Of a DNA stretch of 64,000 bases, positions 1-64,000 are shown in pieces. Origin of the DNA: Chloroflexota bacterium (GTDB lineage Bacteria; Chloroflexota; UBA11872; VXOZ01). The stretch spans positions 288,001-352,000 of the forward strand of contig CAXXVD010000001.1 of NCBI GenBank assembly GCA_963662335.2. Direction: 5' to 3'. The translations under genes were made by a program, and so were the position numbers. Positions within the stretch are counted from its first letter, which is position 1; every line of letters starts with the position of its first letter. The notes beneath the pieces are model-generated. The model was given only the letters and a program-made list of their open reading frames with translations, had not been told where the DNA came from and ran no database searches.

Positions 1-1
1 G

Positions 2-262
2 GTGGTCACGATCGAAGGCCTGGCGCAGGATGGCGAACTCCATCCGGTGCAGGAGGGCTTCTGGGAAGAGCACGGCTTGCAGTGCGGCTTCTGCACGCCG
101 GGCATCATCATGACCCTGCATCAGGTCCTGGAAGAACAGCCGGACCCCAGCGAGCAGGAAATCCGCCACTCGCTGGCCGGCAACATCTGCCGCTGCACCG
201 GCTACCAGAACATCGTGAAGGCGGCCCAGTATGCCGCCCAGCGCATGCAGGAGCAGGCGTAG
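2..262 (+). CDS. coxS: CoxS/XdhC-type [2Fe-2S] small subunit, 5' truncated by window edge
   Basis: QCGFCTPG and GNICRCTGY [2Fe-2S] motifs; upstream of large subunit. Confidence 0.9.
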
Positions 263-463
263 CGCGCGGCCCACGCAATGCCCGTTGCACGACCGCAGGA
301 GCATTGCACGTTAGCAAACAAGCGAGTCTCTAACCAATAGGGCCTTCGCCAATGCAGACCGCAAGCGCTAAGACTCCGTCCACATCTTGAGCGAGTCTTA
401 CGCGAAAGCGGCCTAAAGTGAAGCGGCAAAGGCCGGGTGCGTACTCAGGAAAGGAGCGAAGCG

Positions 464-2845
464 ATGGTCGCGGGCCAGATATCGAAATTGATCGGTTCGC
501 GCGTGAAGCGCAAGGAGGATCCTCGCCTCATCACCGGCGAGGGCAAGTACACCGACGACGTCATCCTGCCGAACATGGCGTACTTCGCGGTGCTGCGCAG
601 TCCCTACGCCCATGCGCGCATTAATAGCATTGACACGGCGCAGGCGGCGGCACACCCCGACGTGTTGGGCGTCATGACCGGCGCGGAAGTCAACGAGCGC
701 TGCAGCGAGCCGTTCCCGCTCTTTGCAATTCTGGACGACATGAAGTATCCGGAACGCTGGCCGATGGCGGCGGCGAAAGTCACCTACGTCGGCGAGCCGG
801 TGGCGGCCGTGGCCGCTTCCTCGCGGGCGGCCGCCCGGGACGCGCTCGACCTGATCGATGTCGACTACGAGCCGCTGCCGGTGGTGACGGACATGGAGAC
901 GGCGGCGGACGCGGGCCAGCCCCTCATCCACGAGGAACTCGGCACCAATCTCTGCTACGAGGCCGCCGACCAGGCCGGCGACCCCGACCGCGCCTTTGCC
1001 GAGGCCGACGGCGTGGTGGAAGCCCGGCTGGAGCAGCCCCGCCTCATTCCCAATCCCATGGAGACCCGGGCGGCGGTGGCCGACTACGAGCGCAGCAGCG
1101 GCAACGCCACCTTGTGGGTCACCACGCAGAATCCGCACATCGAGCGCATGGTCGCGGCCCGCATGTTGGGCATGCCGGAGAACAAGCTGCGCGTGATCGC
1201 CATCGACGTGGGCGGCGGCTTTGGCTGCAAGATCAACACCTATTCCGAGTCCATCATTGCCATCGCGCTGGCGGAGCGCATCGGCCGTCCCGTGAAGTGG
1301 GCGGAAGACCGCACCGAGCACTTCGTCTCCACCAGCCACGGCCGGGGCCAGGCGCAGTACGTGGAAGCCGCCTACAAGAAAGACGGCACGCTGCTGGGCA
1401 TGAAGCTGAAGATCTACGCCGACCTGGGGGCGTACGCGCAGGTCATCTCCCACGTCATTCCCACGCTCACGCCCTCGCTCTCGCCGGGCGTCTACGGCAT
1501 TCGCGACATCGGCTGGACGACGATCGGCGTCTACACCAACAAGATTCCCTACGACGCCTATCGCGGCGCGGGACGGCCGGAAGCGGCCTACATCATCGAG
1601 CGGGTGATGGACTTGATTGCCGACGCCACCGGCAAAGACCCGGTGGCGGTGCGGCGCAAGAACTTCATCCCCAAGGACGCGTTCCCCTACGAAACGCCCA
1701 CCGGCATGGAGTACGACTCCGCCGACTACGACGCGGCCCTGGACAAAGCGCTGGCGATCGCCGACTACGACGGCCTGCGCGCCGAGCAAAAGGCGCAGCG
1801 CAAGGCCGGCAACCTCATGGGCATTGGCGTGACCGTCACCACTGAGGTCTGCGGGTTCGGCCCCGCCGCCGCCATGGGCGGTTTGGGCGGCTTCGAGAGC
1901 GCTACCGTGCGCGTGGACCCCATGGGCAAAGTGACGGTCCTTACCGGCGCGTCGCCTCACGGGCAAGGCGAAGAAACGTCTTTTGCGCAAATCGTAGCCG
2001 ACGATCTCGGCGTGCCGTTCGAGGACGTGGAGATCATCCATGGCGATACGAGCATCGTCGCGCGGGGCGTCGGCACCTTTGGCAGCCGCACGTTGGTGGT
2101 CGGCGGCACGGCCATTCTCAAGGCCAACGAACAGATCAAGGACAAGGCAAAGCGCATCGCCACGGCGCTCCTGGAAGACAAGATTGGCGATACGCTCGCG
2201 CCGCAATCCATTACGCTGGAAGACGGCCTGTTTGCCGTGCAGGACATGCCCGACCAGTACGTGACCTGGGCCGAGGTGGGTTCCGAAGCCTACGACGGCC
2301 AGTTGCTGCCGGAAGACGAGCAACCCGGCCTGGAGGCGGTATCCTTCTGGGAGCCGCCGGGGCTCACGTTCCCTTTCAGCGCGCACATCGCCGTGGTTGA
2401 AATCGACCAGGATACCGGCGAGGTCAGCTTGAAGCGGTACGTTTCCGTGGACGACTGCGGCACGGTGATCAACCCCACGCTCGTGGAGGGGCAGATCCAC
2501 GGCGGCCTGGCGCAGGGCATCGGCCAGGCGCTGCTGGAGCAGGCGGTCTGGGACGACGAAGGCCAGCTTGTGTCCGGTTCGCTCATGGACTACGCCATGC
2601 CGTTCGCCCAGGAATTCCCCATGTTCGAACTTGACCGCACGGTGACGCCGAGCCCGGTCAACCCGCTGGGCGCGAAGGGTATTGGCGAAATGGCGACCAT
2701 CTCCGCCACGCCAACGGTCGCCAACGCGGTGGTGGATGCGCTCTCGCACCTGGGCGTGACCCACGTGGACATCCCCATGACCGGCGAGCGCATTTGGCGC
2801 GTGCTGCAGAAACATGGCCGTAGACGGCGAGGAGGCCGCTCATGA
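464..2845 (+). CDS. coxL: Molybdopterin large subunit, form II CoxL-like (xanthine oxidase family)
   Basis: GGGFG, AYRGAGRPE active-site loop (form II type, not AYRCSFR), GAKGIGE; ATG 464 with AGGAG RBS. Confidence 0.9.
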   Translation: MVAGQISKLIGSRVKRKEDPRLITGEGKYTDDVILPNMAYFAVLRSPYAHARINSIDTAQAAAHPDVLGVMTGAEVNERCSEPFPLFAILDDMKYPERWPMAAAKVTYVGEPVAAVAASSRAAARDALDLIDVDYEPLPVVTDMETAADAGQPLIHEELGTNLCYEAADQAGDPDRAFAEADGVVEARLEQPRLIPNPMETRAAVADYERSSGNATLWVTTQNPHIERMVAARMLGMPENKLRVIAIDVGGGFGCKINTYSESIIAIALAERIGRPVKWAEDRTEHFVSTSHGRGQAQYVEAAYKKDGTLLGMKLKIYADLGAYAQVISHVIPTLTPSLSPGVYGIRDIGWTTIGVYTNKIPYDAYRGAGRPEAAYIIERVMDLIADATGKDPVAVRRKNFIPKDAFPYETPTGMEYDSADYDAALDKALAIADYDGLRAEQKAQRKAGNLMGIGVTVTTEVCGFGPAAAMGGLGGFESATVRVDPMGKVTVLTGASPHGQGEETSFAQIVADDLGVPFEDVEIIHGDTSIVARGVGTFGSRTLVVGGTAILKANEQIKDKAKRIATALLEDKIGDTLAPQSITLEDGLFAVQDMPDQYVTWAEVGSEAYDGQLLPEDEQPGLEAVSFWEPPGLTFPFSAHIAVVEIDQDTGEVSLKRYVSVDDCGTVINPTLVEGQIHGGLAQGIGQALLEQAVWDDEGQLVSGSLMDYAMPFAQEFPMFELDRTVTPSPVNPLGAKGIGEMATISATPTVANAVVDALSHLGVTHVDIPMTGERIWRVLQKHGRRRRGGRS

Positions 2846-3714
2846 TCCCCCAAGCGTTTGATTACTACGCGCCCACGTCTGTTGCCGACGCCCTGCGGCT
2901 GCTGCGGCAGCACGGGGACGAGGCGAAACTGCTGGCCGGCGGCCACAGCCTGCTGCCCATCATGAAACTGCGGCTGAGCACGCCGGAGTGTCTGATCGAC
3001 TTGGGCAGGATTGAGGAACTGCGCTTCATCAACGAGGCCGACGACGGCTCTCTGGCGATTGGCGCCATGTCCACGTACCACGACATCAAGAATTCGGCGC
3101 TCGTGCAGACGCGCGTGCCCGCGCTGGCGGCAGCCGCCGGTGAGGTGGGCGACGTGCAGGTGCAGAACAAGGGCACCATCGGCGGCAGCCTGGCCCACGC
3201 CGATCCGGCGGGAGACTTCCCCGCTCTGGCGCTGGCGCTGAACTTCGAGCTTGTCACCGCGACGGCCCGTTCCGGCCGCACCATCGCTATCGACCGCTTT
3301 TTCCGCGACCTCCTGACTACGGCCCTGCGGCCCAACGAGATTCTGACCGAAGTCCACGTTCCCGCGTTACCGCCTCGCACCGGCGTTTCCTACCAGAAAC
3401 TGCCGAACAAGGCCTCCCACTACGCCGTGGTGGGCGTGGCCGCGTCTATCACGCTGGATGACTCCGGCGTGTGCACGGAAGCGCGTATCGGCGTGACCGG
3501 CGCCGGCCCCAAAGCCGTCCGCGCGCGCAGCACCGAGCGCATCCTGAAAGGCAAGCACGTCGACGCCGCCGTCATCCGCCGCGCCGCCAAACGCGCCGCC
3601 GCCAACGTCGAGGACTTCAACGACGACCTCCACGCCTCGGCGGAGTACCGCGAGCACCTGACGACGGTGTTTGCCGAGAGGGCAATTGAGGAAGCCTTAT
3701 CGCGGGCCGGATAG
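2842..3714 (+). CDS. coxM: FAD-binding medium subunit CoxM-like
   Basis: LAGGHSLLP, TIGGSLAHADPAGD motifs; ATGA overlap with coxL stop. Confidence 0.92.
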   Translation: MIPQAFDYYAPTSVADALRLLRQHGDEAKLLAGGHSLLPIMKLRLSTPECLIDLGRIEELRFINEADDGSLAIGAMSTYHDIKNSALVQTRVPALAAAAGEVGDVQVQNKGTIGGSLAHADPAGDFPALALALNFELVTATARSGRTIAIDRFFRDLLTTALRPNEILTEVHVPALPPRTGVSYQKLPNKASHYAVVGVAASITLDDSGVCTEARIGVTGAGPKAVRARSTERILKGKHVDAAVIRRAAKRAAANVEDFNDDLHASAEYREHLTTVFAERAIEEALSRAG

Positions 3715-3791
3715 CGGCAGTTGCACCTGAGCGGGGCGGTCTTCGCCAGCCGGATCGCGTTGCAGACTCCATGACGCGAAATGACGAATGG

Positions 3792-3819
3792 GTAGGGGCA
3801 CGATATATCGTGCCCCTAC
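3792..3819. repeat. Perfect 28-bp GTAG-type REP palindrome
   Basis: GTAGGGGCACGATATATCGTGCCCCTAC equals its own reverse complement. Confidence 0.9.
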
Positions 3820-4563
3820 GTTTGTGAATCTACTATTTCAGCAAAGCCCGTACTCGTCTCGTGGTCATCGGGTAAGGATTCGGCGTGGGCGTTGCACGTG
3901 CTGCGTCAGCAGCCTGAGCGGTACGACGTGCGCGGTATTTTCACCACCGTGACGCCGCACTTCGACCGCGTGGCGATACAGGCCACGCCGGTTTCGGTGC
4001 TCCGCGTGCAGGCCGAGCGGTTGGGCTTGCCGTTGTACGAGATTCCCATTCCGTATCCGTGTTCCAATGAAGAGTATGAGGCGGCTATGGCGCAGTTCCT
4101 CGATATGGTGCGTGACTTGCCGCCGCGCTTGACAGCCAAGACCTTTGCCTTTGGCGATCTCTTCCTGGAGGACATTCGCGCGTACCGGGAGTCGAAGCTG
4201 GCGGGCACGGGTTTTCACGCCATCTTTCCGGTCTGGGGCCTGCCGACGGCGGAGTTGGCACAGACCATGTTGCGCTCCGGGCTAAGAGCCATCGTCACGG
4301 CGGTGAGCCCGACCTCCAAGCTCGACCGCAGCTTTGCCGGGCGTTGGTTCGACCAGTCATTCTTAGACGATCTGCCCGATGGGACGGACCCACTCGGAGA
4401 AAACGGCGAGTTTCACACCTGCGTCGTGGCCGGCCCCATGCTCAGCCGGCCGATTGCCGCGCGACCTGGTGAAATCGTCGGCCGGCCGGTCGGCCGCAAC
4501 CACGACGGCACCGTCGGCACGGTCACCGCTTGGTACGCGGACGTGGAATTGCTGAAAGAGTAG
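3820..4563 (+). CDS. PP-loop ATP pyrophosphatase, MJ0570/diphthine-ammonia ligase-like; start codon unresolved, possibly disrupted
   Basis: SWSSGKDS PP-loop lies upstream of the ORF-track start 3892; FGDLFLEDIRAYRE and GENGEFHT motifs. Confidence 0.75.
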   Translation, partial: VCESTISAKPVLVSWSSGKDSAWALHVLRQQPERYDVRGIFTTVTPHFDRVAIQATPVSVLRVQAERLGLPLYEIPIPYPCSNEEYEAAMAQFLDMVRDLPPRLTAKTFAFGDLFLEDIRAYRESKLAGTGFHAIFPVWGLPTAELAQTMLRSGLRAIVTAVSPTSKLDRSFAGRWFDQSFLDDLPDGTDPLGENGEFHTCVVAGPMLSRPIAARPGEIVGRPVGRNHDGTVGTVTAWYADVELLKE

Positions 4564-4657
4564 TGCATGTTGCCAGCGAGTGACGAAAAGACAAGGAAGC
4601 GAAGCTATCCGCTGAATGGACCGCCCACACGTCGCGTCGATACCTCCTGCATCACCA

Positions 4658-7243
4658 CTACGGGAGCACGATGCGAAGCACGGCCCCCCCGAAAGTGAGC
4701 ACGTACACCTCGCCATCGGCATCGGTGCCGAATGACGAGACCGACCGCGGACTCACGGCAACCTCAACCACGTCGCCGCCATCCGGAGGCAGCGCCCACA
4801 GTTGCCCGCGGCAGAAGTCCGAGAAGAGGTAGTGCCCGACGAGCGCCGGGATGGCTTTCCCACGGTACACCAGGCCGCCCGTAACCGAGCAACCGAGGTG
4901 GTGGCCGTACTCCACCACAGGCAGGACGGTGCCGTCCGTATCACACCCCGTCGGGGGACTGTTGCAACGTGTGCCTTCAAGACGGTTCCAGCCGTAATTG
5001 CCACCGGCCTCAACGCGGTCGATCTCCTCAATGTCTGCTCGTCCCACGTCGGCCGCCCACAGCACGCCGGTTGCCGGGTCGAACGCCATGCGCCACGGGT
5101 TGCGGAACCCGTACGCCCAGATCTCGGGTCGCGCCCCCGGTACATCGACGAACGGGTTATCGGGCGGGATGGCGTAGGGCGAGGCTGTTGAGGCTTCACG
5201 GACGTCGATGCGGATGATACTGCCCAGCAGGGTTCCCAGATCCTGGGAATTGCGGTCGAACGAGCCGTCGCCCAACCCGAGGTACAGCATTCCGTCGGGC
5301 CCGAAGCGGATGCTGCCGCCGTTGTGGTTCGCGAACTGCTTTTCGATTTCCATGACCACGAGTTCGGAGCCGGAATGCACCCGTCGCAGGTCATCGAGGT
5401 CCACCGAGAAGCGCGAGAGCCGCGTCCTGCGCGGCGCACCCTTCACTGAGTAGTAGACCCAGAGGTGGCCGGTCTCCTCGAAGCGTGGGTCAAGGGCGAC
5501 GCTGAGGAAACCCTCCTCGGTGCCCGCCAACGATACGCGGTCAGTGATGTCGAGCAACTCAACGGCCTCGTCGCCATCGGGGTGCAGCAGCAGGATACGG
5601 CCTTCCCTCTCGGCTACGAACGCGCCGGGGCCGGCTTCGCCGGATGGCCCGATCGGGTACGCGCCAATCTCGACCGGCTGCTCGAACTCCCGTCCGCCGA
5701 ACACCTCCTGGAGTGCGACCGCGAGCAGAACCTGGGAGGGCTGGGGGGCCGTGGCCGGCGGCGTGACACGAACCGGTACCGGACTGCCCGGAATCTCCCC
5801 GCTCAGTTGGTTCCCGTGGAGGCGCAGGTCCGTCAGTTTGGCAAGGCTAAGCAACCCCGGCGGAATCTCGCCGCTCAACTGGTTGTTGTGGAGCCACAGC
5901 CGTTCTAGATTCGCGAGGTGAGCCAACTCCGGCGGTATCTCGCCGCTCAACCGGTTGTAGCTGAGCTTCATCTCTCTCAGGTTGGTTAGGTTTCCCAGTT
6001 CCGGCGGAATTTCCCCGTTCAACCGGTTGTCACCGATCCTCAACTCTCTCAGGTTGGCGAGATTGCCGAGTTCAGCCGGAATCTTCCCCCTCAGTTGGTT
6101 CCGGTGGAGCCTCAGCAAACCCAGGTTCGCGAGGCTGCCCAGTTCCGGCGGTATCTCCCCGCTCAACTGGTTGTTGTGGAGGTACAGCCCCGTCAGATTG
6201 GTGAGGCTGCCGATTTGCGGAGGTATCTTCCCACTCAGCCCGTTTTCCTGGAGGTACAGCCATCTCAGGTTCGCGAGGCTGCCCAACTCCGGCGGTATTT
6301 CCTCGGTCAGCCGGTTGCTGTCGAGCCACAGCACGGTGAGGCTGGCAAGGCTGCCCAACTCCGGCGGTATCTCCCCGCTCAACTGGTTCCGGTGGAGGCG
6401 CAACTCCTTCAGTTTGGCAAGGCTGCCCAGTTCTGGCGGAATCTTCCCGCTCAACTGGTTGTTGTCGAGCCACAGCCGATTCAGGTTGGCGAGGCTGCCC
6501 AACTCCGGCGGTATTTCCCCGCTCAACTGGTTTCCGCTGAGCCACAGCGATGCCAGGTTTGCGAGGCTGCCCAACTCCGGCGGAATCTCCCCGCTCAACC
6601 GGTTATTATCGAGCTTCAACTCTCTCAGGTGGGTTAGGTTCCCAAGCTCTGGCGGCATTTTCCCGCTCAACTGGTTCCGGTGGAGGCGCAGGTACGTGAC
6701 GCGTCCCCTTGCGTCAACGACAACGCCATACCATTCTCCGATTGGCGCACTGCTCAGCCACTTGCTGCTGTACTTCCACTTTTCGCCGCCCGTGGCGTTG
6801 AACAGGGCGACGAGCGCCTCTCTGTCCCGCGGCACGGCCGTTGCGGTCACGTCAGGTGTTGGTCTCGGAGGCGGGGTTGAGATGGGAATAGGGGTAGCGA
6901 CGCTGCCACCGGGGGCGTAGTCGGCTTCCCATGGGAAGCGTTCGGTATTGAGGCGCTGGACGAGGCCGTTGGGGCCGTTGATCCAGGTGCGGTAGCCGTC
7001 GGTGAAGGCGGTCCAGTTGTCGGCTTTGCGCCAGGCGAGGAGGCCGCCGGTGGTATGCTGCAGGGCATCGCCATTGGCGCCGTGGTGCTGGTTCTCCAAG
7101 CACTCACCGACGACCTCGTGGCCGATAAGATCGCGCAGGGTCTTGAAGCCCAGCACAAACTCGCAATTGGCGGCGTGAACCGCACTCGGCGCGAGCAGCG
7201 CCATGAGAAGACCGAGAATGAGCAGACTAAGGCGTTTCAACAC
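4658..7243 (-). CDS. Secreted protein: N-terminal domain + 13 plant-type LRRs + PQQ-dependent glucose/sorbosone dehydrogenase-like domain
   Basis: Signal peptide; LxxLxLxxNxLSGxIPxELG repeats; NHNGGSIRFGPDG, YGFRNPWR, GGNYGW motifs. Confidence 0.88.
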   Translation of the reverse strand: MLKRLSLLILGLLMALLAPSAVHAANCEFVLGFKTLRDLIGHEVVGECLENQHHGANGDALQHTTGGLLAWRKADNWTAFTDGYRTWINGPNGLVQRLNTERFPWEADYAPGGSVATPIPISTPPPRPTPDVTATAVPRDREALVALFNATGGEKWKYSSKWLSSAPIGEWYGVVVDARGRVTYLRLHRNQLSGKMPPELGNLTHLRELKLDNNRLSGEIPPELGSLANLASLWLSGNQLSGEIPPELGSLANLNRLWLDNNQLSGKIPPELGSLAKLKELRLHRNQLSGEIPPELGSLASLTVLWLDSNRLTEEIPPELGSLANLRWLYLQENGLSGKIPPQIGSLTNLTGLYLHNNQLSGEIPPELGSLANLGLLRLHRNQLRGKIPAELGNLANLRELRIGDNRLNGEIPPELGNLTNLREMKLSYNRLSGEIPPELAHLANLERLWLHNNQLSGEIPPGLLSLAKLTDLRLHGNQLSGEIPGSPVPVRVTPPATAPQPSQVLLAVALQEVFGGREFEQPVEIGAYPIGPSGEAGPGAFVAEREGRILLLHPDGDEAVELLDITDRVSLAGTEEGFLSVALDPRFEETGHLWVYYSVKGAPRRTRLSRFSVDLDDLRRVHSGSELVVMEIEKQFANHNGGSIRFGPDGMLYLGLGDGSFDRNSQDLGTLLGSIIRIDVREASTASPYAIPPDNPFVDVPGARPEIWAYGFRNPWRMAFDPATGVLWAADVGRADIEEIDRVEAGGNYGWNRLEGTRCNSPPTGCDTDGTVLPVVEYGHHLGCSVTGGLVYRGKAIPALVGHYLFSDFCRGQLWALPPDGGDVVEVAVSPRSVSSFGTDADGEVYVLTFGGAVLRIVLP
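5790..6700 (-). repeat. 72-bp coding tandem repeats (24-aa LRR units); boundaries approximate
   Basis: Recurring ccgctcaactgg...gcccaactccggcgg at 72-bp period. Confidence 0.85.
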
Positions 7244-7543
7244 AGCACCCCATTTACGGCGCGTGGAAACCTGCCGCTTGTCACAGCAGCGGCGCTCGTG
7301 TTGTGAGCCGCAAGCGAATACGCACGTTTTGAGACCAGTCGTCCCTGGAGGGAGTTATTGCATAGACCATCCACATTCTAGCATAGGTAGACATAGAACG
7401 GAGTGGTTAGAGCGGGAGGCAGTAGCGGACTAGGACGTTTCCTCTCGGTGAGACCTTTGCGTAACTTTGCTAATCTGCCGGCGCAATGCGGGCGCCCACT
7501 CACTAGAGAGGGCTGGAAGAGGCAACAGTTCGCCGCTTCGCTC

Positions 7544-8374
7544 TCACGCAGGTGCCAGCGGCAAATCGAGGAACTCCGCGAAGGTCTCCAGATACGCTTC
7601 GCCGCCCACGTAATGCACGTCGTTGTGGTCGGCGCCGCGGACGATGTAGCGTTGCTTGGGCTCGTTGGCGATGGCGTAGAGCGTATCGGCGTGGTTAGGG
7701 GGCACGGTGCGGTCGCGGTTGCCGTGGATGATGAGCACCGGCACATGAACGGCGGCCAGGTGCTCGCGGTTACTGTAGCGCGTGTAGAGCAGGGGGCCCA
7801 GCGGCAGGAACGGGAGCAGTACCCTCGCCATGTCCGGCGAGGACGTGAACGCCGATTCCAGTATCAGCCGGTACGGCGCTTCCTCAGTGGCAAGGCGCGA
7901 CGCCACCGCGCCGCCCAGCGACCGGCCGTAGTAGACGATGCGCGCCGAGTTCACGTCGTCGCGAGAGTGAAGATACGCCAGCGCGTCGCGGGCATCCTGG
8001 TAGAGGCCCTCCTCAGAAGGCGTGCCGGCGCTCCTGCCATACCCGCGATAGTCGAAGATGAAGAAACTCACGCCCAGCCGGTCGTGCAGCCGCTTGATGA
8101 ACTCCACCCGCCCCGGGTGCGACAGATTGCTGGCATTGCCGTGAAACCACAGGACGGTTACGTCCGCGCGGCCAGGCACGAACCACCCGTGCAACCTCTC
8201 TCCTTCCCCAAACCAAACGTCCTCATACGCAAGCCCAATCTCAGCGGGCGTCATATGGGTCTCGCGATCGGGAAAGTAGATGAATTTGTCTTCCAGCCGC
8301 AGCACGCGCGCCAATAGCAGCAGACCGGCCAGGACGAGTACCGCGATGAGAATGCTCGTGCCCATGTTCCGCAT
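7544..8374 (-). CDS. Alpha/beta hydrolase (ABHD13/BEM46-like), N-terminal membrane anchor
   Basis: FHGNA, DYRGYGRS, GRSLGG nucleophile elbow, HGNRD, GADHND. Confidence 0.9.
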   Translation of the reverse strand: MRNMGTSILIAVLVLAGLLLLARVLRLEDKFIYFPDRETHMTPAEIGLAYEDVWFGEGERLHGWFVPGRADVTVLWFHGNASNLSHPGRVEFIKRLHDRLGVSFFIFDYRGYGRSAGTPSEEGLYQDARDALAYLHSRDDVNSARIVYYGRSLGGAVASRLATEEAPYRLILESAFTSSPDMARVLLPFLPLGPLLYTRYSNREHLAAVHVPVLIIHGNRDRTVPPNHADTLYAIANEPKQRYIVRGADHNDVHYVGGEAYLETFAEFLDLPLAPA

Positions 8375-8395
8375 GATTCAATTGACTTCTGGCCG

Positions 8396-9289
8396 TTAGC
8401 CCCTATCGGGGATGTGCTGGTTGGCAAACCAGAAAGAATCTTCCGTAAGCGGCTCCGGTGACTGCTGCATGGAGTTGAAATCCTTGAGCGCCGGGCGCAC
8501 GTCGTCTTCCCAGATGTCCTCGATGTCCGCGAAGGTCAGGGTCTTCCGCGCCGGCTGCACGCGGTCGTATTCCGCCAGCAGTTCCTTGGCGCTGGCGCCG
8601 AGGCTGGCCACGATGTCGGCGTGCATGCGTTCGCCGGCGCGGCGGTCGGACGCGGTGGCGTCATCGCCCATGGCGAAGTGCGGCCCCGGCGTGCCGGTCG
8701 GCGGAATGCGGGTCAGGTCCACGCCGCCCGGCGTCACCGACCAGAGCAGCGACGTTTCACCGCGCCCCGCGTGACCGCCCATGCCTTCATCATCCTCGAA
8801 GCGCGACTCTCCAGTGCCCATGCCAATGGGCATGTGGCAGTGCAGCCGGGTAGCCACGTGCCGCTGCATGATCTCCAGAAACGCCGGAATGTCCGGGCTA
8901 TGCGGCCCGGCGTGGCCGGAGAAGATGATGGCCCCGTGAAAGCCGTGGGCGTCCACGGCGCGAATGTGGTAGCTCATGTTCTTGAAGAACATCCACGGCG
9001 GCACGGACGTCAGCCACGTGCGGTTGTTGCCGATGGTGCGGTCTCCCCAGTTCGCGGAAGTCCCGGCCTCGTGGCAGTGCCAGTACGTGGTCGGCATCAC
9101 CACGCCGCCGTATTGTTCCGCCGCCTCGCGCATATGCCCCTCGGGTCGCAGCGCGTCACACCCCAGCACGTTCTGCGGCCCGTGCGGCTCGCACAACCCA
9201 TAGGGCATGTACACCACCGGAAACGCCGCAATCGCCGCTTCCAACTCGTCGCGGAACATCAGTTCCCAACGCACTTCTCGCCGTTGCAT
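8396..9289 (-). CDS. Creatininase/creatinine amidohydrolase family protein
   Basis: EPHGP...D, SGHAG, GHAGRGETS metal-binding motifs. Confidence 0.85.
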   Translation of the reverse strand: MQRREVRWELMFRDELEAAIAAFPVVYMPYGLCEPHGPQNVLGCDALRPEGHMREAAEQYGGVVMPTTYWHCHEAGTSANWGDRTIGNNRTWLTSVPPWMFFKNMSYHIRAVDAHGFHGAIIFSGHAGPHSPDIPAFLEIMQRHVATRLHCHMPIGMGTGESRFEDDEGMGGHAGRGETSLLWSVTPGGVDLTRIPPTGTPGPHFAMGDDATASDRRAGERMHADIVASLGASAKELLAEYDRVQPARKTLTFADIEDIWEDDVRPALKDFNSMQQSPEPLTEDSFWFANQHIPDRG

Positions 9290-9508
9290 AGTCCAAGACT
9301 CCTTTTTGCAAGCCGATGCTGACCCTAGTCAGCGCGACCCATTCGTCTTATACTTATTTTAGCGCCAATTCACGCTGAGACTATCTGCCAACTGTTCGTC
9401 AACTGGCATTGTGTAGCCCCATGGTGCCTATCAACTCTGGCCTCAGTCGCCCTCACTCCTTGTCCACACATCTGTTAACTCCTATGAGTCAAGGGCCAAA
9501 ACGATGCG

Positions 9509-10357
9509 TCACGCGCTCTTCTGCAGCTCCCAGACGATCACGATGGGCAATCCCTTCACCGCGGTCTCAGTTAAATCGGGCATTTGCTCAGCGAATCCCA
9601 TTGTAGCGATCTCTCGATTTCCCCAGAGAGGCTCTCGGCATTGCACGACATCGAGACCTGCATTGCTGAAGGCGGTCAGATAGTCCGCTGCCAGGTGGAC
9701 ATGGTTCTTAACAACCCCGTACTCCGTTTGACTTAGCCGGTAGCCACCATGCACACCGAGCAGCACCATCAGGGTATGAACGTCGGAAATGACGACATGC
9801 CCGCCGGGCCGCACGACCCGCGCTAGCTCTCTTATGGGCGGACCCAGGTCGGCACAGTGGGTCAGCGCAAGAGTGCAGACAGCGCAATCCATCGCCCCAT
9901 CGGGCAGAGGGATATCCAGTAGATCGGCAGTCTCAAACTGCGCTGACGGTACCCTCGCCCTAGCCTTCTCCAACATCTCGGCCGTGGCGTCGATGCCCGT
10001 CACCTGATGGCCCAATGCGGCCAGGTAAGCGGCATGCCTGCCGGTGCCGCAGGCTGCGTCAAGTGCCGCGCCAAGGGGGTACCGCGAGAGTAGCTCGTGC
10101 ACTACCGGCTCTTCGGCGAGAATGATCGGGTTGCGCTCAGTGTCGTAGCCAGCGGCCCATTCGGCATAACCGGCAGTGACGGTACGTTCACCCACAGCGA
10201 TGGGGTTCGACCAGGGAGCATCTTCGTACTCTTCGGAAATCTCTAGAATCTTCTGCGCTCTAGCTCTGACGGTGGCTAGATCCAGCATCCAGGACCGCAG
10301 AATCGCAAGCCCTTGTAACCCCAGGATGAAGTCACCGAATTTGGCTTGGTCGGCCAT
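9509..10357 (-). CDS. Class I SAM-dependent methyltransferase
   Basis: LDAACGTGRH motif I; RVVRPGG. Confidence 0.88.
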   Translation of the reverse strand: MADQAKFGDFILGLQGLAILRSWMLDLATVRARAQKILEISEEYEDAPWSNPIAVGERTVTAGYAEWAAGYDTERNPIILAEEPVVHELLSRYPLGAALDAACGTGRHAAYLAALGHQVTGIDATAEMLEKARARVPSAQFETADLLDIPLPDGAMDCAVCTLALTHCADLGPPIRELARVVRPGGHVVISDVHTLMVLLGVHGGYRLSQTEYGVVKNHVHLAADYLTAFSNAGLDVVQCREPLWGNREIATMGFAEQMPDLTETAVKGLPIVIVWELQKSA

Positions 10358-10402
10358 GGTTGGGTCTCCTTTGGCTAGGGGCGTTCATATTCAACGAAAG
10401 CT

Positions 10403-11116
10403 CTATTCGATTAGGTCTGAGAGCGACCTGATGGTCGTGTCCGGGCGAACTGTGGTCCCATCCGGAAGACCGTTTCCCCGCGCGTCCATCCATACAGCGT
10501 AGATGCCCACCTGCTGCGCGCCGCGTATGTCGTTTTCCAGGTTGTCGCCGACCATCCAAGCTTCGGAGGGCTCTGCCCCCAAAGCTTCAAGTGCGTTTCG
10601 ATAGACTCTCTCGTCCGGCTTGCCGATCCCGTACTCCCCTTCAATCTGAATGTGGTCAAAGAACTCTCCTAAGGAGAATCTCTCAATCTTAGCTCGCTGT
10701 CCTTCAGCGCTGCCGTTCGTGATCAGACCTAAGCGAATGTTTGCCATCCTCAGCCGCTGCAGGGTTTCTATTGCTCCCGAAAACGGTCGCATCGCCTCAT
10801 TCCTGATTTGATTGTAACGCTCACCCATGCGGGTTACGAGCGGCGAATCGGGAATGTCGAACCGAGCAAAGGCACGCAGCAAGATATAGCGCCGAGCCAG
10901 TTGGAGATCGAGACGGCCCCTTCGCGCGCGCTCCACGTCGCTCCAAAACCAGTCCCGGGCTTGAAGCACGGCAGCCTGGAACTCCTCTGCGGGTACGTCT
11001 CCCAGACTGCCGGCAAACTCGCGGCAGAGATGAAGCCATGCCTCATCGGGGCCTATGTACCAGTCCAGAATCGTGTCGTCGAGATCGAGAAGGATTGCTT
11101 TGGGCAGATTATCCAT
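10403..11116 (-). CDS. HAD-superfamily hydrolase
   Basis: DLDDT, LITNG, GKP, VGDNLENDI motifs. Confidence 0.9.
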   Translation of the reverse strand: MDNLPKAILLDLDDTILDWYIGPDEAWLHLCREFAGSLGDVPAEEFQAAVLQARDWFWSDVERARRGRLDLQLARRYILLRAFARFDIPDSPLVTRMGERYNQIRNEAMRPFSGAIETLQRLRMANIRLGLITNGSAEGQRAKIERFSLGEFFDHIQIEGEYGIGKPDERVYRNALEALGAEPSEAWMVGDNLENDIRGAQQVGIYAVWMDARGNGLPDGTTVRPDTTIRSLSDLIE

Positions 11117-11373
11117 GTGGGAGATTATAGTTGCAAAGCCAGGATGAAGCTATAGGAATGGTCGCTCAAGTGCACATTGAGGGCGCGGTGACACGCCACC
11201 TTGGCGTTCGGCTATACTGCACAGAACAGTGTCACTCCAAGCAAGTACGTTTGTGCAACAATGTAGCGTGTTACGCGATGACTAACTGGCGTCTGGCATT
11301 GAATTGCAGCCTGGAGTAGAGCACTTTGCCCGACGGAAGCAGCTTGAAGTAAAGCAAAAGAGGATGATCGAGT

Positions 11374-12282
11374 ATGGCAACCCTAACGTACGATGCCGAA
11401 AGCTGTGTCTACACGTTCGAGACTTCTGAGTTGCAGGGCGCGCTGCGGGCCCACTCGCCGGACCCGCAGGTGGATATTCGGCATGGCATCAGCGATTTGG
11501 CGCACAAGCCGAGCGGGGTGTCCATCATTCATCCCAAGTATTCGGCGCTCAATCTCTTTCGGCTTTTCGCGACGCACTCGGGTCTGGGCGAGCCGCGCCT
11601 CTTCGAGCGGACGGCGAGCGTGGACGGCGACACGCTGACCGTGCATTGGGGCCCGGCTGACGAGCATTTTGCCAGCATTGAGGCGGTCTATCAGGTCAAG
11701 GAGCCGAACCTCATCGACCTGACGATCACGGTGTGCGCGGAAGCCACCTACGAGAGTTACGAAATCTTCCTTTCCAACTACTTCGATCCGCCGCTGCTGG
11801 CGCACGTCTATCTGGCGACGGAACGCTACACCAAGGAACCCGGCGAGGAGGAACTGGTCGCGCCCCAGGAGAACCCGGTCTTCAAGGGCATGGGGCTGGT
11901 GTACACCCGGGACGCCCACGCGGCGCGGCGCTGCGTGGACGGCCGCTGGGAGCGCAAGGAGATGGGGCATCCCACGGCGCAGTTCCGCCCGCAGCGCGAA
12001 TACGCCGCGCCGGTGGCGTTTCAGGCCGATATGGAAGAGCGCGTGGCGGCGGTGCTGATGTCGCGGCCCGCGGACTGCTTTGCCGTCACCAGCGGCTACA
12101 ACACGGACGACCCGGAAGACGCCTGGAAGGCGCAGAACCCGCTCTATCTTTCCCTGTTTGGGAACGATTTCGTGCCGGGCACGGTGCGCACGGCCCACGT
12201 GCGGCTGGCGATCACGGCGCTGGATGACGAGATGTCCCAGCCGCTGGCGCTCTACCGGCAGTTTCTGGCGGACGTGGGTTGA
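11374..12282 (+). CDS. Hypothetical protein (beta-rich, family not recognised)
   Basis: 302-aa ORF, GAGG RBS, G/C-ending codon bias. Confidence 0.7.
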   Translation: MATLTYDAESCVYTFETSELQGALRAHSPDPQVDIRHGISDLAHKPSGVSIIHPKYSALNLFRLFATHSGLGEPRLFERTASVDGDTLTVHWGPADEHFASIEAVYQVKEPNLIDLTITVCAEATYESYEIFLSNYFDPPLLAHVYLATERYTKEPGEEELVAPQENPVFKGMGLVYTRDAHAARRCVDGRWERKEMGHPTAQFRPQREYAAPVAFQADMEERVAAVLMSRPADCFAVTSGYNTDDPEDAWKAQNPLYLSLFGNDFVPGTVRTAHVRLAITALDDEMSQPLALYRQFLADVG

Positions 12283-12326
12283 TAGGGTGAGGGCGTGTCT
12301 GTTGAGGGGCCGTTGATGATCGTCGT

Positions 12327-12438
12327 CCGTTCGCCCTGAGCCTGTCGAAGGGTGCAACCGGCAATGGCGAATCTTGGTACACACCCCTTCCGCTCATGCT
12401 TCGACAAGGGCTTCGCGAAGCCCACTCAGCACGAACGG
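12327..12438. repeat. Palindrome family F (CCGTTC..CTGAGCCTGTCGAAG) inverted pair; single arms also at 50209-50241 and 57754-57786
   Basis: Near-identical CTTCGACA.GCTCAG..CGAACGG arms at three loci. Confidence 0.8.
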
Positions 12439-12466
12439 GAGTGAATAGGGGAAAGGGCTACAGAGC

Positions 12467-13675
12467 ATGAAGAAGCTACGCATCGCCGTAATCGGCGCAG
12501 GCTCCGAACCCGGCGCGCGGGCGCGGGGGTGGATAGAAACCGTGGCGAAACTGACCGACCACTTCGACCTCTGCGCCATTTGCGACATCAACCCGGCGGT
12601 AGCGGAGGAAATCTCCGCGAAACACGGTGTCCGGCAGTCATTCACCAGCGTCGCCGCCACGCTCGATGAAGCCGCGCCGGATCTCGCGCTCATCCTGGTG
12701 CCCACCGACGGACAGTCGGCAGTGGCCGTGGAAGCAGCCAAGCGCGGCATCAACATCATCACCGAAATCCCCTACGGCATCACCCTGGAAGTCGGCGACG
12801 CCATCCGCGACGTGTGCCGGCAGCACGGCGTGGTTTGGGAAATCGCCGAGCAGGTCTGGCTCTGGCCGCAGGAGCAACTCAAGGCCAAGATTGTCGAGTC
12901 CGGCTACATCGGCCCGGTCTCCATGTCCCGCCTCTGGTATGCCAGCGGCGCGTACCACGGCTTCAACGCCGTGCGCATGATCCTGCGCGATTCCGTGCGG
13001 CGCGTGCTGGCCTACGTGACGGAATCGCCGACCGATCAATACCTGACCTACGGCGGCGAGCAGTCAACGACGGTGGTCTGGGAGGCCATGTGGATCGAGT
13101 ACCAACGCGGCGCCATGTGCCTCTACGAGCGCGCGCCGCGGCCGTTCTCCAAGCATTCCCGGCCCAATCACTGGGAAATCGAAGGCGCCAGCGGCCACCT
13201 CGCCGGCCGGGACGTGGTGCTGCTGGCCGGTGAACCCGACCAACCGCAGACGATCCGCGAGCAGTATCTGAACGACGGCGGCGAGCAGGTCTTGGACTAC
13301 GTGTACTTGGACGGCGTCCCCGACTTGCGGTGGGAAAATCCCTACCAGGCGTACCGCGTCGGCAACTTAGACGACGTGGCGAAAGCGGAAATCCTCACGA
13401 GCACGCACCGGGCGATTGCGGATGGCGCGCCCGTGCAGTACGGGCCGGAGGGCGCCCGCGCCGACCTGGAACTCTCCTTCGCCATGGCCGAGAGCCAACG
13501 CCTGGGGAACACCTGGGTGGACGTGCCGCTGCCGGGACCTACGGAGCTTTCGGAGCGCATCGAGCGTCTGTTCGTTGAAACCTACGGCCACGACCCAATC
13601 GCCGGCAGCCGGGAACTGCTCGAGGTGCCGATTGGCCGCAAAGGGGTCTGGTGGCCGGCGGCGCAGTGGCTGTGA
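12467..13675 (+). CDS. Gfo/Idh/MocA family oxidoreductase
   Basis: RIAVIGAG Rossmann start; ITEIP variant of EKP motif. Confidence 0.85.
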   Translation: MKKLRIAVIGAGSEPGARARGWIETVAKLTDHFDLCAICDINPAVAEEISAKHGVRQSFTSVAATLDEAAPDLALILVPTDGQSAVAVEAAKRGINIITEIPYGITLEVGDAIRDVCRQHGVVWEIAEQVWLWPQEQLKAKIVESGYIGPVSMSRLWYASGAYHGFNAVRMILRDSVRRVLAYVTESPTDQYLTYGGEQSTTVVWEAMWIEYQRGAMCLYERAPRPFSKHSRPNHWEIEGASGHLAGRDVVLLAGEPDQPQTIREQYLNDGGEQVLDYVYLDGVPDLRWENPYQAYRVGNLDDVAKAEILTSTHRAIADGAPVQYGPEGARADLELSFAMAESQRLGNTWVDVPLPGPTELSERIERLFVETYGHDPIAGSRELLEVPIGRKGVWWPAAQWL

Positions 13676-13679
13676 TTGC

Positions 13680-13963
13680 GCAGGTTACAAACCCGCGCTA
13701 CCGGAAACGCAGTTGCAAACCTGTGGCGCCTGAGCCGTAAGTTTCAAGTCCGCCCTGCCAAAGACGCAGGTTGCAAACCTGCGCTACCGGAAACGCAGTT
13801 GCAAACCTGTGGCGCCTGAGCCGCAGGCTGCAAATCCGCCCTGCCGAAGACGCAGGTTACAAACCTGCGCTACCGGAAACGCAGTTGCAAACCTGTGGCG
13901 CCTGAGCCGTAAGTTTCAAGTCCGCCCTGCCGAAGACGCAGGTTACAGACCTGCGCTACCGGA
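13680..13963. repeat. Tandem array, 3.3 x 86 bp, each unit containing REP-B (GTAGCGCAGGTTTGCAACCTGC on minus strand)
   Basis: Unit starts 13680, 13766, 13852, 13938. Confidence 0.92.
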
Positions 13964-14000
13964 GGGAGGGTACGGCCGAACGCGGCGCCTCTACAACTAT

Positions 14001-14124
14001 GTCATTCCGAGCGCAGCGAGGAATCTAGGGCGCGCTGCGAAAATGCAATAGTCCGTACCTCCAGCGGCGCCATCGCGTCCCGCACGGTAGACTCCTCACT
14101 CCGCGGCGCTCCGTTCGGAATGAC
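14001..14124. repeat. REP-C inverted doublet (GTCATTCCGAGCGCAGCGAGGAATCT ... reverse complement)
   Basis: Two inverted arms with unique spacer. Confidence 0.9.
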
Positions 14125-14149
14125 AGTCACGTGACGCAGCACACCCACT

Positions 14150-15196
14150 TCAAGCGCCGCTTGGGGCAGACACAGTCTCAGCCGCGAATGCATACTCTTT
14201 AAACTCATTCTCGCAGGGACGCCCCCGCGCGATGAGCATGCGGCGTTCGGCCGGTAACATCACGTAGCCGATTACGGTGTGCATCACCGGCCCGTGCTGG
14301 CAGATTGACGTGGGGTCGGCGTGCGCCCGCGCGATCGCGATCACCTGCTCCAGGGAGTGCGGCTGCTCAGCCGTCAGTTGCGCCAGCAGGTCATAGCGGC
14401 CGTGGCTGTTGGCCATGAAGGTCTCGTTGTTCGCGCGCAGCATGGGCTTCACGTCATCGACCAAGCAATGGTTGGAAGCCCACAGAGCGTGGTCGTCCAG
14501 AGGCCGCACGCCCATGGCGGTCGGCGTGCGTTCGACCACCGCGCCGCTGCCGGCCGCGTCGGTGAACACCAGGTTGTGGCCGTGGGACATGATCGGCGTG
14601 CGCTCGACCAGGGCTAGCGCGCCGTCCACGTCGGCGGGGTACTGCAAGAAGTAGCGCAAGGCGATGTTGGCGGGAATGCCCGCGTCCCAGTCGCTGTCGG
14701 CGTTGGGCAGGCTGCCGCCGCCGTAGGTAAGTCCGGCCTCGTTGACACCGGCGTTCATCCAAACGGTGCCGGCCCACGTGGCGCCGATGAAGTCGCGGCC
14801 GGTCGCGGGATGCGCCTCCAGATAGACGTGGAACTTGAGGGCCTCCAGGCTCACGTCGTTTGACTTGTAGTGCACGACGCCGTGGTCGGGCGTGACCAGC
14901 ACGAAGTTCGTGCACCCTTGCTGCATGCGTCCCAACTCCTGACAGGAGTTGTAGGCCAGCAGGTCGTCGTAAGGCACACCGGCGCCGTCGGCGATGCCGC
15001 GCAATTCTTCCAGCGCCTCCGGGAAAACGGCCCCCAGGTTGCGCTCCACCTGCGCCAGCACCCGCGCCGAGTGCGCCGCCGTGAACCGTCCCTTCGGGAT
15101 TACCATCTCAATAGCCGCGGCCACCAGGTCGCCGAAGGCCTCGCCCTGCTGGCGGCCCATCTCGTACGGCGTCCCGCTCAAGACTACTTTACGCAT
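14150..15196 (-). CDS. Peptidase C45 family (Ntn hydrolase, acyl-CoA:6-APA acyltransferase-like)
   Basis: GTPYEMGRQQG, EELRGIADGAG, GCT nucleophile, GVNEAGL, SNH. Confidence 0.88.
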   Translation of the reverse strand: MRKVVLSGTPYEMGRQQGEAFGDLVAAAIEMVIPKGRFTAAHSARVLAQVERNLGAVFPEALEELRGIADGAGVPYDDLLAYNSCQELGRMQQGCTNFVLVTPDHGVVHYKSNDVSLEALKFHVYLEAHPATGRDFIGATWAGTVWMNAGVNEAGLTYGGGSLPNADSDWDAGIPANIALRYFLQYPADVDGALALVERTPIMSHGHNLVFTDAAGSGAVVERTPTAMGVRPLDDHALWASNHCLVDDVKPMLRANNETFMANSHGRYDLLAQLTAEQPHSLEQVIAIARAHADPTSICQHGPVMHTVIGYVMLPAERRMLIARGRPCENEFKEYAFAAETVSAPSGA

Positions 15197-15267
15197 TGCT
15201 CTGCTCTCCTCGTCTGCAAAATGCTTCGTGCCCTGCCTACGCTTATGTCCACCTCTTTCGCCAAGAG

Positions 15268-15361
15268 GCGGGGGACAAGCCCCCGCGCTACGTTAATGAG
15301 GCAGTATTGGGGGACGAGCCCCCTTGCTACGCCCTAGATTCCTCGCTGCGCTCGGAATGAC
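15268..15361. repeat. Cluster: REP-A (minus), MITE-2 end, interrupted REP-A, solo REP-C arm
   Basis: GCGGGGGACAAGCCCCCGCGCTAC 15268-15291; TIR-like 15292-15309; REP-C arm 15336-15361. Confidence 0.8.
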
Positions 15362-15435
15362 ATAGAAGGTCCACTCCGGCAAGCAAAATCGCGTATCAGT
15401 TTATCCTTCTCTTCGCACGGAATCCAGCCCTGCGG

Positions 15436-16644
15436 CTACGCGACAGCCAGATACGGCGCCAGCGCGTCGCCCAGCAGCGTTTCCAGATGCGGCGTCACGT
15501 TCCAGAACGCTTTCAAGCGCTGGTACTCCTGTGCGGCGGCGCTATCGCCCGGCGCGCGCGACTTCACGGCGCGGATGAGCAGGTTGCGCGTTGTGTGCTC
15601 CGGCGAGACGAACTCCACCACGTCCGCGCGGTAGCCCATGATACGCAGCACGAGGGCGCGGAAAGCGTCGGTGAGGATGTCCGCGGTGCGTTGCTTCAGG
15701 ATGCCGTGCCGCAAGACCGGCTGGAAGTCCGGGTGCCGCACCCGGTCGTGCAACTCGTGTTGGCAGCAGGGGGCCGCCAGAATCACCTGGCCGCCCCAGC
15801 GGATGCCTTGGGCAAGCGCTTCGTCGGTGGCGGTGTCGCAGGCGTGCAGGCTCAGGACAACGTCCGGCGGCGCGTCCGGCGCGAACGCCGCAATCGTCGA
15901 CTCGTGAAACGCCAGGCCCTCCCACTGCAAGGTCTCCCGGAGCCGCCGGCACTTGGCGATGGCTGCCGGGTCCGAGTCAACGCCAATCACCTGCGTGGGG
16001 CGGCCTTGCAGGTGGGCGCAGTAGTGGTACGCGCCAAACGTCAGGTAGGCGCTGCCGCAGCCGGCATCGACAATCGTCAAGGGGCGCTCCGCCGTTTCCG
16101 CGGCCGGCAGCACGTGGCCAAACAATTCTAAGAAGGTATTGACCTGCCGGAACTTGCCGCGCATCCCCGGGCGCACGTTGCCCTCCCGGTCCGTGATGCC
16201 GCACGTCCACAGGAACGTATCCGGCTTGCCCACGGGCAGCAGATGCCGTTTCGTCCGATCATGGGCCAGATCTGGCCGCGCATCCGAGCGCGAGGGCTTG
16301 CCGCGGGAGATCAGCGCCTTGCCCTTCTTGGTCAGACGCACGTGAAGATCGCCGCTGGTCGCTTGCACGTGATACCGGCCAAATGAAGCGGCCAGCACCT
16401 CATCCAATTTGGCCGAGGAGTCCGCGCCGTTGAAATTGCGCGTGTGGCCCTGCTTGCCGTCGAAATAGGTGAATTGCAGCCGGCGCTCGCCCTGGACTGC
16501 CACGGGACGCACCGCCACTTTCCGCCACGGCGGCGCGCCGCCGCGCGCCTGCCCGCTGGCGGTGAACCGGAGGAAGGTCTCTTCCCGCCGCACCGCCGCG
16601 CGTATCGCCGCGCGGTAGTCTTCTTGTGGTGGCTCAACAGACAT
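15436..16644 (-). CDS. SAM-dependent methyltransferase (Methyltransf_32-like)
   Basis: IVDAGCGSAYLTF, SLHACDTATD, APCCQHE motifs; start may be 16680. Confidence 0.88.
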   Translation of the reverse strand: MSVEPPQEDYRAAIRAAVRREETFLRFTASGQARGGAPPWRKVAVRPVAVQGERRLQFTYFDGKQGHTRNFNGADSSAKLDEVLAASFGRYHVQATSGDLHVRLTKKGKALISRGKPSRSDARPDLAHDRTKRHLLPVGKPDTFLWTCGITDREGNVRPGMRGKFRQVNTFLELFGHVLPAAETAERPLTIVDAGCGSAYLTFGAYHYCAHLQGRPTQVIGVDSDPAAIAKCRRLRETLQWEGLAFHESTIAAFAPDAPPDVVLSLHACDTATDEALAQGIRWGGQVILAAPCCQHELHDRVRHPDFQPVLRHGILKQRTADILTDAFRALVLRIMGYRADVVEFVSPEHTTRNLLIRAVKSRAPGDSAAAQEYQRLKAFWNVTPHLETLLGDALAPYLAVA

Positions 16645-16682
16645 GGGTAGGGAAGAATCGCGCCGCACGCGCGGCGCCAAAG

Positions 16683-17339
16683 CTACGGGGCGGTCTCTTC
16701 GAGCGCTTCCGGCGTGCGGTGCGTGCGGATGTACTCCAGGCTGCGGCGGTATTGGTCTTCAGCGATGAGTTGCTTGGACATGTAGAGGTTGAGCATGACC
16801 TCAAGCCGCAGGATTGGATAGAGACTGTACCCGTGGCGCTTCAGGCGCGCCTGGCCGCCCTGATCCCGGTCCACCAGGACAATCGCGTCGCGCACCACCA
16901 GTCCGGCCTCTTCCAGGATTGCGGCGGTTTGTAGAATACTGCCGCCGGAGGTGATCAGGTCGTCGATGATGAGCACGGTCTCGCCGGCCTCATAGCGTCC
17001 TTCGATGCGGTGTTCCCCGCCGGCGCCGCGCGCGTAGATCATAGGGACATTGGTCGCCAGCGAAAAAGCGGTCGCCAGGTGCAGCCCGCCGAACGGCACG
17101 CCCGCCACCAGCGTGAACGGGTGAATCTTCGGATGCCGCATGGCCTGCCCGGAACTGGTCTCCTGCGCGATGAGTTGGGCGGCGGCGCCAAGCGCCCGCG
17201 GATTGCTCACCAGCACCCGGGGATCGATGTAAATTGGCGAATGCACGGTCGTGCGGCCCAGGGTATAGTCGCCAAAGCGCACGCCGCCCAGCCGGAAGAG
17301 ATTCTCCGCCAGCCACAAGTTCGAGACCGGTTGCTCCAC
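16683..17339 (-). CDS. pyrE: Orotate phosphoribosyltransferase
   Basis: SPIYID, LIIDDLITSGGS PRPP loop, LVDR; GTG start with GGGAG RBS. Confidence 0.8.
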   Translation of the reverse strand: MEQPVSNLWLAENLFRLGGVRFGDYTLGRTTVHSPIYIDPRVLVSNPRALGAAAQLIAQETSSGQAMRHPKIHPFTLVAGVPFGGLHLATAFSLATNVPMIYARGAGGEHRIEGRYEAGETVLIIDDLITSGGSILQTAAILEEAGLVVRDAIVLVDRDQGGQARLKRHGYSLYPILRLEVMLNLYMSKQLIAEDQYRRSLEYIRTHRTPEALEETAP

Positions 17340-17498
17340 GCTACTCCCTTTCCCGTGGCTACCGTTGGTGTCGGACACACTATTATCCGATAGGGGCGAT
17401 TGGAATGTCAATTGGGCGGCAAGACGGCGCGAGAACATGCGACCGTAGCCTCAGTGGGCAAGCGAGACGCTCCACTTCGACTCTCGCCCAAGCCGGCT

Positions 17499-17690
17499 CC
17501 TCAATCCGTCATCCATATCCTCAATCCGTCATCCGGAGCCTCAACCTGTTATCCGGATCCTCGAGCTGTCATTCTGAGGAGCGCAGCGACGAAGAATCTA
17601 GAGCGCAGTGACGAAGTATCTCTATCGAAACAGAGCGACAGAGTATCTCAAGCTCCGCGACTCCAGATTCCTCGCTGCGCTCGGAATGAC
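17499..17690. repeat. Degenerate 20-bp tandem repeats running into a REP-C doublet (17568-17690)
   Basis: cctcaatccgtcatcc.... units at 17499, 17519, 17539, 17559. Confidence 0.8.
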
Positions 17691-17724
17691 AGTCACGCAC
17701 GTCGCGCAGATGCCACGAACGCAC

Positions 17725-17797
17725 AGCCAGCGTAGAGGCCAAGCCAACATAGAGGTCGAGCCAGCGTAGAGGTCAAGCCAACGTAGAGGTCAAGCCA
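17725..17797. repeat. 17-bp tandem repeat x4.3 (AGCCARCGTAGAGGTCA)
   Basis: Units at 17725, 17742, 17759, 17776, partial 17793. Confidence 0.9.
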
Positions 17798-17937
17798 CCG
17801 AACGTTGATTCCATCGCTTGGCTGATTTCTTCGCTCGTCCCGCTTGTGCGTACGTGTATATCGTGGTATAGTATGTAGCCGCTATTGGGAACAATTCGCA
17901 ATATACACGTAGGCGCAGCTAGCGAGCGAGGCAGGGC

Positions 17938-20900
17938 ATGGCAGCAGCACAACAGGCCGATTCCGTACGCACCAGTTGGCGTCTCGCGCGCCTGACCCAA
18001 GGCGTGCGCGGCCGCATTGTCCTGGCCGCGCTCTTTGGCCTGGGGGCCGTTACCACCGGCGTGGCGCGCCTCTCCCTCTCCGGCACGGCCGTCGCCATGG
18101 TCTTCGAGCAGAAGCCCTTCGCGGAAATCATACTGATCTTGCTCGGCGTGCTCTTCCTGCCCATGCTGCGCATCGTCTTCACGATGGCGCAGCAGTTCAT
18201 CGCCCACGAGACGGCGGCCAAGATGAAAGTCACGCTGCGCACCAAGCTCTACGCGCACCTGCTGCGCCTCGGCCCCGGTTTCACCCAGAAGCAGCGCACC
18301 GGCGAGGTGGTGGTGAAGGCGGTAGATTCCGTGGAGCAGCTTGAGACGTTCTTTGGCCGCTACCTGCCGCAGCTTGTGGTGGCCGGCATCGCCCCGGTCG
18401 GCATTCTCATCTTCATGACGATTCTCGATTGGCACTCGGCCCTCATCTTCCTGCTCTTTGCCGTGCTCACGTATATCGCGCCCACGTTCTTCCGCCGCGC
18501 CACCTACCGCGCCAGCCGCGGCCGCTGGCAGGCGAACCGCGCGCTGAGCGCCGACTTCATCGACGCCATCCAGGGGCTTGCCACCCTGAAGATCTTTGGC
18601 CGCAGCGGCGAGTGGGGCCGCATGTTGGCCGGCCGGGCGCAGGCGCTCTCAACCTCAACCATGAAAGTGCTGGGCATCAACATCGCCTCCGGCGGCGTGA
18701 GCATGCTCTTCATGAGCCTCGGCGCGGCGACGGTGCTCGCCTGGGGCGCGGTGCGCGTCGATCAGGGCACGCTGGACCTCACCCCACTCATGATCGTGCT
18801 CTTCCTGGGCGTGGAAATCTTCCGCCCCCTGCGCGAACTGAACCAGCTCTACCACACCGGCCTGCTCGGCACCTCGTCCGCCATCGGCATGTTTTCCCTG
18901 CTGGACGAGCAGCCTGAGGTCGTGGATGTCGCCGACCGCCCCAACGCAGACGGCAGCGCGAAAAAAACCGGCTCCGCCGTCATTCCCGCGAATGCGGGAA
19001 TCCATCCTGATTCCGTCTCCCCCGAGAGCAACGGGGCCGCGACTCACGTGAGTGAAGCAATCCTCGAACCCAGCGTGGACTTCAAGAGCGTCACCTTCAC
19101 CTACGAGCAAGGCGACCGCCCGGCCCTGCACGAAGTCTCTTTTGCCGTGCCGGCCGGCTCCACCCTCGGCATCGTCGGCCCGTCCGGCGCGGGCAAGACC
19201 ACCGTCACCAACCTGCTGCTGCGCTTCTTCGATCCCCAGGCCGGCGTTATTCGCCTGGGCGGCCGCGACGTGCGCGAAATCCCGTTGGACGCCCTGCGGC
19301 GGCAGGTTTCGATCGTCGCCCAGGATACCTATCTCTTCCACGGCACCGTGCTGGAGAACATCCGGCTCGCCCGGCCCGAGGCTACGGACGAAGAGGTGCT
19401 GGCCGCGGCGCGGGCGGCGAACGCCCACGAGTTCATCCCGAAACTCCTCGACGGCTACGCCACCATCATCGGCGAGCGCGGACAGAAGCTCTCCGGCGGT
19501 CAGCGCCAGCGCCTGGCAATCGCGCGCGCCATTCTCAAGGACGCGCCGATCCTCATCCTGGACGAAGCCACCTCCCACGTGGACAGCGGCAACGAGGCGG
19601 TCATCCAGGAGGCGCTGGAGCGGCTGATGCAAAACCGCACCACGATCGTCATCGCGCACCGTCTCTCCACCGTGGCCGGCGCGGACCAGATTATCGTGCT
19701 CGACCAGGGCGCGTGCGTCGAACGGGGCACGCACGGCGCGCTGATGGCGCACGACGGCGTCTACGCCCGGCTCGTGGCGGCGCAAACCCGGCTGCCGGCC
19801 GGCGCAAACGGCGAGCCGCACGGCGCATTCAGCGCGACCAACGGCGAACCGGCGGCAAGCCGCGCGTCGGGCGCGGCGGCCCCCAGCCCGGACTCTCAAA
19901 CTGACAAAACAGGTTACGGCGAGGGCCACCTGCTGCGCGGCGCTCGCCATGCCAAACCGATCGAGCCGGTGCTGCTCGGCGCGTGGCCAACGACTGTGCG
20001 CCTCATGCGCCTCATCCGCCCGGAATGGCTGGAGTTTGCCGTCACCGTGGGCAGCGGTTTGGTCAAGGCCGGCGCTACCATTGCGCTTGGCGTGGCTAGC
20101 GCCATGCTCGCCGGCAGTGTCGCCACCGGCGGCGGCCTCGGCGCGCTCATTCCCGTCGTGCTCGCGCTGGCGGTCACGGTGGCGCTCTTCCACTGGATCG
20201 AAGCCTGGATTTCCCACGACATGGCCTACCGCATCCTGGCCGACATGCGCATCAAGCTCTTCGCCACCCTGGACCGCCTCGCTCCCGCGTACATGTACAG
20301 CCGCCGCAGCGGCGACCTGACCAGCATCGTCACCTCGGACATCGAGACCGTCGAGTCGTTCTTCGCCCACGCCGCCGGGCCGATACTGGTGGCGATCATG
20401 GTGCCGCTGGTGGCGCTCGTCTTCCTGCTCAACATGTCCTGGCTGCTTGCCCTCGCGCTGGTGCCCTTCCTCATTCTGGTGGGCCTGAGTCCCCACTACA
20501 TCGGCCGCCACACCGACCGGCTGGGCAACCGCCTGCGCGCGGAACTGGGCGAGGTGAACGCCCACATGGCGGATAGCGTACAGGGCCTGCGCGAAGTGGT
20601 GGTCTTTTCCCAGGATGGCCGCCGCTTGCGGGAAATCCACGATAAGAGCGCGGCGCTCACGGGACTCCAGGTGCGCTACGGCAAGCAACTGGGCTTCCAG
20701 CAGGGCGCGATCGAGGGCATCCAGGCCGTCGGCGCGCTGGTGGTGCTCATGCTCGGCGCGTACCTCGTCAACGAAGGGCTGCTCACGGCGGCGGCCTTGC
20801 CGGTCGCGACGATGCTGGCCCTGACCTGCTTTACGCCGGTGGCCGAAATCGCCCGCATCGTGAAAGAACTGGCAAACGCCTTCGGCTCCGGCCGCCGCGT

Positions 20901-21699
20901 CTTTGCCGTGCAGGACGAACCGCCGCCGGTGTCCGACGGGCAGGCCGTGCCGCCGGACACCGCCGCCGCGCCGGCGCTGGCGTTCGACGACGTCCACTTC
21001 AACTACGGCCCCGGCGAGCCCCAGGCCCTGAGCGGCGTCTCGTTCGCGGTCGAGGCCGGCCAGACCGTGGCCGTGGTCGGGCCGTCCGGCGCGGGCAAGA
21101 CCACCGTGGCCCACCTGCTCATGCGCTTCTGGGACCCGCAAGAGGGACGCATCACGTTTGGCGGCCGCGACCTGCGCGACTTCACGCTGGACGACCTGCG
21201 CAGCCGCATCGCGCTGGTCTCCCAGGACATCTACCTTTTCAACATGAGCATCCGGGAAAATCTGCGCCTGGCGCGGCCCGACGCCACCGACGCGGAGATC
21301 GAGGAAGCCGCCAAGCTGGCGAGCGCCCACGAGTTCATCCAGGCCTTCCCGCGCGGCTACGACTCCGTGGTTGGCGAGCGCGGCACGTCGATCTCCGGCG
21401 GCCAGCGGCAGCGCCTTGCCATCGCCCGCGCCCTGCTCAAGCAAGCGCCGGTCCTCATCCTGGACGAAGCCACCTCGCACCTGGACACTGAGAACGAACG
21501 CGAGGTGCGCGCGGCCATCGGCGAACTCATGCGGGGCCGCACCACCCTCGTCATCGCCCACCGCCTCTCCACCGTGCGCGACGCGGACACCATCATCGTC
21601 CTGGACGAGGGGCGCGTCAGCCAACAAGGCGCCCACGACGACCTTCTTGCCGCCGCGGGCACGTACGCCCAACTCGTCCGCGTCCAGGCGCAAATCTGA
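17938..21699 (+). CDS. Single-chain type IV ABC transporter, TMD-NBD-TMD-NBD (CydDC/IrtAB-like fusion)
   Basis: Two GPSGAGKT, LSGGQ/ISGGQ, ILDEATS, IAHRLST sets and two hydrophobic TMDs. Confidence 0.9.
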   Translation: MAAAQQADSVRTSWRLARLTQGVRGRIVLAALFGLGAVTTGVARLSLSGTAVAMVFEQKPFAEIILILLGVLFLPMLRIVFTMAQQFIAHETAAKMKVTLRTKLYAHLLRLGPGFTQKQRTGEVVVKAVDSVEQLETFFGRYLPQLVVAGIAPVGILIFMTILDWHSALIFLLFAVLTYIAPTFFRRATYRASRGRWQANRALSADFIDAIQGLATLKIFGRSGEWGRMLAGRAQALSTSTMKVLGINIASGGVSMLFMSLGAATVLAWGAVRVDQGTLDLTPLMIVLFLGVEIFRPLRELNQLYHTGLLGTSSAIGMFSLLDEQPEVVDVADRPNADGSAKKTGSAVIPANAGIHPDSVSPESNGAATHVSEAILEPSVDFKSVTFTYEQGDRPALHEVSFAVPAGSTLGIVGPSGAGKTTVTNLLLRFFDPQAGVIRLGGRDVREIPLDALRRQVSIVAQDTYLFHGTVLENIRLARPEATDEEVLAAARAANAHEFIPKLLDGYATIIGERGQKLSGGQRQRLAIARAILKDAPILILDEATSHVDSGNEAVIQEALERLMQNRTTIVIAHRLSTVAGADQIIVLDQGACVERGTHGALMAHDGVYARLVAAQTRLPAGANGEPHGAFSATNGEPAASRASGAAAPSPDSQTDKTGYGEGHLLRGARHAKPIEPVLLGAWPTTVRLMRLIRPEWLEFAVTVGSGLVKAGATIALGVASAMLAGSVATGGGLGALIPVVLALAVTVALFHWIEAWISHDMAYRILADMRIKLFATLDRLAPAYMYSRRSGDLTSIVTSDIETVESFFAHAAGPILVAIMVPLVALVFLLNMSWLLALALVPFLILVGLSPHYIGRHTDRLGNRLRAELGEVNAHMADSVQGLREVVVFSQDGRRLREIHDKSAALTGLQVRYGKQLGFQQGAIEGIQAVGALVVLMLGAYLVNEGLLTAAALPVATMLALTCFTPVAEIARIVKELANAFGSGRRVFAVQDEPPPVSDGQAVPPDTAAAPALAFDDVHFNYGPGEPQALSGVSFAVEAGQTVAVVGPSGAGKTTVAHLLMRFWDPQEGRITFGGRDLRDFTLDDLRSRIALVSQDIYLFNMSIRENLRLARPDATDAEIEEAAKLASAHEFIQAFPRGYDSVVGERGTSISGGQRQRLAIARALLKQAPVLILDEATSHLDTENEREVRAAIGELMRGRTTLVIAHRLSTVRDADTIIVLDEGRVSQQGAHDDLLAAAGTYAQLVRVQAQI
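18979..19004. repeat. REP-D arm in frame inside the ABC transporter (reads VIPANAGIH)
   Basis: GTCATTCCCGCGAATGCGGGAATCCA matches intergenic copy at 61655. Confidence 0.8.
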
Positions 21700-21787
21700 C
21701 GCTCCGCATCCTGCCCCCCTCTCCCGGCGGAGAAAGCCCGGGCAAGGGGCGGCATCTCCGCTTCACTCCCAGAGCGATTGCCGCAAC

Positions 21788-21932
21788 GTAGCGCGGGGGC
21801 TTGTCCCCCGCTGGAGCCATTGAAACTGGCACGTTAAGGATTGACCTACAAGATTCGCAGGTTGCAAACCTGCGCTACCGGAGATGCGAGGCGTGGTTCA
21901 CATCGCCATTTGAGTTTAATGCGACAGCATTA
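21788..21932 (-). mobile_element. MITE-2 partial copy (REP-A, REP-B, one TIR) abutting a split REP-A
   Basis: TIR reverse complement TAATGCTGTCGCATTAAAC at 21914-21932 followed by GGGCTTGTCCCCCGC. Confidence 0.65.
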
Positions 21933-22078
21933 GGGCTTGTCCCCCGCCGAGGGCTGCGCCGCGCCTCAGCGGCAAGAGTGGATTGCCGCATTTGCGGCAA
22001 CTGTACGTGTTGACCGGTTCGTTAACCGGATCGCTTGATGACGTGACGAAACGGGCGCGACGCATTGCTGTCCCTAAT

Positions 22079-22227
22079 GTCATTCCGAGCGAAGCGCAGC
22101 ATGTCATTCCGAACGAAGCGCTGCATGTCATTCCGAACGAAGCGCAGCGCAGTGAGGAATCTAGGGCGCTGCGCCTACAGCGCTCACTTTCATTCAGCCC
22201 TAGATTCCTCGCTGCGCTCGGAATGAC
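22079..22227. repeat. REP-C doublet with left-arm head reiterated 3 x 24 bp
   Basis: gtcattccga.cgaagcgc.gcat at 22079, 22103, 22127; right arm ends 22227. Confidence 0.9.
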
Positions 22228-22315
22228 AGGAGCTATGACCTCTCGCTAGCGGAATCGGATTCTGTCTACGAACTAGCCAACACTCACGGAGATGAAGGAT
22301 GGAATTCGCCGCCGG

Positions 22316-22345
22316 TTGCAGGGCGGCGCGGCGGCAACATATAAT
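22316..22345 (+). promoter_or_regulatory. Sigma70-type promoter for tRNA-Leu/rpsF region
   Basis: TTGCAG-N18-TATAAT. Confidence 0.55.
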
Positions 22346-22434
22346 GGCAGAAGGTGGTCAAGGACCTGCGTCCCGGCTTGGGAGCGCGGCGCGGCGGCCC
22401 GCAGCGGCCAGTGCGCCGCAACGAGCCTGAGCCA

Positions 22435-22519
22435 GCCGAGGTGGCGAAATGGAAGACGCATGGGACTTAAACTCCCAGGAGCTCTAACGCTCGTGCCGGT
22501 TCGACTCCGGTCCTCGGCA
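22435..22519 (+). tRNA. tRNA-Leu(TAA), CCA not encoded
   Basis: GCCGAGG/CCTCGGC acceptor stem, TGGGA-CTTAAAC-TCCCA anticodon arm, long variable arm, GGTTCGACT T-loop. Confidence 0.93.
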
Positions 22520-22619
22520 CCGTAATCACACCTTTCTGCTTCCGGCGCAGGTTGGCTGGGCGTAGCGTGCGCCCTCCAAGCGGCGACCGGAGGCAAACCC
22601 AGAGGAAGGAAACACCTCT

Positions 22620-22979
22620 ATGCGCCTCTACGAGCTTGTCGTCATCTTCCACCCGGAGATCGACCCCGATACCCTGGCGGCCCTCAGCGGCCGCATCGTC
22701 TCCGCCATCACCGACCACGAAGGCGAGGTGGTTGCGCGCCAGACCTGGGGACGGAAGCGTCTCGCCTATCCGATCAAGCACCTCCGCGACGGCTACTACG
22801 TGCTCTGGCACTTCCGCGCCGACGCGCCGACGCTGGTGAACGAGATCGAGAGCATGCTCATGATCTCCGAGCCCGTGCTGCGTTACCTGACGGTGCGCGC
22901 CGAGGGTCTGCCGCCGCTCACGCCGGATCAGGAGCCTGAACCCGCGGCCGCCGCGGCCGCAGAAAGCAAGGAAGCGTAA
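22620..22979 (+). CDS. rpsF: 30S ribosomal protein S6
   Basis: MRLYELVVIFHP, WGRKRLAYPI, GYY, VLRYL. Confidence 0.96.
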   Translation: MRLYELVVIFHPEIDPDTLAALSGRIVSAITDHEGEVVARQTWGRKRLAYPIKHLRDGYYVLWHFRADAPTLVNEIESMLMISEPVLRYLTVRAEGLPPLTPDQEPEPAAAAAAESKEA

Positions 22980-22981
22980 CT

Positions 22982-23410
22982 ATGGCAAACCTCAATAAGG
23001 TTATGATCATTGGACGCCTGGGCCGAGATCCTGAATTGCGCTACACATCGTCTGGAACGCCCGTGTGCAACTTCTCGGTGGCGGTTAGCCGTCGTTGGAA
23101 TAGCCGTGATGGTCAGCAGCAGGAAGAAACCGAATGGTTTCGTGTCTCCGCTTGGGAAAGGCTGGCCGAAACCTGCGCCAATTATCTTACCAAAGGGCAG
23201 CTAGTCTATATAGAAGGTCCGGTTAAGCTCGAACGCTGGACTGGCCGGGACGGGCAAGAGGGCGCCAGCCTGACGGTTAGAGCCTACACGATGCAGATGC
23301 TCGGCTCGCGGCGCGACCAGGGCATGTCCGGTTCCGGTGACGCGCCGGAAGAAGCCGGCGCGCCCGCAGACGCGGAAGAGCAAATCGACCCGGACGACCT
23401 GCCCTTCTAG
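22982..23410 (+). CDS. ssb: Single-stranded DNA-binding protein
   Basis: LNKVMIIGRLGRDPELRYT, KGQLVYIEG, C-terminal DDLPF. Confidence 0.97.
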   Translation: MANLNKVMIIGRLGRDPELRYTSSGTPVCNFSVAVSRRWNSRDGQQQEETEWFRVSAWERLAETCANYLTKGQLVYIEGPVKLERWTGRDGQEGASLTVRAYTMQMLGSRRDQGMSGSGDAPEEAGAPADAEEQIDPDDLPF

Positions 23411-23467
23411 GTCGTCAACAACCGCACGGCATCATTTACAATACAGCACACGAATTGAGGAATTCCC

Positions 23468-23827
23468 ATGATGGATCGCAATGGACGCGGCGGCGGCGGT
23501 GGCGGTGGTGGCGGCCGCGGTCGCCCGGGCGGCGGACGGTTCGGCGGCGGTGGCGGCGGCGGGCGCTTTGGCGGCCGGCGGCGCGGGCCGGGCGGACGCG
23601 GCCCCCGGCGGCGGCGCTCGTGCTACTTCTGCGGCAACGCGATCAAGGTCATCGACCACAAGAACGTCGATCTCCTCTGGAACTACCTGGACGATCGCGA
23701 AAAGATCGTTGGGCACCGCCAGAGCGGCACCTGCGCCAAGCACCAGCGGCGGCTGTCAACCGCCATCAAGCGCGCGCGCACGCTGGCCCTGCTGCCCTAC
23801 ACGCCCGAACACTCGCGCACGCGGTAG
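23468..23827 (+). CDS. rpsR: 30S ribosomal protein S18 (Zn-binding form) with Gly/Arg-rich N-terminal extension
   Basis: CYFC, SGTCAKHQRRLSTAIKRARTLALLPY. Confidence 0.95.
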   Translation: MMDRNGRGGGGGGGGGRGRPGGGRFGGGGGGGRFGGRRRGPGGRGPRRRRSCYFCGNAIKVIDHKNVDLLWNYLDDREKIVGHRQSGTCAKHQRRLSTAIKRARTLALLPYTPEHSRTR

Positions 23828-24031
23828 GCGGCCCGGCGCACGCCTGGGGCGTCTCTCCTTGCCGCGTGCAGCGAGCCAGCCGGAGGCCGTTCGCCGCACG
23901 CGGCGGCGCAAGCGCCTGCGCGAAGCGCTCTCCGCCGTTCGCGCCGCGGCCGGCAGCCGCCGCAACCCGGCGGGCGCGCCCATACGCGCCGCCCGGCCTT
24001 CTGTACGCTTTCTAAACGTTAAGGTCTCTCG

Positions 24032-25402
24032 ATGCCACGAAGAAAATCCGGCCAATCGCGCCGCCGCGCGCAACGCATCATTGCCCGTCCGCTGGAGCAC
24101 CCGGCGGAAGAGGGCGAGCCGCTGATATTCGGCTGGGGCGCGCATCTCTCGCGCCGCGAAAAAGACCGCCTGATGCGGCGGGCCGTAATGGCGGGGGCCG
24201 GTTTGATTGTCGGCGTCATCGCCCTCATTCTGCTCTACGCCTACCTGGACGAGTACGTGCTGCAAGCGCGCGCCGCCGTCGCCCGCATTGGCCCGGACAC
24301 GCTCGACGCCAGCGCCTACGCCGCGGATTTGGGCGCGGATCTTGCCCACCGCATCTACTACGCGGGCCAGGTACAGCGGCTTCTTCCCAAACTCGTTAGC
24401 GAAGAGGGCGCCGACGCTGCCGCCTTGAGCAACGGGGCGAGCCGGTTGTTGGCCCAACAGGAACAGCAACTCCAGTTCCTCCCCAGTGTTGTCCTAGAGC
24501 AGATGATCGAGGCCGTCATCGTGCGCCAGGAAGCCGCCGCGCGGGGCTGGACGTACACGGAAGCCGAGCGGGATGAGGCCGTCGCCGCCTACCTCGACGA
24601 GTTCAGCGAAACGCAGGTGCGCAGCCGCATCGAGGCCCTCATCCCGCCGCCGCTGCCTGAGCCCACGCCGATTCCCGGCGAGGCGGAGATACGGCAATCA
24701 GACCAGATGGTGGCCCGCGCCGATCTTGCCGCCGCGGCCACGGCTACGGCAACCGCCCCGACACCCACGCCGGCGCCAACCGCGGCTCCCCAGACGCCCA
24801 CGCCGGTCGTGCCCACGCCCACACCGGCGCTCGCGGCGCGCGTGGATGACTACCTGGCGGGTACCGGCATCGCGCGCGCGGACTTCGAGCGGCGCGTGCA
24901 GGACGCCTGGTGGCGGCAGCGGCTGGAGCGGGAGTCCATCGACGCCGTGCCCGCCAGCCAGGCGCAAGTCCGCGCCCGCCACATCCTGGTGACCAATGCG
25001 GAAGACGCCGCGCTCGTCAAAGAGCGGCTGGACGCCGGTGAGGACTTCGCCGAACTGGCCGCCGAGATGTCCCTGGACACCGGCACGAAAGAGAAAGGCG
25101 GCGACCTGGGCTGGTTCCCGCGCGGCGTCATGACGTCTGCGTTCGAGGAGGCGGCCTTTGCGCTGGAACTGGGACAGATTAGCGAGCCGGTGCAGACGCC
25201 GTTCGGCTTCCACATCATCGAGGTGCTGGAAAGAGCCGACGACGTGCCGCTGACAGAGAATGTCCTCTCCCAACTGCAACTCCGCGCCTTCAGCCAACTC
25301 CTCGCCGACCGCAAGGAGTCCCTGGGCGTGGAACGGCTGCTGACGCAGGAGATCGTCACCTGGGCCCAGCGCCACATGCCCCAACTGCCGGGAACACCGT
25401 AG
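24032..25402 (+). CDS. Membrane-anchored parvulin-type peptidyl-prolyl isomerase (PrsA/SurA-like)
   Basis: VRARHILV, FAELA..S.D, GGDLGWF, GFHII; N-terminal TM helix. Confidence 0.9.
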   Translation: MPRRKSGQSRRRAQRIIARPLEHPAEEGEPLIFGWGAHLSRREKDRLMRRAVMAGAGLIVGVIALILLYAYLDEYVLQARAAVARIGPDTLDASAYAADLGADLAHRIYYAGQVQRLLPKLVSEEGADAAALSNGASRLLAQQEQQLQFLPSVVLEQMIEAVIVRQEAAARGWTYTEAERDEAVAAYLDEFSETQVRSRIEALIPPPLPEPTPIPGEAEIRQSDQMVARADLAAAATATATAPTPTPAPTAAPQTPTPVVPTPTPALAARVDDYLAGTGIARADFERRVQDAWWRQRLERESIDAVPASQAQVRARHILVTNAEDAALVKERLDAGEDFAELAAEMSLDTGTKEKGGDLGWFPRGVMTSAFEEAAFALELGQISEPVQTPFGFHIIEVLERADDVPLTENVLSQLQLRAFSQLLADRKESLGVERLLTQEIVTWAQRHMPQLPGTP

Positions 25403-25469
25403 CGGCCGCTTCGGCCAGACGTGCCCGGGCTGGTGGAAGTCCGACGGCGGGTAGGGGCGGGTCGCGAAC

Positions 25470-25641
25470 CAATGCCGTCGCCTTGAACAGAATGACGGCA
25501 AGACTTGCGAACAAGCTCTCCGGTAGCACAGGTTTGCAACCTGCGTCTTGGTAGGGTCAAGATGTTGGCATCGTCTGCCGGAGGGAGACTTGCGGCGATC
25601 GCCCTGCGTGCCTTGCACACCGGCGGCGGACAAGCCCCCGC
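25470..25641 (+). mobile_element. MITE-2 truncated copy inserted in a GTAG palindrome
   Basis: Colinear with 32057-32228; left flank GTAGGGGCGGGTCGCGAAC is a half palindrome. Confidence 0.75.
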
Positions 25642-25705
25642 TCCCTCGCGTGAGAACACAGGGCAAACCTGGCGCAAACGGCACCCACCAGCGCAGGCAC
25701 GCCGC

Positions 25706-27673
25706 TTACCGCAAGAACCGCTCCACCTCGCCAAAGTCCCGCGCCCGGCGGGCCGGCGGCAGCGAGTTGAGAATCATCCGGCCATAGAACTTGGTGTGGA
25801 TGCGGGCGTCCAGCAGCGCCATCACGCCGCTGTCCGCCGGACTGCGAATCAGGCGGCCAAAGCCCTGCTTCAGGTCGATCACGGCTTCCGGCAGCATGAG
25901 GTCCCGGAACCAGTTGCCGCCGGCTTCGGTCACGGCGTCCAGCCGGGCCTGGGAGAGCGGCGACGGCGCGGCAAACGGCAGCCGGTCGATCACCACCAAG
26001 GAGAGCGCCTCGCCCGGCACGTCCACGCCCTGCCAGAACGACTTGGTGGCGCAGAGCACCGCGTGGCCGTCTTCCATGAAGACCCGCAGCAACTCCCGGC
26101 GCGGCATCTCCCCTTGGCGCAGTAAGCGCAACCGTTCGCCAACGCGCCGCGTAAGCTCCTGGTAGCAGTGTTCCAGCGCACGGTAGCTGGTGAAGAGCAA
26201 GAACGCGCGTCCGTCGGAGGCGGTGACCAGCCGTTCCAGGCGGTCTACCAGAGCGGCCAGGTAGGCGTGCGCCTCGTCTCCCTCCCAGCGGGACGGCGGC
26301 GCGGGCAGTTCGCGCGGGCCCGGCGCCCAGATGAGCGCCTGCTCCTCGAACAGGAAGGGGCTGGCGCACGTGCGTTCGCGGTAGTCGCGCGCGCCCACCC
26401 GCGCGGCGAAGAAGTCCATGCGGCCCCCCACCGCCAGCGTCGCCGACGTGTAGATCGTGGCCTCCGTCCGCTCCGCCAGCGCCGCCAGGTGCTCCGAGAC
26501 GTCAATCGGCGTGTAGTGCAACTGCACGCCGCCGCGCCCTTCATCCACGTAGCGCAGATTGCCCCGCAGCGTCGGCGCGCAGAAGCGCTCCATCCGGTTG
26601 ACCGCGTTCTCCACCTGCTCGATGCGCTTCTCCAACTTCGCCTGCGCCTCCTCGCTGGGCATCTGGGGCAAACGCTCTTTGAGCGCCTGGTAGTAGCGAT
26701 TGAGCGCGCGCGTGACCGGTCCGCCGTCGAACGTCATAGTTTCCGGTACGGCCAACTGGCGGCTCCCCCAATCGCCCCGGCCTCGTTGCATGAGCAGCGC
26801 CGTGAACTGCTCCCAGCACGCCGCGACGCCCCGCTGGAGTTCGTCGCGCACGCCTTCCAAACCGGGTTCGTCGGGGATGAGGCGCGTCAGGCTGCGCGGC
26901 GTCAACGTATCGGTGAACGCGGAGTAGGCAAAGTTCTCCAGTTGGTGCGCCTCGTCGATGATGAGGAAGGCGTGCTGCGGCAGAATCCCGGCGAGTGTGC
27001 TCAGGCAGAGCAGCGCGTGGTTGCAGATGACCACGTCCGCCCGGCTCAACTGCTCGCGCATGGCGTAGTACCAGCACGAGCGGTCGTGATAGTAGCGGCA
27101 CCGCATCCCGATGCAGTCCGTGTCGGAAGCGACCGCGCGCTCGCGGAGTTCCGGCGCGAGCGCGAAACGCAGTTCGTCCACGTCGCCGGTAGTAGTTTCT
27201 CCCAGCCACTCCACCATACTCGCCAGCCCGTCCGGCGGGACTAAGCTGCCCGTCGTTTCATCCAGCTTGAGCTTACAGGCGTAGTTTCCGATACCTTTCG
27301 CCACGATGGCCGTAAACTCGATGCCAAACGGGGCCAACAACGCCTGCACGGCCGGCACGTCTTTGGTGAATAGTTGGTCTTGCAGCACCTTGGTGGCCGT
27401 GGAGATGATGATCGGGCCGCGCTTGGGGTCGGCGCGCCGGGCCAGGACCGCCGGAATGAGGTAGGCGAGACTCTTGCCCACGCCGGTGCCCGCTTCCACG
27501 ATGAGGTGGCGGCTCTCCGCCAGCGCCTGCCACACCGCCACCGCCATGTCCCGCTGTCCGGGTCGGTGCTCCCAGCCCTTCTCCGCCAGCAGGCCGCGCG
27601 GGCCGTAGGCGTCGGCAATGGCGGCGCTTTCCAGGCTGAAAGACGGCGCAAGCGTCGGTTCGGCGGGGGACAT
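25706..27673 (-). CDS. dinG: DinG/YoaA family ATP-dependent Fe-S DNA helicase
   Basis: RPGQ Q-motif, EAGTGVGKS, Cys cluster, IIDEAHQL, LFTSY, FWQGVD, QGFGRLIR. Confidence 0.92.
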   Translation of the reverse strand: MSPAEPTLAPSFSLESAAIADAYGPRGLLAEKGWEHRPGQRDMAVAVWQALAESRHLIVEAGTGVGKSLAYLIPAVLARRADPKRGPIIISTATKVLQDQLFTKDVPAVQALLAPFGIEFTAIVAKGIGNYACKLKLDETTGSLVPPDGLASMVEWLGETTTGDVDELRFALAPELRERAVASDTDCIGMRCRYYHDRSCWYYAMREQLSRADVVICNHALLCLSTLAGILPQHAFLIIDEAHQLENFAYSAFTDTLTPRSLTRLIPDEPGLEGVRDELQRGVAACWEQFTALLMQRGRGDWGSRQLAVPETMTFDGGPVTRALNRYYQALKERLPQMPSEEAQAKLEKRIEQVENAVNRMERFCAPTLRGNLRYVDEGRGGVQLHYTPIDVSEHLAALAERTEATIYTSATLAVGGRMDFFAARVGARDYRERTCASPFLFEEQALIWAPGPRELPAPPSRWEGDEAHAYLAALVDRLERLVTASDGRAFLLFTSYRALEHCYQELTRRVGERLRLLRQGEMPRRELLRVFMEDGHAVLCATKSFWQGVDVPGEALSLVVIDRLPFAAPSPLSQARLDAVTEAGGNWFRDLMLPEAVIDLKQGFGRLIRSPADSGVMALLDARIHTKFYGRMILNSLPPARRARDFGEVERFLR

Positions 27674-27891
27674 TGGCGGCGCTTTCCCTTGCGTGCGTAT
27701 GGCAAACCGCAGGCGCGGCTAACCCATTCTAGCACGACCGCCCGTCCGGCCCGCGCCGCCGGGTGGCGGCGCGGGCGCGCATGGGGCGCGTTTGCGGCCG
27801 CAACGCGTACGAGCCGCCGACTACTGTGGTAGCTTTAAGGGAAGCGGCGCGCGGGGGAGCGCCAACAGGGATTGGTCGAGGAGAGCGTGAC

Positions 27892-29421
27892 GTGTCCACG
27901 CGGCTCTACGTAGCGGTATTGACAACCGGCATCCTTGCCGTTGTGCTGTGCGCAATGGCCGCGGCCGCCTACGGCGCGCTTGCCTACAGCCTGCGCGCGC
28001 AACTCGATGAGAGCATCGCCGCCGAGGGCGAGCAGCTAAGCCACTTCTTCTTGGCCGCAGCAGACTCGCCGTTCGCCGGCAATGCCTTGCCGGTCTCCGC
28101 GTCCCCGTTTGAAGCGGTTGCGCCGTCCGGTTCGGCTTTCCGGCTGGTGGCGGCGGACGGCCGCGTGTTGGCCCAATCGGCCGGCAGCGTCAACGCTCCC
28201 CTGGGCCGCAGCGCCTACGGCGCGGGCGGGGCGGGCCTGACCGCGGCCGCTTTTGAAACCGTTACCCAGGTCGGCGCGCGCTACCGCGTCTACTCCCTGC
28301 CGCTGCTCCTGCCCGCCCACGCGCCGGGCGTGCTCCAGATAGCGCGGCCGCTGACGCCGGTGGAACGGACCCTCTCCCACCTGCGCCTCGTGCTCATTGC
28401 CGGGGCGGGCGTTGGGTTGCTGGCGGCGGTGGGCATCGGCCTGCTGGTCGCCCACGTGGCGGCCAAGCCCATCGAAGACGTAGCCAGCGCCACCGCCCGC
28501 ATTCGCGCCTTTGGCGCGCAAGACGAACGCCTCGCCGTGCCGGGACATCTCCAGGAACCGCATTGGCTGGCGCAAAGCCTCAACCGGTTGCTCGATCGGG
28601 TCGCGCTGGCGGAAGAAGCGGCGGGCGAGGCGGACTCCGCCGGGGACGCGGCGCAGCGAGCGCGCCAGGAGCAGCGCGCGCAGGTTACGGCCTACGTCCA
28701 GCAGCAATTGGGACGGCTGCTCGCCGAGCAGCGCAGCCTGAATGAGTTTCTGCGAACGGAATTGCGGCCGGATGACGCCCGCGCGGGCGCGCCGGAATCT
28801 CAAGAACACGGCGCGCTGCAAGGCTTCTTGCGCACCGAGCCGCGCCGCTGGACCGAGGCCTACGATGACGTAGTGGCGTGGTTGGAAGCGCAGTCGGACG
28901 CGCTGGAGCGCTGGCTTGAGCGCCTGCCGCTCGCCCTTGGCGCGGGGGAAGAATCCCCGGTTGGGCACGCCGCGGTCTCACTGGCGCCGTTGCTCGCGCA
29001 GATTTGCCGGTCTCCGCGCGCCAATAGCGAAAAGCCTCTGGAGATAGCGTACCAACCAGAGGGCGCGCCGGTGGTGCGCGGCGAGCCCCGCAGCCTGCGC
29101 ATTGCCCTCGCCACGCTGGTGGAGCACGCCCGCGACCGCACGCTGCCGGGCGGCACGGTGAGCGTCCACCTGCGCTGCGACGAGCATACCGTCACGTTGT
29201 CGGTCGCCGATGCCGGACCGGACATCGCGCCGGACGACCTGCCGCGCGTCTTCGCGCACGCGTACGAGGCAGGAAACTCGGCCGGCGACCGCCGCCTCGG
29301 CCTGCCGTTCGCACACGACGTCATCGTGCGGCACGGCGGCGCGATTGCGCTCGAAAGCGCGCCGGGCGAAGGCGCCACGTTCACCGTGCGCTTGCCCCGG
29401 GACGGAAACGGTGGAATATAA
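27892..29421 (+). CDS. Sensor histidine kinase-like membrane protein with degenerate H- and N-boxes
   Basis: Two TM helices, HAMP, HATPase-like C-terminus (VADAGPDI, HGGAI...GATFTVRLP) but no SHELRTP or N-box Asn. Confidence 0.75.
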   Translation: MSTRLYVAVLTTGILAVVLCAMAAAAYGALAYSLRAQLDESIAAEGEQLSHFFLAAADSPFAGNALPVSASPFEAVAPSGSAFRLVAADGRVLAQSAGSVNAPLGRSAYGAGGAGLTAAAFETVTQVGARYRVYSLPLLLPAHAPGVLQIARPLTPVERTLSHLRLVLIAGAGVGLLAAVGIGLLVAHVAAKPIEDVASATARIRAFGAQDERLAVPGHLQEPHWLAQSLNRLLDRVALAEEAAGEADSAGDAAQRARQEQRAQVTAYVQQQLGRLLAEQRSLNEFLRTELRPDDARAGAPESQEHGALQGFLRTEPRRWTEAYDDVVAWLEAQSDALERWLERLPLALGAGEESPVGHAAVSLAPLLAQICRSPRANSEKPLEIAYQPEGAPVVRGEPRSLRIALATLVEHARDRTLPGGTVSVHLRCDEHTVTLSVADAGPDIAPDDLPRVFAHAYEAGNSAGDRRLGLPFAHDVIVRHGGAIALESAPGEGATFTVRLPRDGNGGI

Positions 29422-30790
29422 GCCGTACGATCCGCTGCGCGGGGGCAAGCGGACGTGGCGGAGCCGCCTGCTGGTGCCGGGGGCAATCGGCGTTCTGCTG
29501 CTGGTGGTAGCCGCCGGCGCCGCGCTGACCGTGATTGGCGTCATGCGCCTGCTGGACAGTCCCGGCGCGGACACAACGGAAAACCGGCCCATCGTCCCGC
29601 TGCCCACCGTTGCGCCCACGCCTGCGCCCACTGCCGTGCCTACCGTCGCCCCCACCGCCGTGCCGACAGTCCCGCCGACTCCGGTTCCCACCGCCGCGCC
29701 GGCGCCAACTCCCGCGCCAGCGCCGACGGCCGCAGTCGCAGATAGCGTTGGCAACCCAATCGCGGACGTGTTCCTCCGGCTCAAGGGCAGCGTGGTGCGC
29801 ATCTCTACGGCGTCCGCGAACGTCGGCATCGGCCAGCCGTACGGCGAGGCCGGTTCCGGCTTCGTGATCGATGAAGACGGGCACATCCTGACGAACTACC
29901 ATGTCATCCAGGACGGCCGGGACCTCTACCTCACCCTGGACGACGGCACGCCGCTCACGGCGCGGCTCGTCGGCGTTGATCCAGGCTCGGACGTGGCACT
30001 GCTCCGGGCCGACATTCCGGCGGATAAGCTGGTAGTCGCGCCGCTTGGCTCCTCCGCCGGGGTCAGAGTTGGCGACCAGGTGATCGCCATCGGCAGCCAA
30101 TTCTTCGTCTACCAGAACACCATGACACCGGGCTACGTCTCCGGCCTGGGACGCCACTACGCCTTTTCCGGCCGCACGATTACGGGCATGATCCAGAGCA
30201 ACGCGGCCATCAACCGGGGGAGTTCCGGCGGGCCGCTCATCGACTTGGCGAAGGGCGAGGTGGTGGGCATCAACACGGCCATCCGGGGCACCACCTTTGC
30301 CGGCATCGCGCTGGCGCTGCCCATCGACCGCATCAAGCGCATTCTGCCCGACCTGCTAGCCGGCGAGACGCCGAAGCACGCCTGGCTGCCCGTCCACGGC
30401 GCCAGCATTACGCCGCAACTCGCGGCGCAATGCAAGTTGCCCGTAGACTACGGCGTCATCGTCTACGGCATCCTGCCGGGTTCGACGCTCACCGCCGAAA
30501 CTGATGTAACGAAGACGTTCAAGACCGGCGCCAACGGCGACATCATCGTCGGCATTGACGACCGCGCCGTGAGAGCGCTCAATGACCTGAGCGAGTACCT
30601 CGACACCCACAAGCAGCCCGGCGACGTTGTCGAATTGCGAGTCTACCGCGAGCGCAAGACCAACGAACTCTTGACGATAACGCTGGAAGAGTGGCCGAAC
30701 AAGGACGTGCAACCCTTGAGGCGGGTCGTAGACTGCTCCCAACCAACGAGCGCGCGGACTAGCGCGCTAACGGTCGGCAGGAAGATCTGA
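29411..30790 (+). CDS. HtrA/DegP-like serine protease with PDZ domain, membrane anchored
   Basis: GSGF, TNYHV, SDVAL, AAINRGSSGGPL; Pro/Thr linker; GTG start overlaps upstream gene. Confidence 0.9.
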   Translation: MEYKPYDPLRGGKRTWRSRLLVPGAIGVLLLVVAAGAALTVIGVMRLLDSPGADTTENRPIVPLPTVAPTPAPTAVPTVAPTAVPTVPPTPVPTAAPAPTPAPAPTAAVADSVGNPIADVFLRLKGSVVRISTASANVGIGQPYGEAGSGFVIDEDGHILTNYHVIQDGRDLYLTLDDGTPLTARLVGVDPGSDVALLRADIPADKLVVAPLGSSAGVRVGDQVIAIGSQFFVYQNTMTPGYVSGLGRHYAFSGRTITGMIQSNAAINRGSSGGPLIDLAKGEVVGINTAIRGTTFAGIALALPIDRIKRILPDLLAGETPKHAWLPVHGASITPQLAAQCKLPVDYGVIVYGILPGSTLTAETDVTKTFKTGANGDIIVGIDDRAVRALNDLSEYLDTHKQPGDVVELRVYRERKTNELLTITLEEWPNKDVQPLRRVVDCSQPTSARTSALTVGRKI

Positions 30791-31996
30791 CCCCCGCAGG
30801 ATGCGCGCCGCCTGCAAGGTCAAGAGCACCGTGCCGAAATTGAGCGCGCCGGCCAACACAAAGGGAACCGGCGCGGCCAGCCCGATGAGCACGCCGGCCG
30901 CCATCGTGCCGCCCAGATTGCCGAACGTCCACGCCGCCTCGGTGATGGCGGTGAGACGCCCTTGCTCGTGCCCCTCGCCCGAGACGCGCACGAGCGACGG
31001 CATCAGAGACGCCAGCCACTGGCCGCCCAGGCTGGTGAAGATCGCCGACGCGGCCAGCAACAGCGCATCGTCCACGAAGAGCGCGCAGCCCAGCGGGCCG
31101 AGAGCAAGCGTGAGACTGCTGGCGATCACCGGCGCGGCCCTGCCAATGCGATCGGAAAGCCAACCGACAACGAGTCCGGTAGACCCCGTCACCAACGCGC
31201 TGAGCGTGGCGTACAGGGCCACCGCCGTTACCGACTCCGTCAGGCGAAAGATGAGCAGCGGCAGCAGCACCGAACTCGTGCCAAGCCACCACGTGGGGAG
31301 AAAGCGAATGCCGATGAGGCGCAGGATGAGCGGCCGCCGCCACAAGTCCTGATAGGAGCGCAGCATCTCCCACGCGGACGACTGCTGGATCTGTTCCAGG
31401 CGGATTTGCGGCAGGAAGAGCACGCCGAAGAACACCAGCAGGAGATTGCCCGCCAACATCCCGATGCCCAAGGCGCGAAAGCCAAGTTGATCGGCTATAG
31501 GCCCCGCCGCCGCGTTGCCCAGCGCGCTGCCGATGGTTGGCCCGGCAAAGTAGAGCGCCCCCATCAATCCCATGCTCCCCAGCGGCGCGACCAGGGCCAG
31601 GTACGCGCGGGACGACGTGGTGCGCAGCGTGAAGAGCGCGCCGTAGAGCAGCGCCAGGAGCACCAGCAGCCGCGTGTCCGACACCATGAACATCAGCCCG
31701 CCGATGCTCACCGCCGTCATGCCCAGCAGCAGCAGGTACTTGGCGCCAACCCGGTCCGCCAACATGCCGCCGATGAAGAGAATGGCAAGCCGGATGGTGT
31801 TCTGCAAGGAGAAGAGCGTGGACGTGAGAATGGGCGAGCCGCCGAGCACTTTCTCCACATAAACGGGAAACAACGTGCGGCCGGGCGTGCCCAGCGTGGA
31901 GTTGAGGAAGAAGATCGCCAGAAAGAGAATAAGCGGCTTGAGATAGCGGTGTTCCGAGAGAGGGGAACGTGGGGCTGCGTTGTCGGGTGAGGCCAT
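30767..31996 (-). CDS. MFS transporter
   Basis: GMLADRVGAK and GWLSDRIGR motif A; about 12 hydrophobic segments. Confidence 0.88.
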   Translation of the reverse strand: MASPDNAAPRSPLSEHRYLKPLILFLAIFFLNSTLGTPGRTLFPVYVEKVLGGSPILTSTLFSLQNTIRLAILFIGGMLADRVGAKYLLLLGMTAVSIGGLMFMVSDTRLLVLLALLYGALFTLRTTSSRAYLALVAPLGSMGLMGALYFAGPTIGSALGNAAAGPIADQLGFRALGIGMLAGNLLLVFFGVLFLPQIRLEQIQQSSAWEMLRSYQDLWRRPLILRLIGIRFLPTWWLGTSSVLLPLLIFRLTESVTAVALYATLSALVTGSTGLVVGWLSDRIGRAAPVIASSLTLALGPLGCALFVDDALLLAASAIFTSLGGQWLASLMPSLVRVSGEGHEQGRLTAITEAAWTFGNLGGTMAAGVLIGLAAPVPFVLAGALNFGTVLLTLQAARILRGSDLPADR

Positions 31997-32014
31997 GCGC
32001 CTGTTTCAGGAGTC

Positions 32015-32048
32015 CCCTCTCCCTTGACGGGAGAGGGTTAGGGTGAGG
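32015..32048. repeat. Palindrome family E (CCCTCTCCC..GGGAGAGGG TTAGGGTGAGG)
   Basis: 9-bp stem hairpin plus tail; relatives near 21715 and split at 48858/49039. Confidence 0.65.
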
Positions 32049-32056
32049 ATGATTCT

Positions 32057-32251
32057 CAATTCTGTCGCATTAGACAGATCGACTGCAAGACTCGCGTACA
32101 AGCTCTCCGGTAGCGCAGGTTTGTAACCTGCGTCTTGGCAGGGCCAAGATGTCGGCGTCGTCTGCCGGAGGGAGATTTGCGGCGATCGCCCTTTGTGCCT
32201 TGCACACCGGCGGGGGACAAGCCCCCGCGCTACGTCCATACGACGGCATTG
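32057..32251 (+). mobile_element. MITE-2 complete copy, 195 bp, imperfect TIRs, 10-bp TSD
   Basis: TIRs CAATTCTGTCGCATT / reverse complement CAATGCCGTCGTATG; flanks GGATGATTCT and GGGTGATTCT; carries REP-B (32110) and REP-A (32210-32233). Confidence 0.78.
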
Positions 32252-32404
32252 GGGTGATTCTTGCTGCTACAACCGCCTTGCCACACTTTGGTCGCCGGCT
32301 TTACCCCTCGCGCCGGCGCAGGTTACAAACCCGCGCTACCGAAAAAATAGCGGCCACCAACCTAAATCCACTGACGTTACCACAAAGACTGCGTGTCACT
32401 GTCC

Positions 32405-32636
32405 GTCATTCCAAGCGCACCAACATCATTCCGAGCGCGCCCACGTCATTCCGAGCGCACCCACGTCATTCCGAGCGCACCCACGTCATTCCGAGCGCAC
32501 CCACGTCATTCCGAGCGCGTCCACGTCATTATGAGCGCACCCACGTCATTCCGAGCGCAGCGAGGAATCTAGAGCGCTGAGGCCATCCGACTGCGTGCGG
32601 CATGGGCACGAGATTCCTCGCCGCGCTCGGAATGAC
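32405..32636. repeat. 7 x 20-bp tandem repeat of REP-C head followed by complete REP-C doublet (32545-32636)
   Basis: gtcattccgagcgcacccac units every 20 bp from 32405. Confidence 0.93.
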
Positions 32637-32712
32637 ATGAGGAGTCAAGTGGCCAAGGAATGCGTCAATACGCGCAGGCACGACATCGGCTCCGTGTCCG
32701 CTTGGGCCTTCA

Positions 32713-33738
32713 CTACACGACTATATCTACCGCTTCACCGTTCTTCTCCAGCGACTCATATATCGCCCACGTCACGGCCAGCGCGATGCGCCCGTCCTCC
32801 GCGCTCGCCAGCACCGGCTCCTCGCCGCGGATTGCCCGTATCGCGTGTTGGGTCAAGAGCAACTGGGTGTCGCCGGTGTACGGCCCGAACTCTTCGACGG
32901 CGCCGCCTTCGCGCAGGATCTTGAAGCCGGCGCTGGGGCGGCCCGGCGCCAGCGCGCCCTGCGGACCGAGGATGTCGTCCATCCGCCCCGGCGGCTGCAC
33001 GCCCGGCGGCAAGCCCCACGAGATGCTGAACGCCGCCAGGTCGCCGCTGCCGTACTCCAGCGCCACCGTCGCCGTATCCGGCGCTTTGTGCTCGAAGTGG
33101 GCGATTTCCGGCCGGTCCTGGGCGAACGTAAACCCGTGGGCGCTCACCCGCACCGGGTCCGTGCCGGTGAGCCAGCGCCAGTAATCGTAGTAGTGGGTCA
33201 TGAAATCGTTGAGCGGGCCGCCGTTGCCCCGGTCCATGTCGTGCATGGCCAGTTTGGGACGGATGTGGGTGGCGGAATGCAGGCGGAACATCAGCGGGCC
33301 GCCGAGCGCCCGCTCGCGGATGCACTGCCGCACCGCAGCCGGAGCGTCGCCAAAGCGGCTCTGGTAGTTGACCACGTAGACGACGCCGGCCGTCTCCAGC
33401 GCCGCAATCATGCGGTCGGCCTGGTCCAGCCGCATGGCAATCGGCTTTTCGCTGAGCATGTGCTTGCCGCGCGCGGCGGCAAAGAGCGTGACCTCTTCGT
33501 GATAGTAGGCCGGCGTGCAGATGGAGACCACGTCGACGTCGTCGCGTCCCACCGCGTCGCGATAGTCGCTGAAGACGTGCGGCGCGTCATAGGCCGCGGC
33601 AAGCTCCCGCGCGCGGTCCTCCAGCACGTCCACCACCGCGACTACTTCCGCCTCGCCGGACGCCGTCCACGCCTTGGCGTGGGCATTGCCCCGCGCGCCG
33701 GTGCCGACGATACAGACGCGATACTTGTCGTTAGCCAT
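32713..33738 (-). CDS. Gfo/Idh/MocA family oxidoreductase
   Basis: IVGTGARG, GKHMLSEKP, GGPLND...H..D. Confidence 0.92.
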   Translation of the reverse strand: MANDKYRVCIVGTGARGNAHAKAWTASGEAEVVAVVDVLEDRARELAAAYDAPHVFSDYRDAVGRDDVDVVSICTPAYYHEEVTLFAAARGKHMLSEKPIAMRLDQADRMIAALETAGVVYVVNYQSRFGDAPAAVRQCIRERALGGPLMFRLHSATHIRPKLAMHDMDRGNGGPLNDFMTHYYDYWRWLTGTDPVRVSAHGFTFAQDRPEIAHFEHKAPDTATVALEYGSGDLAAFSISWGLPPGVQPPGRMDDILGPQGALAPGRPSAGFKILREGGAVEEFGPYTGDTQLLLTQHAIRAIRGEEPVLASAEDGRIALAVTWAIYESLEKNGEAVDIVV

Positions 33739-33961
33739 ATGCTGTGCCGCTCCTCTCCGTCAATCTCGTACCTGTCGTTCTCACAGCTCGGTTCTTACAA
33801 GGAATAGTCCCGTGCCTGAGTTGCAGTCTTCTCTCCTGCCGCATGTGCTCTAGCATGGGACTTGCCAGCATGTATGTCAACGCGGAGCGGGAAGCCGGTC
33901 TGTTAGTATAATTGGGATAGTACTCTGACTGGCGCCGATCATTCCCATCGAGGAGAACAAG

Positions 33962-34351
33962 ATGTCCATCAACGCCACGTTCAAGATAACAGGCTGGGAC
34001 GAAGAGCCGTTTGACGAACCGGAGGACGGGCCGAAGCTGACCCGGGCGCACATAACGAAGTCTTTGCACGGTGATCTGTCCGGGACAGGCAACCTCATGT
34101 ACGTAATGACGTATCTGGACATTGGCAACGCCTCGTTCATCGGTTTCGAGAAGGTTGTAGGCAGCTTAGGTGGGCGGACAGGCAGTTTCGTGCTCCGGCA
34201 CACCGGGTCTTACGACGGCGAAAAGGCCACGGCCGAGTACGAGGTGGTACCAGGGTCGGGCACCGGCGAGCTCACCGGGCTTGCGGGCACTGGCGGGTTC
34301 TCCGCCGGAGATGCCGCGGAGCACGACATGACGTTCGACTATGAGGTTTAA
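33962..34351 (+). CDS. DUF3224 family protein
   Basis: GSLGGRTGSFVLRH, VVPGSGTGELTGL.G; GAGGAG RBS. Confidence 0.88.
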   Translation: MSINATFKITGWDEEPFDEPEDGPKLTRAHITKSLHGDLSGTGNLMYVMTYLDIGNASFIGFEKVVGSLGGRTGSFVLRHTGSYDGEKATAEYEVVPGSGTGELTGLAGTGGFSAGDAAEHDMTFDYEV

Positions 34352-34469
34352 CTCGCACCCCGCAGTCGGCTGATGCCTGGAAGCCGCTAGCGTTCAAGAA
34401 CCCCTCTTCGCAGAACAAACGAGTGGGCCGGCGGCAGGAAATGACTTACTCGCACAATAGCCAACCACA

Positions 34470-35648
34470 TTACCACCGCGGCCGCATGGGCAGCCAATTC
34501 GGATCGCGCTCTTGCATAGCGGACACGTCGTCTCTTCCCGCCGCCTTGTTCTGCACGTAACGCTCGTGGGCCGCCTGCAAACGGTCGTCGTCCAACTCCA
34601 CGCCCAGTCCCGGCCCGGTGGGCACCGGAAACGCGCCGTCGATGAATTGCAGCGGCGCGCCCTGCACGATGTCGTCGTCCTCATTCCACGGGTAGTGTGT
34701 GTCCGAAGCGTAGATGAGGTTCGGCGCGGCGGCGGCCCAATGGGTCATGGCCGCCAGGGAAATCCCCGTGTGGCTGTTGCTGTGCTGCGAGAGGCCCAGG
34801 CGAAACGTCTCGCAAATCTTCGCCAGTTGGAGCGAGGCCAACATGCCGCCCCAGTGGTGGTGATCGGCCAGCACTACCTGCACCGCGTCCATCTCTACGG
34901 CCGGCGCGACGTGGGGAAAGGCGGTGACCACCATATTCGTAGACAAGGGAATCGGCGTCGCCTGCGCCACGGCCGCCATGCCGGCCAGGTCCGGCGCCGG
35001 GTCCTCAAGATACTCCAGGTCCAGGTCTTCCACCCAACCGGCGAAGCGGATGCTGGTCTCCACCGACCAGATGGCGTTCGGGTCGATGCGCAGTTCGTGT
35101 TCCGGGAAGCGCTCGCGCAGCAGATGCATGGTCTCCGCTTCCTCTGCCGGCGGCAGCACCCCGCCTTTCAGCTTGAGCGTCTGAAACCCGTAGCGGTCCA
35201 CGAACGTCTCCGCCTGAACCACAAGCTGCTCCGGACTCATCGCCTCGCCCCACTCGTCATCGCCTGCGTACTTGTAGAAGAGATAGGCCGAGTAGTCCAC
35301 AACGTCGCGTATCTTGCCGCCGAGCACGTCGCACACGGGCCGGCCGCTCTCCTTGCCCAGCAGGTCGAGCATGGCGGTCTCGTACGCGGCAAAGACCCCG
35401 GGATTGTTGATGAGGATGCGCGTGCGATTGAATTGGGCCGGGTCCTGGCCTCGCACGATGGCGGCGGCGCTTTGCAGTTTGCCCACGATCTCCTCGCCGC
35501 CGTAGGTCTCGCCCCAGCCCACTAAGCCGTCATCCGTTTCAAGCCGCACGATCGAGCGCAGCGCCACCGGCTCGTGCACGCCCCACGAATTGCGCAACGG
35601 CGGGTCGCTAAGAGCTATGGGGATTATGTCAACATCAACGATGCGCAT
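34470..35648 (-). CDS. Enolase superfamily, glucarate dehydratase-related
   Basis: YSAYLFYK, KLKGG, LRIDPN, YLEDP, STNM, HSNSH, DTHYPW. Confidence 0.88.
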   Translation of the reverse strand: MRIVDVDIIPIALSDPPLRNSWGVHEPVALRSIVRLETDDGLVGWGETYGGEEIVGKLQSAAAIVRGQDPAQFNRTRILINNPGVFAAYETAMLDLLGKESGRPVCDVLGGKIRDVVDYSAYLFYKYAGDDEWGEAMSPEQLVVQAETFVDRYGFQTLKLKGGVLPPAEEAETMHLLRERFPEHELRIDPNAIWSVETSIRFAGWVEDLDLEYLEDPAPDLAGMAAVAQATPIPLSTNMVVTAFPHVAPAVEMDAVQVVLADHHHWGGMLASLQLAKICETFRLGLSQHSNSHTGISLAAMTHWAAAAPNLIYASDTHYPWNEDDDIVQGAPLQFIDGAFPVPTGPGLGVELDDDRLQAAHERYVQNKAAGRDDVSAMQERDPNWLPMRPRW

Positions 35649-35739
35649 CGGTTTCTTCTCCTCAATTCCGCCAAACTGTACTGCTTGAAACTGTAAACGT
35701 CCGCTTGCCGGTGCACGCACTATCCATCAATTGCCTACC

Positions 35740-35819
35740 GTAGCGCGGGGGCTTGTCCCCCGCTCGGCACGCCATTCTCCCACGCCCATCGGATGGTTTC
35801 CCGCTTTCGCGGTAATGAC
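35740..35819. repeat. REP-A (35740-35763) plus degenerate REP-D arm (35794-35819)
   Basis: GTAGCGCGGGGGCTTGTCCCCCGC; TGGTTTCCCGCTTTCGCGGTAATGAC. Confidence 0.8.
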
Positions 35820-35849
35820 CGAACCTGTTCCGCTCTCTCCCCGTAGCGC

Positions 35850-36000
35850 GGTTGACAGGGTTAGGTATTTCATAGTCGACCTCACCTGTCATTCCGAACG
35901 GAGCGCAGCGGAGTGAGGAATCTAGAGTGCAGCCCTGCAAAACCAGCATCTCTAGATTCCTCGCTGCGCTCGGAATGACATCTTTGCTCCCCTGTCAGCC
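35850..36000 (+). mobile_element. MITE-1, 151 bp, 11-bp TIR, 7-bp TSD, inserted in REP-A
   Basis: GGTTGACAGGG...CCCTGTCAGCC flanked by GTAGCGC on both sides; contains REP-C doublet 35888-35979. Confidence 0.85.
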
Positions 36001-36074
36001 GTAGCGCGGGGGCTTGTCCCCCGCCTCTTGGCACGTAGCGAGAACCCGTTCCTTGGCCAGGCGATTCGCCTGCG

Positions 36075-36941
36075 CTAGAGCACTGACGAAAGCTCAACCC
36101 GCTCGCCAGTCTCGCCGGACTGCTTCGCCGCCACCAACATCGCAATAACCTCCAGCATTTCCGCGTGCGGGATTGGATTCTCCCGGGTCTGAATCATCCG
36201 CACCACCGCGCGCATCTGCTCGGCGTAGAAAAAGCTGGCGTCGCGCACGGAAATCTCAGCGGTTCCCTCCGTGCCGTAGACGTTGAGCAGGAACCCGTAG
36301 CGCGCCGTGCGGATAATCTGCATGGTGACCGCGCGGCCGTCGGCGTAGCGCACGTGGACGAGGTCGTATTCGTCGGTGTACTCGTTGCGCACCCACGCGA
36401 TGCCCGGCCCCATGACCGTGTAGAAGAGTTCCGCCGCGTGGATGCCGTAGTAGACGAGTTCATTCGGGCCGGTGGCCACGGCCACGCGCGTCTCGCCCAC
36501 CAGTTCCTCTTCCCGCGCCTTAAACTCGATGACTTCCCGCGCGTAGCGGAGCGCCGACGACGACATGAGCGGCGTATTGTGCGCCCGCGCCAGCCGCACC
36601 ATTTCTTTCGCGTGTTCGACACCGAGCGCGAAAGGCTTGTCCACGAACGTCGGCACGCCGGCCTCCAGGTACGGCCGCGCCAGTTCCAGGTGGGTGTCGC
36701 CGGGATCTTCCAGCACCAGCACGCCGTCGGCCTTGCCGATTGCCGCGGTCGGCTCGTCGAGCACGGTGTCCAACCCGTGCTCGGCCACGAATTCCTCCGC
36801 CGCCGCGCGGTCGCGGTCCCAGAGCATGGAAATGCGGGCCACACCGTTCAGGCCTACCCCGTTGGGATTCTCCTCATTGATTAGCTGGGAAAAAGAACGC
36901 GGATGCTGGGGGCTAAGTCCGATGATGGCGAGTTGGAGCAT
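36075..36941 (-). CDS. Gfo/Idh/MocA family oxidoreductase
   Basis: LAIIGL, PTFVDKPFA, SSSALRY, YGIH. Confidence 0.88.
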   Translation of the reverse strand: MLQLAIIGLSPQHPRSFSQLINEENPNGVGLNGVARISMLWDRDRAAAEEFVAEHGLDTVLDEPTAAIGKADGVLVLEDPGDTHLELARPYLEAGVPTFVDKPFALGVEHAKEMVRLARAHNTPLMSSSALRYAREVIEFKAREEELVGETRVAVATGPNELVYYGIHAAELFYTVMGPGIAWVRNEYTDEYDLVHVRYADGRAVTMQIIRTARYGFLLNVYGTEGTAEISVRDASFFYAEQMRAVVRMIQTRENPIPHAEMLEVIAMLVAAKQSGETGERVELSSVL

Positions 36942-37110
36942 GGGGCGCTTCCTTTCACGCAGTAGATCGCTTCGGGTTCCCTAGTGGATAGGACTAATGA
37001 TACTCTACTGCCAAATCGGGCGCACAGCCACGTTGGCAGGAGAATCAGCCAGCCGCAGTAGAGTGGTGACCGATCTGCAACTCTCCCATCAGTCACGCGC
37101 TCTCGCTTGG

Positions 37111-37854
37111 TCAACTTCCAGAGTCCATCTTCTCGTAGACGGACACGTGGGAACCGCTACGGGCGGTGAACGGCGCGCCTTGCCAGTCGCCCCATCGCTC
37201 GCGCAGACGGAGCCCGGCCAGGCGTGCCATCAGGTCCAGCTCCGACGGCCAGACGTAGCGGAGACGCCCGGGGTACATGCGGATACCGTCCTCCGTCAGA
37301 TGCAGGTGGCGGAAGTCTATCAACTGGTTCACGGCGTCGTGGATCGAGACGTCTAGCCGGACGGAGGCGAGGTCGGGCAGGCTCGCGCGCAGGTGTTGGT
37401 TTTCGTCGTAGCGGGAAACGTCCGGGACAAAGGCGTGCACCAGGAAGACGCCGGACTCATCCAGATGAGACGCGACGTTTGCAAAGCACCTGACCTGCTC
37501 CTCTTGGGTCGTGAGCATGAGAAAGGTATTGTTGATGACGAAGACGAGCGCGAAAGCGCCCGCAACCGCAACGTCGGCGAAGTCTCCAATCGTCACCGGC
37601 AGCGCCTCTCCCCCATCTTTAGCGCGGAGTTCATCGACCATTGCCTGGGAAGACTCTATTCCGTGTACTTTCAATCCTCGCGCTGCGAGGGGAAGCGCGT
37701 ACGTTCCCGTCCCAATCCCGAGCTCGAGCGCCCGGCCGCCTGCCGCCAGTTCCGCGAGCGCGTCGACCCGCTCCGCTACGTTTGCCGGTTTATAGAACTC
37801 ATCGTAGACGCCGGCGATGCGGTCTCCATACGTTGCGGCCGAATACTCGTTCAC
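37111..37854 (-). CDS. Class I SAM-dependent methyltransferase
   Basis: LELGIGTG, ELDLMARLAGL; GTG start with GAGG RBS. Confidence 0.9.
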   Translation of the reverse strand: MNEYSAATYGDRIAGVYDEFYKPANVAERVDALAELAAGGRALELGIGTGTYALPLAARGLKVHGIESSQAMVDELRAKDGGEALPVTIGDFADVAVAGAFALVFVINNTFLMLTTQEEQVRCFANVASHLDESGVFLVHAFVPDVSRYDENQHLRASLPDLASVRLDVSIHDAVNQLIDFRHLHLTEDGIRMYPGRLRYVWPSELDLMARLAGLRLRERWGDWQGAPFTARSGSHVSVYEKMDSGS

Positions 37855-37880
37855 GGCACTTTCCTCTCTGCTTGTACATC

Positions 37881-37918
37881 CAAACAAAACAAAAGGCCTC
37901 CCACGCTTAGGGAGGCCT
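37881..37918 (-). terminator. Intrinsic terminator/attenuator immediately upstream of the methyltransferase
   Basis: AGGCCTCCC-loop-GGGAGGCCT followed by TTTGTTTTGTTT on minus strand. Confidence 0.75.
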
Positions 37919-37947
37919 CGATGACTTGGTAATTTAGTGCGCGGTCG

Positions 37948-38040
37948 CTACGTCCTCCCCAATACGCATAGCCGCGGCCGCGGCGCCGCCGCGTCGCTGG
38001 CTTTCATCGGGAGGTTGTAGGCCGCAGTTTCCATATCCAT
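37948..38040 (-). CDS. Putative leader peptide (28-30 aa)
   Basis: AAGGA RBS, MDMETAAYNLPMKASDAAAPRPRLCVLGRT, ends 29 nt before terminator. Confidence 0.45.
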   Translation of the reverse strand: MDMETAAYNLPMKASDAAAPRPRLCVLGRT

Positions 38041-38239
38041 AGTCCTTCTACGCACAACGGAAGTATGGCACAGGTCTCCCTTGCCTGGCAACCATCCAAC
38101 TCTGATGTAGAGAGCGACTCTACGCAGATGCGCTTGCCACATTGCCAAACATTTGCCATACTATTCGCGTATAGTTGGCTCTTTCCCTTAGGTACGGGAG
38201 AGAGTCGGTGGTCTGTGTAGTGCGCAGAGGAGGCCAACC

Positions 38240-39637
38240 ATGCGTACCTCAAGACGGCAGATACTCGGAACCGGCATCGGCATTGCCGGCGGCGCGGCGC
38301 TGCTGGCCGCGTGCGGCACGGCCGCGGCGCCCATGGAGGATGCTCCAAAAGAAGAAGCGGCAGCGCCTAAGGAAGAAGAGAAACCCGCGGCGCCCATGGA
38401 GGCCAGTGAGGTCGTCTACTGGTCGCTCACGTCCGCGTGGGGTTCCTTCAATGAGGAGATTGGCGCGGAGCTCGTGGCGGAGTTCAACGAGACCTTCGCG
38501 GCTTACAACGTCACCACCGTTCCCAAGTCCGGCAGGGACAATCGCGACACGCTGCCCGCGGCGGTAGCCGGCGGCGCGGCGCCCGATATGGCGTTCCAGG
38601 ACCGCTACATTCCCAAGACCATGGCGGTGAACGGCATCGTGCGCGACATCACGGACATGGTCAAGATGTCCTCCATCATCAACACCGCCGACATGTGGGA
38701 GCGCATCCTCAACGACGTCACCTACCGCGGCCACCACTTCGGCCTGCCGTGGTCCGCGGACGTGCGCACGCTCTTCCACAATAACGACGCGCTGCTGGAA
38801 GTGGGACTGGATCCCGAAAACCCGCCCGCCACGTGGGACGATTTCCACGAAGCCATCAATCTGACTTTCAAGAAAGACGGCGGCAACATCGAGCGTCTCG
38901 GCTTCGTGCCGTTGTGGGGCAGCGGCGGCGCGCTGGCCGGCTGGATGATCCCCTACTGGCAGCAGGGCGGCAATCTGACGTCAGCCGACGACAGCACGTC
39001 CACCATGGACAACGAGATGATGGTGGCTGCATTCGAGCATACCTTGCGTATGTACGAGGCCCAGGACGGCTACGACGCCATCGGGGAGTTCCGGGGCGAC
39101 ATTCGCCCGCAGCAGATCTTCATCGACAGCAAGCTGGCGATGTACTTCGAGATCTATGACATCCCGAATTTCCCCGACTACCGCGAAGGGTTTGCGGCGC
39201 TCAGCTACGGCCTGACCGTCGAGCCGATCCCGCCCGGCGGCACGCCCGCGACCTACGGCGGCGGCGGCTCCAAGGTGCTGCCGAACGCTTCGGCCAATCC
39301 CGAGGGCGCGTTCGCGTTTCTCGAGTGGCTCTACGACGCGCCGCAGGAGTTGCGCTTCAACGACGAGAAAGGGCGCATTCCGGTGCAGAAAGCAATCGCC
39401 AACAGCCCCGAGTGGACCAAGGACGACCCGCTGCGCCTCCAGGCCGCAATCGAGATGGCCGGCGCGCACTGGGTGGTGACCGCCCCCGGCGGCATCCAGA
39501 TCCTCGGCCTGCACGTGGCCCTGCCGCGCACCATCTACCAGGGCGAGAAGACCATCCAGGAAGCAATCGCCGAGACCAACGAGCAGACCCAGATCGTTCT
39601 GGACGAGACGCTCGCCAACTCGGTGCTGGACTTCTAA
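38240..39637 (+). CDS. ABC sugar-type extracellular solute-binding lipoprotein with Tat-like signal (orphan)
   Basis: SRRQIL, LAAC lipobox, PDMA, PPATWDD; GGAGG RBS. Confidence 0.9.
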   Translation: MRTSRRQILGTGIGIAGGAALLAACGTAAAPMEDAPKEEAAAPKEEEKPAAPMEASEVVYWSLTSAWGSFNEEIGAELVAEFNETFAAYNVTTVPKSGRDNRDTLPAAVAGGAAPDMAFQDRYIPKTMAVNGIVRDITDMVKMSSIINTADMWERILNDVTYRGHHFGLPWSADVRTLFHNNDALLEVGLDPENPPATWDDFHEAINLTFKKDGGNIERLGFVPLWGSGGALAGWMIPYWQQGGNLTSADDSTSTMDNEMMVAAFEHTLRMYEAQDGYDAIGEFRGDIRPQQIFIDSKLAMYFEIYDIPNFPDYREGFAALSYGLTVEPIPPGGTPATYGGGGSKVLPNASANPEGAFAFLEWLYDAPQELRFNDEKGRIPVQKAIANSPEWTKDDPLRLQAAIEMAGAHWVVTAPGGIQILGLHVALPRTIYQGEKTIQEAIAETNEQTQIVLDETLANSVLDF

Positions 39638-39701
39638 GGAGCTACGCGTCGAGCGGAGCGCGTTGACGAAGGACTAGCGCTCCTCAAACCGCGTCAAAGC
39701 A

Positions 39702-39739
39702 CACAAGGAGGGCAATCCTTAGGGATTGCCCTCCTTGTG
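39702..39739. terminator. 17-bp perfect stem hairpin between convergent genes
   Basis: CACAAGGAGGGCAATCC-TTAG-GGATTGCCCTCCTTGTG. Confidence 0.75.
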
Positions 39740-39778
39740 ATTCGTCTGCGCGGGCGTGTTGGCCTACGTCAGACTTGC

Positions 39779-39964
39779 TTAGCTCTCTCTATCTTCAGGC
39801 GGCGCTCTGAAACCCGCCTCTAGCATGCCTTCGATGCGAGAGACACGGTCGGAGAGGGCGGCGATCTTGTCCGAAAGTCGCGCTTCCATGCGCCACATCA
39901 TGCCGATTGCCGCCACAACGGCTACTGTGATTGAAATCAAGTCCTGAACGTTAATCTCACTCAT
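39779..39964 (-). CDS. Small membrane protein with coiled coil (61 aa)
   Basis: GAGGGGGA RBS; hydrophobic helix then LSDRVSRIEGML. Confidence 0.7.
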   Translation of the reverse strand: MSEINVQDLISITVAVVAAIGMMWRMEARLSDKIAALSDRVSRIEGMLEAGFRAPPEDRES

Positions 39965-40153
39965 TCTTTCCCCCTCAATCTCCACTCTATCACAGGAGCG
40001 CTCTTCTCTATACGGGACTCAATTCACCGAGCGGGTCAGAAGTCTTGTGGCGCGCCACCTCGTGACCTGCTTGCCTTGACAAAGCCGCGCGAATAGATTG
40101 TACTGTAGCCAAGTCTCGCCTGTAGTATTGTTGAAACATTGGGAGGATACGCA

Positions 40154-41200
40154 ATGGCAAACGATGGCAAGCTAGGCGTCGGCGTGGTCGGCATTGGCTG
40201 GGTCTCGCACCAGCACATCGACACGCTGGTCACGAACCCGAACACCGAGGTGGTGGGGCTGTGCAGCGGCAGCCGGGAGAACGCGGAGAACGCCAAGGAA
40301 GAGCACGGGCTGGCCAACGCCCACGTCTACACCGACTACGAGCAGATGCTGAAGCAGGACAACTTGGACGTCATCTACATCTGCTCCACCAACGAGAAGC
40401 ACGTGCACCAGGCCGTGGCGGGCGCGGAAGCCGGCAAGCACCTGCTGATCGAGAAGCCGGCCGCGCTCAGTTGGGAAGACCTGAAAGCAATCGCGGCGGC
40501 GGTGGACAAGGCCGGCGTGGTGGCCTGCGAGGGCTTCGAACTCCACTGGAGCCCCTACTTCCTCATCGTGCACAAGCTCATCAAGGCCAACGCCTTCGGC
40601 AACATCTTCTACGGCGAGTGCGACTACTTCAGCGCCAACTGGCCGCAGTGGTACGTGGGCTACCCCTGGGTGAAGACCCGCGAGCAAGGCGGTTCCGCGC
40701 TGGCGGCCGCCGGCTGCCACGCCGTGGACGCTCTGCTCCAGTTCATGCCCGGCGAGGTGGACCACGTGGTGGGCCACTGGGGCAACTTCACCAAGACGTT
40801 CGACTGGGAAGGCACCGTGCTCAGCGTGATCAGCTACAAGGACGGCCGCATCGGTAAGGTGGGCTGCATCCTGGAGGGCAACAACCCCTATTCGTTCAAC
40901 GTGCGCCTGCACGGCGACCGGGGCACCCTGGTGGGCAATAAGTTCCACTCGGAGACACTCATCGGCGAGCGCATGACCGAGCAGACCGATTGGGCGACGT
41001 TCGAGACCATCATGCCGGATACGCCGGAGGTCTCCCACCACCCCTTCCAGCCGCAGACCGACCACTTCATCGACTGCATCCTGAACAACAAGAAGCCGGA
41101 GGTGGACATCCACGACGCCCTGAAGATCGACGAGGTCATCTTCGCGGCGGAGCGGTCGGCGAGCCTGGGCGGCGAACCGGTCAAGCTGCCGTTGGAGTAG
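40154..41200 (+). CDS. Gfo/Idh/MocA family oxidoreductase
   Basis: GVVGIGW, GKHLLIEKP, GGSAL..GCH.VD; GGAGG RBS. Confidence 0.93.
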   Translation: MANDGKLGVGVVGIGWVSHQHIDTLVTNPNTEVVGLCSGSRENAENAKEEHGLANAHVYTDYEQMLKQDNLDVIYICSTNEKHVHQAVAGAEAGKHLLIEKPAALSWEDLKAIAAAVDKAGVVACEGFELHWSPYFLIVHKLIKANAFGNIFYGECDYFSANWPQWYVGYPWVKTREQGGSALAAAGCHAVDALLQFMPGEVDHVVGHWGNFTKTFDWEGTVLSVISYKDGRIGKVGCILEGNNPYSFNVRLHGDRGTLVGNKFHSETLIGERMTEQTDWATFETIMPDTPEVSHHPFQPQTDHFIDCILNNKKPEVDIHDALKIDEVIFAAERSASLGGEPVKLPLE

Positions 41201-41223
41201 CCCGAGGCAAAGCGCAACACGTT

Positions 41224-41276
41224 GAGAAAGAGCGCCGGAGAGCCTGTCCGATCGAGAGGCTCTCCGGCGGTTTCTC
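41224..41276. terminator. Hairpin after oxidoreductase
   Basis: CGCCGGAGAGCCT ... AGGCTCTCCGGCG then GTTTCT. Confidence 0.6.
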
Positions 41277-41297
41277 ACTCTATGTACCACTGACACC

Positions 41298-41876
41298 ATG
41301 ACTTTCTTCTCTTCCCATCGGGAACGCCGCCTCTGGCTGTGGGTGCTCGTCGTCATGGCGGCGATCTACGCCACCCTCGGCCTGGCGCAGACCCTGGCCG
41401 CAACGTTGGAAGAGCGCGGCCTGCTGGACATCTCCCTCGGCCTCTTTCTGCTCTGCATGTTCCTGGTGGCGGTAACCGTCCTCACGCAGGGTTTGAAAGT
41501 GCGGCCGGGTGGGGCGGAGGTGGCAGTCTTCATTGGCGTCGTCACCGCCTACCTGCTGGTGCTCACCCGCATGACGGTGCCGACGGAGCGCTCGCACCTC
41601 ATCGAGTACAGCATCGTCGGCGTGCTCATCTACGAAGCCCTCACCGAGCGCAAGAGCCAGGGCCGCTCCGTGCCGCTGCCGCCCGTCCTCGCGGTCCTGC
41701 TGACGGCGGCGCTGGGGGTCCTCGACGAAGGCATCCAGTGGCTGCTGCCCAACCGCGTCTTCGATCCGGTGGACATCCTCTTCAACCTGCTCGCCGGCAC
41801 CATGGCCGTGGCCGGCAGTGTGGCGTTGGCGTGGGCGCGGCGGCGGACCCCGCTCCAAAGACTTGGTCGAAGCTGA
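41298..41876 (+). CDS. VanZ-like membrane protein
   Basis: HLIEY, LDEGIQWLLPNRVFD..DI..N. Confidence 0.82.
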   Translation: MTFFSSHRERRLWLWVLVVMAAIYATLGLAQTLAATLEERGLLDISLGLFLLCMFLVAVTVLTQGLKVRPGGAEVAVFIGVVTAYLLVLTRMTVPTERSHLIEYSIVGVLIYEALTERKSQGRSVPLPPVLAVLLTAALGVLDEGIQWLLPNRVFDPVDILFNLLAGTMAVAGSVALAWARRRTPLQRLGRS

Positions 41877-41929
41877 AATTGCGTCTGCATTGGCGCCTCG
41901 AGGATTGCATGTGACCGCTTCGAAATCCC

Positions 41930-42000
41930 TCCGCCCCAAGCCTACGCGTCCCAAGCTCTCGCGTCCCAAGTTCTCGCGTCTCAAGTTCTCGCGTCCCAGG
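41930..42000. repeat. 15-bp tandem repeat x about 4.7
   Basis: cgcgtcccaagYtct at 41945, 41960, 41975, 41990; degenerate unit at 41930. Confidence 0.85.
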
Positions 42001-42046
42001 CTTGCGGCGCTCGGAAAGCCCAAGCGCAACCCGGCTCCCTTTGTCT

Positions 42047-42120
42047 GTCACTCTGAGGAGCGCAGCGACGAAGAGTCTCGTGTCGCAGGGCTCTAGATTC
42101 CTCGCTGCGCTCGGAATGAC
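42047..42120. repeat. REP-C doublet
   Basis: Degenerate left arm, canonical right arm, inverted symmetry extends into flanks. Confidence 0.85.
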
Positions 42121-42303
42121 AGACAAGAGCGCTCAACGAAGGGGGTAAGTACGGGCCCTTAAGATTCCAATGAGACAATCTTAAGTCCCCTTTGCGCCGG
42201 ATGGGGTACAATGCTGCTTGAAATTGCTTGAATTGCCGCCCATTGCACACAGAGTCCCGCACGCAAGCAAACGTCACCCGAAAGTTAAGGAAGAGTACCT
42301 CGC

Positions 42304-43902
42304 ATGAGCATCGAAGACGGCCTGCTGGCGCACTGGAAGTTCAACGGCGATTGCCGGGATTTCTCCGGCAACGGCAATCACGGTATAAACCGCGGCGCGG
42401 ATCTGGCGGGCGTGGGCCGGGACGGCGCCCCGTATGGCGCGGCGCGCTTCGACGGCCATGCCGCGTACGTGGAAGCGCCTGCCAGCGACTCCCTCGCGCT
42501 CGGCGGCGGTGACTTCACGCTCTCCGCCTGGGTCGAACTCCCGCCCGATGGCGCCAATCTGCACGGCGACATCATCAGCAAGTACAATCCCGCCACCCGC
42601 ACCGGCCTGAACTTCGGCACCCTAAACTACGCCGGCGTCACCGCGGCCCAGTCCCATCACCGCAATCTGCACTTCGGCATAGACGACGGCGCGCGGGAGC
42701 CGACGTGGGCAGACTGCGGCCGGCCCGGCAACAACCTGCGCGTCTACTCGCTGGCCGTTTACAACGGCGACCTCTACACCGGCACGTTCGAGTGGGGCGC
42801 GGACGAGGCCGGGCACGTGTACCGCTACGCCGGCGGCCAATCGTGGGAGGACTGCGGCAGCCCGGACACGTGCAACACGGTCGCGTCGCTGGCAGTCTTT
42901 CGGGGCGAACTCTACGCCGGTGTCTCCCGCTACAAGGCCGGCGGCTCCGCGCTGGAGGATTCGCCGAACAAGAACCCCGGCGGCGCGATTTACCGCCATT
43001 TGGGGGATAGCGCATGGGAGTACTGCGGGCGCTTGGAAGGGGCCGATTCCATCGCAGGTATGGTCGTGTACAACGGCGACCTCTACGCCATTCCGCTCTA
43101 TAGTCAAGGTGTCTTCCGCTACCTGGGCGGGCAGGAGTGGGAGTACTGCGGCACGCCCGGCCGCCGCATGATGGCGCTCACCGTCTTCAAGGGGCATCTC
43201 TACGGCGCGGGCAACGAGGGCGGCGGCGTCTTTCGCTACGACGGCGGCGCGGACTGGACTCCCTGCGGCTTTCAGGAGGGCGTCACCCAGGTCTACTCCT
43301 TTGCCGCCTTCCGGGGCGAACTCTACGTCGGCACGTGGCCCAACGGCACGGTCTTCCGCTGGGACGGCCACGAAACGTGGGAGAGCGTGGGCCGCCTGGA
43401 CGACGAGAAGGAAGTGATGGCGATGGCGGTCTACAACGGCAAGCTCTACGCGGGCACGCTGCCGCTGGCGAACGTCTACCGCTACGAGGGCGGCTCGACG
43501 TGGACGAACACGGGACAACTGGACACCACGCCGGACGTGAAGTACCGGCGCGTGTGGTCGATGGCGCTCTATCAGGGGAGACTCTTCGGCGGCACGCTGC
43601 CGTCGGGCCGCGTGTATTCACTGGACGCGGGCGCGAACGTGACGTACGATCACGCCTTGGCAGCCGGCTGGCGGCACCTGGCAGCGGTGCGGGAAGCAGA
43701 GCGGCTCACGCTCAACGTCGACGGCGTGCCGGTGGCCGTTTCCGATGACACGGCGCGCATTCCCGCGTCCATCGCCAACAACGAACCCCTGCGCATTGGC
43801 TTCGGCCAGCACGACCACTTCAACGGCAGCCTGGCCGACGTGCGCGTCCACGGCCGCGCTCTGAATGCTGAGGAAATCGATATGCTTAGCAAATCATACT
43901 AA
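42304..43902 (+). CDS. LamG-like jelly-roll domain split by a beta-propeller repeat region
   Basis: LAHWKFNG..D.SGNGNHG, DFTLSAWV; repeats LAVYNGxLYxGT...VYRYxG...W; WRHLAAV, FNGSLADVRV. Confidence 0.8.
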   Translation: MSIEDGLLAHWKFNGDCRDFSGNGNHGINRGADLAGVGRDGAPYGAARFDGHAAYVEAPASDSLALGGGDFTLSAWVELPPDGANLHGDIISKYNPATRTGLNFGTLNYAGVTAAQSHHRNLHFGIDDGAREPTWADCGRPGNNLRVYSLAVYNGDLYTGTFEWGADEAGHVYRYAGGQSWEDCGSPDTCNTVASLAVFRGELYAGVSRYKAGGSALEDSPNKNPGGAIYRHLGDSAWEYCGRLEGADSIAGMVVYNGDLYAIPLYSQGVFRYLGGQEWEYCGTPGRRMMALTVFKGHLYGAGNEGGGVFRYDGGADWTPCGFQEGVTQVYSFAAFRGELYVGTWPNGTVFRWDGHETWESVGRLDDEKEVMAMAVYNGKLYAGTLPLANVYRYEGGSTWTNTGQLDTTPDVKYRRVWSMALYQGRLFGGTLPSGRVYSLDAGANVTYDHALAAGWRHLAAVREAERLTLNVDGVPVAVSDDTARIPASIANNEPLRIGFGQHDHFNGSLADVRVHGRALNAEEIDMLSKSY

Positions 43903-43953
43903 CACCTGCTCAGAATTCTCTAAGTCTGCTAGCAGTCAATTCTGGCTGGGATG

Positions 43954-45345
43954 CTACTCTGTTTCCTCTCCCTGTGCTAGATCTCGACTTGCTCTGCGTT
44001 GGCGGTCATCCTCTCTCATCCTCCTGATACCAGTGATGTAATCAACAGTAACCGCGTAAGCAGATGAATCTAGTCCGGGAAAGAGGTTTTCGTTAGTGAT
44101 ATTCAATAGCTTCAAGGATTCCAAAATGCCAGCCTTAGACTCCGCAGAGACGGTAATCCTATAGTGAGCATAGACTGGAATCTCCTCATTGCACATCAAG
44201 ATCTCGGTGCGCTCGAAACGATCGTGGAATGCCGATACCAAGAATGCTCCGGATTGTGCCCGGATTCGCTCAGAAGTTAGCTGTGGTTCTACGACGAATA
44301 CTCGATAGAAGTCCCTCGGGTCAATCTGTTCCTCAATGTGTGGCTTTTCCTGTCGAATCATCTGGTACAGATTGCGCATAGCTTTTTCACGTTCGTTCTC
44401 GTAGCGAAATTTGTTACCAAGCATGTCAAAGGTCTTCCCTAGAATCCCGTCTTGTTCGCGCCGATGCAACTTGGCGAAGTTCGCAATGAGTGTGCTTAGA
44501 TCGCTGTTGAAAGGCCTTACCAGGGCCCTTGGTACTGCAAATACATGTAGACAACCATCTTCTCTGCTCTGCTCTTCCGGTTCGATGTTCTCAGAGGCAT
44601 GGAACAGGGCGACCAATGGGTTCTTCGTAATGTCCAAAAACCGGGTCTGTAGCCCGTGGTGCTGAGCTAACACCCAGTGAGCGAGGGACGACGACAATTC
44701 AACGAATTCTCCAGGTCGCTGAGTCATCAAGTCAGTTAGCATTTCGCTCTCAACCTGGGCGAGCTCGCTTCTCATTACCGAAGGGCGTAACTCCCATCCA
44801 CATTCGCGCTCGCCTCTGAAGTAGAGTGTAGTAGTTGCACTGTAAGAGTTCTTAATTCTCTGAACTCTAGCGAGCACGTCTTCGATGGCTGCAATGGGCT
44901 CAATATCGTCTTGAAATTGCTTTGCGGGAAAAATGACTGGATTATACAGCTTTGCTTTCCAAGGTTCAGCAGCTGTCAGATTGGCACCGGTGAGGTTAGC
45001 GGACTGAAGCTTTGTGCCAGATAGTCTGGCCCACCAAAGATTCGCACCAGTAAGGTCGGCGATCTGCAAATTGGCCTTAGACAGGTCGGCGAAGTGAAGG
45101 TCTGCATTAGTAAGAATAGCAATGCCGAAATTTGAATTTGCAAACTTGCCTCGCGATAAATCCGCCCCTGCGAGAGGCACTTCCCCATATAAGTCAAGCT
45201 TGCCAGCGTACCTAAATACCTCATATAGGTCGGTGTCTTCGAAGTCAGGCTCAAAGTCATGTCCTTCAAGCCGAAACTTCTCCCGTCGTTGGTTCCAGGA
45301 CTCGACTCCTTCAAGGAGCCATGCGATGTGTTCAGGATTAGCCAC
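43954..45345 (-). CDS. Pentapeptide-repeat + FRG domain protein (lower GC)
   Basis: ANPEH..LLEGVE.WN, A(D/N)L pentapeptides, YFRGE, AQHHGLQTRFLDITKNPLVALFHA, RIRAQSGAF, LFPGLD. Confidence 0.88.
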   Translation of the reverse strand: MANPEHIAWLLEGVESWNQRREKFRLEGHDFEPDFEDTDLYEVFRYAGKLDLYGEVPLAGADLSRGKFANSNFGIAILTNADLHFADLSKANLQIADLTGANLWWARLSGTKLQSANLTGANLTAAEPWKAKLYNPVIFPAKQFQDDIEPIAAIEDVLARVQRIKNSYSATTTLYFRGERECGWELRPSVMRSELAQVESEMLTDLMTQRPGEFVELSSSLAHWVLAQHHGLQTRFLDITKNPLVALFHASENIEPEEQSREDGCLHVFAVPRALVRPFNSDLSTLIANFAKLHRREQDGILGKTFDMLGNKFRYENEREKAMRNLYQMIRQEKPHIEEQIDPRDFYRVFVVEPQLTSERIRAQSGAFLVSAFHDRFERTEILMCNEEIPVYAHYRITVSAESKAGILESLKLLNITNENLFPGLDSSAYAVTVDYITGIRRMREDDRQRRASRDLAQGEETE

Positions 45346-45571
45346 TGTCCACCCTCGCTCAAGTAAAGAGACAAGCCTAAGCAATCTACCCAGTCTTTCG
45401 GATGTCAGAAAAGCACATTGGGCACTATTTCCCGGAGCAATCCGACTGCGTCAGCCACTACATTCTGCTGGCTCCCTTTAGGTCCCTGCCTGCGCTTCTT
45501 CAACTCGTTAAAGACCTGCTTCGATCCGAGTGTCGTCTGTTCTTCGATTCCGAGACCCGGGACGGGTCACG

Positions 45572-46288
45572 TCAGATGAAAAGCGTCTCCCCCGGCCGCA
45601 TCTCGCAGATCTCCAAGCCGTCGATGTCTCCCGCCGCCGCGCGCAGCGCCGCCGGCGTGCCCGTGAGCAGGGGAAACGTCCCGTAGTGGCAGGGAATCAC
45701 CTGCTTTACTCCCAACATGCGGCAGGCTTCCGCCGCGTCGTCCGGCCCCATGGTGTAGTGGTCGCCTATGGGCACGATTGCAATGTCCGGGCGATAGCGG
45801 CGGCCGATCAATGCCATGTCGCCAAAGAGCGCCGTATCCCCGGCCGCGTAGAGCCGCAGGCCGCTGGAAAACGTGATGACGTAGCCGACGCTCTCGCCGG
45901 CCGGTATCAGGGTGTCGCCGTCCATGATGGTGCTCGTGTGCTCGGCGTGCACCATCATCACGGCTAGGCCGGCCGCGCGCACCGTGCCGCCTTTGTTCAT
46001 GCCCACGATGTTGCCAACACCTTGCTTTTCCAGCCAGTTGGCAATGTCGGCTGTTGTGATCACGGCCGCCGGCTGGGTACGCAGCGCGATTGGCACCGCG
46101 TCGCCCAGGTGGTCGCCGTGGCCGTGGGTTATGAGTATCACGTCTACGGTCTGCGGCTCCCGTAACTCATCCGGACAGGCGGGATTTCCGCTGAGGAATG
46201 GGTCGATCAGCACGACCTTTCCCTCCGTCGTCGTGATGCTGAACGCGGCGTGACCCAACCAGGTGATTGCAATGTCGTTTGCTGCCAT
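45572..46288 (-). CDS. Metal-dependent hydrolase, metallo-beta-lactamase fold (UPF0173)
   Basis: WLGHA, IDPFL, THGHGDH, AGDT, PIGDHYTMG, PCHY. Confidence 0.92.
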   Translation of the reverse strand: MAANDIAITWLGHAAFSITTTEGKVVLIDPFLSGNPACPDELREPQTVDVILITHGHGDHLGDAVPIALRTQPAAVITTADIANWLEKQGVGNIVGMNKGGTVRAAGLAVMMVHAEHTSTIMDGDTLIPAGESVGYVITFSSGLRLYAAGDTALFGDMALIGRRYRPDIAIVPIGDHYTMGPDDAAEACRMLGVKQVIPCHYGTFPLLTGTPAALRAAAGDIDGLEICEMRPGETLFI

Positions 46289-46468
46289 TGGTAGTTCCTT
46301 TCTTCAGACGCGGCGCGCCGGAGTCTTCTTCAATTTGCTCGCGCCGAATCGCTTTCAACCCATTGTAGACTATTGAGGTTGCTCCCAATTCATAGGTGCG
46401 CCATTGCCCCTCATTGGGTACACCGTGTACACTCTGAATAGAACGATGAACGAAAGAGAGCGCAAATC

Positions 46469-46753
46469 ATGCACTTGTTTCTAATCATCTTCGAGGAGGA
46501 AATTGCCTCCAAGGCCAAAGAGAAAGCAAACGCTCTCTTTGCGCCTGAAGACATATTCGAGGTTTCGCAGACTACCCTTCTCCTGCGCGCTCCGACGAGT
46601 GACCCCGGCTTGCTGAACCAGGCATTTGGCCTGTCGGACGATGCGAGCGAACCTAAGGTGGGTGTAATCTTCAAACTGAACGGCTCGTATTCCGGGTACC
46701 ACCACTCGGATCTCTGGGATTGGCTCAAGAAGGTCAGGGAAACAATTAGCTGA
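46469..46753 (+). CDS. Hypothetical protein (94 aa, lower GC)
   Basis: Clean ORF; C-terminal SGYH...LWDWL. Confidence 0.65.
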   Translation: MHLFLIIFEEEIASKAKEKANALFAPEDIFEVSQTTLLLRAPTSDPGLLNQAFGLSDDASEPKVGVIFKLNGSYSGYHHSDLWDWLKKVRETIS

Positions 46754-46979
46754 GACCAACGGCTCGCTTCGCTCCGAAAGATACCATATTGAACGTCTTG
46801 ATGACGTTCGCGATCGGGTATCCAAGATCGAGGGCAGGCTGGAAGAACTAACCAAGACTCTTGCAACCAAAGAAGACGTGGCCAACGCAAAGCTCGCCAT
46901 GTTCATTGCTTACATTGGCATCGGCATGTCGCTCCTCATAGGAATCGCCAGCATCGTAGTGAGAATCTGGCCTGGATGA
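46746..46979 (+). pseudogene. Coiled-coil + C-terminal TM small protein (DUF1640-like) with no canonical start codon before its coiled coil
   Basis: Open frame LAETNG...RVSKIEGRLEELTKTLATKEDV...hydrophobic tail; begins TTA after AGGGA. Confidence 0.5.
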
Positions 46980-47030
46980 GCTACGAAGGGACATCCGTCG
47001 GTACGCCGCAGTCGGTAAGTCACCTTCTTG

Positions 47031-47897
47031 CTACCACACGTCCCCAAAGCGCCGGCCGATCCACCGAAAGAGGAACAGTGCAACAAACGTAGCAAGCACG
47101 AGCAGCGTCGCCAGCACGATAGCGGTCTGGAGGTCGGATTCCAAGGCCGTCATGATCGCCAGCGGCATGGTCTGGGTGCGGCCGGTGAAGTTGCCCGCAA
47201 ACATAATGGTCGCGCCAAATTCGCCCAGCGCCCGCGCCCAACTCAGCACCGCGCCGCCCGCCAGCGCCGGCCACGCCAAGGGCACGGTCACGTAGCGCAA
47301 CGTTTGCCAGGTGGACGCGCCGAGGGTCACGGCAATTTCCTCAAGCTCCGGGTCGACGCGGGTGAAGCCAATCTTTGCCGAACGCACGTAGAACGGCGCG
47401 GCCACGAACACCTGCGCCAACACCACCGCCAGCGTCGTAAACGCAATCTCGATGCCCAGCGGCTGGAGCCACTGCCCAACCACCCCCAAGCGGCCAAAGA
47501 CGAGCAGCAGCGCCACGCCCACCACCACCGGCGGCAGCGCCAGCGGCACGTCGATAAGCGTGTCTACCAGCCGCTTGCCGGGGAACGCGCTCCGCGCCAG
47601 CAGGTAGGCCGCAGGCGTGCCGACCAGCACAATGATGAGGAGCGCCGCCGCGCTGGTCAGCGCGCTGAGACGCAGGGCGCTGAGCACAAGCGGCTGCGTG
47701 AGTTGCCGCAGCAGGTCGCCCGTCATGACCGCGCGCATGCACAAGGCGAGCAAGGGCAAGGCTACGAATAGCGCGAGAAGGAGCGTCGGTATCAGGAAGA
47801 GCGAGCGCAGGCCGGTCTCGCGCGCCGTAGGACGGGAGGAGATGGATTCCCGTTTTCGCGGGAGTGACGGCGGAGAGGGCTTCCGGCTCATGGTCAC
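47031..47897 (-). CDS. modB: Molybdate ABC transporter permease
   Basis: PLALPPVVVG, WARALGEFGAT, TQTMPLAI; GTGA overlap with modA. Confidence 0.93.
   Translation of the reverse strand: MTMSRKPSPPSLPRKRESISSRPTARETGLRSLFLIPTLLLALFVALPLLALCMRAVMTGDLLRQLTQPLVLSALRLSALTSAAALLIIVLVGTPAAYLLARSAFPGKRLVDTLIDVPLALPPVVVGVALLLVFGRLGVVGQWLQPLGIEIAFTTLAVVLAQVFVAAPFYVRSAKIGFTRVDPELEEIAVTLGASTWQTLRYVTVPLAWPALAGGAVLSWARALGEFGATIMFAGNFTGRTQTMPLAIMTALESDLQTAIVLATLLVLATFVALFLFRWIGRRFGDVW
47843..47868. repeat. REP-D arm within modB N-terminus (reads SLPRKRESI)
   Basis: TGGATTCCCGTTTTCGCGGGAGTGAC matches 61699-61724. Confidence 0.75.
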
Positions 47898-48742
47898 GCC
47901 ACCGCCTGCAGTCCGGCTTGCCGCAGGATGTCCTGCGCCGCCGGTGACTGCACGAAGCGGATGAAGCGCCGCGCCAGCGCCTCTTCCCGCGACGCCGCAA
48001 GGAGCGCAATCGGATACGCCGCCGTGACGTTGTACCGCGCGGGAATCTCCAGCGTCGCGACCGTGACGGTTGCCGTAGCAACGTCGCTCACGTAGACGAA
48101 TCCGGCGTCGGCTTCACCCAGCGCCACCTTTGCGAACACCTGGCGCACGTTGAGTTCCTCCGATCGCACGTTCCCTAGCACGGCTTCCCCAAAGGCGCTG
48201 CCGTATGCCGCCTCCCCGCTCAGTTTGGCGAGCGCCTGGCGCGTGTAGCGGCCCGCGGGCACGTGCTCCTGCGCCACCACAATGCGCACGCCGGGCCGGG
48301 CCAGATCCCGTAAGCCGCGCAGCCCGGCCGGATTTTCTGCGGGCAGCGCCACAATCAGGCTATTCTCCGCAAAGATCACCGGTTCCGCCGCCAGCAGATT
48401 TAACTCCCGCAAGCGGTCCGTGTGTACGGTGTCGGCAGCGGCAAAGACGTCGGCCACGGCGCCGTGCTCGATCTGCGTCCGCAGCGCCTGCGAACCGGCA
48501 AAGTTGAAGACCACCCGCGCGCCGGCGTGGCGCGCCTCGAACTCCGCGCCGATGGCCGTGAACGCCGCCGTGAGCGACGACGCCGCATAGACCACCAGTG
48601 TGGGCGACTGCTGCGCCCCGCACCCGGCAGCCAGGATCGGAAGGCAGAGCAGCAAACAGAGCGCGAGGCACACGTGCCGGTATGAGGCAAATGAGAGCGC
48701 AAAGCCGCGCCGGCTCCCGCGCGCGAATTGTCGGTCTTGCAA
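47894..48742 (-). CDS. modA: Molybdate ABC transporter binding lipoprotein
   Basis: YAASSL, FNFAGS, ADVFAAA, VPAGRY, GEADAGFVY.SD; TTG start 6 nt after AGGAG; LAAGC lipobox. Confidence 0.92.
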   Translation of the reverse strand: MQDRQFARGSRRGFALSFASYRHVCLALCLLLCLPILAAGCGAQQSPTLVVYAASSLTAAFTAIGAEFEARHAGARVVFNFAGSQALRTQIEHGAVADVFAAADTVHTDRLRELNLLAAEPVIFAENSLIVALPAENPAGLRGLRDLARPGVRIVVAQEHVPAGRYTRQALAKLSGEAAYGSAFGEAVLGNVRSEELNVRQVFAKVALGEADAGFVYVSDVATATVTVATLEIPARYNVTAAYPIALLAASREEALARRFIRFVQSPAAQDILRQAGLQAVA

Positions 48743-48756
48743 AGGGCACTCCTGAG

Positions 48757-49055
48757 GAGACTCTTGCGCACATCCGTCATTCCGGCGAAAGCCGGAATCC
48801 AGTGGCGTTTTGGCAGCTATAGTTTCCATGAGGTCAATCGCTTGAACCGCCATCCCAACCTTTCCCCTCAAAGGCTGACAGGGGTAGGCAAATGTCATTC
48901 CGAGCGCAGCGAGGAATCTAAGGATGTTGACTTTAAAGTGCTGTGCTTTAGATTCCTCTCTCCGCTGTGCTCCGCTCGGAATGACACGTGAAATCGTCTA
49001 AAGAATACATATCCCTGTCAGCCCCTCAAGGGGAAGGGGTTTAGGCAAAGGTCTC
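48757..49055. mobile_element. MITE-3 (outer element) with GAGAC-type TIRs, containing REP-D, family E hairpin and nested MITE-1
   Basis: GAGACTCTTGC ... GCAAAGGTCTC flanked by CTGAG on both sides. Confidence 0.68.
48873..49023 (-). mobile_element. MITE-1 second copy, 151 bp
   Basis: GGCTGACAGGG...CCCTGTCAGCC; flanks CCTCAAA/CCTCAAG; gap-free alignment to reverse complement of 35850-36000. Confidence 0.85.
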
Positions 49056-49106
49056 CTGAGGGACTGCGCTGCCCGCTGCGCGCCGCTCGTTTGGGCGCTG
49101 CCTAGT

Positions 49107-49114
49107 AGTATAAT
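49107..49114. promoter_or_regulatory. Overlapping -10 hexamers for divergent plsX and modA
   Basis: AGTATAAT gives TATAAT (+) and TATACT (-). Confidence 0.45.
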
Positions 49115-49160
49115 GGCGCAAACGGTTCTGGGGTAACGCTACCGCTGAGGAGACGGCTGC

Positions 49161-50177
49161 ATGGCGCTTGTTGTCGACGCGATGGGCGGCGATCACGCCC
49201 CGCAGGCGATCGTCGCCGGCGCGGTGGCGGCGGCGCGCGCCACCAAGGCGGAAATCATTCTGGTCGGCCGCCAGGACGCGCTGGCAGCGGAACTGGAGAA
49301 GCACGACGCGGCGGGGCTGCCCTTCTCCATTCACCACGCGCCGGACGTCATCGAGATGCGCGACCACGCCACCGCCGTGCGCCAGCGGCCCGGCTCATCG
49401 ATCCGCGCGGCCTGCGACCTGGTGAAGGCGGGGCAAGGCAAGGCGCTGGTTAGCGCCGGCCACACCGGCGCGACCATGGCGGCGGCGCTCATGGCCTTTG
49501 GGCGCATCAACGGCATCAGCCGTCCGGCCCTCATCGCCCTGGTTCCCAGCCGGCCCGCGCATCCCACGCTCTTGATCGACATGGGCGCCAACGCCGACTG
49601 CAAGCCGCGGCAACTCCAGCAGTTCGGCCTCATGGGCAGCATCTACTGCGAGCAGGTGTACGGCGTATCCAAGCCCCGGGTGGGACTGCTCTCCATCGGC
49701 GAGGAGCCCAGCAAGGGCAACGAACTCTCCCTGGCGGCCTACGCGCTCCTGGAAGACGCGCCCCTGAACTTCGTCGGCAACGTGGAAGGCCGCCACATCC
49801 TGGACGGCTCGGTGGACGTGGTGGCGTGCGACGGGTTCACCGGCAACGTTGCGCTCAAGTCAATCGAGGGCACCGCCGAGGCGATCAGCGGACTGCTGCG
49901 CTCCGCCCTGCGCTCCAACCCGCTCACGATGTTGGGCGCGCTGCTGGCAAAACCGGCCTTCGACCGCGTCCGCGCGCGCATGAACTACGAGGAGTACGGC
50001 GGCGCGCCCCTGGTGGGCCTCAACAACGCCGTCATCATCGCCCACGGCCGCTCCAACGCCAAAGCCATCGCCAGCACCCTGCGCCTGGCTCACCAGAGCG
50101 TGGAGAAAGACGTTACCGGCAACATCAACCGGCGCGTTGCGGCGCTCCTAAGCAAAAGCGAGACCTCACCCACGTAG
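49161..50177 (+). CDS. plsX: Phosphate acyltransferase PlsX
   Basis: VDAMGGDHAP, SAGHTGA, DMGANAD, GEEPSKG, CDGFTGNVALK, HGRS. Confidence 0.97.
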   Translation: MALVVDAMGGDHAPQAIVAGAVAAARATKAEIILVGRQDALAAELEKHDAAGLPFSIHHAPDVIEMRDHATAVRQRPGSSIRAACDLVKAGQGKALVSAGHTGATMAAALMAFGRINGISRPALIALVPSRPAHPTLLIDMGANADCKPRQLQQFGLMGSIYCEQVYGVSKPRVGLLSIGEEPSKGNELSLAAYALLEDAPLNFVGNVEGRHILDGSVDVVACDGFTGNVALKSIEGTAEAISGLLRSALRSNPLTMLGALLAKPAFDRVRARMNYEEYGGAPLVGLNNAVIIAHGRSNAKAIASTLRLAHQSVEKDVTGNINRRVAALLSKSETSPT

Positions 50178-50269
50178 GCCGACGCGACTCCGCGCTCTCT
50201 CCCGGTCTCCGTTCACGCTTCGACACGCTCAGCGCGAACGGAGACGGTTGAGTACTTTCCCACGCCGCC

Positions 50270-52042
50270 TTACACCCACGGAAAGCTGAGCGTCGGCTGG
50301 TTGGCGTAGCGCTGCATGGTCAGCGTAAGGCGCTCGCCGGCGCCGGGCGCAAGGCGCACGACCAGGTGCGGGCCGTTGACTTCCGTGGTGATGCCCCCGG
50401 CGGTGGCGCTGATGAACTGGTGCTCGGCGTACGCGCCGCCCTGCACGATGAGCGTGCGCTCTTCCACCGGATTCAGGTTTACGAGTTGCACGCCGACCTC
50501 GGCAGCGGTCAGGTGGTCCACGAGCGCCGCTACGTCTTCGGGCAATCCGGCGCGGCGGCGCGCGGGATCGAAGTAGCGCAGGCGGCAATAGAGCGGCCCG
50601 CCCTCGCGCCCCGTGGGGTAGCCGCCGAGCGTCAACCGGATGAGCGCGTCGGTAGTGGCGGGATTGATGTGGTTCATGTCGTCGGAGAGCCGCGTGTCCG
50701 GCGTGGTGGTATCCTGCCGCATCTTCTCGATGCGTTCCCGCACCACGGCATAGTCACGCTCCAGCGCCGCCACCGGATAGCCGGGGTTCCGGCCGGCCAG
50801 GAAGTCGTACCACGAGTCGTGGGGAGCGCGCGCCAGGTCCTGCGGGTCCATCGACAAATAGTACATCTCGTGCGCGCCGGCCGCGAACGGCTCCGGCCGG
50901 TAGTCGTACCAGCCTTCTTCGCCGTAGGTATCGCCGTACATGTGGGGATAGGCGGGCGCGCCGTCGCTCTCCTTGGCGTTGGCGTTCACGGCGTCGAGCA
51001 TCTCGCGCCAGACTGCGAGATAGCGCTGGTCGCCGCTGAGCAGCAGGGCGTTGCCAAAGCCGTAGACTGCGCGCTGCTGCCATGCCGGCCGGTGCGCCAG
51101 CTTGCCGGTGTTGTGGTCGATGACGGAGAAACCCCAGCCGTAGACGCCGCCGTACCACTTGCCGTCGCACGCGCCGCCAAGCGTGCCGTCCAGCCCGACA
51201 TTGGTGGGGATGATGCCGTTGTTCGCCTTGGCATGGGCCACCCAGCCGTCCACGTAGCGCAGAATCCAATCGCGGTACTTGGCCTCGCCGGTCAGAGCAT
51301 AAGCGGTGAGGGCGACGGTGGTGGTGCTGAGATTCAGGGGATGGTCGCCGGCCACGTCGTTGTAGTCCCGAAAGTGGTCGAGCATCTGGGCAAAGCTGTT
51401 CTCGCCGTGCTTGGCGTCGAACCGTCCCGCCACCTCAATGGGATCGCCGGCCCAGTCGAGCGCGGTCGCCTTGCGCAGCAGCGGCCCCCGGCTGCCGTTG
51501 AACATGCTGCGAATGACGTTGTGCTCCGGGTCGTAGTTCGGCGCTTGGGGGTCTTCGTCCATGTAGAAACCGGCGTAGCGGCGGATGCGCTGCTCGTAGA
51601 CGCGGCTTGCCGGATCGCTGAGCGGCTCCAGGATGAAAGGCGAAATCCACTCGCCGTGGTGCATCCAATCGAACATCACCGAAAATTCTTTGTAGTACAT
51701 GCCCTCGCGCGCCATGGGCACGTACTCGCTCTTCGCCTCGCTATACTGGCGCAGATGGCCCTCCCAGCCGCGCTTGTACATAGCCAAGACGCTGTCCGAC
51801 GCGCCAAGCGCGTGGAGCATGGGCCAGTTGAGCAGGTTTTCGCCGGCGTCGTCGGGCCCGTCGTTGCCGCCCCAGCGCGGAATGCAGAGCAAGTAGCCGC
51901 GCTCGTCGAAATACTTGGCGTAGAACGCCGCGCACGCCGCCTCCTGCGCCCGCAACAACTCGCGCTCCAGCAACGCCCAATGCGGCGGGGCCAACGGTGT
52001 CTTCAGGTATACTAGAGCCGAGCGGCCGTCAACTGCGCTCAT
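50270..52042 (-). CDS. Large hypothetical protein (590 aa), possibly alpha/alpha-barrel enzyme
   Basis: Long ORF with GGAGG RBS and strong codon bias; WGGNDGPDD, DWMHHGE; family not recognised. Confidence 0.75.
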   Translation of the reverse strand: MSAVDGRSALVYLKTPLAPPHWALLERELLRAQEAACAAFYAKYFDERGYLLCIPRWGGNDGPDDAGENLLNWPMLHALGASDSVLAMYKRGWEGHLRQYSEAKSEYVPMAREGMYYKEFSVMFDWMHHGEWISPFILEPLSDPASRVYEQRIRRYAGFYMDEDPQAPNYDPEHNVIRSMFNGSRGPLLRKATALDWAGDPIEVAGRFDAKHGENSFAQMLDHFRDYNDVAGDHPLNLSTTTVALTAYALTGEAKYRDWILRYVDGWVAHAKANNGIIPTNVGLDGTLGGACDGKWYGGVYGWGFSVIDHNTGKLAHRPAWQQRAVYGFGNALLLSGDQRYLAVWREMLDAVNANAKESDGAPAYPHMYGDTYGEEGWYDYRPEPFAAGAHEMYYLSMDPQDLARAPHDSWYDFLAGRNPGYPVAALERDYAVVRERIEKMRQDTTTPDTRLSDDMNHINPATTDALIRLTLGGYPTGREGGPLYCRLRYFDPARRRAGLPEDVAALVDHLTAAEVGVQLVNLNPVEERTLIVQGGAYAEHQFISATAGGITTEVNGPHLVVRLAPGAGERLTLTMQRYANQPTLSFPWV

Positions 52043-52214
52043 GGTTTCCTCCGTATCTAAGGCCTAAATGCCATAGGACATTTGCAGAATTCTTGGGCTA
52101 CTAGGCAAGAGTGTCGCACTATTCTTCTCATTTGGCAATGATGCGGTCTTGCGCGCTTGTCGCGTTCGTATTGCTGCCGCTAGCAGTGCATAAACCATAG
52201 GGAGTGGAAATCAA

Positions 52215-52949
52215 TTGATTCGCGGAATTGTCTTCGACCTGGACGGCACGCTCCTGGACCACGATGGCTCCGAGTATACGGCGCTTGCCAAGCTCTACCC
52301 CACGCTCAGCGACGGCGAGGGTGATTCACAGCGGTGGCTTGCCTTTCCGGACTTTGCCGCCGCGTGGCATGAGGCCGCGGAGCGCGGCTGGCAACGCTAC
52401 GTGGAGGGTGAATTGTCTTTTGAAGAGCAGCGGACGTGGCGGGTGCGGCAGGTGATGGCGCTGCGGGATGAAACCGGCGCCGAGCGTCAGCCGCCCACCG
52501 AGCAAGAGGTGTGCGGCATTTTCGATCGCTACCTCACGTTGTATGAGGAAAGCTGGACGCTCTATCCCGACGCGCTGCCCTGCCTTCAGGCGCTCTCGGC
52601 ATATCCGCTGGGCATGATTACAAACGGCGACGGCGACCAGCAACGGCGGAAACTCGCGCATACGGGGATTGCGGGTCTCTTCACGTCCGTCGTGGTTTCC
52701 GGTGACGTCGGCGCGGCCAAGCCGCAGCGGGAGATCTTCGACCGCAGCGCCGCGGAAATGAACCTGCCACCACGCGAGTTGCTCTTCATCGGCGACAATC
52801 CGCAGGCCGACATGCGCGGCGCGTTGCAAGCCGGTTGGCACGCCATCTGGCTGAACCGCGCGGGCGCTGCGCAGGAGGTTGCGGCCACTACCGTCACGAG
52901 CCTCGCGGAAGCGCCGCCGCTCGTAGCGGGCGGCGACGTTGGACGGTGA
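52215..52949 (+). CDS. HAD-superfamily hydrolase
   Basis: FDLDGTL, ITNG, AKP, IGDN...D. Confidence 0.9.
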   Translation: MIRGIVFDLDGTLLDHDGSEYTALAKLYPTLSDGEGDSQRWLAFPDFAAAWHEAAERGWQRYVEGELSFEEQRTWRVRQVMALRDETGAERQPPTEQEVCGIFDRYLTLYEESWTLYPDALPCLQALSAYPLGMITNGDGDQQRRKLAHTGIAGLFTSVVVSGDVGAAKPQREIFDRSAAEMNLPPRELLFIGDNPQADMRGALQAGWHAIWLNRAGAAQEVAATTVTSLAEAPPLVAGGDVGR

Positions 52950-52993
52950 TAGTCTTCCGGCCCTCAGCCACGCCGCGCGTCCACGTTGCCAAT

Positions 52994-53095
52994 GTCATTC
53001 CGAACGGAGCGCAGCGCAGTGAGGAATCTAGTGTAAGGCGCGGACTGGACCAGGTGCGGGATGAATCCCAGATTCCTCGCTGCGCTCGGAATGAC
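52994..53095. repeat. REP-C doublet
   Basis: Long-type left arm, short-type right arm. Confidence 0.9.
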
Positions 53096-53142
53096 ATCTA
53101 GGACAGAGTCCGTCGCCCCACCTCCATGGAAGAGGCACGTCA

Positions 53143-54138
53143 ATGATCCGCTGCTACATCGGCCATAGCAAAGGCTCCGTCGAGGCTGAAATCGCGCAAC
53201 TGGCGGCGGCGGGAGAGGCGATCGACGATCTCAACCGCGTCGTGCTGGACGGCGATGAAGTCGAACTGGAAACTCTGCAAGCGCATTGCGACACCTTGCC
53301 GTTCCTGGGCGGCGGCAAGCTCGTCATCGTGCGCGGCCTCTTGAACCGCTGCCTCAAGGAGAAGCCGTTGCGCGAGGGGCTGCTGGCGTACCTGCCGGGT
53401 CTGCCGGCGCACTGCACGCTGGTGTTGCAGGATAACGCCCTGCCCCGCGGGCGCGAAACTACGGCGCTCACCAAAGCGCTGCGCGGGCTGCCGGGCGCAA
53501 CGGTGGACGTGGCCGACCAACGCCGCGGCCGGCCGCAAGTGACGTGGGTCGTCGAAAACGCGCCCCGCTTCGGCTGCGGCATCAGCCACCGCGCGGCGGA
53601 ACACCTGGCGGCGGTGCTGCCCGACCGGGATACCATCGAGCAAGAACTGATCAAGTTGGCGAATTACCGCAACCGCACCGGAACCATCAGTGAGGAGGAC
53701 GTGCATCTGCTGGTGCCGCAGTCGCGGGAAGCGCACATCTTCGCCTTTGCCGACGCCGTCTCCGACGGCCGCCGCCAGCAGGCGCTGACGCTGCTGCACG
53801 ACCTGCCCAACCAGGAGCCCGGCTACGTGCTGGCCATGATTGCCCGCCAGTTCCGCCTGGTGCTGAAGGCGAAACACGCTTTGCGCAGCCAGCAGTCTCC
53901 CCAGGAAATAGCCCGCGCGGTTGGCCTCACCCGGGCGCCGACCCACGCCGTCAACCGCGTCATCTCCCAGGCGCGCCGCTTCAGCGTCGACCAACTGGCG
54001 GCCATCCACGCCCACGTCGCCCGCACCGACTTCGCCATCAAACGCAGCCGCATGGACCCGGCCACGGCGCTGGACCTGCTGGTAATCGGGTTGTGCTCCA
54101 TTGCCAGCAGCCCGCGCGGCGGGCCGCGCCGGCGATAG
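53143..54138 (+). CDS. holA: DNA polymerase III delta subunit
   Basis: TLPFLGG.KLVIV, QELIKLA.Y, IFAFADAV, D.AIK; convergent with rpsT as is common. Confidence 0.85.
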   Translation: MIRCYIGHSKGSVEAEIAQLAAAGEAIDDLNRVVLDGDEVELETLQAHCDTLPFLGGGKLVIVRGLLNRCLKEKPLREGLLAYLPGLPAHCTLVLQDNALPRGRETTALTKALRGLPGATVDVADQRRGRPQVTWVVENAPRFGCGISHRAAEHLAAVLPDRDTIEQELIKLANYRNRTGTISEEDVHLLVPQSREAHIFAFADAVSDGRRQQALTLLHDLPNQEPGYVLAMIARQFRLVLKAKHALRSQQSPQEIARAVGLTRAPTHAVNRVISQARRFSVDQLAAIHAHVARTDFAIKRSRMDPATALDLLVIGLCSIASSPRGGPRRR

Positions 54139-54210
54139 CCTGTGCGCCGGACCGCGCCTGGCGCGACGGCGTGAACGCGGCGCCTGGCAAACCGGACGGC
54201 GTAGACACAA

Positions 54211-54251
54211 CAAACCTCGCGCTTCCCGCAAGGCGGAAGGCGCGAGGTTTG
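54211..54251. terminator. Hairpin between convergent holA and rpsT
   Basis: CAAACCTCGCG...CGCGAGGTTTG. Confidence 0.7.
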
Positions 54252-54287
54252 AATCCCGCTGACTATTGCGAACTGCGCCCAACCCGG

Positions 54288-54563
54288 CTAGCCGGCCGCG
54301 CTAAACGCCTGGTTGTACCGGCGCGCCAGTTGCGACTTGTGCCTGGCGGCGTTGTTGGTGTGGATGATGCCCTTGCGCGCGGCGCGGTCGTAGCGGGCGC
54401 ACGCCAGCGCCACCGCTTCCTGCGCGGTTTCCTGGTCGCCGTCCGTGATGGCGTCCGTTGCTTTGCGGCTAAAGGTCTTCAGGCTGCTGCGCACGGAACG
54501 GTTGCGCAAACGCCGCCGCTCCTGGCGGCGGACGCGCTTCAAATCGGCTCGTTTCTTGGGCAA
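54288..54563 (-). CDS. rpsT: 30S ribosomal protein S20
   Basis: KRVRRQERRRLRNRSVRS, KGIIHTNNAARHKS; TTG start with GAGGAG. Confidence 0.95.
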   Translation of the reverse strand: MPKKRADLKRVRRQERRRLRNRSVRSSLKTFSRKATDAITDGDQETAQEAVALACARYDRAARKGIIHTNNAARHKSQLARRYNQAFSAAG

Positions 54564-54722
54564 TGTCTTGTGTCTCCTCGGCTCTCTACACCACGTCGTG
54601 ACGACATAGTACGCATATTTTGCCCATTATACCAACTTCTGAAGCGCCGCGCCCACATCCGCGCCAGCGCCAGTCGCCAGCGTATCCAGGCCGCCAACCC
54701 TATGCCGCCGCCAACTGCCGCC

Positions 54723-55025
54723 TTAGCTCTCGGCCTCGTCCGCGCTCTCTTGCCGGTAGAGTTGCGTTGCCGTGTCGCGGCAGGTGGCCGTGCGCAACAC
54801 CGCGTCGCGGGAAACGTTGGTCAAGCTGGCCCAGCGTCCCCAATTTGGCTGGCCCTTGGCCGCGTTGCCCTGCTCCCGCGCCAGTTTGTGCAGCACGGCG
54901 GTCGCGCGGTTGGCGACATTTGAGAGCATCATCGCCGCCGCGGCCGGCGGCAGGTCCGCGGCAAGACCCTTGAGCAGCGCGTCTACTTCCCTTGGCACGG
55001 CGCGCGGCTTTACCTCTATGTCCAT
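54723..55025 (-). CDS. Hypothetical protein (100 aa, helical)
   Basis: ATG with AAGGA RBS; plausible composition. Confidence 0.65.
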   Translation of the reverse strand: MDIEVKPRAVPREVDALLKGLAADLPPAAAAMMLSNVANRATAVLHKLAREQGNAAKGQPNWGRWASLTNVSRDAVLRTATCRDTATQLYRQESADEAES

Positions 55026-55066
55026 CGTCCTTTACTCCTCGACTACGATTGGCCGGCAACCCGTTC

Positions 55067-55092
55067 AGATTCCTCGCTGCGCTCGGAATGAC
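55067..55092. repeat. Solo REP-C arm
   Basis: AGATTCCTCGCTGCGCTCGGAATGAC exact match to other copies. Confidence 0.9.
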
Positions 55093-55204
55093 ACCGGAGA
55101 ATTCTTCTCTACGAAAAGTGCATCGCGGTACATGAACCAGTATAGTACGTGCAGGGCGCGCGCACACCGCGAACGACGCGGCGAGAGAAAGGCCACCGCC
55201 AGCC

Positions 55205-56485
55205 ATGGGCACGGAAGGACAACCGGAGAGCGCCGCCGCGGCCCCGCAGGCCGGGCCGGTCGCGCGCGCCGAGCGCATCCAGGTCATCGACGTCCTGCGC
55301 GGCTTTGCGCTGCTGGGCATTCTGCTGGTCAACATGGAGTTGTTCAGCAATCCCGTGCAGCAGGCCATATTCGGCCTCAAGGAGTGGAGCGGCGTCGATC
55401 GTCTCGCCGTCTGGGGCATTCGCTTTCTGGCCGAAGGCAAGTTCTACTCGCTCTTCTCGCTGCTCTTCGGCATCGGGTTCGCGCTCCAGATACAGCGCGC
55501 CGAGACCCGGGGCACGACGTTCGTGCCGTTCTATCTGCGCCGCCTGGGAATCCTCCTGCTCATCGGCCTGGCCCACGCAATCTTCATCTGGACCGGCGAC
55601 ATTCTGGTGCTCTACGCCCTCGTTGGCGCCATTCTGCTGCTCCTGTTCCGCCGCCGCTCGCCGCGCACGCTGCTGATATGGGCCGGCGTCATGCTCGCGG
55701 TGACCATTCTCATCAACGCCGCGCTTACCGGTCTCGTGGCGCTTGCCCAGCTTTCGCCCGAGGCCGCGGCGGAACTGAGCCGGGAGTTTGCCCAAACGGA
55801 GGCCAATCTGCGCGCCGACGCGGCGCACGCCGGCCAGGTCTTCGCCTCCGGGTCATTTGCCGAGATCACCGCGCAACGCCTGAGCGACCTCGCGTTTGTG
55901 TACCAGTTTGCCGCTTTCCTGGCCTTTAATGTCCTCGCCATGTTCTTGCTGGGCCTCTACATTGGGCGCAAGGGCATCCTGCGGGACATTCCCGGCCACC
56001 TGCCGCTCTTCCGCAGAATCCTGCTATGGGGACTGCCGCTTGGCATCGTTGGCAACCTGGTGTACGTCGCCTTCATCGAAGGCGCGAGCCGCAGCGAGCC
56101 CGAGTGGCAGAGCCTTATCGCCGTCGTCGGCCAGACCCTCGGCGCGCCGGCCCTCGCCCTCAGCTATGCGGCGGCAATCATCCTGCTTGTCCAACACGAC
56201 ACGTGGCACGCCAGGCTCGCGCCGCTGGCCGCGGTCGGGCGCATGGCCTTGAGCAACTACCTCTTGCAGTCGCTGGTGGCCACCACGCTCTTCTACGGCT
56301 ACGGGTTCGGCCTCTTTGGAAAGGTCGGCCCGGCGCTCGGCATCCTCATCACCCTTGCCATCTTCGGCGCGCAGATACCGCTGAGCGTCTGGTGGATGGG
56401 CAGATTCCAGTTCGGGCCGGTGGAGTGGCTCTGGCGCACCTTGACCTACCTGCGCCCGCAGCCCTTCCGCCTGCCGCGCGCATGA
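55205..56485 (+). CDS. DUF418 family membrane protein (YeiB-like)
   Basis: RI..IDVLRGFALLGILLVN, GKFYSLFSLLFG, GRMALSNYLLQS, GPVEWLWR. Confidence 0.93.
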   Translation: MGTEGQPESAAAAPQAGPVARAERIQVIDVLRGFALLGILLVNMELFSNPVQQAIFGLKEWSGVDRLAVWGIRFLAEGKFYSLFSLLFGIGFALQIQRAETRGTTFVPFYLRRLGILLLIGLAHAIFIWTGDILVLYALVGAILLLLFRRRSPRTLLIWAGVMLAVTILINAALTGLVALAQLSPEAAAELSREFAQTEANLRADAAHAGQVFASGSFAEITAQRLSDLAFVYQFAAFLAFNVLAMFLLGLYIGRKGILRDIPGHLPLFRRILLWGLPLGIVGNLVYVAFIEGASRSEPEWQSLIAVVGQTLGAPALALSYAAAIILLVQHDTWHARLAPLAAVGRMALSNYLLQSLVATTLFYGYGFGLFGKVGPALGILITLAIFGAQIPLSVWWMGRFQFGPVEWLWRTLTYLRPQPFRLPRA

Positions 56486-56570
56486 GGCAACGTGCCAATG
56501 CACCGCCAATGGTTATATAATCGCACGTAGTTCACCTTCACACCCGGCACGCCATTTGGGAGGAACACCC

Positions 56571-57446
56571 GTGGTCATAGACGCCCATCATCACCTCGGC
56601 CAGGAAGCCGACTACGCCGACAAACTCATCGACACCATGGCCAAGCTCGGCGTTGACAAGACGGTCCTGCTCGCTACGAGCACCAGCGGGCCCGGCAGCA
56701 GCAACGAGCAAATCGAGAAAGCCATCCACAAGCACCCCGAAGAGCTGATAGGCTTCGGCTGGGTGGACCCGGCGCTGGACGCCAATGCCGTAGACACCGT
56801 GCAGCAACTCCATGACAACGGCTTCAAAGGCCTGAAGTTCATCAAGACGCGCAAGGCCTACGACGACCGCTCGTACATTCCCACCTACCAGAAGGCTGCC
56901 GACCTGGAGATGCCTATTCTCTTCCACCAGGGCATTGTGGCGCGCCATGCCGACGACATCGCCAACGACGTGCACTCCGGCCGCATGATGCCGGTGCATC
57001 TCGATTACATCGCGCGCCAAGTGCCCGAACTCGTCATGATCGGCGCGCACCTGGGCAATCCCTGGTGGTACGAGGGCGGCATGGTGCTGCGCTGGAATCC
57101 CAATCTCTACATGGACATCACCGGCTCGACCCTGAAGATGCTGGCGCCCGAGGATGTGGGCAAGATTCTCTGGTGGCGGCGCGACAGCCAGTACCGGGAT
57201 CCGTGGGGACGCGACGCCTGGGAAAAGATCGTCTTCGGCACCGACGTGCCCTACTTCCTGATGGAAGACGTGATGAACGACTACCGCAACTGCATGGACC
57301 TGCTCGGCGTGCCGCCGGACATCCAAAAGGGCGTGTGGGGCGATACGATGGAAAAGATCCTTACCTACGAGCTTTCTGAAAAACACCGTCCGTTCGACGA
57401 CCAGGGCGGCCACTACCCGCACGCGATTCCGCAGGACGACAAGTAA
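56571..57446 (+). CDS. Amidohydrolase_2 family protein
   Basis: IDAHHH, GFKGLK, PILFH.G, AHLG, FGTD.P. Confidence 0.9.
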   Translation: MVIDAHHHLGQEADYADKLIDTMAKLGVDKTVLLATSTSGPGSSNEQIEKAIHKHPEELIGFGWVDPALDANAVDTVQQLHDNGFKGLKFIKTRKAYDDRSYIPTYQKAADLEMPILFHQGIVARHADDIANDVHSGRMMPVHLDYIARQVPELVMIGAHLGNPWWYEGGMVLRWNPNLYMDITGSTLKMLAPEDVGKILWWRRDSQYRDPWGRDAWEKIVFGTDVPYFLMEDVMNDYRNCMDLLGVPPDIQKGVWGDTMEKILTYELSEKHRPFDDQGGHYPHAIPQDDK

Positions 57447-57483
57447 CGACCCGGCGCGTGGACGCCGCCTCCGTTAGCAAATC

Positions 57484-57717
57484 GTAGCGCGGGGGCTTGT
57501 CCCTATTGGTGTCGCATTGACGTAGCGCGGGTGCCTGTTCCCCGCCGACATGCGACCATAACGGCAACCCGGAGCGCGAGGGCTTGCCGCCATGCCGCCG
57601 GTTCTGCGTAGCGCGGGGGCTTGTCCCCCGCCGACATGCGACCATAACGGCAACCCGGAGCGCGAGGGCTTGCCGCCATGCCGCCGATTCTGCGTAGCGC
57701 GGGGGCTTGTCCCCCGC
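57484..57717. repeat. Split REP-A, MITE-2 end (57504-57521) and 2.3 x 86-bp tandem array each unit starting with REP-A
   Basis: GTAG starts at 57484, 57522, 57608, 57694. Confidence 0.9.
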
Positions 57718-57848
57718 TTCCTCGTGTCGGGGCGGCAACGTACACCATCAACTCCGTTCACGCTTCGACAGGCTCAGCGCGAACGGGATTCGTGGACACG
57801 AACGGGTGTTGGATACGAACGGAATTGGAAAAACAGAGGAGTTGAAAC

Positions 57849-58736
57849 ATGGAGATGCGCACACTGGGCCAGACCGACATGGTGGTAAGCTGGCTGGGCT
57901 TTGGCGCGGCGCGCATCGCCACCGACGCCGGCGCGCCCGCCCAGGCCGCAAAGCTGCTCAACGCCCTGCTGGACAGCGGCGTCAACTACATCGACACCGC
58001 GGAGTGCTACGGGGAGAGCGAAGCAACCCTCGGCACGCACATCAGCCACCGCCGGAGCGATTTCTTGCTCGCCACCAAGTGCGGCCACGCCGACGGTGAA
58101 ATGACCGCGCCGGATTGGACCGCCGCGGCCGTTACGCAGTCCATAGACCGCTCGCTGCGCCGCATGCAGACCGACTATCTCGACCTGGTGCACCTGCACA
58201 CCTGCGAGGTGGACGTGCTCCGCCAAGGGGACGTGGTGCGCGCCCTCCAAGAGGCCCAGCAGGCCGGCAAGACCCGCTACATCGGCTACAGCGGTGACAA
58301 CGAGGCGGCCCTGGAAGCCATCGGCATGGGGGTGTTCGCCACCCTGTTGACCTCGTTCAATGTGGTGGACCAGCGCGCGCTCGATGCAGTCTTGCCCGCG
58401 GCGGAAGCGGCCGGCATGGGCATCATCGCCAAGCGCCCCATCGCCAACGCGGCCTTCAACCGGCCCGCCTCGCCCTACGACTACGCCGACGCGTACTGGC
58501 AGCGCGCGCAACTCTTCACCACGCCTGCGGGCGCGCCCACCGACGGCGTGGCGCTGGCGCTGCGCTTCTGCCGCTCGTTCGACTACATCGACACGGCGAT
58601 TGTCGGCATCGACAGCCTGGCGCAACTGGCCGCCAACCTGCGCGACGAGGCGGCGGGACCGCTGCCGCCGGCCGCGCTCGCTTCCCTGCGGGAGCAATTC
58701 CAAACGCACGGCCAAGACTGGCCGCAGTTACTCTAA
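57849..58736 (+). CDS. Aldo/keto reductase
   Basis: GVNYIDTAECYG.SE, ATK, SLRRMQTDYLDLVHLH. Confidence 0.93.
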   Translation: MEMRTLGQTDMVVSWLGFGAARIATDAGAPAQAAKLLNALLDSGVNYIDTAECYGESEATLGTHISHRRSDFLLATKCGHADGEMTAPDWTAAAVTQSIDRSLRRMQTDYLDLVHLHTCEVDVLRQGDVVRALQEAQQAGKTRYIGYSGDNEAALEAIGMGVFATLLTSFNVVDQRALDAVLPAAEAAGMGIIAKRPIANAAFNRPASPYDYADAYWQRAQLFTTPAGAPTDGVALALRFCRSFDYIDTAIVGIDSLAQLAANLRDEAAGPLPPAALASLREQFQTHGQDWPQLL

Positions 58737-60046
58737 TCCGGCCGCACGCGGCCGGCGGCGTCCAAGCCCTGCCGGCCGGGGAAAGTGTCGCGCCGCAAGC
58801 CGAAGTACCAGAAGAAGAGCGCGGCGCTGACGGCGGTAAGCGCCGCGCTGGCCAGGAAGAAACTCTGGTAGCCGTAGACGCCGACCAGGTAGCCGCCGGC
58901 GAAACCCATCGTGCCCCAGCCAATGCCGGCCACCATGTTGGCCACGCCCGCGGCCGCCTCTCGCCAGCGCGCCGGCACCACCTCCATGGTGTGGCGCAGG
59001 CTGCACGGGCGTTGGATGTACGTGAAGCTGACCAGTCCCGCGTAGCCCACGGCCGCGCCGGCCCAATGCGGCAGCAACGCGAACGCCGCCGTGCTCACCG
59101 CCATGCCGAGACTCGCCCAGACGATGACGGGTTCCAGTCCCCACCGCCGGGCGAAATAGGGCGAAAGCAGCGCGGCAAATCCGCCCACAAGCTGGCCGCA
59201 CGCGGCCAACATGCCGATCTGCGCCGTGGGCATGGCGAGGATTTCGTCCAGATAGACGTTGAAGAAGGTGCGCTGCGCGCCTTCGGACGCGATGCGCAGC
59301 ATGATGACCAGGCCCATCATCGCAATGATGAGCGCCGGCAGGCCCGCTGATGATCTGCTTGTGCGCGACGGCGGCTCCTGGTCTGCCGCGCGCGTCGCCG
59401 TCGCGGCGGTAGTGGACAAGGCGACAACACCGGCCAGCATCGCGAACGCCGCCGCCAGCAAGGCCAGCGCGTAGGAGGCCGTGTCCGTGATGGGCAAGAG
59501 GCCGGCCAGCGTGCCCGGCAGAAAGCCGCCGGCCAATGCGCCGACGAAAGCGGCAATTGGGCTCATGCCTACCCGCAGGGAGTAGAGGTACATGCGTTCG
59601 CGGGGCGTCGTCGATTGCAGCATGAAGGGATTGCTGTTTACGAAGTAGGCGTCCAGCCCCATCGAGGTGACCGTGTAGGCCGCCGCGATCCAGGCCACCT
59701 GCGCGTTGCCGGCGAGAAACTGCGCGGCGGGCAGCAAGCCCATGCCCAACGCCGCGAGCATGAATCCCACTTGCAGCATCCGCCGCGTGCCAAAGCGCGC
59801 CCCCAAGGCCCCGGCCGGCAGGCTGAACAGCGCGTACGCCACGAAGCCCAAGCCGTTGACCAGGCCGACGACCGTGGGGCCGTAGCCCAACCGCAGTAGG
59901 TAGAGATTGAGGAGCACGGCGTAGATGCCGAAATAGGCGAACCCGAGCAACAGCGCGCTGAGAATGAAGATGCGCACGTTGCGGTTGAAGAGCCGCAACG
60001 CCTGCAAGTATCCGGTCGCCGCCGCCATGTCCTGGGACGCCTGCAC
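58733..60046 (-). CDS. MFS transporter
   Basis: GALGARFGTRR motif; about 12 hydrophobic segments. Confidence 0.88.
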   Translation of the reverse strand: MQASQDMAAATGYLQALRLFNRNVRIFILSALLLGFAYFGIYAVLLNLYLLRLGYGPTVVGLVNGLGFVAYALFSLPAGALGARFGTRRMLQVGFMLAALGMGLLPAAQFLAGNAQVAWIAAAYTVTSMGLDAYFVNSNPFMLQSTTPRERMYLYSLRVGMSPIAAFVGALAGGFLPGTLAGLLPITDTASYALALLAAAFAMLAGVVALSTTAATATRAADQEPPSRTSRSSAGLPALIIAMMGLVIMLRIASEGAQRTFFNVYLDEILAMPTAQIGMLAACGQLVGGFAALLSPYFARRWGLEPVIVWASLGMAVSTAAFALLPHWAGAAVGYAGLVSFTYIQRPCSLRHTMEVVPARWREAAAGVANMVAGIGWGTMGFAGGYLVGVYGYQSFFLASAALTAVSAALFFWYFGLRRDTFPGRQGLDAAGRVRPD

Positions 60047-60155
60047 GAGAGGCTCCGCTCCCTATAAAACGAAAGCGCGCCGCCTGAGACGGCGCGCGCC
60101 TACCCTGCGCAAAGAGTATGGTACCACGCCCGCGCGCCGCGCCGCCCCGCCAACC

Positions 60156-60251
60156 GTAGCGCGGGGATTGCCTCCCGCCGCTTCACCCCGTAGCGCGGGG
60201 CTTGTCCCCTAATGGTGTCGCATTAACGTAGCGCGGGGGCTTGTCCCCCGC
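60156..60251. repeat. Three REP-A copies with a MITE-2 end at 60210-60227
   Basis: GTAG starts 60156, 60190, 60228. Confidence 0.85.
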
Positions 60252-60400
60252 CGCCTTGCGCCCGCACTGCCGCCATGACCTTGAACGGTCACGGCGAAGG
60301 CGCATACCCGCTCAATTGGGCAAATCTTCCTGCCCGGCACTCGTTTGGCTTACACTGTCACTAAGAGGACGTTCAACGCACGCGCAGAGAGGCAGCAGCC

Positions 60401-60622
60401 ATGGAACAACTGGGATTCATCGTCATCGTCGGGGTCTTGGTCGTCGGCGCGTGGTACATCATCCCCCGCGTCTTCCCCCATCCGCAGATGGTCTGCACCC
60501 GCTGCGAGGGCACCGGCGCGGTGGACGAAAAGTGGCCGAACCCCGACGAACCGAGCGGCTGGCACGAACTCAAGGGCGAGTGCCCCAAGTGCGACGGCAA
60601 GGGCAAGGTGCGCGCCGCCTGA
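60401..60622 (+). CDS. Small membrane-anchored DnaJ-type zinc-finger protein
   Basis: N-terminal TM helix; CTRCEGTG and CPKCDGKG; GAGG RBS. Confidence 0.8.
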   Translation: MEQLGFIVIVGVLVVGAWYIIPRVFPHPQMVCTRCEGTGAVDEKWPNPDEPSGWHELKGECPKCDGKGKVRAA

Positions 60623-60638
60623 CGCGGCCCACGCGCCC

Positions 60639-61595
60639 ATGTACCTCATACCGATCGACGCCGCGCCGGAAGAAGGCGAGCGGCGGCGGCAACCGCTCGT
60701 CACCGTCGCGCTGGTCGCCCTCAACGTCGCCATGTTCGTGGCGGCGCACAGCCTCGGCTGGAGCGCGCGGGAGTACGGCTTACAGCCGGCCGCGCTCTGG
60801 GCCGGGGACGTCGCCCAACTCCGCAACCTCCTGCTCGCCGCCTTTCTCCACTTCGGCCCGTTGCACCTGGCCGGCAACATGCTCTTTCTCTGGGTCTTTG
60901 GCGGCAACGTCGAGGACGAGATGGGGCGCTGGGGATTTGCCGTTTTCTACCTGGCGTGCGGCATTGGCGCGGGCATTGTCGAGTCCGCCCTCTTTGCCGC
61001 CGAGATGATCCCCCGCATCGGCGCCAGCGGCGCGATCGCCGGTGTGCTCGGCGCGTACTTGGTGCTCTTCCCGCTCTCCGCGATCGGCATCCTGCCGCTC
61101 CACATGCTCCCCTTCTGGGCGCTGGGCCGCCTGACCGGGGATCCAGAGACGCGCCCGCCCACGTTCGACGTCTCGGCCATCATCGTCATTGGCGTCTGGC
61201 TGGCGCTGCAAGTGATGGGCTCGCTGGGATCGGCCGTCGGCCAAGGCGGCGGCATTGCCTACACGGCGCACCTGGGCGGGTTTGCCATTGGCTTCGCGAT
61301 CGTCCAGGTCTTGCGCCGCGGCTTTGGCTTCGCGCCCGACGCGGACGACGGCGAACCCGCGATTATGCGCAGCGCCGGCTATGAGGTCATCGTTGCCAGG
61401 CGCCCGTTGCCCGCCGGACACACCCTCGCTCCCGGCGACGTAGAGCCCTACGTGTGGCGGCACGCCCTGCCGGCCGGACACTTCACGCCGGATGAAGCGC
61501 CGCGCCTCTACGGCAAGCGCCTGCGGCGCACGCGCTACCGCTATCAGGCCATACTGCGGGAAGACCTGGCGGAGGAGGAATCCTCTTCAGAGTAG
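60639..61595 (+). CDS. Rhomboid intramembrane serine protease with C-terminal SAF-like domain
   Basis: FLH...HL.GNM, GASGA, AHLGG; VIVARRPLPAGHTL...DV ... G......ILREDL. Confidence 0.85.
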   Translation: MYLIPIDAAPEEGERRRQPLVTVALVALNVAMFVAAHSLGWSAREYGLQPAALWAGDVAQLRNLLLAAFLHFGPLHLAGNMLFLWVFGGNVEDEMGRWGFAVFYLACGIGAGIVESALFAAEMIPRIGASGAIAGVLGAYLVLFPLSAIGILPLHMLPFWALGRLTGDPETRPPTFDVSAIIVIGVWLALQVMGSLGSAVGQGGGIAYTAHLGGFAIGFAIVQVLRRGFGFAPDADDGEPAIMRSAGYEVIVARRPLPAGHTLAPGDVEPYVWRHALPAGHFTPDEAPRLYGKRLRRTRYRYQAILREDLAEEESSSE

Positions 61596-61654
61596 TCACC
61601 ATTGCCGCGCGGCGGCCACTCAGGGGCATGGAAGTGTGTGATGGCCGTCTGACC

Positions 61655-61724
61655 GTCATTCCCGCGCACGCAGGAATCCATCTTCGCCTCGCACCCTGTG
61701 GATTCCCGCTTTCGCGGGAATGAC
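61655..61724. repeat. REP-D inverted doublet
   Basis: GTCATTCCCGCGCACGCAGGAATCCA ... TGGATTCCCGCTTTCGCGGGAATGAC. Confidence 0.9.
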
Positions 61725-61760
61725 GGAGCCGGCCGCGCGACGGCCACCCAGCGGCAGCGC

Positions 61761-62207
61761 TCACTTAGGCGGCAACTTGACGATCGCGAACCAGAAGTCC
61801 TCCAGCGACTGCACCACCGTTGAGAACTGCTCCAGGCCGACCGGCTTCGTGATGTAGCAGTTCGCGTGCAGTTGGTAGCTCTTCAGGATGTCTTCATCCT
61901 GCGACGACGTGGTGAGCACGGCTACCGGAATCGTCTTCAAATCCGGATCCTCTTTGATCTCCGCCAGCACCTCGCGCCCGTCCATGCGGGGCATGTTGAG
62001 GTCGAGCAGGATGAGGTCCGGGCGGGGCGCGCCCGGGTATGCGCCCTCTCTGCGCAAGAACGCCAGCGCCTCCACCCCATCGCCAACCACGTGCAGGTTC
62101 GTCTGAATCTTGCTGCCCAGCAGCGTCTCCTGGGTAAGGAGCACGTCGCCCGGATCATCTTCTACCAGCAGGACTTCCACCGGCTTGGCCGTGGGGTGCA
62201 CTTGCAT
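61761..62207 (-). CDS. Single-domain response regulator (Rcp1-like)
   Basis: [31 protein letters not shown]. Confidence 0.93.
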
Positions 62208-62213
62208 CTGCCG

Positions 62214-63509
62214 CTACTCCGGCGCGTGGGGCAGGCTAAAGCGGAACGTCGCGCCGCTGCCTGCCTGTGATTCGACCCAGATGCGGCCGCCGTGCCGCTC
62301 CACGATCTTCTTGCACACCGCCAGGCCGATGCCCGTGCCGCCGTACTCCTCGCGTGTGTGCAGCCGTTGGAAGATCACGAAGATGCGCTCGGCGTACTCC
62401 GGCGCGATGCCGATGCCGTTGTCGCGCACGAAGAATATCCAATCACCGCTCTCTTCCGCCGCGCCAACGTGGATGCGCGGCGGCGCGTCGCCGCGATACT
62501 TGACGGCGTTGCCGATGAGGTTCTGCAACAGGCGCACAAGCTGCCGGGCATCCCCATTTACCCTCGGCAGGGGGTCATGGGTAACGCGCGCAGCGCTTTC
62601 AGCGATTGCGAGTTCGAGATTGGCTAGAGCCTCCTGCAGAACGTCGTCCATCTCAGCCGGCGCAAACTCCTCGCCGCGCGTCGTTACCCGCGAGTAGAGC
62701 AAAAGGTCGTTGACCAGCGCCTGCATGCGCAGCGCTCCGTCCACGATGTAGTGCAGATACGTGCCCGCCCGCTCATCCAACTGCTCCCCATAGCGCGACT
62801 CCAGCAAGTTGCAAAAGCTCGCGATCTTGCGCAGTGGCTCCTGGAGGTCGTGGGAAGCGACGTAGGCGAATTGCTGTAGCTCTTGGTTGGAGCGTTGCAG
62901 TTCCGTCACGGCGCTCTCCAGCGCTTGCTGAGCGGCTTCCAGCTTCTCGTATGCGAAGGCGTTGGCAATGGTGCCGGCGATCTGGGCGCCAATCCGCTCC
63001 GCCTGCGCGACGTGATTCTCGTCATAGGCGTAAGGCCGCAGCGAACGGATGTTCAAGGTGCCGACGAATGTGCCGCGCGCAATGAGGGGCACGGCAATCC
63101 GGGTTTGAAAGTCGCCGCCAAGCTCACGCGCCGGTTGGTGACCGGCCTCTTCCTCCTCAGCCGGCGTCCTGAACAAGATGCCGCGGCGATCACGCTCCAG
63201 AATATCGCTTATGCCGCCCGGCACTATGTCGTGCACGACGTTCCGTTCCCAGCCCGGAATGTCTCCGCCCACCGCGTAAACGGCCTGTACGGTATGCGCT
63301 TCCATATCGACAGACGAGATTGAGAGACGGTCGAACGGTATGAGCAACGAGACCTGGTAGGCAAACTGCTCGTAGATTTCGTCGATATTGAGGGTCGAAC
63401 TGATGATGCGGCCAATCTCCGCCAACACCGCGTACTCGGTGGCTTGCTGCCCGGCCTGCCCGCGCGGAGTCGTATCAGGAACCCGAACCTGTCCTGAAGC
63501 CTCACCCAT
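62214..63509 (-). CDS. GAF sensor histidine kinase (Cph1/BphP-type HisKA)
   Basis: FAYVASHDLQEPLR H-box, NLIGNAVKY, DNGIGI, GTGIGL. Confidence 0.93.
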   Translation of the reverse strand: MGEASGQVRVPDTTPRGQAGQQATEYAVLAEIGRIISSTLNIDEIYEQFAYQVSLLIPFDRLSISSVDMEAHTVQAVYAVGGDIPGWERNVVHDIVPGGISDILERDRRGILFRTPAEEEEAGHQPARELGGDFQTRIAVPLIARGTFVGTLNIRSLRPYAYDENHVAQAERIGAQIAGTIANAFAYEKLEAAQQALESAVTELQRSNQELQQFAYVASHDLQEPLRKIASFCNLLESRYGEQLDERAGTYLHYIVDGALRMQALVNDLLLYSRVTTRGEEFAPAEMDDVLQEALANLELAIAESAARVTHDPLPRVNGDARQLVRLLQNLIGNAVKYRGDAPPRIHVGAAEESGDWIFFVRDNGIGIAPEYAERIFVIFQRLHTREEYGGTGIGLAVCKKIVERHGGRIWVESQAGSGATFRFSLPHAPE

Positions 63510-63672
63510 CTGCTACTCCCAGGGGCCGGCTGACCCTGCGGCACGTGCCGAAACGGCGAAAAAGGCCCAATCGCAGCGCACTGGCACACGCGCGGTGCGA
63601 TTATGCTAGAGTGGTACGTACATCCTTGTGAGAAGTCTACCACACAAATCGATCAAGGGAGCCTACGCCGGT

Positions 63673-64000
63673 ATGGACACGAATATCTTCGAAATCCTCC
63701 TCGTGGAGGACGATAGCGGCGACGCCGAACTACTCTATGAATTGCTTGCGCAAGTGCCCAACATGCAGTTCGACGTGACGCACGTGACGCGGCTTGCCGA
63801 GGCCAGCGCGCAGACGAACGTGGAACCCTACGACGTCATCCTGCTCGACCTGGCGCTGCCGGACAGCCAGGGCATCGACACGATCCGCGCGATGGTGAGC
63901 GCCGCTCCCAATACCCCAATCGTGGTGCTCACGGGCCTCGATGACGAAGACACGGGCCTCGCGGCGCTCCGGAACGGCGCGCAGGACTACCTGGTGAAGG
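63673..64000 (+). CDS. Response regulator receiver domain, 3' truncated by window edge
   Basis: My translation: MDTNIFEILLVEDD...ILLDLALPDSQG...VVLTG...GAQDYLVK. Confidence 0.9.
   Translation, partial: MDTNIFEILLVEDDSGDAELLYELLAQVPNMQFDVTHVTRLAEASAQTNVEPYDVILLDLALPDSQGIDTIRAMVSAAPNTPIVVLTGLDDEDTGLAALRNGAQDYLVK

Follow-up and report, generated by a model that had tools for sequence, protein, structure and literature searches.

Within the stretch of DNA analysed here (the window, 64,000 nucleotides; C1:288001-352000 of a 3.23-Mb Chloroflexota genome in five contigs with 64-65% G+C), a short sequence with a palindromic interior occurs twice, on opposite strands and each time inside another palindrome. 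The question raised by this locus is whether the sequence is a mobile element in its own right, what moved it if so, and how it relates to the repeats around and within it. An earlier note had described it as a 151-bp non-autonomous element, MITE-1, and much of this description holds. The copies at 35850-36000 (+) and 48873-49023 (-) give a gapless alignment in which exactly 30 positions differ, as first counted, and both do lie within palindromic repeats. Non-autonomy is borne out as well. As is characteristic of bacterial MITEs, the element is short and leaves no room for a transposase, has terminal inverted repeats (TIRs) and a target-site duplication (TSD) of fixed length, exists in many dispersed copies (43 of them full), is present or absent among relatives, with an empty orthologous site, and shares its ends with an autonomous insertion sequence (IS) in other genomes. 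Our preferred reading, to which we give a probability of about 0.8, is that MITE-1 would be a 147-bp non-autonomous transposon with IS4-family ends and a REPIN-like cargo, moved in trans by a cognate transposase.

The borders of the element had to be redrawn, since the 151-bp limits were two bases too wide and the genome-wide element measures 147 bp. In place of the 11-bp TIR first proposed, a search for the ends alone located a 16-bp TIR, CTGACAGGGGTAKGTA, at both ends of 28 copies, with CTGACAGGGG constant in the ends of these 28 end pairs. The outermost two bases of the proposed 11-bp TIR are variable (AG, CG, TG...; GCA, GCT, GTT...). The outer GG/CC differ among copies and belong to the target, not to the TIR. 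Likewise, the proposed 7-bp TSD gave way to a longer one. In the 43 full genomic copies, the left and right flanks agree only in an 11-bp register, mean identity reaching 0.725 at k = 11 and no more than 0.43 at any other k from 3 to 16, and flank identity one base outside this register is 2% on the left and 5% on the right. So sharp a register indicates an element of 147 bp and a duplication of 11 bp. The preference for palindromic targets can mislead hand annotation in this way, with target bases taken as TIR and an 11-bp TSD as one of 7 bp. The features of the window are collected in Table 1.

Table 1. Coordinates, in window numbering, of the two MITE-1 copies, their parts and flanks, and of the solo REP-C doublets.
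Feature	Position	Strand	Detail
Copy A left TSD, 11 bp, CCGTAGCGCGG	35841..35851	+	Present once at the orthologous site of 6 relatives
MITE copy A, 147 bp	35852..35998	+	nhmmer full-length, 156.6 bits
Copy A left TIR, TTGACAGGGTTAGGTA	35852..35867	+	Degenerate form of CTGACAGGGGTAGGTA
REP-C arm 1, long form	35887..35926	+	Consensus 36-75; mean identity 0.93, 43 copies
Variable inter-arm linker	35927..35951	+	Consensus 76-100; mean identity 0.78
REP-C arm 2, short form, inverted relative to arm 1	35952..35981	+	Consensus 101-130; identity 0.97
Copy A right TIR	35983..35998	+	
Copy A right TSD (35999-36009, CCGTAGCGCGG), running into the target REP-A hairpin (GTAG-tagged REP)	35999..36024	+	
Copy B low-coordinate TSD, CCCCTCAAAGG	48864..48874	+	Matches the other side at 10/11
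MITE copy B, 147 bp, opposite orientation	48875..49021	-	nhmmer full-length, 151.2 bits
Copy B high-coordinate TSD, CCCCTCAAGGG	49022..49032	+	
Solo REP-C doublet, no MITE ends	13998..14126	-	
Solo REP-C doublet	17564..17698	+	
Solo REP-C doublet	22124..22229	+	
Solo REP-C doublet	32545..32650	-	
Solo REP-C doublet	42043..42122	+	
Solo REP-C doublet	52992..53100	+	

Duplications are present on the further copies too, and they are of 11 bp: 26 of the 43 full copies match at 9/11 positions or better (9 perfectly, 11 at 10/11 and 6 at 9/11), and 17 match at fewer. At least four of these 17 (C2:74032, C5:649848, C5:373854 and C1:140275) have the MITE between arm plus loop on one side and loop plus arm on the other, each junction looking normal by itself, an arrangement that one 11-bp event does not produce. 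Recombination between two copies with different duplications would give such mismatched flanks; alternatively, two insertions in one hairpin, followed by a deletion, would do the same. In G011, another genome of the genus, 20 termini were fetched as a non-random sample and both ends were located for 19 copies, of which ten have TSDs of 11 bp (seven perfect), three of 10 bp and three of 12-13 bp, the remaining three being ambiguous. The 20 'unpaired' termini of G011 were all MITE copies, with the second end elsewhere or off-pattern. Additionally, position 13 of the left TIR covaries with its partner in the right TIR (alignment columns 13 and 159; G-C in 14 copies, T-A in 6), which indicates either two putative subfamilies with symmetric ends or a symmetrisation of the ends.

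The census of copies is far beyond chance. A search of the genome gave 45 matches, with non-self E values down to 1e-49, and a whole-genome BLAST of the element gave 267, which fall into three nested kinds: the full element, its inner part (about positions 37-132) and a single REP arm of 26-31 nt. An nhmmer profile built from 14 copies yielded 243 non-overlapping matches, comprising 43 full copies dispersed over all five contigs, 23 one-ended copies (8 with the left end only, 15 with the right end only), 112 doublet cores and 65 single arms or pieces. Full copies are mainly 147 bp (15), 146 bp (6) or 161 bp (6) long, and the copies sampled from G011 are mostly 146 bp. Mean pairwise identity is 0.82 among 26 copies of the source genome and 0.92 among 11 copies of G011 (maximum 0.986); the G011 copies are the youngest. 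The 161-bp subclass is set apart by a 14-nt insertion in REP arm 1, a small palindrome of the type GTCGAAC...GTTCG (columns 64-77 of the alignment, as in L020:1503-1663). As this insertion also occurs in G011 copies, either it was present before the two genomes diverged or transposition spread it. The earlier suggestion of selection for length could not be upheld as demonstrable, as a constant length fits shared descent (147- and 161-bp subclasses here, mostly 146 bp in G011).

Comparison with relatives provides the empty site. Each of the 16 other genomes of the genus has kept the genes beside copy A, and six (G002, G008, G009, G012, G013 and G016) show at the orthologous position the REP-A hairpin with the 11-mer once and no MITE. 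For copy B, the two duplicated segments at 48864-48874 and 49022-49032 together restore the loop region of a 'family E' hairpin. The spacers of the nine relatives examined have neither this hairpin nor a MITE, and hence copy B has no orthologous empty site. The family E hairpin itself belongs to a repeat of greater length (about 125 bp plus 40 bp; window positions ~48747-48874 and 49022-49063), which has many matches without a MITE in G008 and occurs in G011 with a MITE at the same hairpin.

The inner REP doublet and the complete element differ in their distribution. The doublet was matched in 16 of 16 other genomes of the genus and in five of seven of a second family; the full-length element, among the matches listed (150 of 444), was present in G008, G009, G010, G011, G014 and G016 only. 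A 14-nt terminus is most frequent in G011 (130 occurrences), followed by the source genome (G000; 39), and six other genomes of the genus have 1-9 each. All nine genomes of g5, a genus of a different family, contain it as well, 7-38 times; the reversed pattern, used as a control, gave 0-1 matches per genome. Termini fetched from four g5 genomes bound short elements with other cargo or adjoin other IS. These short elements (L088-L099) are about 150-310 bp long, with ends CTGACAGGGGTAGGT(T/A)TTT and unrelated interiors made of other REP-like modules. The same ends around unrelated interiors imply that, in another family of the class, these IS ends have taken up palindromic cargo of other kinds.

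The autonomous IS that the earlier note said should be sought was found, in other Chloroflexota genomes. A scan of one genome per species for CTGACAGGGGTAGG returned at least 116 stretches, several of which have two inverted termini 0.8-1.7 kb apart. One of these is a 1333-bp IS (L189:2001-3333) with CTGACAGGGGTAGGTATGGG at both ends, identical to the MITE ends over 17 nt, flanked by a perfect 11-bp TSD, AGAGGTCTTCC, and containing a single 400-aa ORF (L189:2107-3309) with no frameshift. Two related IS have the same ends, one of 1354 bp with a 10-bp duplication (L170) and one of 1346 bp that is broken (L162). The 400-aa ORF matches Pfam DDE_Tnp_1 (PF01609) at 45.6 bits (cut-off 23), and its best NCBIfam match is to the IS4 family (NF033591) at 97.7 bits, below the cut-off of 152; NF033592 gave 40.1 bits, below its cut-off of 115. 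The protein carries YALRFWIELGFKALK, the Y(2)R(3)E(6)K (YREK) signature, in its C1 region. PMC2266710 defines the IS4 family by the YREK signature, a single ORF and direct repeats that span roughly a helical turn (7-13 bp). All three are seen in the L189 IS, which also has the DDE_Tnp_1 domain. With its sub-threshold NCBIfam scores, the transposase is either a divergent IS4 member or part of a subgroup outside those models. A sequence search of solved structures returned no relative of it. In public metagenomes more than 2300 relatives were found, and one of the 120 listed was named 'transposase [Chloroflexota bacterium]'.

Homologues of this transposase are present in 10 of 98 genomes of the class (29-52% identity among the alignments listed), including seven of the nine g5 genomes at 42-52% identity, where one locus (L238) is a 1313-bp IS with ends CTCACAGGGGTAGGTTTTTT. 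In the genus of the source genome only G014 matches, with a degenerate, broken remnant. At TIR position 13 this remnant has the T form and the L189 IS the G form. The source genome gave no transposase match at E<=1e-8 (best tblastn E 0.24), and the cognate transposase was not found in G011 either, despite its having the most termini (130) and the youngest copies. Searches of the source genome by PF01609 matches, inverted-repeat scans and self-BLAST found no locus that pairs MITE ends with a transposase. Its nine PF01609 matches are all IS5-like or broken IS4-like and were rejected as the partner; inverted-repeat scans of two of the transposase loci gave nothing useful, and the PF01609 loci of g5 have no termini, except for one MITE beside an IS5-like element. 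Having no cognate transposase in their genome, the MITE-1 copies of the source genome are orphans, and their mean pairwise identity of 0.82 suggests that they are old ones. MITE-1 and the IS share only 17 nt, which means that MITE-1 is not a simple deletion derivative. The case is a clean and checkable one of an orphan MITE in uncultured Chloroflexota, for which the type of IS that must have moved it can be named.

We infer the mechanism of transposition from its footprints (TIRs, TSDs, the empty site and the intact IS) together with what is known of the IS4 family. A cognate DDE transposase, supplied in trans, would excise MITE-1 and join it to a target cut with a stagger of about one helical turn, and repair of the gaps would leave the 11-bp duplication (range 10-12 or 13 bp). 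The preferred target is a GC-rich 11-mer with C first and G last. Such 11-mers are abundant in the palindromic REP-like repeats of the genome, where insertions are probably harmless, and with suitable sites abundant and insertions probably tolerated copies would accumulate in palindromic repeats. The interior of the MITE is a REPIN-like doublet of host REP-C and not IS sequence.

Copy A lies in REP-A and copy B in a family E hairpin, and 26 empty sites could be reconstructed from the copies with TSD matches of at least 9/11. The first base of the duplication is C in 24 of these and the last is G in 22, and the bases immediately outside it are C in 24 and G in 20; this bias at the borders explains how GG...CC came to be misread as TIR. 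Judged by eye, 24 sites lie within recognisable palindromic repeat families (18 CCCTCTCCC-N4-GGGAGAGGG hairpins, 4 family E and 2 REP-A), and two (C3:438538 and C1:31232) lie outside known repeats. A perfect stem of at least 6 bp is centred on 16 of the 26 sites, as against 14% of 5041 non-coding and 7% of 3000 coding CC-N9-GG control sites, under a crude coding mask of 3227 ORFs with high GC3 that covers 75% of the genome. The preference for palindromes, or the survival of insertions there, is real; recognition by the transposase, an extended preference in sequence or the persistence of insertions that do no harm would each account for the enrichment.

From the two copies alone, the earlier note had gone further and proposed targeting of structure rather than sequence, in which case the transposase would recognise extruded hairpins or cruciforms. 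The enrichment of palindromic context speaks for this proposal. The register of the duplication, however, is loop-centred in family E, lies at the 5' base of the stem in REP-A, and takes in either the 5' arm plus loop or the loop plus 3' arm in the CCCTCTCCC-N4-GGGAGAGGG family, and the C...G ends are kept throughout this variation between and within families. With a register that varies relative to the hairpin, structure targeting is unsupported in the form proposed. The two sites outside known repeats speak against it as well, as does the intact L189 IS, which sits in AGAGGTCTTCC with no obvious hairpin, and the enrichment itself could stem from purifying selection elsewhere in non-coding DNA and from target families that are not independent. 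We regard recognition of structure as unlikely.

IS231A prefers the target GGG(N)5CCC. According to Tobes and Pareja (2006, PMC1525189), REPs act as hot spots for elements from five IS families, ISRm22 of the IS4 family among them, and the targets of Tn5 are palindromes whose repeat ends carry G/C pairs.

An improbable alternative is that MITE-1 was mobilised by a second IS4-family element, intact in G011 (L052:1070-2281 and three further copies, L053-L055), which encodes a 367-aa transposase between ends CAATGTTGTCGCATTAA. This transposase scores 156.9 bits against the NCBIfam IS4 model NF033592, above the cut-off, and degenerate pieces of the element lie in the source genome outside the window (C2:441596-442560 and C3:445135-445434). 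All four G011 copies are in a REP-A hairpin, between GGGCT(C/T)GTCCC repeats, a placement compatible with an 11-bp duplication, and among the 98 class genomes the element was found only in G011 and G000, the two with the most MITE-1 termini in the genus (130 and 39). These two may be close kin, however, in which case the co-occurrence amounts to a single observation. Its ends are unrelated to those of the MITE (best short-word matches 9 nt, E 0.5), for which reason it was rejected as the parent; the exact MITE ends are carried by a different IS, that of L189, and termini are abundant in g5, where the 367-aa transposase was not found.

Other mobile elements of the lineage were also considered and set aside as partners or parents. 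An IS of about 1.65 kb with 25 copies in G008 has ends GAGG(G/C)TGTCTCAA (L079, L083 and L085, ~697-2341), and each of the three copies read has entered a CCCTCTCC-N4-GGAGAGGG hairpin precisely at its 4-nt loop, which is duplicated; with different ends and 4-bp duplications, this IS was rejected as the parent. Self-BLAST of the source genome revealed a five-copy element, 99-100% identical and outside the window (C1:375074-376108, C2:285163-286197, C3:8166-9199, C3:634540-635573 and C5:466146-467180), which we read, from its translated ORF alone, as a putative IS30-family member. Four of the five copies lie inside or against GTCATTCCCGCG...CGCGGGAATGAC REP hairpins, and the ends are unrelated to those of MITE-1. 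Beside the solo MITE end at C2:449778 lies an element with a DDE_Tnp_1 match (L033:1320-2525; C2, ~448.5-449.7 kb) and ends GGAA(C/G)(C/G)TCTGAACAAGT, which its ends and ORF lead us to read as a probable IS5-family member. It is inserted at CTAA/CTAG within a MITE-1 arm, with the far-side remainder of the MITE missing, and being itself an insertion into the MITE it was rejected as the partner. Some ends of contigs are shared in inverted orientation at 99.8-99.96% identity (C2:1-4981 with C3:4981-1, 5.0 kb; C2:865097-866876 with C5:702026-700251, 1.8 kb) and are probably unresolved repeats at assembly breaks.

In this lineage at least four different IS types and MITE-1 land in REP palindromes, giving repeats inside repeats. 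Our literature search found no paper on REPs as transposition hot spots in Chloroflexota. The landing of these elements supports the older view of REPs as hot spots that is put forward in PMC1525189.

The cargo raises a question of its own. It occupies positions 36-130 of the element, where a 25-nt linker separates two REP-C units, 40 and 30 nt long and inverted relative to each other. That the arms are better conserved than the linker, as had been noticed from two copies, is confirmed on 43 (mean identity to the consensus 0.93 and 0.97 for the arms, 0.78 for the linker; 0.85 for the TIRs and 0.80 for the left subterminal stretch). The one unusual point lies in the TIRs, which (at 0.85) diverge more from the consensus than the cargo arms do (0.93-0.97). 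The consensus fold (27 of 43 copies) contains 39 pairs, with both sides changed in 3 of them and in none within the arm cores. The pairs of the REP arms are almost invariant and yield no covariation signal, neither for nor against selection on pairing. Arm 2 has dozens of 100%-identical copies of 26-31 nt elsewhere in the genome.

REP-C doublets also occur alone, with 161 end pairs, main sizes of 102 and 75 bp and borders T|GTCATTCC...GGAATGAC|A. These solo doublets show no duplication, flank identity being 0.18-0.27 at k = 2-11. REP-C predates the MITE that carries its doublet and is more widely distributed. The single Y1 transposase gene (RAYT) of the source genome is flanked by inverted REP-A; this RAYT-like locus (L040, C2:167303-170566) has GTAG-tagged REP-A flanks, as do L274-L283 and L291. 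Of the 17 genus genomes searched, 14 contain Y1_Tnp loci, 19 in all; REP-A flanks 12 of these and REP-C not one. Seven loci have a second, longer Y1-type ORF, which adjoins neither repeat. The cargo has the inverted REP hairpin with better-conserved arms that is typical of REPINs and lacks a RAYT with the same REP, and it looks like a REPIN-like doublet without a RAYT.

This anatomy, the one RAYT gene in the genome and the predicted single-strand DNA fold of the whole element (copy A) into one long hairpin (-39.9 kcal/mol, z -7.9) would also suit a long REPIN of 147 bp moved as single-stranded DNA by a RAYT (HUH/Y1), the 'TIRs' then being the base of the hairpin. We consider this very improbable. 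Duplications of 11 bp are the product expected of staggered DDE cuts (7-13 bp in the IS4 family, according to PMC2266710), the solo REP-C doublets have none, Y1 loci adjoin REP-A (12 of 19) and never REP-C (0 of 19), and the same ends bound a DDE-encoding IS; the TSDs in particular largely refute it. More improbable still is that the copies are immobile and were carried about when REP clusters recombined or duplicated, for although the element lies in repeat-rich spacers that are highly variable among relatives, each copy has its own 11-bp duplication of a different sequence, the empty site is precise in six relatives, and the copies are dispersed over five contigs.

Transposition by a DDE enzyme remains the preferred reading, and within it the origin of the cargo admits a doubtful further proposal, namely that REP-C may be a RAYT-less REPIN family of the genus that was packaged between DDE transposon ends and so gained a second, cut-and-paste way of spreading. 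If this were true, near-invariant arms next to decaying ends would point to a host function of REP-C and not to the needs of transposition; alternatively, continuing gene conversion among more than 200 REP-C copies would keep the arms uniform.

MITE-1 and its cognate IS can be placed among known systems. In its single ORF, DDE_Tnp_1 domain, YREK signature and 11-bp repeat, the cognate IS resembles the IS4 family of the IS10/IS50/IS231 type, and its 5'-CT ends are those of the subgroups IS10, IS50 and ISPepr1, as these are set out in PMC2266710. The same source gives repeats of 9 bp for IS10, 8-9 bp for IS50 and 7-8 bp for ISPepr1, and places repeats of 10-13 bp in subgroups with CA or AAT ends; unlike the cognate IS, no subgroup in its Table 1 combines CT ends with repeats of 10-12 bp. 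The cargo, for its part, is like that of REPINs as described by Bertels and Rainey (2011, PMC3116915), with inverted REPs, a less conserved spacer of fixed length, a long hairpin and solo copies free of duplications. The doublet of MITE-1, in contrast to REPINs and their RAYTs in that account, is enclosed by DDE-type ends and moves with duplications.

An arrangement of IS4-family ends around cargo other than a transposase is familiar from elsewhere, as is the use of REP palindromes as landing sites. MIC231 of Bacillus cereus, derived from IS231, has such ends around non-transposase cargo and is moved in trans; MIC231 elements are kilobase-sized and carry genes, whereas MITE-1 is 147 bp long with a non-coding REP doublet as its cargo. 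IS1397 and ISKpn1, of the IS3 family, insert into the REP loop at a fixed position and make short duplications. Both are named as REP-inserting elements in PMC1525189, and MITE-1 shares with them the use of REP palindromes; the 25-copy IS of G008 is closer to them than MITE-1 is. ISRm22 of Sinorhizobium meliloti, an IS4-family element reported in PMC1525189 as inserted only in REPs, also has some copies with non-matching direct repeats, which are attributed there to recombination between copies. ISRm22 is, on the same account, autonomous, with 6-bp repeats and insertion at the palindrome axis; MITE-1, by comparison, is non-autonomous, duplicates 11 bp, and enters its targets in several registers and in at least three repeat families.
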